The notes under the pieces: generated by a model
The model's input: only the letters and a program-made list of their open reading frames with translations
Told to the model about the DNA's origin: nothing
The model's database searches: none
Part shown: piece by piece, positions 1 to 15,169 of the stretch
Numbering within the stretch: the first letter of the stretch is position 1
Layout: every line of letters begins with the position of its first letter
Translations under genes and position numbers: made by a program
NCBI GenBank assembly: GCA_045805065.1
Contig: JBJMMA010000235.1
Coordinates: forward strand, 1-15,169
DNA: 15,169 nucleotides
Source of the DNA: Bdellovibrionia bacterium
GTDB taxonomy: Bacteria; Bdellovibrionota; UBA1018
Direction of reading: 5' to 3'

Positions 1-36
1 TTCAGCGTGAAGCGGATAAAGAAGATTAAAGAGCAT
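1..36 (-). CDS. mraY: 5' fragment of probable phospho-N-acetylmuramoyl-pentapeptide transferase MraY (runs off the left edge)
   Basis: ATG at 36..34 reads MLFNLLYPLHAE, resembling the MLYxLLYPLH N-terminus I recall for deltaproteobacterial MraY. It is on the same strand as, and downstream of, ftsI-murE as expected for dcw order. Only 12 codons are visible. Confidence 0.65.
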   Translation of the reverse strand, partial: MLFNLLYPLHAE

Positions 37-41
37 ACGGG

Positions 42-71
42 ATGCTACAAATTTTTAAAAAGCCGTGTCAA
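42..71 (-). promoter_or_regulatory. sigma70-type promoter for the putative mraY, probably leaderless
   Basis: Minus strand reads TTGACA (71..66), an 18-nt spacer, TAGCAT (47..42), then 5 nt to the ATG at 36. No SD is visible. Confidence 0.6.
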
Positions 72-157
72 GGATTCCTTGCGTAGGGAGCGGCCTAGAG
101 TTGGACAATTCCCTGCGCTTCCCTCAGAATTGAGATTCGGGACGGGGGAATCCATTC

Positions 158-1690
158 ATGAGAAACGCACTTTTCGGTCTTTTCAGTCTGCTGGCGGTAA
201 TCGGGACTCACGCTTCAGCGTCCCCGGCGCATGATTCGACTCAACTTGCCTCTCTTCTCTCGTTTAAATTCCCTCGCTATGAACAATTGAAGATGCTTCC
301 TCCTGAAGCACAAAAGACTGTCATTGAGGGGATTCAGGCGTTCTTGATCCAAGCGGATCTAGAAGCGCGCAAGGGCGGCCAAGAGTCTGCCTTGAATGAC
401 CTCAATACTTTGAAGAGATTCTACGAGCTTTGGATTGAAACAGCAGAGGCAAAGCCGCGGTCTCGTTCTTCTTCAAAGTCCTCTTTAAAGTCCTCTGGGG
501 TGCAACAGCCTTATTGCATCAATCAAGGCGTCGTGAAACCTATCAGCGAATGCGATACATCGCTGGGGTATAAGATGCATGACTTTGATACAAACAAGGT
601 CTTATCGAAACTTGGACCTGCCTCTCAATGTCCCCCAGGTCAAATGCCCTGCAGCCCTTTCTTTGGCTTTACGTCCGAAGGACAGATGTTTTGCTCTTCT
701 AAAAACCTGACGCGCGATTGCGCGGAACAATCCAAACAGCCAGGCACCGTCTCGATCGTCAATGTCATGATGAGCTGTCAGGCTGGATCAGCTGGCGTGG
801 CCAAGGTGGATTGCAAGGCGTTAGGAGAATTCTTTGATCAGCAAATGGAAGTGGTCGAAAAGCTCTGTCAAAAGGCACCCAAGCGTTTTGCATGCGGAAT
901 CCTAAAGGATCAAATACGGGATGTGATGAACGAGGGCTCCGAGAAAAAGTCTGCCGCCAAAGAGGTTGGATTGGACAAAGTCGCAGAAGTCGTCCGAGCC
1001 ACAAACGAAGCTGCCCAGATGGACGCAGGTTCCGCTCCATGCCCGACCCAGGAGAAAGCTAAAGCCAAGTCTGCACCCGCTCCTGCAGCCAAGCCCAAGG
1101 AAGCACAGGCAGCATGTACTCAAAAGTCATCAGCCAAAAACTTTGAAAAACCGACATTGGATGCTTTGATAGCAGAACTCATGGGTGAGCACGCGGATGA
1201 CTTTGTCTGCGGAGAGCTGACTCTGCCAAACAAAAGCAAAATCGGCCTTAATCGAATGAAAGGTGAAATGACAGTCCAGGCAACGCCGGACTCCACACCG
1301 GTTACCTTGGATTTTGTCGAGGCTCAGCTTCTGGGAAATATATCAGCGGCACTTCTTGATCCGCCTCAAAAAGTTCCGCCTAAAGACCTTCTTGCACATT
1401 ACCTTCCAAAAGAGATCATGAAAGATCCTGGAAAAATCGTTCTAGAGAGCAAGGATGGTAAACAAAAGAAGGAATTTCCGTCCAAGGGATGGATCACGGC
1501 GAATGGAACACGGATTCGGTACATTCCCGGTGTTGATTTCGGCGATGAGAAAAAGCATATCGTGATGATGAGCGTTCAACTTCCCGGCAGCGCAAAAGAA
1601 ATGCGAATCGGCATCCCGCTCTCGCTCCCTGAGGATGGTCAGGAAGAACCGGCCAATGACTCCAAGGCTTTGCCAAGCCAGCCAGAGTAA
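158..1690 (+). CDS. secreted cysteine-rich hypothetical protein (510 aa)
   Basis: Long ORF with a Sec signal peptide (MRNALFGLFSLLAVIGTHASA), 13 Cys mostly in the central region (CINQG, CPPGQMPCSPFFG, etc.) and an Ala/Pro/Lys linker. GGGGA lies upstream of the ATG. No family recognised. Confidence 0.8.
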   Translation: MRNALFGLFSLLAVIGTHASASPAHDSTQLASLLSFKFPRYEQLKMLPPEAQKTVIEGIQAFLIQADLEARKGGQESALNDLNTLKRFYELWIETAEAKPRSRSSSKSSLKSSGVQQPYCINQGVVKPISECDTSLGYKMHDFDTNKVLSKLGPASQCPPGQMPCSPFFGFTSEGQMFCSSKNLTRDCAEQSKQPGTVSIVNVMMSCQAGSAGVAKVDCKALGEFFDQQMEVVEKLCQKAPKRFACGILKDQIRDVMNEGSEKKSAAKEVGLDKVAEVVRATNEAAQMDAGSAPCPTQEKAKAKSAPAPAAKPKEAQAACTQKSSAKNFEKPTLDALIAELMGEHADDFVCGELTLPNKSKIGLNRMKGEMTVQATPDSTPVTLDFVEAQLLGNISAALLDPPQKVPPKDLLAHYLPKEIMKDPGKIVLESKDGKQKKEFPSKGWITANGTRIRYIPGVDFGDEKKHIVMMSVQLPGSAKEMRIGIPLSLPEDGQEEPANDSKALPSQPE

Positions 1691-2661
1691 ACAACGAGGC
1701 CTCGATTCACTTCGTTCCAGGCTTTCATGGATTCATTCCAGCTGACCTCTGCCCACATCAGGGGCGAGAGATGTTCAGCGAAATGGGCCTGACAGTGGGC
1801 TTTCATCTCATCCAAGGTGAATAGTCTTTGCTCATCGCCCTTTTGAGGTTGGACCATCGCGGGTGAGAGCCAGCGGTGCTTGGGCAGAATCACCCAACGA
1901 TCGTCTCGGTTTTCTACCGGTACATCCAACTGATGAATCTCAGTCCACCACCCCTTTTGATGATGAGGAGAAACCTCCAATGGGTGAACATGATTCTTCC
2001 AGCTATTTTGGCAACTGCTTTGCGCCGGATAGAAGAGCATACCTTTGATCCAGGCAAGAGGTTGCGGACTTGGAAGTCCCAGATAAGCTAAGACGCTCTC
2101 CCCATCCAGGCGTTCACTCAGTTTCAACTGATGATGAAAGATTTTCGCTACCTTGATATCGAGCCGGTCTCGGTGCAAAGTTCCAAAGTAGTGGTTCATC
2201 TTTAGCGCCTGATCGGGCGTTTCGCCGGCAAATAGATAGAACTTCACCGCAGCTTCCCAGTGATAAATCTGCGAAGGCAGGGCGCCATGACCCGGGAGCT
2301 TGAAAACAAAATCAAACTCTCCCACCGTATTTCGACCCTGGCCCGGTTTTGAGGGCTCATGCTCCTGAACCGGCACGCCACCGTAAAATGCCTCGGGCTT
2401 CAGATACTCACGAATCCAGAAAGACAGTAGCGCTTCAAAGTATCGCCCCAGAAGCATGGTTTGATTTTCGCGACTTTTGAGATCCTCAAGAAGCGCCGCC
2501 GGGTTTTCATCACAACGGCGAAACCACTCCTCACCTTCTCGGGCTTTTTCCTGAAACCAATCGTCACGCAGAAGTCTGTCGGCAAAGGCAGGATGCTCTG
2601 GATTGAGCAGGCCTGGTCCTTTCAAGATCCAATAGAGATCGCGAACGCTTGGGGTCCTCAT
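1639..2661 (-). CDS. DUF1853 family protein (putative PD-(D/E)XK-like fold)
   Basis: Motifs VRDLYW, LGRYFEALL, TVGEFDFVF, HWEAAVKFYL, KGMLFYP, GWW and WLSP are typical of DUF1853. Start placed at ATG 2661, which overlaps the upstream TGA (ATGA, 2658-2661). Confidence 0.8.
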   Translation of the reverse strand: MRTPSVRDLYWILKGPGLLNPEHPAFADRLLRDDWFQEKAREGEEWFRRCDENPAALLEDLKSRENQTMLLGRYFEALLSFWIREYLKPEAFYGGVPVQEHEPSKPGQGRNTVGEFDFVFKLPGHGALPSQIYHWEAAVKFYLFAGETPDQALKMNHYFGTLHRDRLDIKVAKIFHHQLKLSERLDGESVLAYLGLPSPQPLAWIKGMLFYPAQSSCQNSWKNHVHPLEVSPHHQKGWWTEIHQLDVPVENRDDRWVILPKHRWLSPAMVQPQKGDEQRLFTLDEMKAHCQAHFAEHLSPLMWAEVSWNESMKAWNEVNRGLVVYSGWLGKALESLAGSS

Positions 2662-3614
2662 TGGGATTGGAAATGCTCTTTCTCCCAAATCGCCTCTTTG
2701 ACTGCAATCGCAAGATCTTGGACTTTTCCAACGCCAAAGAAATGCACGAACACAAGTTTTGGAGTCTCTTGAGTCATGTGCGTATGGATTGAAGTGATCT
2801 GGATGTTGGCTTCGAGCAAGTCTTTCAGGACAAAGGGAAGCTCGGTCTCAAGGGATGCGACATCGCCGTTCACGACAGCGTTCTCGTCGCTCCCTGCAAA
2901 CGTGGCCCAGCTACTGGCGCCTGTTGATTGTCCGAGCTTCTGATTTTGAAGAGTCGTGCTTCGAGGCAGTTCCACCCGGAAAACTCCGTTGGACATCTCG
3001 CCTTTCCAAAGAAGACTCTCCATGGTCTTTTGATTCAAATCGCTGTGAGCAATATCGGCAGGAACGGAATCCAAGCGAGCGGCCTTGTGCTTGTCGGACT
3101 TTCTCTCTTTGATGCGTTCACCATTCAGAGTTGAATAAACCCAACCCATGGCGCGCGCCATGAGCTCTTCGCTACCAGTTCCCTCAATATGAAGCGACAT
3201 CACTCGTGACGAATCCATCATGAAGCGATTATGCAATGAGGTTGCCGTGAGCCCCTGATCGAGGATGGCACGTAGAACCGGACCTACTTCTTCCTGACGC
3301 AATGGGAGATCGCCTAAAAGAAGGGCATGATCCCGCGTTCCAGAAATCGTCATCCAGGCCGTCAGACCAAACTCCGGTGTAAGCTTCACGCCCTGAACCG
3401 TTGTCTCAAGATTTGGGCGCTGGAACTTGAATTGGTAAGTGCTGCCGTGGAGGTTTCCCTTCACTTTGGAGTTCTCTTCAATGACCGCAGAACTCAGGCC
3501 CGAATCTGATAAGGCGTGGGTTTTTCCTAAAAACAGCGCTCCACCGAGGAACAAGAAACCTAAGATCAAGGCGATGGCGACAGGATGAGGATGCTTGGTT
3601 TGAGACGTCTGCAT
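2658..3614 (-). CDS. DUF1259 (LppY/LpqO-like) tandem-domain protein with N-terminal membrane anchor or signal
   Basis: Two repeats with GD(L/V)xxxxxE and xxH(N/T)x motifs (GDLPLRQEEV...TSLHNRF; GDVASLETEL...ITSIHTHM...FVHFFG) and a hydrophobic N-terminal segment. Confidence 0.8.
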   Translation of the reverse strand: MQTSQTKHPHPVAIALILGFLFLGGALFLGKTHALSDSGLSSAVIEENSKVKGNLHGSTYQFKFQRPNLETTVQGVKLTPEFGLTAWMTISGTRDHALLLGDLPLRQEEVGPVLRAILDQGLTATSLHNRFMMDSSRVMSLHIEGTGSEELMARAMGWVYSTLNGERIKERKSDKHKAARLDSVPADIAHSDLNQKTMESLLWKGEMSNGVFRVELPRSTTLQNQKLGQSTGASSWATFAGSDENAVVNGDVASLETELPFVLKDLLEANIQITSIHTHMTQETPKLVFVHFFGVGKVQDLAIAVKEAIWEKEHFQSQ

Positions 3615-3648
3615 TCTCCAGTCATATCACAATTTAGGCGAAAACGCC

Positions 3649-5160
3649 TTACTTGAGCCGGAGCGCCTCACTTGCCACTTCCCGATCATCGAAGTGGATC
3701 TTGGTTGTTCCGATAATTTGATAATCTTCGTGTCCTTTTCCTGCGATGAGAACAATATCGCCGCGCTTTGCATCATCAATGGCTGAATAAATCGCCTTTT
3801 TACGATCCGGCTCGACAGTAAAGTTCGAGTGCCCGCTCATTCCTGACACAATCTCATCGATGATGGACTGAGGATTTTCGGTACGTGGATTATCGGATGT
3901 AACGATTGTCAGATCTGAAAGTTCTACAGCAAGCTTTCCCATCACTGGCCGCTTGGTGCGGTCGCGGTCGCCGCCGCAACCAAACACGGTGATCAATCGA
4001 GGAGATCCCCCGCTACTTTGCCTACTGTCTTGAATGATCCCGCGCAATGTTTGCAGAACTTTTTCAAGCGCATCAGGTTTATGAGCATAATCCACAAGAA
4101 CATGGATGCCTTGTGCGTTTGGAACTGCCTGAAGCCTGCCTGGTACAGACTCCAGCTCGTTCACGCCTTGGGCAATCGCCTGGGGATTAAGCTTAAGTCC
4201 CAACGCCGCTCCCACAGCGCCTAAAATGTTTGCGACGTTAAACTTTGCGGTCAGGGCGGAATCAATTTTAACGCCCGCAATCTCTCCATGGATTCCTTCC
4301 AAACCCATTTTCAGTAGCGAGCCCTGAAGCTCTGCAGGAGTTACATCCGAGGAATAGGTCACGACTCGCGCCATCTCGGCAGGCTTTCTGGCCTGAAGCT
4401 CGCGAGCCAATCGCTGACCCCATTCAGTATCGACTCCAATGCTTGCAACCGGAGCCTTGCCAGCTCTTCGTGACTCCGCCGCATACTCCGTAAAAAGCAT
4501 GGCCTTGGCGCCGAAGTAGTCTTCCATATCCGGGTGATAATCCAGATGTTCAGGCGTGAGGTTGGTGAAAATCATCGCATCAAAGGCAAGATAGGCAGCC
4601 CGGTGCTGCTTGAGTGAGTGAGAGGAAACTTCCATCACGACCGCAGTACAACCCGCGTCTCGCATCTCAGCCAGAAGCCTTTGAAGCTCGGCAGCACCCG
4701 GTGTCGTGTGGGTCGAATCAATGACCTTGTCTTTGTAACGAAAAGCGACAGTCCCAATGAGACCGACGTGATGGCCTGCCGCTTTGAGAATGGATTCAAC
4801 GAGATAAGAAGTCGTTGTCTTGCCACTCGTGCCTGTCACACCGACCATCAGCATGGCGTGTGAGGGATTGTCGTAAAAAGCTGCAGCAAGCCGCGCGAGT
4901 GCAAGTCTTCCGTTTGCAACTTGAAGATAGGGAATTCCCGCGGGCACCGGGTCTTCTCCCACAATGAGAGACGCGCCCGATTGATGCGCTTGCGCGATAA
5001 AGCGATGCCCATCCTGGCTCTCGCCACGGGTTGCGACAAAGATCATTCCGGGCTTCACCTGGCGGGAATCCGCCGTGACGCCTTGAACGCTGAGCGCTCT
5101 CACTTTTGAATCAAGTTTTGAAAGCCATTCACCTGGAAAAAATTCTTCAATTCGTCTCAT
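3649..5160 (-). CDS. murE: UDP-N-acetylmuramoyl-L-alanyl-D-glutamate--2,6-diaminopimelate ligase
   Basis: DSRQV, P-loop GVTGTSGKTT, HTTP, MEVSSH, FTNLTPEHLDYH, VDYAHKPD, FGCGGDRD, DNPR (meso-DAP type) and AGKGHE. ATGA overlap with ftsI. Confidence 0.97.
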   Translation of the reverse strand: MRRIEEFFPGEWLSKLDSKVRALSVQGVTADSRQVKPGMIFVATRGESQDGHRFIAQAHQSGASLIVGEDPVPAGIPYLQVANGRLALARLAAAFYDNPSHAMLMVGVTGTSGKTTTSYLVESILKAAGHHVGLIGTVAFRYKDKVIDSTHTTPGAAELQRLLAEMRDAGCTAVVMEVSSHSLKQHRAAYLAFDAMIFTNLTPEHLDYHPDMEDYFGAKAMLFTEYAAESRRAGKAPVASIGVDTEWGQRLARELQARKPAEMARVVTYSSDVTPAELQGSLLKMGLEGIHGEIAGVKIDSALTAKFNVANILGAVGAALGLKLNPQAIAQGVNELESVPGRLQAVPNAQGIHVLVDYAHKPDALEKVLQTLRGIIQDSRQSSGGSPRLITVFGCGGDRDRTKRPVMGKLAVELSDLTIVTSDNPRTENPQSIIDEIVSGMSGHSNFTVEPDRKKAIYSAIDDAKRGDIVLIAGKGHEDYQIIGTTKIHFDDREVASEALRLK

Positions 5161-7280
5161 TCGCCCTCGCCTAGAGTCAGGCGAACTGTATCGCCTTCGG
5201 CGATGGCTTGTCCAGGCTCAGGCGTCTGGGCCCGAACCAATCCTACGCCTTTGACTTCCAGGTTGAGAGAGTGCCCCTCGAGCGCTTCGACAACTTCGCG
5301 AGGCGTCAGACCTCTGAGCGCAGGCATTTTCCAGGCGGGGCGCTGTGCCGTAGCGGTGCTCGCCAGCTCAAGCTGAGGCGGAATGACTGCGCCAGGCTCC
5401 CGATTCTCTTGAGAGCTATTCAGCTTTGGAGCAGGAGCTTTCGCAGCAAGCGCAGTCTGATGAGCGACAGCTTTTGCGATTGCAGCCTGACTGCTGCGAA
5501 CCATATCAGCAGGAGGTGCTGCGGGCTGCTTTGCATCCGCCAACGTATTGCTCGCTGGAGCTGGAAGGCTAAAGCGATTTGCCACGGCATTCAAAACTTC
5601 ACGGAACAAAGGCGCCGCAACCTCGCCGCCGTAGTACTGACCATGAGGCTCATCGATAGAGGCAAAGATCACAATTTTTGGCTCAACTTGAAGCGGAAAT
5701 CCAATGAAGGATGCCACGTAGCGAGAGCGAGAATAGCGTTTGGTCTCAGGATCGATCTTTTGCGCGGTTCCGGTTTTTCCCGCAATCCGATAGCCATTGA
5801 GAACTGCGTTTCCGCCCGTTCCGCCTTCTTTAGTCTGCGTTGTCGACTCAAGCGCTTCAATGACTTGCGCGGTCACCTTTTCGGACAGGATTCTATGTGG
5901 CTCTGGCGGCTGAGTGTTCTTCGATTTGATCAGCGTTGGCTGAACGAGCCATCCGCCGTTTAGGAAAGATGCGTAAATCCGGGCCATCTGGATAGGTGTG
6001 ACCAAAACGCCATGTCCAAATCCAATGTTAGCCAGAGTAATCGGGGTCCAAGCCTTACGCTGCGGAACGCGACCATTAATCTCACCGGGAAATTCGATTC
6101 CGGTCTTGGTCCCAAAGCCAAAGCTGTGAAGTGCTGCCAGATATTTATCCGCACCAAGCTTCAGAGCAAGCTTTGCAGCGCCGACGTTACTGGAGACTTG
6201 AATGATCTTCTTCAGCGAGATCCATTCAAAGCGCTCGTGAGCGGTTGCTTCAGAGATCGTTCGGCCACCGATTTTAAATTTCCCGTGCTCGCCATAGAGT
6301 TGATCCGTGAGCTTCATGCCGTTGGACAAAGCAGCGGCAAGCAACGCGGGTTTCAAAGTCGATCCAGGTTCATAGCCGTCGGTCAGGGCGCGGTTGCGCT
6401 TACGATCCGGAGAAGCACCGCGAATGTTTGGATTAAAGGATGGCTCATTGGCCATCGCAAGAATCTCGCCATTCATGGCGTTCATGACGATGACACTTCC
6501 GCCGCGAGCGTTGGCTTTTCTGACCGCGTTTCTGAGCTCTTCTTCAACCGAGTATTGAAGGGATGCGTCCAGAGTCAGGGTGACAGGCTCGCCATCGCGA
6601 CCTTCTTGAGCATCTTTTGCAGCCTTCGAGTCAATGAAAGCAGGTCTTCCCAGAGCATCACGAACGGCGCTGACAGAGATCACTTTGCCGCGAAGCTTTT
6701 CGTTCTGAAGAAGCTCAATGCCTTCCGTTCCTTCGGAATCAAGATTGGTTCCGCCGATGATATGCGCTGCAAGCTCATTATGCGGATAAACGCGCTCGCT
6801 CTCGCTCACGATCCAGAGTCCGTTGATGAGATCGCCATCGGGACCGATGATGTGATGCGTGCGAAGTCTTTCAAACTCATGATCTGAAAGATGGCGCTTG
6901 ATCCAGGCAAAGCCACGCCGATCGTCCATCTTCTTCATGATGTGCGATTGCGGAAAATCGAGAGCTTTCGCAAGTAGCCTCGCAACCGCTTTGCGATGGG
7001 CGATTTTTTGCGGATTCATGGCAAGGCTTCGAGTCTCGCTGTTGATCGCAAGCGGCTCGCCGTTGCGGTCCAGAATCGAGCCGCGCCTTGGGCTCACCAG
7101 AAATTTTGTTGTAAACTGCCGGCGCGAGAGTTTTTCGAGGCGTTGATCGCCTCCGATCTGAATCCATGCGGCTCTTCCCGCAAGCAATCCCGCGCCTGCG
7201 AGGCAGAGGACCATCAGAACAATGAAACGAGACTTGAACGGATCGGCGTGGTTATTCTGCGAATTGTTCTGCGTGTTCAT
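5157..7280 (-). CDS. ftsI: cell-division class B penicillin-binding protein FtsI/PBP3 with C-terminal PASTA domain
   Basis: N-terminal TM, RGSILDRNG, RVYP, GxEGIE, EPGSTLK (SxxK), SSN, GKTGTAQK. An Ala/Pro linker precedes a PASTA-like MPALRGLT...QTPEPG segment. Lies between ftsL and murE. Confidence 0.95.
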   Translation of the reverse strand: MNTQNNSQNNHADPFKSRFIVLMVLCLAGAGLLAGRAAWIQIGGDQRLEKLSRRQFTTKFLVSPRRGSILDRNGEPLAINSETRSLAMNPQKIAHRKAVARLLAKALDFPQSHIMKKMDDRRGFAWIKRHLSDHEFERLRTHHIIGPDGDLINGLWIVSESERVYPHNELAAHIIGGTNLDSEGTEGIELLQNEKLRGKVISVSAVRDALGRPAFIDSKAAKDAQEGRDGEPVTLTLDASLQYSVEEELRNAVRKANARGGSVIVMNAMNGEILAMANEPSFNPNIRGASPDRKRNRALTDGYEPGSTLKPALLAAALSNGMKLTDQLYGEHGKFKIGGRTISEATAHERFEWISLKKIIQVSSNVGAAKLALKLGADKYLAALHSFGFGTKTGIEFPGEINGRVPQRKAWTPITLANIGFGHGVLVTPIQMARIYASFLNGGWLVQPTLIKSKNTQPPEPHRILSEKVTAQVIEALESTTQTKEGGTGGNAVLNGYRIAGKTGTAQKIDPETKRYSRSRYVASFIGFPLQVEPKIVIFASIDEPHGQYYGGEVAAPLFREVLNAVANRFSLPAPASNTLADAKQPAAPPADMVRSSQAAIAKAVAHQTALAAKAPAPKLNSSQENREPGAVIPPQLELASTATAQRPAWKMPALRGLTPREVVEALEGHSLNLEVKGVGLVRAQTPEPGQAIAEGDTVRLTLGEGE

Positions 7281-7648
7281 TTCGATGCCCGAGCAGGTTC
7301 GCGAACCGGTGCGCTTTGAGACATGTAGATGACTTGATCGGACTTCGGTTGATTGAGCCCAAAACGTGCTCGGGCGATCATCTCAAGTCGCCGCGGCGAT
7401 CGAAGACCTGCGACCTTCACATCCATTTTCTCACGCGCTTCTTTCAAAGCACGGATCTGACGATCGGCCTGATCGATTGCGTAGGTTTTGCGAACAATCG
7501 ATAAGCGAAGCGCAACCGTTCCAATCGCCATTGCAATCAAAACTGGAATGACCCAGAGAGGCATCCACTGACGCAATGAGCTTCCAGCCGAAGATTGATA
7601 GGATGACGACTTATTAAATGATGCAGATCCAGTTTGTCTTACGGCCAT
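7277..7648 (-). CDS. ftsL: cell division protein FtsL
   Basis: 123 aa with a single TM, a coiled coil and LRSPRRLEMIARARFGL. Located between rsmH and ftsI with an ATGA overlap. Confidence 0.85.
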   Translation of the reverse strand: MAVRQTGSASFNKSSSYQSSAGSSLRQWMPLWVIPVLIAMAIGTVALRLSIVRKTYAIDQADRQIRALKEAREKMDVKVAGLRSPRRLEMIARARFGLNQPKSDQVIYMSQSAPVREPARASK

Positions 7649-7660
7649 ATCCCCGGCCCT

Positions 7661-8599
7661 CTAACGGCGCTCAGCGATTCTCAGCTTTGCGCTTCTTGCT
7701 CGGGAGTTCCGACAAAGCTCCTCTTCATCGGCTTCAATAGGCTTTTTAGTGAGTGGTTCAAAGAGCGCCTCATCACGAGACGGACCTCTGAAAGCCAGCT
7801 TCACACGGCGATCCTCAAGCGAATGAAAGCTCAAGATCGCCACCCTTCCCCCCGGTTTAACTCCAAGGATAACACGACTTAAGAGCGAATCGAGCTCATT
7901 CAGCTCTTCATTCACTACAATTCTTAACGCCTGGAACGTCCGGGTTGCGGCATGAATCCTGCCATGACGAGCCGGAGGCGGGACCGCTCTCACGATCAGA
8001 TCCGCAAGCTCGCGTGCCGTGCGAGGCATTTGCTTTTCACGGCGCTTATCGACAATGACTTGCGCGATCCTGCGGGAAAACCGCTCTTCGCCGTACTCGC
8101 TCAACACCTTCTCAAGCTCGGGTTGCGTGACCGTCAAAAGATAGTCGCGGCAGCTCTGTCCTCGAGTGGGATCCAGTCTCATATCGAGAGGGCCATCGGA
8201 CATAAAGCTGATCCCGCGGTCATCGCTTTCGAGCTGGTCACTGGAAAACCCAAGGTCAGCCATCAGGCCAAGAATTTGTTTTCCTTCGAAGAATTGATCT
8301 GCGTCGCTGAAACGCGAATGCTCAATCACCAGGCGACCTTCTTCGATCTCTTTGGCAAAGCGGCGGCGTCCTGCTTCAACGGCTTTGGGATCCTGATCAA
8401 CCGAGAGGACTTTGTGACTGCTGAGCGCAGGGTCTGAGGCCAGGGCTTTTAGAAATTCGCCCGTATGCCCCCCACCCCCTAAAGTGCAGTCCACAATCCA
8501 ATGAGCTGGCGCATCGGCTGGAAGCTTTTTGAATGGCTCAATGAGCGCATTGACGATGGGTTCAACAAGAATGGGAATATGGACAGTTTCAGCGCTCAT
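7661..8599 (-). CDS. rsmH: 16S rRNA (cytosine1402-N4)-methyltransferase RsmH (MraW)
   Basis: HIPIL, VDCTLGGGGH, DLGFSSDQL, DGPLDMRLD, YGEERFSRRIA, ATRTFQALRIVVNEEL, SFHSLEDR, RARSAKLR. Confidence 0.97.
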   Translation of the reverse strand: MSAETVHIPILVEPIVNALIEPFKKLPADAPAHWIVDCTLGGGGHTGEFLKALASDPALSSHKVLSVDQDPKAVEAGRRRFAKEIEEGRLVIEHSRFSDADQFFEGKQILGLMADLGFSSDQLESDDRGISFMSDGPLDMRLDPTRGQSCRDYLLTVTQPELEKVLSEYGEERFSRRIAQVIVDKRREKQMPRTARELADLIVRAVPPPARHGRIHAATRTFQALRIVVNEELNELDSLLSRVILGVKPGGRVAILSFHSLEDRRVKLAFRGPSRDEALFEPLTKKPIEADEEELCRNSRARSAKLRIAERR

Positions 8600-9072
8600 G
8601 ATTTGTTAGTCCGCTTATAGACGTCGGAGTCGACAATTTCCATCCATCGTTCGGGCGCCTTCGTCACTTCAAAACCAAACTGCCGATAAAGTCCATGCGC
8701 GTCCCTTGTCGCAAGCGAGAATCGACGCAGCCCCTGAAGCTGAGGATGGCTTTGAATGCAGGTCATGAGCCATTTGGACAATCCCTGCCCACGAGACGAC
8801 TCTTCTATATAAACATCGCAAAGATAAGCAAAAGTGGCCGAATCGGTAATGACGCGTGCCAAACCGACCTGCTTCAGCCCTTTCGGCCCTTGAGAATCAA
8901 CTTCATAAACCCCAAAGCAAAGAGATCCCTCACAAGCCTTCTTGACTGTTTCAAAAGGAATCCCCTCGCACCAATAAAGCTTGCTCAAGACACCATGAAC
9001 TCTCAGCAAATCGAGAAGCTCCGGGTCGGTGCTGATGACGTGTTTGTCGCTACGCCATTCCTTGTGGGTCAT
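8596..9072 (-). CDS. GNAT family N-acetyltransferase
   Basis: QVGLARVITDSATFAYLCDVYI, RGQGLSKWLM (acetyl-CoA motif A), LATRDAHGLYRQFGF. GAGG SD. The stop overlaps the rsmH start. Confidence 0.92.
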   Translation of the reverse strand: MTHKEWRSDKHVISTDPELLDLLRVHGVLSKLYWCEGIPFETVKKACEGSLCFGVYEVDSQGPKGLKQVGLARVITDSATFAYLCDVYIEESSRGQGLSKWLMTCIQSHPQLQGLRRFSLATRDAHGLYRQFGFEVTKAPERWMEIVDSDVYKRTNKS

Positions 9073-9115
9073 TCCATTATCCTCTCATAAATGGGTCGTT
9101 CGAGCACTACTCAGA

Positions 9116-10039
9116 TCAGCCAACTTTGAACATTTGAAGTTGTCGGGGCAGTTGCTGGGGCGAATGATGGATCACCTGGTGGTGCCCCCTGCAAATTAAG
9201 GTGAGAGTATCCAAAGTCGTCATGCCACCTTCAGACAAAGGCTTAATATGGTGAATATCAAGCCAGCGCCTCTCAGAACATCTCACCCCTTGTAATGATC
9301 GGTGAGTGCATTGCCCTTGATCACGTAGTCGCACCGCATGCTCAAGCCGTGCTGGAATAAATCTTAAGTTAGAGCTTTCAGAGGGCGCATTTGCCTGTCC
9401 CGGGACAGGTTTCGAATCTATCCTTTGTGCAGTCCTTTTTTCGGCTCGCAAAGCCTTTTCCATTGGATCCTTCTTTTCGACAAAGAGTTCCAATGCCGCC
9501 CGCAAGGTCTCTTCCATCGTTGCCGCCCTGCCACTTTGAGACGACACTAAGTCCTGAACACGCTTAAGCAATTCATAGACATCTTCAGAGAGGCCAATTT
9601 TAAGCTCGATACGGTTTTCAGAAACATACCGAGTTCGATCTTGAACTTGTCTATCAGGAAACTCCCGGGCGATTTCTTTTTCAAGCTCGCGCTTGGATAG
9701 CTCAGCCGCTGATGAGAGCCACCGATCTTGATTCTCAAGCGTAAGTACCGAAGCAATCATCCGCGCATTAGAAACCGTAACTTCTTGTCTCTGGATCATT
9801 TCATGAAGCTTAGGAACTTCACGGGACTTTCTGGCAATCGTAATAAAATTAAAGCTCACACTTTCAGAAAGTCCTAAGCCTTGAGTGGCATAATCAAAAA
9901 GACTTTTGAAACCCATCTCGCGATACCCACGGCAATCGTCGATCTCCTGTAAAACAGAAATAAGTTCACTTTCTGCTCTGAGATTAGTCTTTGTGATTTG
10001 AAGTGCCTTTTCATGAAGAACTTTAAAGCTCGTTTTCAT
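9116..10039 (-). CDS. HNH endonuclease with DUF222-like N-terminal region
   Basis: N-terminal GFKSLFDYATQGLGLSE helical region. C-terminal VRLRDQGQCTH...C...LDIHHIKPLSEGG...LICRGHHQVIH HNH/Zn motif. Visibly more AT-rich than the flanking genes. Confidence 0.85.
   Translation of the reverse strand: MKTSFKVLHEKALQITKTNLRAESELISVLQEIDDCRGYREMGFKSLFDYATQGLGLSESVSFNFITIARKSREVPKLHEMIQRQEVTVSNARMIASVLTLENQDRWLSSAAELSKRELEKEIAREFPDRQVQDRTRYVSENRIELKIGLSEDVYELLKRVQDLVSSQSGRAATMEETLRAALELFVEKKDPMEKALRAEKRTAQRIDSKPVPGQANAPSESSNLRFIPARLEHAVRLRDQGQCTHRSLQGVRCSERRWLDIHHIKPLSEGGMTTLDTLTLICRGHHQVIHHSPQQLPRQLQMFKVG
9394..9409. repeat. 16-bp perfect palindrome, copy 1 (inside the HNH gene)
   Basis: CCTGTCCCGGGACAGG; encodes PVPGQ in the inter-domain linker. 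Confidence 0.9.
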
Positions 10040-10347
10040 GAACGGATCTATAGCATGCGTTTTTTGAGGCCCTTAAATGGCTTTGTGTTGAGCGATTTCG
10101 AGCGGCTTCAATTTTTTTGAAAAAATGACCTGAATCTCTTTGCAGAATGGAAATTAGCTAGAAATGGCCGCATTTTAAAACTTGTTTAAAGGCACTGAGA
10201 TTGATGCTGCCAAAAACCTGTCAATGTTTTCTGAAATTAAAGTGAGATATTTTCAGAATTAAAACTCAGTCTAGAACATCATGAAATCAAGATCACTGAG
10301 TCGCGAAATATTTTAGCTGGGAATTAGCCAGCCCAAAATACACATCC

Positions 10348-10367
10348 CGCCTGTCCCGGGACAGGCG
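10348..10367. repeat. 20-bp perfect palindrome, copy 2 (intergenic, upstream of the HNH gene)
   Basis: CGCCTGTCCCGGGACAGGCG; 17 nt (10349-10365) are identical to 9393-9409. Confidence 0.9.
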
Positions 10368-10434
10368 CTTACCAATTTAAGGCGTTACAGTCAGGCTCAA
10401 GCTCGAGCCCCGGCCCTAAGCCTGAAAAAACCAA

Positions 10435-11754
10435 TCAGTTTTGCGCAGCGGTGGTCACAGCAGAACCAGCAGCACCAGTCACCGAAGCTGGAGCTACGAC
10501 AGGAGCCGCCATAGGCTTTTTGAAATAAGTCTCGATCGCCTTACGAACCACATAAGACGACTTCACTCGCCAAAGTTTTTGGTGGATCGTCAAAGATGCA
10601 AACGCAATGCGACGGCCGCGGCCTTCGGCAAAAGCGACGAACCAGTCGTACTTGCCTTGAGGATCCGTACCGGTCAGAGAGCCGGTTTTTCCACCGACAT
10701 CGATGTCTTTAAATTTGGTGCGCTCAAAGCCGCGGAAAGATTTGCGAGAGGTGCCACGAATGACAGTCTCACGCATCAAGCGACGAAGCTCAGCAGCAGT
10801 CGATGGCTCGATTGAGAGCTGCGCGACCTTTGGCTTTGCTGAGTAAATTTCCTGACCTTCAGGAGAATAGACGGACTGAACCAGGTAAGGCTCCATCATC
10901 ACGCCTTCGTTCACAATCGTTGCAGCAATGAGAGCGCCTTGCATCGGGCTCATTGTGTTGTCACGAGTGTAGCCAGAGGCCGCTTCTGCGATTCCCCAAG
11001 CATCATCAGGAATCGGTGCCTTGCCTTGTTGGAACAAGAAGTCAGCCTGGATCTGGCGATTGAAACCGAAACGATCCGCGTAAGTGCGAAGCTCGACGGG
11101 ACCGACTGTAAAAGCACCGATACGGCCAAAGACGGTATTGATCGATTTTGCGAACGCGTCTTTCAGTGTCGCCTGGCGCGTCCAGCGGTTGATCTTATTC
11201 TTCAAAATATTGTGCTTATAAAGAGTATGGTTGGCGCCATTGAACTGGATCGGCGTATCGCCTGAGTATTTCTGATTTTCAATCGCAGCGGCTGCCGTCA
11301 CGACTTTAAAGACAGATGCGGACGGAAACGTCGCTCTGAAAGCCATGTTTTCTTTCATGTCAGACTTTTCAGAGTAGCTCACGACAGAGAGAATCTGGCC
11401 CGTGGTTGCGTCCATCGCGACAAACGCGCCGTAGTCCGGGCGGTACTGGCGAAACAGATTTTCCATCTCGTCTTGAAGAGTGGGATCAAAGGAGTATTGG
11501 AGAACAACTTTCGGAGCAATGCCCGGAATCTCCATCTCCGTTGGGAAATGATAAAAGGATGCGGATTGGCTCAGGATGCGCGCCAGGCTTTCCTTGGTCA
11601 CCAAGTCAGGGCGGCGAGTCAGCTTCTCCAAAGTTTGAGGCGAGTACTTCTTGAAAGCAAACCCTCCGGCAACCGCAACTACGGCGAGGCCTAGAAGTGC
11701 CATTTTTGAACGATTCATTTGAAAACGCTTATTCGCCATGGTGATGGTACTCAT
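10435..11754 (-). CDS. penicillin-binding protein consisting mainly of a transpeptidase domain
   Basis: N-terminal TM, GAFVAMDATTGQIL, ASVFK (SxxK), KSIN (SxN), GGKTGS (KTG), YDWFVAF. Lacks the long pedestal or transglycosylase domain. Confidence 0.9.
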   Translation of the reverse strand: MSTITMANKRFQMNRSKMALLGLAVVAVAGGFAFKKYSPQTLEKLTRRPDLVTKESLARILSQSASFYHFPTEMEIPGIAPKVVLQYSFDPTLQDEMENLFRQYRPDYGAFVAMDATTGQILSVVSYSEKSDMKENMAFRATFPSASVFKVVTAAAAIENQKYSGDTPIQFNGANHTLYKHNILKNKINRWTRQATLKDAFAKSINTVFGRIGAFTVGPVELRTYADRFGFNRQIQADFLFQQGKAPIPDDAWGIAEAASGYTRDNTMSPMQGALIAATIVNEGVMMEPYLVQSVYSPEGQEIYSAKPKVAQLSIEPSTAAELRRLMRETVIRGTSRKSFRGFERTKFKDIDVGGKTGSLTGTDPQGKYDWFVAFAEGRGRRIAFASLTIHQKLWRVKSSYVVRKAIETYFKKPMAAPVVAPASVTGAAGSAVTTAAQN

Positions 11755-11853
11755 GATCCGCGCAAAAACCCCGTCTACGCTCCCCAGATTGGATTTAGGT
11801 TCAGGTGGGGACGCTCCCGAGATTTAATCATGACATGGCAGCCGGGCCCTCGG

Positions 11854-12741
11854 TCAAGAATCTTCCGAGTCTAAATCATTTTCGCTTTCAATATCTTCGG
11901 CGGGATCCAGGGTCAGAGCCGAATTGGTTTCAAAGGAGAGAGGAAGAGCGCGCTCGGCAATTTTTTCCTCCTCCGTGATGTACCGCGCCTGGACCATCTT
12001 TCCGAGGATCGAGTAAATTGTTTTTCGAGCGTATTGCGTGAGCTGTTTTTGGCGAAAAGAAACGGAGTAGCGCTTGGGACTCGGGAGAAGCATTGCCAGA
12101 AAAGCCCCCTCTTTGGCCGTCAGCTCGGCCGGAGATTTTCCAAAATAAAATCTCGCTGCAGGCCCGATTCCATAAATGCCCTCACCGAACTCAGCGATGT
12201 TCAGATAGATTTCCAGAATCTTTGGCTTCTTGAAGGTCTCCTCAAGTTTCACGGCCAGGAAAAGCTCCTTCACCTTTCTCGCCATGGTCTTATCGGCATC
12301 GAGAAAGACGTTCTTGGCAACCTGTTGAGTGATGGTGCTGGCGCCCCGGGCAAACTTCCCCTTGGCCAGATCGTGATTCACGGCCTCTTTGATCGAATTA
12401 GGGTCATAGCCATGATGCTGATAAAAGGCCCAGTCCTCACTCACGACAATGGCGCCCACGGCCTTCTTGGAAATCTCCGAGATCGGCACCCACTGGGCGG
12501 GTCGGGACTTTTCAAATGTAATGGTGGTCTCGCGAGGCTTTGTCTCTCCCTGCACTTTCTTGAGCTGCTTGCCTGACATTTTTCCATGCATGGGCTTGGG
12601 CAGCGGAGAATAGTGAACGAGAGGGTATCGAGTCTTGAGAATCGAGACGTCAGGAAGGCCCATCCAATTGCAGCCCATAAGACCTACGGAGAGTCCCACG
12701 GAGGCTATTAAAACTAAAACCCGAGGTAGACGGAAAAGCAT
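11854..12741 (-). CDS. mtgA: monofunctional biosynthetic peptidoglycan transglycosylase (GT51)
   Basis: SEDWAFYQHHGYD, RGASTITQQVAKNVFL, RKVKE, KILEIYLN, GIYGI, ELT..EGAFLAMLLPSP. Start placed at ATG 12741 (AAGGA SD 7 nt upstream). Signal-like N-terminus ending LMGC. Confidence 0.9.
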   Translation of the reverse strand: MLFRLPRVLVLIASVGLSVGLMGCNWMGLPDVSILKTRYPLVHYSPLPKPMHGKMSGKQLKKVQGETKPRETTITFEKSRPAQWVPISEISKKAVGAIVVSEDWAFYQHHGYDPNSIKEAVNHDLAKGKFARGASTITQQVAKNVFLDADKTMARKVKELFLAVKLEETFKKPKILEIYLNIAEFGEGIYGIGPAARFYFGKSPAELTAKEGAFLAMLLPSPKRYSVSFRQKQLTQYARKTIYSILGKMVQARYITEEEKIAERALPLSFETNSALTLDPAEDIESENDLDSEDS

Positions 12742-12798
12742 GACGATTTCCTTGATAACACGGCGAGCCGTAAACCGCCAAGAATTCAATAGAATCTC

Positions 12799-12827
12799 TT
12801 GTTTAGGCTCATCTGCGATTGTAAGCT
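12799..12827 (+). promoter_or_regulatory. candidate sigma70 promoter for amn-mreB, probably leaderless
   Basis: TTGTTT (12799-12804), 17-nt spacer, TAAGCT (12822-12827). Predicted +1 is 12834, the GTG start. No SD. Confidence 0.4.
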
Positions 12828-12833
12828 CTCTGT

Positions 12834-13715
12834 GTGCAAAAAAAATCGAATTCGAAGAAGTCTAAGCTAGCTCTTCCTGAACTTCCGGAAGGCCTTCAAA
12901 ATAACCCGTACATCATTCCGAACACCAATCGGGTTTACACCAACCCGAACAAGCAGAAGATCGCACGCGACATTCTCGAGCGCTACACGGGAAGCCCGAT
13001 CGAGGCTTTCCAAAAGCAGATCATTCTGACCAATTTCGACTATTACCTGGAGCGCTTCCATAACCTCGTCGGCGACGAACGCACCCGCGGTTCGGCCATG
13101 GCAGCGGTTCACAGCAAAAAGACCGGCGTCTCCATCGTCGACTTCAAGATCGGCTCGCCAACGGCAGCCTTGATCATCGAAGTCCTCTCCGTGATCGAGC
13201 CCAAGGCAGTTTTGCTCCTGGGAATGTGCGGCGGTCTCCACCGTTCACTCAAAGTGGGCGACTTCATCTTGCCGACCGCTGCGATTCGTGACGAAGGCGC
13301 TTCCCGCCATTTCATGCCTCCGCAAGTGCCGGCTTTGCCGACCTTCAAGATCCAAAAGTTTGTTTCTCAAGTTATTGTAGAAAAGGGCTTGGATTACCGC
13401 ACCGGAGTCATTCATACTACGGATTATCGTTTCTGGGAGTTTGATCAAAAATTCAAGGCATCGCTCTATGAAGAGCGCTCCTTGGGGATCGACATGGAAA
13501 CCGCGACGTTGTTCGTCGGTGGTTTCGCGAGCAAGGTACCGATTGGTGCGTTGCTCCTGGTTTCGGATCTGCCTTTCAAACGGGGTGGAATCAAAACCAA
13601 GAAGTCCGCGAAGGCTGTGTTCCGCAGATTCACGGATCTTCACTTGGAGATCGGGATCAAGTCCATGAGCGAGATCGCAGACCGCGGTGAACATATTCGA
13701 CATTACAAGTGGTGA
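12834..13715 (+). CDS. amn: AMP nucleosidase (short PNP/UDP-phosphorylase-fold type)
   Basis: LERYTGS, ILTNF, FKIGSPTAAL, LGMCGGL, GDFILPTAAIRDEGAS, TTDYRFWE, IDMETATLF, GALLLVSDLP. The exact start (GTG) is uncertain. Confidence 0.88.
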   Translation: MQKKSNSKKSKLALPELPEGLQNNPYIIPNTNRVYTNPNKQKIARDILERYTGSPIEAFQKQIILTNFDYYLERFHNLVGDERTRGSAMAAVHSKKTGVSIVDFKIGSPTAALIIEVLSVIEPKAVLLLGMCGGLHRSLKVGDFILPTAAIRDEGASRHFMPPQVPALPTFKIQKFVSQVIVEKGLDYRTGVIHTTDYRFWEFDQKFKASLYEERSLGIDMETATLFVGGFASKVPIGALLLVSDLPFKRGGIKTKKSAKAVFRRFTDLHLEIGIKSMSEIADRGEHIRHYKW

Positions 13716-13722
13716 GACCTAA

Positions 13723-14754
<1,032 letters not shown>

Positions 14755-14783
14755 GAATCAGGCCAAAGGCCATTTCAAAATTC

Positions 14784-14816
14784 AAAAAGCCTCCGTCGCA
14801 AGACGGGGGCTTTTTT
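14784..14816. terminator. intrinsic terminator after mreB, probably bidirectional
   Basis: AAAAA-GCCTCCGTC-GCAA-GACGGGGGC-TTTTTT: a 9-bp stem with a GNRA loop, a T tract on the plus strand and an A5 tract that gives a U tract on the minus strand. Confidence 0.9.
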
Positions 14817-14831
14817 GTTTTCGGGACCTAC

Positions 14832-14860
14832 TTATCAACAAAGTTATCCACTTATCCACA
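14832..14860 (+). promoter_or_regulatory. cluster of three co-oriented DnaA boxes
   Basis: TTATCAACA (14832-14840), TTATCCACT (14844-14852) and TTATCCACA (14852-14860, perfect R-box). Confidence 0.6.
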
Positions 14861-14937
14861 CGGCTTTAAAACGCACCAAACCCAGCAGCCTCACATCAGT
14901 GCGGGGCTCCGGTTACGCTGTACCCAGAGCACTTACC

Positions 14938-15087
14938 TCACAATTGCCTTAAGTAGTGAGACACTAAAGCAGCCAGAAAAACCAGAAACCTAGCTAAGAC
15001 AATGAGATACCAGGTTTTCTGTTTAAGTTTTTCCAGCCTGATCCGATAAAGATAATAATCACGGTTGGGACCGTTCTTATTTCTCAT
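14938..15087 (-). CDS. small basic membrane peptide, 49 aa, candidate type I toxin
   Basis: Manual translation MRNKNGPNRDYYLYRIRLEKLKQKTWYLIVLARFLVFLAALVSHYLRQL*. Preceded by AGAAAGGAGGTGATCC, with GGAGG 7 nt from the ATG. Ten K/R versus two D/E, and a ~20-residue hydrophobic stretch (W26-L46). Confidence 0.75.
   Translation of the reverse strand: MRNKNGPNRDYYLYRIRLEKLKQKTWYLIVLARFLVFLAALVSHYLRQL
15023..15049 (+). promoter_or_regulatory. sigma28 (FliA)-type promoter, antisense to the small ORF
   Basis: TTAAGTTT-N11-TCCGATAA versus the enterobacterial consensus TAAAGTTT-N11-GCCGATAA: 7/8 in each box with exact spacing. Confidence 0.7.
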
Positions 15088-15088
15088 A

Positions 15089-15121
15089 GGATCACCTCCT
15101 TTCTTCACAGGGAAAGGAGGT
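15089..15121 (-). promoter_or_regulatory. extended Shine-Dalgarno sequestered by an upstream anti-SD hairpin
   Basis: Minus strand ACCTCCTTTC-CCTGTGAA-GAAAGGAGGT-GATCC-T-ATG: a 10-bp perfect stem covering the whole SD core. Confidence 0.8.
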
Positions 15122-15154
15122 AGTTCCTTCTACGCTGCCGGGTTTGGCTGGCGA

Positions 15155-15160
15155 ATCATA
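15155..15160 (-). promoter_or_regulatory. candidate -10 box for the small-ORF mRNA
   Basis: TATGAT on the minus strand puts the TSS at about 15148-15149, where the 5' arm of the long-range pairing begins. The -35 would lie outside the window. Confidence 0.45.
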
Positions 15161-15169
15161 AAAGCAAAA

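Follow-up and report, generated by a model that had tools for sequence, protein, structure and literature searches.

The end of the analysed window (the whole stretch of DNA examined here, 15,169 nt, which is an entire contig of a Bdellovibrionia bacterium) carries a stand-alone module, one copy of a lineage-restricted, multi-copy and previously undescribed gene family. Coding conservation, RNA structure (in silico), promoter type, multi-copy distribution, and the occurrence of deletion variants were established for this family. With moderate confidence, the module can be regarded as a sigma-54-driven, translation-locked, type I toxin-like unit, an explanation that draws on sequence comparison, structure prediction, and analogy with known systems.

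A conserved family of small membrane peptides

The preliminary description of this DNA had placed an ORF of 49 aa on the minus strand, and this ORF, MRNKNGPNRDYYLYRIRLEKLKQKTWYLIVLARFLVFLAALVSHYLRQL, was found there (14938–15087, with the ATG at 15087 and the stop codon TGA at 14940–14938) and proved to be kept in the relatives. The N-terminal half of the peptide is cationic (net charge about +6), the C-terminal half contains the single hydrophobic helix, and the structure model consists of one helix comprising residues 8–48 (pLDDT 85). The best 19-aa hydropathy window, which begins at residue 28, scored 2.16 (the family median is 1.88), and a conserved Lys/Arg lies inside the membrane-spanning segment. 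Throughout the family, the N-terminal half is long, conserved, cationic, and amphipathic (YYxYRIxLEKLKQKTW). With <60 aa and one predicted TM helix, the peptide has the size and hydrophobicity of the type I toxin class.

From the relatives 61 copies were extracted, of which 56 encode peptides of 41–58 aa in intact ORFs with conserved length and stop position. The codon-position entropy of the ORF family was 0.98, 0.80, and 1.19, that is, the third positions were the most variable, and the substitutions in the hydrophobic half retain hydrophobicity. Judged from these alignments, the ORF is a real, conserved gene for a membrane peptide of approximately 45 residues. Pfam searches with the window peptide (E up to 10) identified no family, and among 39 family members no Pfam family was common to more than one. 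Pfam, NCBIfam, and PADLOC gave nothing consistent for the peptide family and no similarity to known toxin families; the Hok_Gef family in particular matched neither the window peptide nor, consistently, the family members. The ESM Atlas returned unnamed clusters only (score 0.80).

A single-protein search (E < 1e-3) detected matches in 14 of the 61 related genomes (G000 included). The number per genome rose to 24, and some matches stood in tandem. Thus, the locus is multi-copy in the relatives, a point for which the preliminary description had suggested a search, while nhmmer detected no copy in the assembly of the window's own genome besides that of the window. The profile matches represented 116 database clusters, and all named ones were "hypothetical" proteins of Bdellovibrionota or Oligoflexia, so the lineage proposed from the bare sequence was about right. 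None of these 116 relatives bore an AapA, Helicobacter, or Campylobacter name, and in a sample of the phylum the family was seen in one order of Bdellovibrionota only. The copies are flanked by unrelated housekeeping genes; no conserved neighbour gene or activator was found among 33 flanking ORFs of 11 loci, and tblastn with the peptide gave no match in plasmid and phage collections. Copies were often located at contig ends. The repeats of this family break assemblies, and the contig of the window and several others terminate within a copy. A contig continuing the window was not found by searching for motifs resembling the upstream repeats near contig ends.

The predicted fold of the transcript hides the ribosome-binding site

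A perfect extended Shine–Dalgarno (SD) sequence, an anti-SD hairpin covering it, and a pairing between the two ends of the mRNA, which together make up a hok/aapA-like layout, had been reported from the window alone, and all of them were recovered and are accompanied by similar sequences or covariation in the relatives. The extended SD, GAAAGGAGGTGATCC (15089–15103, minus strand), lies 7 nt before the ATG and is presumably complementary to the 3′-end of the 16S rRNA; in nearly all of the 61 copies the ATG follows a near-identical sequence. Fold prediction and covariation both identified CTACCTCCTTTCCC (15110–15123, minus strand) as the anti-SD strand of a leader hairpin of 12 pairs (15094–15121). 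In 28 homologues, this hairpin (helix 3) was 83.7% paired, and CCUCC/GGAGG was replaced by CCCCC/GGGGG in five sequences. The 5′ arm of the closing helix H1 (15133–15153, minus strand) pairs with the 3′ arm at 14872–14889 of the same strand, which is followed by a short U run (14868–14871). The duplex of the two arms has a predicted energy of −33.7 kcal/mol, it is part of the MFE fold, and over the 28 homologues it comprises 14 bp that were 97.7% paired, with both-side changes in 8 of the 14 pairs. The MFE fold of the whole minus-strand RNA (14868–15153) reached −120.2 kcal/mol (z = −7.2), and none of 200 shuffled sequences folded as well.

A further contact involves the coding sequence itself. 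The ORF segment TATCGGATCA (15039–15048, minus strand), which covers codons 14–17 and the first base of codon 18, is predicted to pair with the SD spacer and the start codon, and the helix joining the start codon and codon 16 is supported by covariation in the aligned homologues. At codon 16 the third base is always T (51 of 51 copies) even though the encoded residue varies, and Arg17 is encoded by CGG in 46 of the 51 copies, by CGT in the other 5, and never by AGR. Structure modelling suggests that this segment acts as a second lock on initiation. The 3′-UTR contains another hairpin (helix 10; 14906–14930, minus strand) with the conserved loop GGGTACAGCGTAAC and both-side changes in four of six pairs. 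Taken over the family fold, 86.6% of 2122 cells in the 28 homologues, which were hand-picked for the covariation analysis from 45, could pair, compared with 38–55% when the partners were slid; 40 of the 76 pairs were changed on both sides, and none of 500 shuffles reached the observed scores.

For the SD core, the models gave an unpaired probability of 0.006 in the window RNA and a median of 0.007 over 45 copies, and the SD was predicted to be paired in essentially all copies, even in the nascent RNA. According to these models, the fold would keep the mRNA translationally inert. In silico removal of 20, 45, or 70 nt from the 3′-end left the SD paired (median unpaired probability 0.002–0.003); thus, activation in the style of hok or aapA1 is not predicted here, since 3′ removal does not free the SD. 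Rfam contained no match to 14868–15155 (E up to 10), nor to 10 homologous loci at the gathering score.

Sense promoter and transcript ends

The −10 box TATGAT (15160–15155) that had been proposed for the sense transcript is conserved in no relative and was rejected as a sigma-70 element; the relatives carry a sigma-54-type promoter instead. The motif YGGCAY-N5-TTGCT, with the GG-N10-GC signature, was found in 45 of 54 homologous copies, and GG-N10-GC lies 85–120 nt upstream of the ATG, where 0.012 occurrences were expected per window searched. In our window, the −12 element TTGCT (15163–15167, minus strand) aligns with those of the homologues and predicts a start near 15152, while the −24 element would fall past the contig end. 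An rpoN gene is present in the genome. A minority of copies carries palindromic TCCGA…TCGGA repeats 70–100 nt further upstream (k-mer counts of 6–8 in 51). The sequence of these upstream regions suggests that the family promoter is of the sigma-54 type and it appears to switch the gene on. Sigma-54 dependence of the window copy is uncertain, because its own −24 element is missing and the three full copies of the same genus with upstream sequence have GAGCAT or GAGTAT, not GGCAY, at −24.

The preliminary description had further bounded a transcript of approximately 365 nt by a bidirectional terminator. The intrinsic terminator is present on both strands (14784–14815) and is shared with mreB, but it does not bound the conserved unit, since this ends at the 3′ arm and is approximately 285 nt long. 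Only 4 of 45 copies, that of the window included, have any intrinsic terminator within about 70–140 nt past the 3′ arm; for this reason, the element was discarded as a feature of the family and is probably mreB's own, outside the conserved unit. Neither a conserved terminator nor a clear 3′-end of the sense RNA was found in the 45 copies.

Antisense promoter motifs

An opposite-strand promoter of the flagellar sigma factor had been postulated inside the ORF, and the motif stood at the place given, matched the consensus, and was positionally conserved; its degenerate form was not enriched genome-wide. This sigma-28 (FliA)-like motif, TTAAG-N15-CCGATAA, occupies 15023–15049 of the plus strand (TTAAG at 15023–15027, then N15 and CCGATA at 15043–15048), is directed across the start codon and the leader, and would have its start near 15056. 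The FliA consensus of Bdellovibrio bacteriovorus occurs in 92 of 140 attack-phase promoters (PMC3627812), and the plus-strand motif is an exact match to this consensus in sequence terms. Two FliA-like genes are present in the genome, in which two flagellin genes and one PilT-like gene are preceded by motifs of the same spacing. The PilT-like gene we take to be such from its N-terminal sequence.

If this promoter is active, a FliA-driven antisense RNA starting at about 15056 would cover the start codon, the SD, and the leader and would neutralise the mRNA in the motile cell, which would make the locus a full type I toxin–antitoxin system. We consider this possible, though on a tentative footing. 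The role as a life-cycle switch that the preliminary description added is speculative. Besides the exact consensus and the shared spacing, the position of the motif speaks for it: among 51 non-redundant copies, the motif was found at the same N15 position without mismatch in 8, with one mismatch in 15, and with two in 21 (44 of 51 with ≤2), while the best result of the sense-strand control was two mismatches in 6 of 51, counts that are not independent because the copies are homologous. Furthermore, CTT is used in 24 of 46 copies for the Leu that provides the A of TTAAG, compared with about 8% at other Leu positions, and the sense fold leaves this codon unpaired, within an internal loop. TTAAG and the region that an antisense RNA would cover are kept in five of five deletion variants (see below). 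Against this, the −10 element is complementary to TATCGG, which in the sense RNA pairs with the start region; that helix and the invariant Arg explain the invariant bases of the element, while the −35 element is the complement of conserved Lys-Leu-Lys codons. Consequently, conservation of the motif is no proof of an antisense RNA, since coding and sense-RNA pairing can account for it. The 21 copies with two mismatches also weaken the case, as does the degenerate motif, which occurred 40 times genome-wide and 45 times in the reversed-sequence control. No conserved terminator for an antisense RNA was recognised in the few upstream sequences viewed by eye, and the window contains weak candidates only.

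A sigma-70-like motif, TTTCCA-18-AATAAT (15030–15059, plus strand; nine of 12 positions match and the −35 is weak), overlaps the former, and "xATAATA" follows the CCGAT motif in most copies. Its −10 element is the complement of conserved Tyr-Tyr codons, and this motif too can be explained by coding and sense-RNA structure.

Deletion variants and the nature of the module

Five copies lack the part coding for the membrane helix but retain the RNA scaffold, and their junctions differ. These variants (169–242 nt) keep the promoter, both arms (duplex energies of −25 to −38 kcal/mol), the leader with the SD hairpin, the hairpins of the translation initiation region, and about 25 codons. Repeated loss of the TM part at different junctions would point to selection against the hydrophobic part.

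In the sigma-54-driven, translation-locked, toxin-like module that we favour, an activator-requiring promoter would produce an RNA of about 285 nt, the ends of which would pair in a helix of 14–18 bp, while the strong SD would be buried in the leader hairpin and the SD spacer and start codon would pair with codons 14–17 and the first base of codon 18. By virtue of the closing helix, the buried SD, and the paired start codon, the message would be made in a stable and translationally locked form. Translation would need unlocking, for instance through loss of the anti-SD strand on 5′ processing or through invasion by the 16S 3′-end via the GAUCC extension, and a further block may come from an antisense RNA with its start within the ORF. 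Once made, the peptide could damage or depolarise the inner membrane, by analogy with hok, aapA, and tisB. We infer toxicity, likewise by analogy, from the size and hydrophobicity of the peptide, the architecture of the mRNA, the copy number, and the deletion variants.

The same data could describe a regulated non-toxic small membrane protein, that is, a sigma-54 regulon whose tail-anchored peptides might, for instance, modulate a membrane complex under envelope stress or during development. In that case, the locked mRNA would only tune the amount or timing, and no antitoxin would exist. The type of the promoter implies signal-dependent induction, whereas many type I systems typically transcribe their toxin genes constitutively, the conserved cationic amphipathic N-terminal half resembles an interaction surface more than a minimal pore former, and known toxins share no similarity with the peptide. 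Nevertheless, we regard a purely non-toxic role as doubtful: a regulator would not usually occur in as many as 24 copies per genome, dispersed or in tandem, every one of them with a promoter of its own, the TM-coding part was repeatedly deleted, and the double lock on initiation together with the 5′–3′ closure are, to our knowledge, hallmarks of toxin mRNAs (PMC5416894, PMC6733600).

The scaffold retained by the deletion variants without the TM region could also suggest that the locus is mainly a regulatory RNA, acting as an sRNA or a dual-function RNA to which the peptide is secondary. The strong constraint on synonymous sites and the conserved 3′-UTR loop GGGUACAGC, which has no explained partner, would fit this role. 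It is improbable in view of the 56 of 61 intact ORFs with conserved length and stop position, the hydrophobicity maintained through the substitutions, and the near-perfect SD and ATG in nearly all copies. A miniature mobile repeat with the arms as its terminal inverted repeats was suggested by the inverted arms around a dispersed repeat of about 285 bp and by the frequent position of copies at contig ends, but it was rejected because the arms covary rather than keep their sequence, the promoter lies outside them, and no transposase-like context was found; as a chance coincidence of motifs is excluded by conservation, this last pair of explanations is very improbable.

Comparison with known systems

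In most type I toxins the hydrophobic helix is N-terminal, whereas in the window family it is C-terminal. The type I toxin genes tisB, dinQ, zorO, and shoB have inert primary transcripts that become active on 5′ processing; the window family resembles them in a primary transcript that is predicted to be inert, with a structurally blocked SD region, and removal of 5′ sequence would likewise be the simplest way to free its SD. Their antitoxins are divergently encoded and the promoters are LexA-controlled or of the sigma-70 type; unlike the arrangement considered here, these antitoxins do not overlap the toxin genes, and the mRNAs have no such 5′–3′ closing helix.

Like hok/Sok, the family has an mRNA whose ends pair (an fbi-like closure), a message predicted to be silent and stable, and multi-copy chromosomal loci. 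The chromosomal hok loci of E. coli are multi-copy, and many of them are inactivated. In contrast to hok/Sok, there is no Hok_Gef homology, the promoter is of another type, and a switch by 3′ processing is not predicted. The Qrr RNAs of Vibrio are sigma-54-dependent, multi-copy, Hfq-dependent, non-coding small RNAs; the family shares with them several paralogous short units, each with its own sigma-54 promoter and presumably one common activator, but it is coding and far more structured.

In layout the family also resembles the type I toxin–antitoxin loci aapA/IsoA of Helicobacter (Arnion et al. 2017, PMC5416894; Masachis et al. 2019, PMC6733600). Common to both are a small membrane peptide, a full-length mRNA silenced by its fold (by prediction in the window family), a long-distance 5′–3′ interaction, SD-sequestering hairpins in the 5′-UTR and within the ORF, several chromosomal copies, and, as a candidate in the window family, an antisense promoter opposite the 5′ part. 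The family differs in having no sequence similarity to aapA, peptides of 41–58 aa with the hydrophobic helix C-terminal instead of N-terminal, a promoter of the sigma-54 type, and an ORF-embedded element that pairs with the spacer and the AUG instead of the SD; moreover, the models do not predict that the SD opens on 3′ truncation, and the antisense RNA is only a candidate here.

Implications

A full-text literature search revealed no description of such a locus in Bdellovibrionota and no sigma-54-driven type I toxin. Outside Proteobacteria sensu stricto, Campylobacterota, and Firmicutes, hardly any type I toxin-like modules are known to us, as annotation misses their peptides and RNAs. The family provides a large natural alignment of a translation-locked mRNA (>60 copies, rich in covariation), and its natural deletion variants separate the RNA scaffold from the peptide. 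The promoter logic is unusual, being activator-dependent through sigma-54 and possibly opposed by sigma-28. In the widest reading, which we consider unlikely, as many as two dozen genes per genome would encode suicide or dormancy peptides and form one regulon triggered by sigma-54 and an activator, with doubly locked mRNAs and a FliA-driven antisense check. Once motility-phase transcription ceases, a single signal could then set off a burst of the membrane-active peptide, the logic of type I toxin–antitoxin systems would be newly wired to two alternative sigma factors, and the copies without the TM part would serve as decoys or orphan antitoxins. Should the peptide prove toxic, the family would give access to dormancy, lysis, or phage defence in a lineage that is largely uncultured and little studied.

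The peptide ORF belongs to a multi-copy gene family

The 49-aa ORF that had been read from the minus strand (ATG at 15087, stop TGA at 14940–14938) was present as described, together with the extended SD GAAAGGAGGTGATCC (15103–15089, 7 nt ahead of the ATG), the anti-SD strand (15123–15110), which forms a 12-pair hairpin with the SD, and the pairing between the 5′ and 3′ arms of the RNA. The locus lies at the right end of a complete 15,169-bp contig, downstream of mreB (13723–14754, plus strand) and the bidirectional terminator following it (14784–14815, both strands), and it is the single assembled copy in this genome (G000). Three DnaA-box-like 9-mers (TTATCAACA, TTATCCACT, TTATCCACA) are located at 14832–14860, in the gap separating the 3′ arm from the mreB terminator. 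Elsewhere in G000, three or more such boxes within 60 bp cluster only on contig C221, in a dense array (~17.3–19.0 kb) that looks like an oriC; a near-identical 28–30-nt version of the motif also occurs on C201.

Six-frame search, which addressed the suggestion to look for multiple copies, detected matches at E < 1e-3 in 14 of the 61 related genomes, G000 included. Their number rose to 18 in G003 and to 24 in G019, with several arranged in tandem and many lying at the ends of contigs. A further 59 stretches were retrieved; these yielded 64 matches by tblastn and 61 ORFs, of which 56 are 41–58 aa long; almost all have an ATG and a GAAAGGAGGTGATCC-like SD. The family consensus is M(K/R)N..YYxYRIxLEKLKQKTWxLxVLA(K/R)xLxFLxxLVxxYLRQ, in which Arg17 is invariant, and the entropy at the three codon positions (0.98 / 0.80 / 1.19) shows a coding pattern. 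AlphaFold with the family alignment predicted one helix over residues 8–48 (pLDDT 85); the best 19-residue hydropathy window (median 1.88) starts near residue 23, and the N-terminal side carries a net charge of about +6. The peptide ORF represents a real, multi-copy gene family.

Its distribution is narrow: of 301 genomes sampled evenly across the phylum, 14 carried it, all within four families of the window's order, and it was absent from the other sampled families. Profile search of a large protein collection matched 116 clusters, all unnamed or "hypothetical", the named ones coming from Bdellovibrionota or Oligoflexia, while the plasmid and phage collections searched gave no match, and Pfam, NCBIfam and PADLOC no consistent family match. 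The 11 copies whose surroundings were inspected are flanked by unrelated housekeeping genes. Tandem arrays of 2–3 units, ~390–450 bp apart, were seen at L043, L046, L086 and L089 (G019), L038 (G018) and L049 (G003), every unit having its own sigma-54 promoter. At the mreB locus of the sister genome G001 (L076, contig C87), two degenerate copies with disrupted C-terminal halves are accompanied by an extra 375-aa ORF of unassigned family, which separates mreB from the closest peptide copy.

The family's sense promoter appears to be of the sigma-54 type

A GG-N10-GC element, expected at 0.012 per such upstream window from the background rate of this genome, was found 85–120 nt upstream of the ATG in 45 of the 54 copies with enough upstream sequence, typically as YGGCAY-N5-TTGCT, some 12 nt ahead of the 5′ arm. 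The TATGAT that the preliminary description took for the sense −10 box falls between TTGCT and the predicted start and is not conserved, and this assignment was not borne out. In the window the −12 element TTGCT lies at 15167–15163 (minus strand) and the contig ends before any −24 element; rpoN is present in the genome. Judged from sequence, the sense promoter of the family is of the sigma-54 type, with the caveat that the three same-genus copies that are complete and retain upstream sequence carry GAGCAT or GAGTAT at −24; in this genus the promoter may be weaker or of altered form. In a minority of copies, repeated TCCGA...TCGGA palindromes are located 70–100 nt upstream of the promoter, where a sigma-54 activator could plausibly bind. 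Paired GTCCGAnnnTCGGAC-type palindromes ~70–100 nt upstream of −24 were seen, for example, at L005, L027, L039 and L043, and also at L046, L054, L058 and L061; they are absent or unrecognisable upstream of many other copies.

The mRNA has a conserved fold that would lock translation initiation

The RNA 14868–15153 (minus strand) folds at −120.2 kcal/mol (z = −7.2 against dinucleotide shuffles, none of 200 folding as well), its closing helix joining 15153–15133 with 14889–14872 (−33.7 kcal/mol). Covariation was assessed in 28 full transcripts, hand-picked from 45 passing an energy and length filter; near-duplicates were left out, as were copies whose leaders carry long insertions. RNAalifold recovered the closing helix as well as the SD hairpin, and the ribosum-scored consensus comprised 76 pairs in 10 helices, with 86.6% of alignment cells pairing vs 38–55% when the partners were slid, changes on both sides at 40 pairs, and none of 500 shuffles attaining the observed values. 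The closing helix was 97.7% paired, 8 of its 14 pairs being compensatory. Codons 14–17 plus the first base of codon 18 (UAUCGGAUC) are the pairing partner of the spacer and AUG, and the LEKL codons pair with the FFL codons. Of the two hairpins in the 3′ UTR, the one at 14906–14930 and its homologues have a covarying stem and a conserved loop, GGGUACAGC(R)UUAAC. The folded mRNA with 5′–3′ closure and anti-SD hairpin, as initially proposed, is thus supported by covariation, and Rfam holds no family corresponding to it. Mutually exclusive small helices, a 5′ hairpin inside the 5′ arm and GUAG with CUAC of the anti-SD strand, covary too, which suggests alternative conformations.

The SD core is predicted to be paired in both nascent and full-length RNA (median unpaired probability 0.007), and the AUG to become paired once ~20 codons are made (0.77 to 0.11). 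Trimming of 20–70 nt from the 3′ end in silico did not free the SD. The modelled lock on initiation is therefore local and double, and the closing helix more likely serves end protection than SD control. In this respect the peptide mRNA differs from hok and aapA1 (PMC5416894, PMC6733600). Unlocking might proceed by 5′ processing that strips the anti-SD strand; alternatively, the 3′ end of 16S rRNA could invade through the GAUCC extension. Activation by 5′ processing is the route of tisB and zorO.

Five copies lacking the helix-coding part were found by nhmmer with the transcript profile (L082, L083, L084 and L085 in G003, L087 in G184), a search biased to copies retaining the N-terminal part. 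These mini copies, of 169–242 nt and with five different right-hand junctions (those of G003 may have common ancestry), keep the sigma-54 promoter, the SD hairpin, the initiation-region hairpins, the ATG, ~25 codons and both closing-helix arms (−25 to −38 kcal/mol). This fits selection against the hydrophobic half of the peptide, with the RNA scaffold, or something encoded opposite its 5′ half, being retained. Loci in decay, orphan antitoxin genes and regulatory RNAs are all candidate readings of the mini copies.

A candidate antisense promoter within the ORF

The plus-strand motif proposed to let sigma-28 (FliA) drive an antisense RNA from within the ORF, TTAAG (15023–15027)-N15-CCGATA (15043–15048), was present in the sequence, and its two elements equal those of the B. 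bacteriovorus FliA consensus TTAAG-N16-CCGATA, which PMC3627812 reports for 92 of 140 attack-phase promoters. Two FliA-like genes are present in the window's genome, and the N15 spacing recurs there ahead of two flagellin genes and of a presumably PilT-like gene, named from its N-terminal sequence. Among 51 non-redundant copies, 8 carry the motif exactly, 15 with one mismatch and 21 with two, at the identical position, but the copies are homologues, so these counts are not independent trials. At the Leu codon from which one base of TTAAG derives, 24 of 46 copies use CTT, vs ~8% at other Leu positions, and this codon is in a loop that the sense fold leaves unpaired. Against this, the antisense −10 is the complement of UAUCGG, in which the invariant U-C-G is paired to the equally invariant start region in 28/28 sequences. 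Alternation between Y and H at codon 16 allows either G-U or G-C pairing with the G of AUG, and the antisense −35 is complementary to conserved Lys-Leu-Lys codons. Moreover, across the genome the degenerate motif shows no enrichment (40 matches vs 45 in the control). On these sequence grounds the motif is treated as a candidate promoter. A second, sigma-70-like candidate has an xATAAT formed by the Tyr-Tyr codons and a poor −35. Seven flagellin genes and the two FliA-like sigma genes are distributed over C143, C171, C201 and C249 of G000, and TWAAG-N15-CCGA occurs within 160 nt upstream of only two of the seven.

Standing of the locus

The observed signals of the locus are real and far beyond chance, and by Pfam, NCBIfam and PADLOC it belongs to no known toxin family. 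The peptide locus probably has a sigma-54 promoter; its antitoxin is only putative and unproven. By analogy, the locus appears to work like a type I toxin mRNA. A full-text literature search, judged mostly from listings, found no earlier description of such a locus.

Follow-up and report, generated by a model that had tools for sequence, protein, structure and literature searches.

Conserved pairing joins both ends of a tightly folded small-peptide mRNA in a multi-copy gene family of Bacteriovorax-like predatory bacteria

Introduction

The mRNA of the hok/Sok system, known from plasmid R1 and as chromosomal hok, encodes a hydrophobic peptide of about 50 amino acids, comes from multiple chromosomal copies, and is fully structured, its extreme 5' and 3' ends closed by a covarying pairing (fbi-tac). 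Generically, a type I toxin is a hydrophobic peptide of fewer than 60 amino acids. The primary transcripts of tisB, zorO, dinQ, and shoB are inert through structure in the 5' untranslated region (UTR), which makes the Shine-Dalgarno (SD) sequence locally unavailable, and processing or a trans factor is needed; these genes have no end-to-end helix and are transcribed from LexA- or sigma-70-type promoters. Among non-coding molecules, 6S, 4.5S, tmRNA, and Y RNA are stable RNAs whose ends are paired in a long, shielding terminal stem. In the aapA/IsoA system of Helicobacter pylori (PMC6733600), several chromosomal copies give rise to toxin-type mRNAs that are kept inert by structure: a 5'-3' interaction conserved through compensatory changes contains an anti-SD, local hairpins sequester the SD, and 3' truncation gives the translatable form.

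The gene described here, from a member of the Bdellovibrionota, shares features with several of these systems. Like the hok and aapA loci, it belongs to a multi-copy family, encodes a small hydrophobic peptide, here with one predicted helix, and has a highly structured predicted transcript whose two ends pair, here over 14-15 bp; as in aapA, tisB, zorO, dinQ, and shoB, its SD is predicted to be masked by local structure. In our view it should be classed as a new family of toxin-like small-ORF mRNAs, hok/aapA-like in its end closure, different in its block to translation, and a member of neither described group.

Results

A Small Gene at a Contig End Belongs to a Multi-Copy Family

The window, by which we mean the whole stretch of DNA that was analysed (15,169 nucleotides), is one entire contig of a 4.2-Mb assembly in 262 contigs (GCA_045805065.1). 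The element lies in its last 400 bases, which follow mreB, a plus-strand gene at 13723-14754 (Pfam MreB_Mbl, E = 5.5e-153), and contains a small ORF together with the two arms of a helix that we call P1:

14938..15087, minus strand: small ORF of 49 codons plus stop (ATG at 15087, stop at 14938), with a basic N-terminus and a hydrophobic C-terminal half
15148-15134, minus strand: P1 5' arm, GCCAAACCCGGCAGC; predicted transcript start at ~15152, from the spacing to the -12 promoter element and a rule that we take to hold here
14889-14875, minus strand: P1 3' arm, GCTGCTGGGTTTGGT, equivalently GCUGCUGGGUUUGGU; homology among copies stops ~3 nt downstream

Family peptides are 42-53 amino acids long, with a hydrophobic C-terminal half (consensus MKN..YY.HRI.LEKLKQKTW.L.VLAK.L.FL..L...YL), and AlphaFold predicts a single helix over residues 8-48 (mean pLDDT 82). 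The reading frame is open in 33 of 33 copies, in all of which both alternative frames contain stops; all but one of the gap runs within the ORF have lengths divisible by three, and 39% of coding differences fall at the third codon position. Median pairwise dN/dS across these 33 copies is 0.41, a value that indicates moderate constraint only.

The window peptide has no Pfam match, and 33 member peptides searched against Pfam and NCBIfam gave no consistent family, no Hok family at E up to 1, and no match to a known toxin family in either database. A peptide profile search returned 109 proteins, all unnamed or called 'hypothetical'; those with a stated organism come from MAGs of Bdellovibrionota or Oligoflexia. 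The ESM Atlas yielded only 'hypothetical' clusters with a score of 0.80. At the RNA level, nothing in Rfam matched the window at its gathering score. Rfam matches at E up to 10 were mainly of a generic terminator type and fell on the mreB terminator, and three weak, sub-threshold ones overlapped the element.

Relatives were collected by a DNA search of 60 related genomes followed by iterated nhmmer, which produced 48 matches, about 40 of them full length. The DNA matches are bounded by query positions 19-22 and ~295, i.e. the outer edges of the P1 arms, giving a unit of ~275 nt. Across 301 sampled genomes of the phylum, the peptide profile was found in 14, spread over four families of the order to which the window belongs and with 1-18 copies per genome, and in none from the other orders of Bdellovibrionota in this sample. 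Named records carry the labels Oligoflexia, Bdellovibrionia, Bacteriovoracaceae, Bacteriovorax, and 'Bdellovibrionota bacterium FG-2'. One family record, on a 2.2-kb contig, is labelled Rickettsiales.

Copies occur both dispersed and in tandem, and some are decayed. Internal-deletion mini-copies that have lost the hydrophobic half of the coding region retain the promoter, the 5' UTR, and matched P1 arms. The surroundings differ from locus to locus: 40 flanking ORFs from 21 loci fall into unrelated Pfam families and share no mutual BLASTP match at 1e-5. In the window genome, nhmmer and tblastn found no further copy, so that the sole assembled one is that at the contig end. Contig ends are the usual breakpoints of assemblies at collapsed repeats, and the window copy sits at such an end.

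A DNA pattern scan (a strong SD followed by ATGA) was unspecific, with hits in many phyla; 21 of 80 loci belonged to the family by nhmmer at E ≤ 1e-20. The corresponding scan of metagenomes gave 32 loci; each sits on a contig of more than 1.2 kb, and none looks like a transcript that would mark the RNA ends. A literature search found no paper on the family and nothing comparable in Bdellovibrionota. Within the literature searched, this multi-copy gene family of predatory, Bacteriovorax-like bacteria has no earlier description.

The Two Ends of the mRNA Pair on the Peptide-Coding Strand

The initial annotation had claimed that minus-strand 15148..15134 pairs over 15 positions with 14889..14875, with two non-Watson-Crick positions that are G-U in the minus-strand RNA but would be A-C on the opposite strand. 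These statements are correct: P1 in the window consists of 15 consecutive pairs, 13 Watson-Crick and two G-U (15148/14875 and 15139/14884), and the plus-strand equivalents of the latter are A-C mismatches. The minimum free energy (MFE) fold of minus-strand 15169-14790 includes P1 and has an energy of -141.2 kcal/mol (z = -5.76; 0 of 100 shuffles as stable). An uninterrupted helix of at least 15 pairs, G-U allowed, also arose in 6 of 200 dinucleotide shuffles of the window, and the length of P1 alone is therefore only marginal evidence. Its duplex energy is more distinctive: at -28.4 kcal/mol, it lies below the values of all 200 shuffles (mean -14.3, sd 2.7).

The decisive support for P1 is comparative. 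We aligned 36 distinct full-length copies from 13 genomes with MAFFT, leaving out one internal-deletion copy (L051) and exact duplicates. RNAalifold recovered P1 from this alignment, and individual MFE folds contained it in 30-35 of the 36 copies. Standard pairs occupied 96.4% of the cells of the 14 aligned P1 pairs, compared to 35-56% when partners were slid by 1-3 columns. Covariation in homologues had been named by the annotation as a check; compensatory changes are present, with 11 of the 14 P1 pairs altered on both sides. In a further set of 10 full-length copies from public contigs outside the alignment, nine had a recognisable 5' arm: seven of these formed 14 of 14 pairs and two formed 13 of 14 (108 Watson-Crick, 16 G-U, and 2 A-C).

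The claim of strand specificity likewise extends from the window to the family. P1 cells in the 36 copies comprise 422 Watson-Crick pairs, 64 G-U, 3 A-C, and 15 others, and without the conserved terminal G-U the bias is still 33 G-U to 3 A-C; the sense-strand duplex is more stable than its antisense counterpart in 33 of 36 copies. Since G-U pairs so far outnumber A-C (64 versus 3), P1 is an RNA helix on the peptide-coding strand. Homology among copies spans the region from the promoter to ~3 nt beyond the 3' arm, which agrees with the proposal that the pairing closes the small-ORF mRNA. P1 is thus a real RNA pairing that joins both ends of a tightly folded small-peptide mRNA.

Local Helices Are Predicted to Mask the SD and the Start Codon

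Ten helices besides P1 were counted in the alignment; three of them, and the extended SD, are needed here:

15120..15133, minus strand: P2, a GUAG/CUAC hairpin with loop AAGGAA (GGA motif); alignment columns 24-38 pair, with both-side changes in seven copies
15094..15121, minus strand: P3, anti-SD ACCUCCUUUC paired with SD GAAAGGAGGU, found in folds and in the alignment, with CCCCC/GGGGG variants
15104-15089, minus strand: extended SD, AGAAAGGAGGUGAUCC, a 16-nt perfect complement of the genome's own 16S rRNA 3' tail
14930-14906, minus strand: P9, a 3'-UTR hairpin, GCUCUGG/CCGGAGC, with one U-G pair and an 11-nt loop

Over the whole structure, 84.9% of cells pair, compared to 39-53% in slid controls, both-side changes occur in 44 of 73 pairs, and none of 500 shuffles reached the observed values. 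Compensatory changes are found in P2-P9 as well as in P1; the counts for P3 and P5 are underestimates because the MAFFT alignment is poor there. P5-P7 fall within the coding region. P9, including its minus-strand U-G pair, had been pointed out in the initial annotation and is as described; its loop (GGGUACAGC..UAACC) is nearly invariant in the 36-copy alignment, and its sense fold is the more stable in 31 of 36 copies. The GGA of the P2 loop is present in 32 of 36.

The SD is unusually long. Its 16 nt are perfectly complementary to the 3'-terminal 16 nt of 16S rRNA in the window genome, where the 16-mer has two occurrences, this SD and the 16S gene. Among the 36 copies, 19 carry the full 16 nt and 22 carry at least 13. 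The ORF is preceded by GGAGG and has its SD 7 nt before the AUG, a normal spacing. Eight nucleotides upstream of the SD sits the anti-SD of P3, which copies 10 nt of the 16S tail; in the window copy, the predicted probability that the SD is unpaired is ~0.01. The next helix, P4, pairs GAUCC..AUGA with UCAUCGGAUC, and the start codon is therefore paired also.

The annotation had further predicted, on the model of hok and aapA, that the mRNA is activated by 3' processing, and had suggested comparing full-length with 3'-truncated folds. We made this comparison by thermodynamic prediction in all 36 copies, setting the full-length RNA against one lacking the 3' arm and against four still shorter 3' truncations. 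The predicted exposure of the ribosome-binding region was the same throughout: in every form, the mean unpaired probability over the 36 copies was 0.05 for the SD and 0.19-0.22 for the AUG. Nor did the 5' arm, once its partner had been removed in silico, find a family-wide alternative beyond a tiny self-hairpin. Activation by this route is thus not borne out by the models. On these predictions, P1 is not the translational lock: the SD is masked by the adjacent anti-SD and the AUG by a local helix, with P1 lying outside P3 and excluding the SD. As modelled, the lock on translation is local, and P1 must serve another role.

A Sigma-54-Type Promoter Precedes the 5' Arm in Relatives

Two further features bear on where the transcript begins and ends:

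15167-15163, minus strand: TTGCT, read as the -12 element of a sigma-54-type promoter whose -24 element would fall beyond the contig
14784..14815, both strands: bidirectional terminator-like hairpin shared with the convergent mreB, which could provide an alternative 3' end 60-90 nt beyond the 3' arm

As the contig ends 21 bases from the P1 5' arm, the window copy's own -24 region is cut off, and the promoter is best seen in relatives. Upstream of the 5' arm these carry xGGCAY-N5-TTGCT, with TTGCT in 38 of 40 copies and GG 10 nt upstream of it in 30 of those 38. This matches the sigma-54 consensus, TGGCAC-N5-TTGCW, in which 10 nt separate the GG of the -24 element from the GC of the -12 element. 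The C of TTGC, in the -12 element, lies 13-16 nt before the P1 5' arm in relatives; by this spacing and the start-site rule that we assume, transcription there should begin 1-4 nt before the arm. Three copies from the window's own genus have GAGCAT or GAGTAT, with AG in place of GG, where others have TGGCAC or TGGCAT. Because of these copies, and because its own -24 element is off the contig, the sigma-54 dependence of the window copy is uncertain. Its genome does encode RpoN (one Sigma54_DBD gene) and has 24 Sigma54_activat matches, about 17 of them strong.

A dyad, TCCGA-N2-4-TCGGA, occurs ~80-105 nt upstream, with two or fewer mismatches in 22 of 40 copies compared to 6.6 expected from shuffles, and is a candidate activator site. 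None of the 98 sigma-54-like sites in the window genome has a good upstream dyad.

At the other end, cross-genome similarity stops ~3 nt past the 3' arm, and T fills these positions (+1 to +3) in 20-22 of 36 copies. Of 37 copies, 31 have no separate terminator-like hairpin within 160 nt and 6 have one, among them the window copy, which uses the mreB terminator. The GC-rich inner half of P1 is followed by GUUUGGUUU, i.e. GUUUGGU(UUU), and the helix may itself terminate transcription.

Plus-Strand Features Hint at an Antisense RNA

The plus strand offers one candidate promoter:

15030..15059, plus strand: sigma-70-like candidate promoter, TTTCCA, 18 nt, AATAAT (9 of 12 matches), for a putative antisense RNA over the start codon and SD

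Strict matches to this promoter occur in the same alignment column in 10 of 36 copies and are absent from divergent ones. The complement of P3 was flagged as terminator-like on the plus strand of the window. The bias of P3 cells is opposite to that of P1 (33 A-C versus 15 G-U); folding as antisense makes its hairpin more stable in 30 of 36 copies and columns 20-130 more stable in 29 of 36, whereas for P6/P7, P9, and the 3' UTR the sense strand is the more stable one in 29-31 of 36. Shuffling controls show that the antisense bias is partly compositional: after shuffling, the 5' span has z = -4.96 for antisense and -4.13 for sense (antisense lower in 24 of 36), and the 3' span -1.01 and -1.81 (antisense lower in 9 of 36). 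No small-RNA gene was found to be conserved next to the copies, whose homology ends with the promoter on one side and the 3' arm on the other. We treat these weak hints of a cis-antisense RNA over the 5' region, covering the SD and AUG, as a lead rather than a finding.

Discussion

On balance, we think that the locus probably encodes an end-protected, translationally locked, type-I-toxin-like mRNA of ~275 nt that is closed by P1, a reading drawn from sequence comparison and predicted folds. P1 would bury both RNA ends and so shield them from end-dependent nucleases, while the local helices would render the message translationally inert and in need of a trans-acting trigger. With its small hydrophobic peptide, its dispersed and tandem copies, and its inert folded transcript, the unit would act like a type I toxin mRNA. 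As its antitoxin we would expect a short cis-antisense RNA across the SD and AUG, which the plus-strand features weakly indicate.

Set beside the described systems, the family combines their traits differently. Its peptide has no sequence relation to Hok/Gef, and whereas hok relies on a refolding pathway, here the SD is masked by an adjacent anti-SD and no refolding is predicted after 3' trimming; the promoter is of sigma-54 type, and an antisense RNA is only putative. The mRNAs of tisB, zorO, dinQ, and shoB differ in lacking an end-to-end helix and in their promoters, and the present transcript has no inferable 5'-processing site. Unlike 6S, 4.5S, tmRNA, and Y RNA, which are non-coding, it carries a conserved frame with its own SD. 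In aapA (PMC6733600), the long-distance interaction holds the anti-SD and the local SD hairpin is metastable, whereas here P1 excludes the SD and the local SD hairpin is predicted to be the stable state.

If our preferred reading of a locked, end-protected message is true, this is an undescribed, covariation-rich family that unites an RNA and a small protein, and it extends type-I-like biology to Bdellovibrionota. Three properties would then be unusual, each in its own right: a closing helix like that of hok and aapA that is independent of SD masking, the transcription of a toxin-like small gene from a sigma-54-type promoter, and the longest possible SD, whose 16 nt are caged by a 16S-tail mimic.

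There is a real, if minor, chance that the product is instead an ordinary, non-toxic small membrane protein, for example a sigma-54-induced regulator of stress or the life cycle, translated from a stable, regulated mRNA that has no antitoxin. Control of transcription by sigma-54 and an activator could suffice for such a gene, and the failure of the peptide to match any toxin family, its polar N-terminal half, which is unlike that of most known type I toxins, and the lack of family-wide conservation of the antisense promoter all fit this description. What it accommodates less well is the abundance of dispersed, tandem, and decayed copies, which is typical of type I loci, and the double sequestration of SD and AUG in the full-length message, an odd arrangement if expression is intended.

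We consider it unlikely that the transcript is a toxin mRNA of the hok/aapA type in the strict sense, in which 5'-3' pairing keeps the message inert until slow 3' exonucleolytic trimming leads to refolding and translation. The masking of the SD by a local anti-SD rather than by the 3' end, the unchanged mean accessibility of SD and AUG over 36 copies when the 3' arm is removed, and the lack of a conserved alternative partner for the freed 5' arm all speak against it. So does the nature of the end itself, as a flush helix with a ~3-nt tail is a poor substrate for 3' exonucleases. The proposal does draw on a covariation-backed 5'-3' closing helix like those of hok and aapA, on a small hydrophobic peptide, and on multi-copy loci, and trimming could work indirectly, by opening the 5' end to 5'-dependent nucleases. 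Such long-distance interactions, with activation through 3' truncation, are described for aapA in PMC6733600.

A bolder construction, which we hold to be doubtful, is that the family is a novel type-I-like module: a regulon of up to ~18 nuclease-proof peptide mRNAs driven by sigma-54 and its activator, in which P1 would double as terminator and the 16-nt SD would be caged by a 16S-tail mimic. Uncaging could then bring a burst of membrane peptide or a clamping of the 30S anti-SD, as a switch in the life cycle or into dormancy.

It is improbable that the transcript is chiefly a regulatory RNA, whose anti-16S-tail stretch, once unmasked, would titrate or park 30S subunits, or whose GGA would titrate CsrA, the peptide being secondary. 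The idea arises from an SD that complements all 16 terminal nucleotides of 16S rRNA, is far longer than a normal SD, and is unique in the genome; from the GGA in the P2 loop of 32 of 36 copies, which we take to be a CsrA-type motif and thus a putative CsrA site, in a genome that has csrA; and from the mini-copies, which keep promoter, 5' UTR, and P1 without the hydrophobic half. It sits poorly with a frame that is conserved, with indels in threes and dN/dS below 1, and with the normal distance from SD to AUG, and the binding of ribosomes or CsrA that it requires is putative.

Finally, we rejected as extremely improbable a DNA-level element, MITE-like, in which the arms would be terminal inverted repeats or mutually copying palindrome arms with no RNA helix: the copies are multiple, dispersed, and set in unrelated flanks, and internal-deletion derivatives retain both arms, but the strand bias is strong (64 G-U versus 3 A-C), covariation extends to nine further helices inside the unit, the copies share a conserved open frame, and the conserved unit reaches at least 30 nt, possibly ~100 nt, upstream of the 5' arm, so that the arms are not the outer ends of the repeat because the conserved promoter lies outside them.

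The family offers a clean natural test of what terminal helices contribute to mRNA stability and termination, and experiments are feasible because at least one locus is labelled Bacteriovorax stolpii, a cultured species.

Features of the repeated RNA unit

Several relatives carry mini-copies of the small-peptide element, about 170-220 nt long (loci L044/L083, L053/L070, L046 and L091), in which internal deletion has removed the hydrophobic coding half together with parts of the 3' UTR. In these mini-copies the promoter and 5' UTR are still present, and the arms of the terminal helix P1 match perfectly.

The Shine-Dalgarno (SD) stretch of the window copy (15089-15104, minus strand) is complementary to all 16 terminal nucleotides of the 16S rRNA of the source assembly, and elsewhere in that assembly this 16-mer was found only at the 16S gene itself. 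In many copies, the SD/anti-SD hairpin (columns 37-80 of the alignment of 36 full-length copies, corresponding to window 15094-15121) contains C-A mismatches on the mRNA strand that become G-U pairs if read on the opposite strand, a strand bias opposite to that of all other helices of the repeated RNA unit.

The inverted repeat TCCGA-N2-4-TCGGA is enriched in the sequence preceding the sigma-54-type promoters (22 of 40 observed versus 6.6 expected). This dyad is a candidate activator-binding site; its half-site is also present after some copies (L041, L048 and L049). The dyad in relatives and a pair of DnaA boxes in the window are located as follows:

~80-105 nt before the start of the RNA, in relatives (for example, loci L033, L027, L035 and L037): TCCGA-N2-4-TCGGA
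14844-14860: DnaA box pair, between the 3' arm of P1 and the mreB terminator

Genomic context

The upstream cell-wall gene neighborhood at 9116-14754 contains a PBP transpeptidase, a monofunctional transglycosylase, a PNP_UDP_1 phosphorylase and mreB, as well as an ORF with a weak match to the HNH motif. Neither mreC nor mreD was found after mreB in the stretch up to the contig end. That end (15169) falls inside the promoter of the element, and copies at contig ends also occur in several relatives (L112, L118, L131 and L134); copy numbers derived from short-read MAGs are therefore probably underestimates.

Within the DnaA box pair, the perfect box TGTGGATAA (14860-14852, minus strand) is followed immediately by an 8/9 box and then by TTGATAAGT. 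Contig C221 of the source assembly probably contains oriC, because 16 of the genome's 38 perfect DnaA boxes are packed there within 3.3 kb (15.8-19.0 kb). The pair in the window is a lone outlying cluster, situated outside the repeated RNA unit.

Follow-up and report, generated by a model that had tools for sequence, protein, structure and literature searches.

The 15,169-nt stretch of Bdellovibrionia DNA analysed here (hereafter the window) carries on its minus strand an unannotated open reading frame (ORF) of 49 codons. This frame is a genuine small gene, and its product is a cationic peptide that includes a hydrophobic helix. Judged by sequence comparison, the locus belongs to a multi-copy family of small mRNAs that fold tightly and occur in Bdellovibrio-like predatory bacteria. 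The family has no counterpart in Pfam, NCBIfam, PADLOC or Rfam and is, by that measure, previously undescribed. We propose, at a probability of roughly 55%, that the locus specifies an mRNA whose translation is locked and which encodes a membrane-active, growth-arresting peptide, similar to the mRNAs of type I toxins and equipped with an rreB-like Shine-Dalgarno (SD) sequence. The elements of the locus, with the basis of the assignments in brackets, are:

14938..15087, minus strand: ORF of 49 codons plus stop, MRNKNGPNRDYYLYRIRLEKLKQKTWYLIVLARFLVFLAALVSHYLRQL (relatives and coding signature)
15104..15089, minus strand: 16-nt SD sequence AGAAAGGAGGTGATCC, perfect complement of the 16S rRNA 3' tail (the genome's own 16S)
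15112..15128, minus strand: anti-SD arm AGGAACUACCUCCUUUC, a near-copy of the 16S 3' tail (leader fold and compensatory changes)
14874..15152, minus strand: whole conserved RNA element of ~280 nt, the predicted transcript body (family profile and promoter spacing)
15135..15148, minus strand: 5' arm of the clamp, GCCAAACCCGGCAG (pairs with 14888..14875)
14875..14888, minus strand: 3' arm of the clamp, CUGCUGGGUUUGGU (pairs with the 5' arm)
14907..14929, minus strand: post-stop hairpin with stem CUCUGG/CCGGAG and loop GUACAGCGUAA (covariation)
14889..14906, minus strand: second 3' hairpin, family consensus CUCUC-N5-GAGAG (seen in the alignment only, absent from the minimum free energy (MFE) fold of the window RNA)
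14784..14815, both strands: bidirectional intrinsic terminator shared with the convergent mreB, where the primary transcript possibly ends
15164..15169, minus strand: TTTTGC, the putative -12 element of a promoter of the sigma-54 type (copies from the genus have equal spacing)

The small gene and its family

The ORF starts with an ATG at 15087..15085 and ends with a TGA stop at 14940..14938. Across the family, the frame spans 41–53 codons, the ATG lies at a constant distance from the SD sequence, and the stop position is conserved. At least 41 codons are open in 56 of the 62 copies, one of which (L048) has an altered C-terminus, and length differences between copies are in-frame indels. The value of pN is lower than that of pS in 99.8% of the 990 pairs of the family alignment. 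The median dN/dS, which the original prediction had named as a check among homologues, is 0.37. The third codon position is the most variable and the second the least, with entropies of 1.00, 0.83 and 1.22 at positions one to three. A peptide search recovered 92 cluster representatives at E ≤ 1e-3, nearly all of them 40–50 aa long. The coding signature, the open copies and the helix predicted for the peptide (see below) support the earlier proposal of an unannotated gene for a small cationic peptide of membrane type.

The peptide contains ten Lys and Arg residues, two Asp and Glu residues, and five Tyr residues, giving a net charge of +8, which is also the family median (range +5 to +14). The most hydrophobic 19-residue Kyte-Doolittle window covers residues 28–46 with a mean of 2.16 and includes R33, in agreement with the original description of a basic, Tyr-rich peptide of net charge about +8 whose hydrophobic C-terminal half is interrupted by this arginine. 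A hydrophobic window of at least 1.6, with one to three charged residues within it, is found in 39 of 45 members. AlphaFold2 predicts a single helix formed by residues 8–48 (pLDDT 82), and the hydrophobic C-terminal half of the peptide is probably membrane-seeking. The peptide has no signal peptide, and a Trp is kept in 36 of the 45 aligned members. The 45-member alignment is devoid of any conserved stretch of 7–10 columns. Many type I toxins have a polarity opposite to the basic N-terminus and hydrophobic C-terminus of this peptide, which counts against the toxin reading.

Searches of Pfam, NCBIfam and PADLOC assigned the window peptide to no family, and gave no significant profile match to Hok/Gef or other curated toxin families. 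When the 45 members were compared with protein family libraries, only scattered single matches were obtained, all with E ≥ 0.03. The best scores in the ESM Atlas, 0.80, are within the reach of shuffled sequences.

Related genomes contain between 0 and 24 matches to the family, with 24 in G019 and 18 in G003, and some copies form tandem arrays in which they are ~430–450 nt apart. The hosts of the copies belong to Bdellovibrionota. The family was detected in 7 of the 151 genomes sampled from the phylum, all seven from the order of the window (23 scored), and in none of the 128 genomes sampled outside that order. Its distribution thus appears limited to the order in the samples taken. The copies are spread over unrelated intergenic sites, many lie at contig ends, and scattered pseudogene copies occur. 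A scan of 29 flanking ORFs at 10 loci placed every one in unrelated housekeeping families and revealed no conserved neighbor or transposase. The window, which contains a dcw/mreB cell-wall cluster, likewise has no conserved neighbor. Searches of phage records, viral contigs and plasmids returned no relative; the holin-like or prophage-derived reading of the peptide was therefore dropped.

Architecture of the RNA and its putative promoter

The SD sequence contains GGAGG at 15099..15095, separated from the ATG by the 7-nt spacer TGATCCT, as the original prediction had it, and the complement of the 16S tail ends 1 nt before the ATG. The match to the usual 16S 3' end noticed earlier also holds for the 16S rRNA of the source genome (G000). 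Its gene is located on another contig than the window (G000:C130:3049-4603(-)) and ends in GGATCACCTCCTTTCT, of which 16 of 16 nt are paired by AGAAAGGAGGTGATCC. The 16-mer and all tested sub-words down to 12 nt occur at two sites in the 4.22-Mb assembly, the 16S gene and the window. We rejected the explanation that the site is a remnant of an rRNA operon, since no rRNA match flanks it and the 16S gene is on a different contig. The predicted duplex of the SD sequence and the 16S tail has an energy of -29.9 kcal/mol. In a genome-wide comparison, for which the first ATG of ORFs of at least 150 aa was used, the duplex energies of 4492 ORFs have a median of -6.1, a first percentile of -15.0 and a minimum of -21.0 kcal/mol. 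The unmatched strength that had been claimed relative to gene starts in the window also holds against these 4492 ORFs. All 16 nt are retained in 19 of 60 copies and at least 11 nt in 35 of 60, and on the strength of this retention the over-long SD sequence is a feature under selection.

The SD sequence is predicted to be masked by a hairpin, which the original prediction had hinted at. The segment ACCUCCUUUC (15121..15112) pairs with GAAAGGAGGU (15103..15094), and ACCTCCTTTC reproduces 10 nt of the 16S tail without a mismatch. The leader has an MFE of -20.7 kcal/mol, and the entire SD sequence is paired in it. In the MFE folds of the leaders of the family, at least four of the five nucleotides of the SD core are paired in 60 of 60 copies, and all five in 43. 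Compensatory changes are present in the stem, for example from CCUCC/GGAGG to CCCCC/GGGGG. Each leader was folded singly, because RNAalifold on a MAFFT alignment missed the hairpin, the variable loop of which was misaligned. Across the copies, the leader hairpins have energies of -12 to -36 kcal/mol and long perfect stems. Such hairpins are far too stable for RNA thermometers, and this candidate function was rejected.

The conserved RNA element was delimited by nhmmer with the family profile to 15151..14875 (E 5.8e-65), the sole copy assembled in the source genome, and we infer from promoter spacing that the RNA starts at ~15152. The full-length RNA has an MFE of -118.9 kcal/mol, with a z-score of -7.19 relative to shuffled sequences. 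Its 5' and 3' ends are joined by a clamp of 14 base pairs. In alignment A2, 93.7% of the clamp cells are paired, and 13 of the 14 pairs have changed on both sides. The non-Watson-Crick cells comprise 56 G.U and 3 A.C; because G.U far outnumber A.C, selection on the clamp acts at the level of the sense RNA. The post-stop hairpin consists of six pairs, four of which have changed on both sides, and its loop is kept in most A2 copies. For the whole counted structure, none of 500 shuffles reach the observed values, and 87% of cells are paired, as against 35–55% in slid controls. An intrinsic terminator lies within 140 nt of the clamp in 8 of 58 copies, at scattered distances. At Rfam gathering thresholds the whole window yielded no match, and at E ≤ 10 positions 14780-15169 yielded terminator-type chance matches only.

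The full-length aapA1 mRNA is inert owing to the interaction of its 5' and 3' ends, and is activated by 3' processing (PMC5416894). In silico removal of the 3' clamp arm of the window RNA, which leaves 253 nt, keeps this hairpin intact in the MFE structure as well as in the centroid, so that the SD sequence stays paired; the activation route of hok and aapA1 is therefore not reproduced in silico.

The contig ends 65 nt upstream of the SD sequence, so that only the -12 part of the putative promoter is visible and its -24 part lies beyond the contig end. The conserved RNA begins 12 nt downstream of the TTGC, with the same spacing as in same-genus copies. Of 60 copies, 41 carry the motif GG[CT]A[CT]-N5-TTGC 9–12 nt upstream of the RNA start; in the source genome at large it matches 166 times in 8.44 M positions, a background that predicts ~0.0009 matches in a 48-nt window. 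In same-genus copies, the -24 element reads GAGCAT instead of TGGCAT. Because of this reading and the position of the -24 element off the contig, the sigma-54 dependence of the window copy is uncertain. The source genome encodes rpoN (PF04552 at G000:C21:362-841, E 1.4e-64). A palindrome-like box, which may be an upstream activator site, was noticed ~100 nt upstream in copies of G019.

In an RNA library (run X5, record 26), one contig of 217 nt spans 14911..15127 with 14 differences and one gap, and thus originates from a relative. It is a weak hint of transcription and may reflect DNA carry-over. Eight sequencing runs share little with the window (word shares of 0.06–0.15), and in the four runs that were aligned, which provide strand-less data, most contigs cover mreB of relatives.

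Proposed mechanism and alternative readings

We hypothesize that the 49-aa cationic peptide is encoded by a single mRNA of ~280 nt and that this mRNA is most likely made from a sigma-54-type promoter. The mRNA would be kept untranslated by the 14-bp clamp of its 5' and 3' ends and by the 16S-tail mimic, which pairs with the whole ribosome-binding site as far as the AUG. The hairpin may open when the RNA is processed or refolds, or through a factor. Since the ribosome-binding site pairs with the entire free 16S tail, the 30S subunit should then outcompete the cis decoy (-29.9 versus -20.7 kcal/mol), and the peptide would be translated. The peptide would act on membranes as a growth-arresting toxin, and its synthesis would have to await both sigma-54 activation and unlocking of the mRNA. 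The toxicity, the trigger and the transcript ends in this scheme are what we infer from the features of the locus.

The membrane-active toxin is the best reading because a cis anti-SD hairpin and a 5'-3' helix are both hallmarks of type I toxin mRNAs. Pairing of SD and anti-SD sequences and long-distance 5'-3' interactions served as descriptors for finding such mRNAs in the T1TAdb paper (PMC8594479). The 17-nt SD sequence of rreB confers strong 30S binding and weak translation, and overexpression of rreB was not toxic (PMC5711450); an over-long SD sequence alone is therefore no proof of a toxin. The original interpretation stands as far as the small cationic-peptide gene and the selected over-long SD sequence are concerned; its holin-like reading is not supported, as relatives in phages, viral contigs or plasmids were not found and the neighbors are unrelated housekeeping genes. 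The multi-copy family, the end-clamped ~280-nt RNA, the 16S-mimicking anti-SD arm and the sigma-54-type promoter go beyond it.

A sigma-70-like site on the plus strand (15030-15059, 9 of 12 matches) is directed toward the start codon and the SD sequence and would be read across both. An antisense sigma-70-like box at the Tyr-Tyr codons is present in 27 of 38 copies, and the same AT-rich box also scores in the sense direction in ~19 of 38. The 38 copies scored for the antisense promoter have no conserved antisense terminator. We speculate, as an extension that is itself quite unlikely, that the family constitutes an antitoxin-less, activator-gated toxin module. A sigma-54/enhancer-protein signal would fire up to two dozen copies of mRNAs locked by 16S mimics, and each opened RNA would capture a 30S subunit through the whole tail and direct synthesis of a membrane-depolarizing peptide. 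Capture of ribosomes and shutdown of the membrane would jointly switch cells from growth to a state of attack or dormancy without growth, or back.

It is also possible, if unlikely, that the locus encodes an mRNA of the rre type, in which docking of the 30S subunit controls the stability of the message or the availability of ribosomes, and the peptide is a harmless membrane protein or regulator. As in rreB (PMC5711450), a complement of the 16S tail, here 16 nt long, precedes a small ORF and is partly contained in a conserved hairpin; moreover, the family is conserved without a partner gene, and the search for an antitoxin in its copies gave none. However, the frame of 41–53 codons is under purifying selection for a hydrophobic helix, whereas rre peptides have 14–18 codons and are unstructured. 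The ATG follows GGAGG by 7 nt, whereas the GTG start of rre genes is within the complement, and the 5' part of the rreB SD sequence is free to act as a seed, whereas the whole SD sequence is paired here. Up to 24 copies, tandem arrays and pseudogene copies resemble selfish or toxin modules more. Hosts belonging to Bdellovibrionota and multi-copy, tandem paralogues would also fit a leaderless bacteriocin-like antimicrobial peptide, triggered by sigma-54 and directed against the membranes of prey or competitors, with the lock protecting the producer until export. The length of 41–53 aa, the charge of +5 to +14, the frequent Trp, the absence of a signal peptide and the single amphipathic or hydrophobic helix predicted for it make the peptide, we presume, comparable to leaderless class II bacteriocins. 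The 29 ORFs at 10 loci, however, include no conserved exporter, immunity or modification gene, and the peptide has no similarity to the bacteriocin families in Pfam, which makes such a role very unlikely.

The dispersal of copies over unrelated intergenic sites, their number of 0–24 among related genomes, their frequent position at contig ends and the inverted-repeat-like arms of the clamp recall non-autonomous mobile elements of the MITE or REP type, for which the clamp would represent terminal inverted repeats and the ORF and SD sequence would be passengers or accidents. This origin is highly improbable, as the arms vary yet stay complementary with an excess of G.U over A.C cells that indicates strand-specific selection on RNA, unlike DNA palindromes or transposase sites. 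Furthermore, conservation continues past the arms as far as the promoter, purifying selection has left a clear coding signature in the ORF, and the loci have no adjacent transposase. A structured non-coding RNA with an incidental 49-codon frame might be suspected from the nucleotide conservation and predicted helices that pass through the ORF, and from some of the most conserved codons (LEKLK, FL), the segments of which are able to base-pair mutually or with the SD sequence. The frame is nevertheless open in 56 of the 62 copies, with in-frame indels, a fixed distance of the ATG from the SD sequence and a preserved stop, its dN/dS is 0.37, and it shows a codon-position periodicity that does not arise from RNA structure alone, so that we regard the non-coding reading as scarcely credible.

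If the reading as a locked toxin-like mRNA is true, Bdellovibrionota gain a lineage-specific family of locked, small-toxin-like mRNAs, a conserved gene family that standard annotation has overlooked. In a literature search, no description of a type I toxin system from this phylum came up, and the name Bdellovibrio is absent from the main text of the T1TAdb paper (PMC8594479). The locus would join three mechanisms that have been studied apart: gating by sigma-54, end-to-end locking in the style of hok and aapA1, and a full-tail SD sequence of the rreB type. The 16S-mimicking cis decoy would set the anti-SD sequence of the mRNA in direct contest with that of the ribosome, which could explain over-long SD sequences.

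Comparison with known systems

The details given for hok are in part general background. The hok/Sok systems of enterobacterial plasmids and chromosomes and aapA1/IsoA1 of Helicobacter pylori resemble the family in that a hydrophobic peptide of fewer than 60 aa is encoded by a structured mRNA of ~250–400 nt, the 5' end of which pairs with the 3' end and the SD sequence of which is masked by a cis anti-SD sequence (PMC8594479, PMC5416894). Their loci are likewise chromosomal, multi-copy and often tandem, and have no protein partner (PMC8594479, PMC5416894). The family differs from them in that the search for an antisense antitoxin gave none, and its sequences resemble neither Hok/Gef nor another toxin family. 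Its sigma-54-type promoter implies activator-gated rather than constitutive transcription; none of the papers returned by a literature search, judged by titles and the openings of abstracts, dealt with a type I toxin driven by sigma-54. Deletion of the 3' arm in silico leaves the SD sequence masked, the SD sequence matches the whole 16S tail, and the hydrophobic segment is C-terminal.

The rreB/rreR genes of Alphaproteobacteria (Hahn et al. 2016, PMC5711450) share with the family a free-standing small mRNA whose ribosome-binding site contains a complement of 16–17 nt, the whole single-stranded tail. The complement is partly located in a conserved hairpin, and the gene is conserved within its lineage (PMC5711450). 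The rre genes differ in having 14–18 codons, a GTG start that is the last base of the complement, and unstructured peptides (PMC5711450). Here, the start codon is ATG, the 49-aa product is a predicted hydrophobic helix, and the SD sequence is fully masked by a mimic of the 16S tail. The end-to-end clamp, the sigma-54-type promoter, the up to 24 copies per genome and the occurrence in the phylum Bdellovibrionota set the family further apart.

The Qrr sRNAs of Vibrio and GlmY/GlmZ are non-coding, Hfq- or adaptor-dependent regulators. As with the family described here, their genes are small, intergenic and multi-copy, and have a -24/-12 promoter (PMC10162802, PMC3045617). The RNA described here differs from them in carrying a selected ORF with its own ribosome-binding site.

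The small gene and its ribosome-binding site

The small gene lies on the minus strand near the right end of the window, which is one entire contig (C235) of the 262 in its genome assembly (G000). The contig ends 65 nt upstream of the 16-nt Shine-Dalgarno sequence (SD), and the minus strand around the start reads ...GGAACTACCTCCTTTCCCTGTGAAGAAAGGAGGTGATCCTATGAGAAAT... The gene is part of a conserved RNA element of ~280 nt, closed by an end-to-end helix termed the clamp. The element and its surroundings contain the following features:

15169..15164, minus: TTTTGC, the -12 remnant, all of the promoter that is left before the contig end
15148..15135, minus: clamp 5' arm, GCCAAACCCGGCAG, pairs with the 3' arm
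15128..15112, minus: anti-SD leader arm, AGGAACUACCUCCUUUC, pairs with the SD as far as the base before the AUG
15104..15089, minus: 16-nt SD, AGAAAGGAGGTGATCC
15087..15085, minus: ATG start, 7 nt after GGAGG
14940..14938, minus: TGA stop ending the 49-codon frame
14888..14875, minus: clamp 3' arm, CUGCUGGGUUUGGU, pairs with the 5' arm
14784..14815: bidirectional intrinsic terminator with a 14-bp stem and T-runs on both strands, between mreB and the small gene and common to both

The 16S rRNA gene of G000 is located on a different contig (C130:3049-4603, minus strand) and has the 3' end GGATCACCTCCTTTCT. Since this end was read from the gene of G000, the SD complements the organism's own rRNA. 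The coordinates and the rRNA sequence bear out the original prediction of a 16-nt complement to the 16S tail with GGAGG 7 nt from the ATG. The 16-mer and all tested sub-words down to 12 nt occur at two sites only in G000, the 16S gene and the SD of the small gene. The predicted energy of the SD:16S-tail duplex is -29.9 kcal/mol; among 4492 long ORFs, the corresponding value ahead of the first ATG has a median of -6.1 and a minimum of -21.0 kcal/mol. No other ribosome-binding site in G000 is as strong, which agrees with the earlier claim that none of the other gene starts examined in the window equals it.

The computed properties of the peptide match those described initially: a charge of +8, a basic, Tyr-rich N-terminal half, and a hydrophobic C-terminal half broken by R33. 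AlphaFold2 with the family alignment predicts a single unbroken helix spanning residues 8-48 (mean pLDDT 82). Comparison of homologues, which had been proposed as a check, supports coding. Forty-five intact copies were aligned by codon; across their 990 pairs, dN/dS has a median of 0.37 and pN is lower than pS in 99.8%. Column entropies at codon positions 1/2/3 are 1.00/0.83/1.22, and the hydrophobic segment keeps T at position 2, with positions 1 and 3 variable. Every indel in the N-terminal part and near LEKLK is in frame. At least 41 codons are present in 56 of the 62 copies with a recognisable start, including one of 58 residues with an altered C-terminus (L048); five of the 62 are shortened by stops or rearrangements. 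The broken copies retain the SD hairpin, yet they are a small minority, and are the pseudogene scatter expected for a multi-copy family. They are thus too few to refute the original prediction, which would have fallen had the homologues carried frameshifts or stops beside a preserved SD.

Structure and transcription of the RNA element

The element alignment is composed of 38 of 60 extracted elements; the other 22 were left out as near-duplicates, truncated or rearranged. Conservation begins ~30 nt before the RNA and continues until ~65 nt beyond the stop codon. The clamp helix, predicted by RNAalifold, has 14 pairs by explicit count, with 93.7% of cells paired and both sides changed at 13 pairs. 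The observed values of the whole 39-pair structure were reached by none of 500 shuffles, and sliding the partners as a control reduced pairing from 87% to 35-55%. Non-Watson-Crick cells of the clamp comprise 56 G.U versus 3 A.C; therefore, the pairing is selected in the ORF-strand RNA and not as a DNA palindrome.

The anti-SD arm repeats ten contiguous bases of the 16S tail, and the SD hairpin of the window leader has a predicted energy of -20.7 kcal/mol. When each leader was folded alone, at least four of the five SD-core bases were paired in all 60 copies and all five in 43. The hairpin stems covary (e.g. CCCCC/GGGGG, CCAAU/AUUGG). Of the 60 copies, 19 retain the 16-nt complement whole and 35 retain 11 nt or more of it. 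The SD-hairpin columns contain 35 G.U versus 61 A.C cells overall, for which misalignment is partly responsible. In a subfamily from the related genome G019 (e.g. copies L040 and L043), the anti-SD arm CCCCC faces GGAGG; the sense RNA then has an A.C mismatch at a position that would be G.U in antisense RNA. The stop codon is followed by a loop-conserved hairpin, a second hairpin, and the clamp 3' arm. The stem of the first hairpin covaries. Its apical loop GUACAGCGUAA (window 14913..14923, minus) is kept by most members of the 38-copy alignment and might be contacted by a protein, RNase or partner RNA. The full-length window RNA folds at -118.9 kcal/mol (z -7.19). The mRNA of the small gene appears built to conceal its start site in two ways.

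In 41 of 60 copies, the motif GG[CT]A[CT]-N5-TTGC precedes the first aligned base by 9-12 nt, and several further copies carry one-off variants. Its background of 166 occurrences in 8.44 M G000 positions corresponds to ~0.0009 expected per 48-nt window. G000 encodes sigma-54. Counting from GC at -12, the predicted transcription start is ~15152, which would place the clamp 5' arm at the extreme 5' end. The sigma-54 dependence of the window copy is proposed from homology, because its promoter is cut and the -24 element in same-genus copies reads GAGCAT. Several G019 copies (L043, L051, L046) have a palindrome-like box, GATCCGAnnTTCG / CCGATTTTCGG, that precedes the -24 element by ~95-110 nt, a distance typical of enhancer-binding-protein sites at sigma-54 promoters.

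A canonical terminator is present within 140 nt of the clamp in only 8 of 58 copies. The clamp 3' arm ends in or precedes a run rich in U (window 14874..14880, minus), which reads GGUUUGGUUUU in many copies, and the long-range helix and U-run might themselves act in termination. The evidence for expression consists of RNA-library contigs from relatives, one of them covering 14911..15127; they carry no strand or end information and may reflect DNA carry-over. An antisense sigma-70-like site, TTTCCA-18-AATAAT (15030..15059, plus), would direct transcription over the start codon and SD. Conserved LEK and Tyr-Tyr codons make up the site, and its AT-rich box scores on both strands; it is a possible but ambiguous candidate antitoxin promoter.

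Distribution and genomic context

Of 61 related genomes searched in all six frames, ~15 gave strong matches, often many apiece. G019 has 24, G003 has 18, G018 and G035 have seven each, and the same-genus G001 has six. Tandem arrays with a spacing of ~430-450 nt also occur. In a phylum sample, matches were found in 7 of 151 genomes, all seven from the window's order, and in none of 128 genomes outside it at E <= 1e-5. Among 1.84 billion cluster representatives, a profile search retrieved 92 (E <= 1e-3), almost all of them stand-alone proteins of 40-50 residues. A word-based protein search gave nine matches, all unnamed or "hypothetical". The hosts are labelled Bacteriovoracaceae, Bdellovibrionia or Bdellovibrionota. 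G000 itself has one copy (15151..14875, nhmmer), a lower bound because such assemblies often lose repeats. The window contig breaks within the promoter of the element (15169), and many copies in other assemblies likewise lie at contig ends. This suggests collapsed or unassembled repeats, and the family copy numbers are therefore lower bounds.

The window copy is downstream of and convergent with mreB, adjoining the cell-wall (dcw) cluster. Three sizeable ORFs of the cluster (158..1690, plus; 7277..7648, minus; 9116..10039, minus) match no Pfam family at E <= 1e-5. The 29 flanking ORFs at ten other loci belong to unrelated housekeeping families, and the phage records, viral contigs and plasmids searched contain no relatives of the family. 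On this evidence the element stands alone as an intergenic module.

Proposed function and known systems

We regard the small gene as real and conserved, with its translation masked (probability about 0.9). Activation by sigma-54 would produce the RNA, which would remain closed after synthesis. Upon opening of the hairpin, the ribosome tail (-29.9 kcal/mol) would prevail over the cis decoy (-20.7 kcal/mol), allowing synthesis of the peptide and its insertion into the membrane. We infer toxicity from the locking architecture, the properties of the peptide, and the copy-number and pseudogene dynamics. Against it count the failure to find an antitoxin RNA, the lack of any match of the peptide to curated protein families and the report that overproduction of rreB is harmless (PMC5711450). 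The original prediction stands as to a genuine cationic-peptide gene, and with moderate confidence we follow its further reading as a membrane toxin, here under a type-I-like lock.

The 17-nt SD of rreB, partly inside a hairpin, is reported to bind 30S subunits strongly yet to give weak translation (PMC5711450). The small gene likewise has a full-tail SD, the feature that defines the SD of rre mRNAs, whereas it lacks their ORF and start-codon features. The literature searched describes neither the family nor a sigma-54-driven type I toxin, and the T1TAdb supplementary tables might list predicted loci from the phylum. The element would act in the manner of a type I toxin mRNA, but it does not qualify as a type I toxin–antitoxin system, since the search gave no antitoxin RNA and homology to known toxins is lacking. 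The descriptors reported for such mRNAs, SD/anti-SD pairing and a 5'-3' long-distance interaction, are both present in the mRNA of the small gene (PMC8594479). The SD hairpin persists after in silico deletion of the clamp 3' arm, a point against the proposed mechanism. The full-length aapA1 and hok mRNAs are described as inert until processing, and this locked state parallels the locks of the element (PMC5416894).
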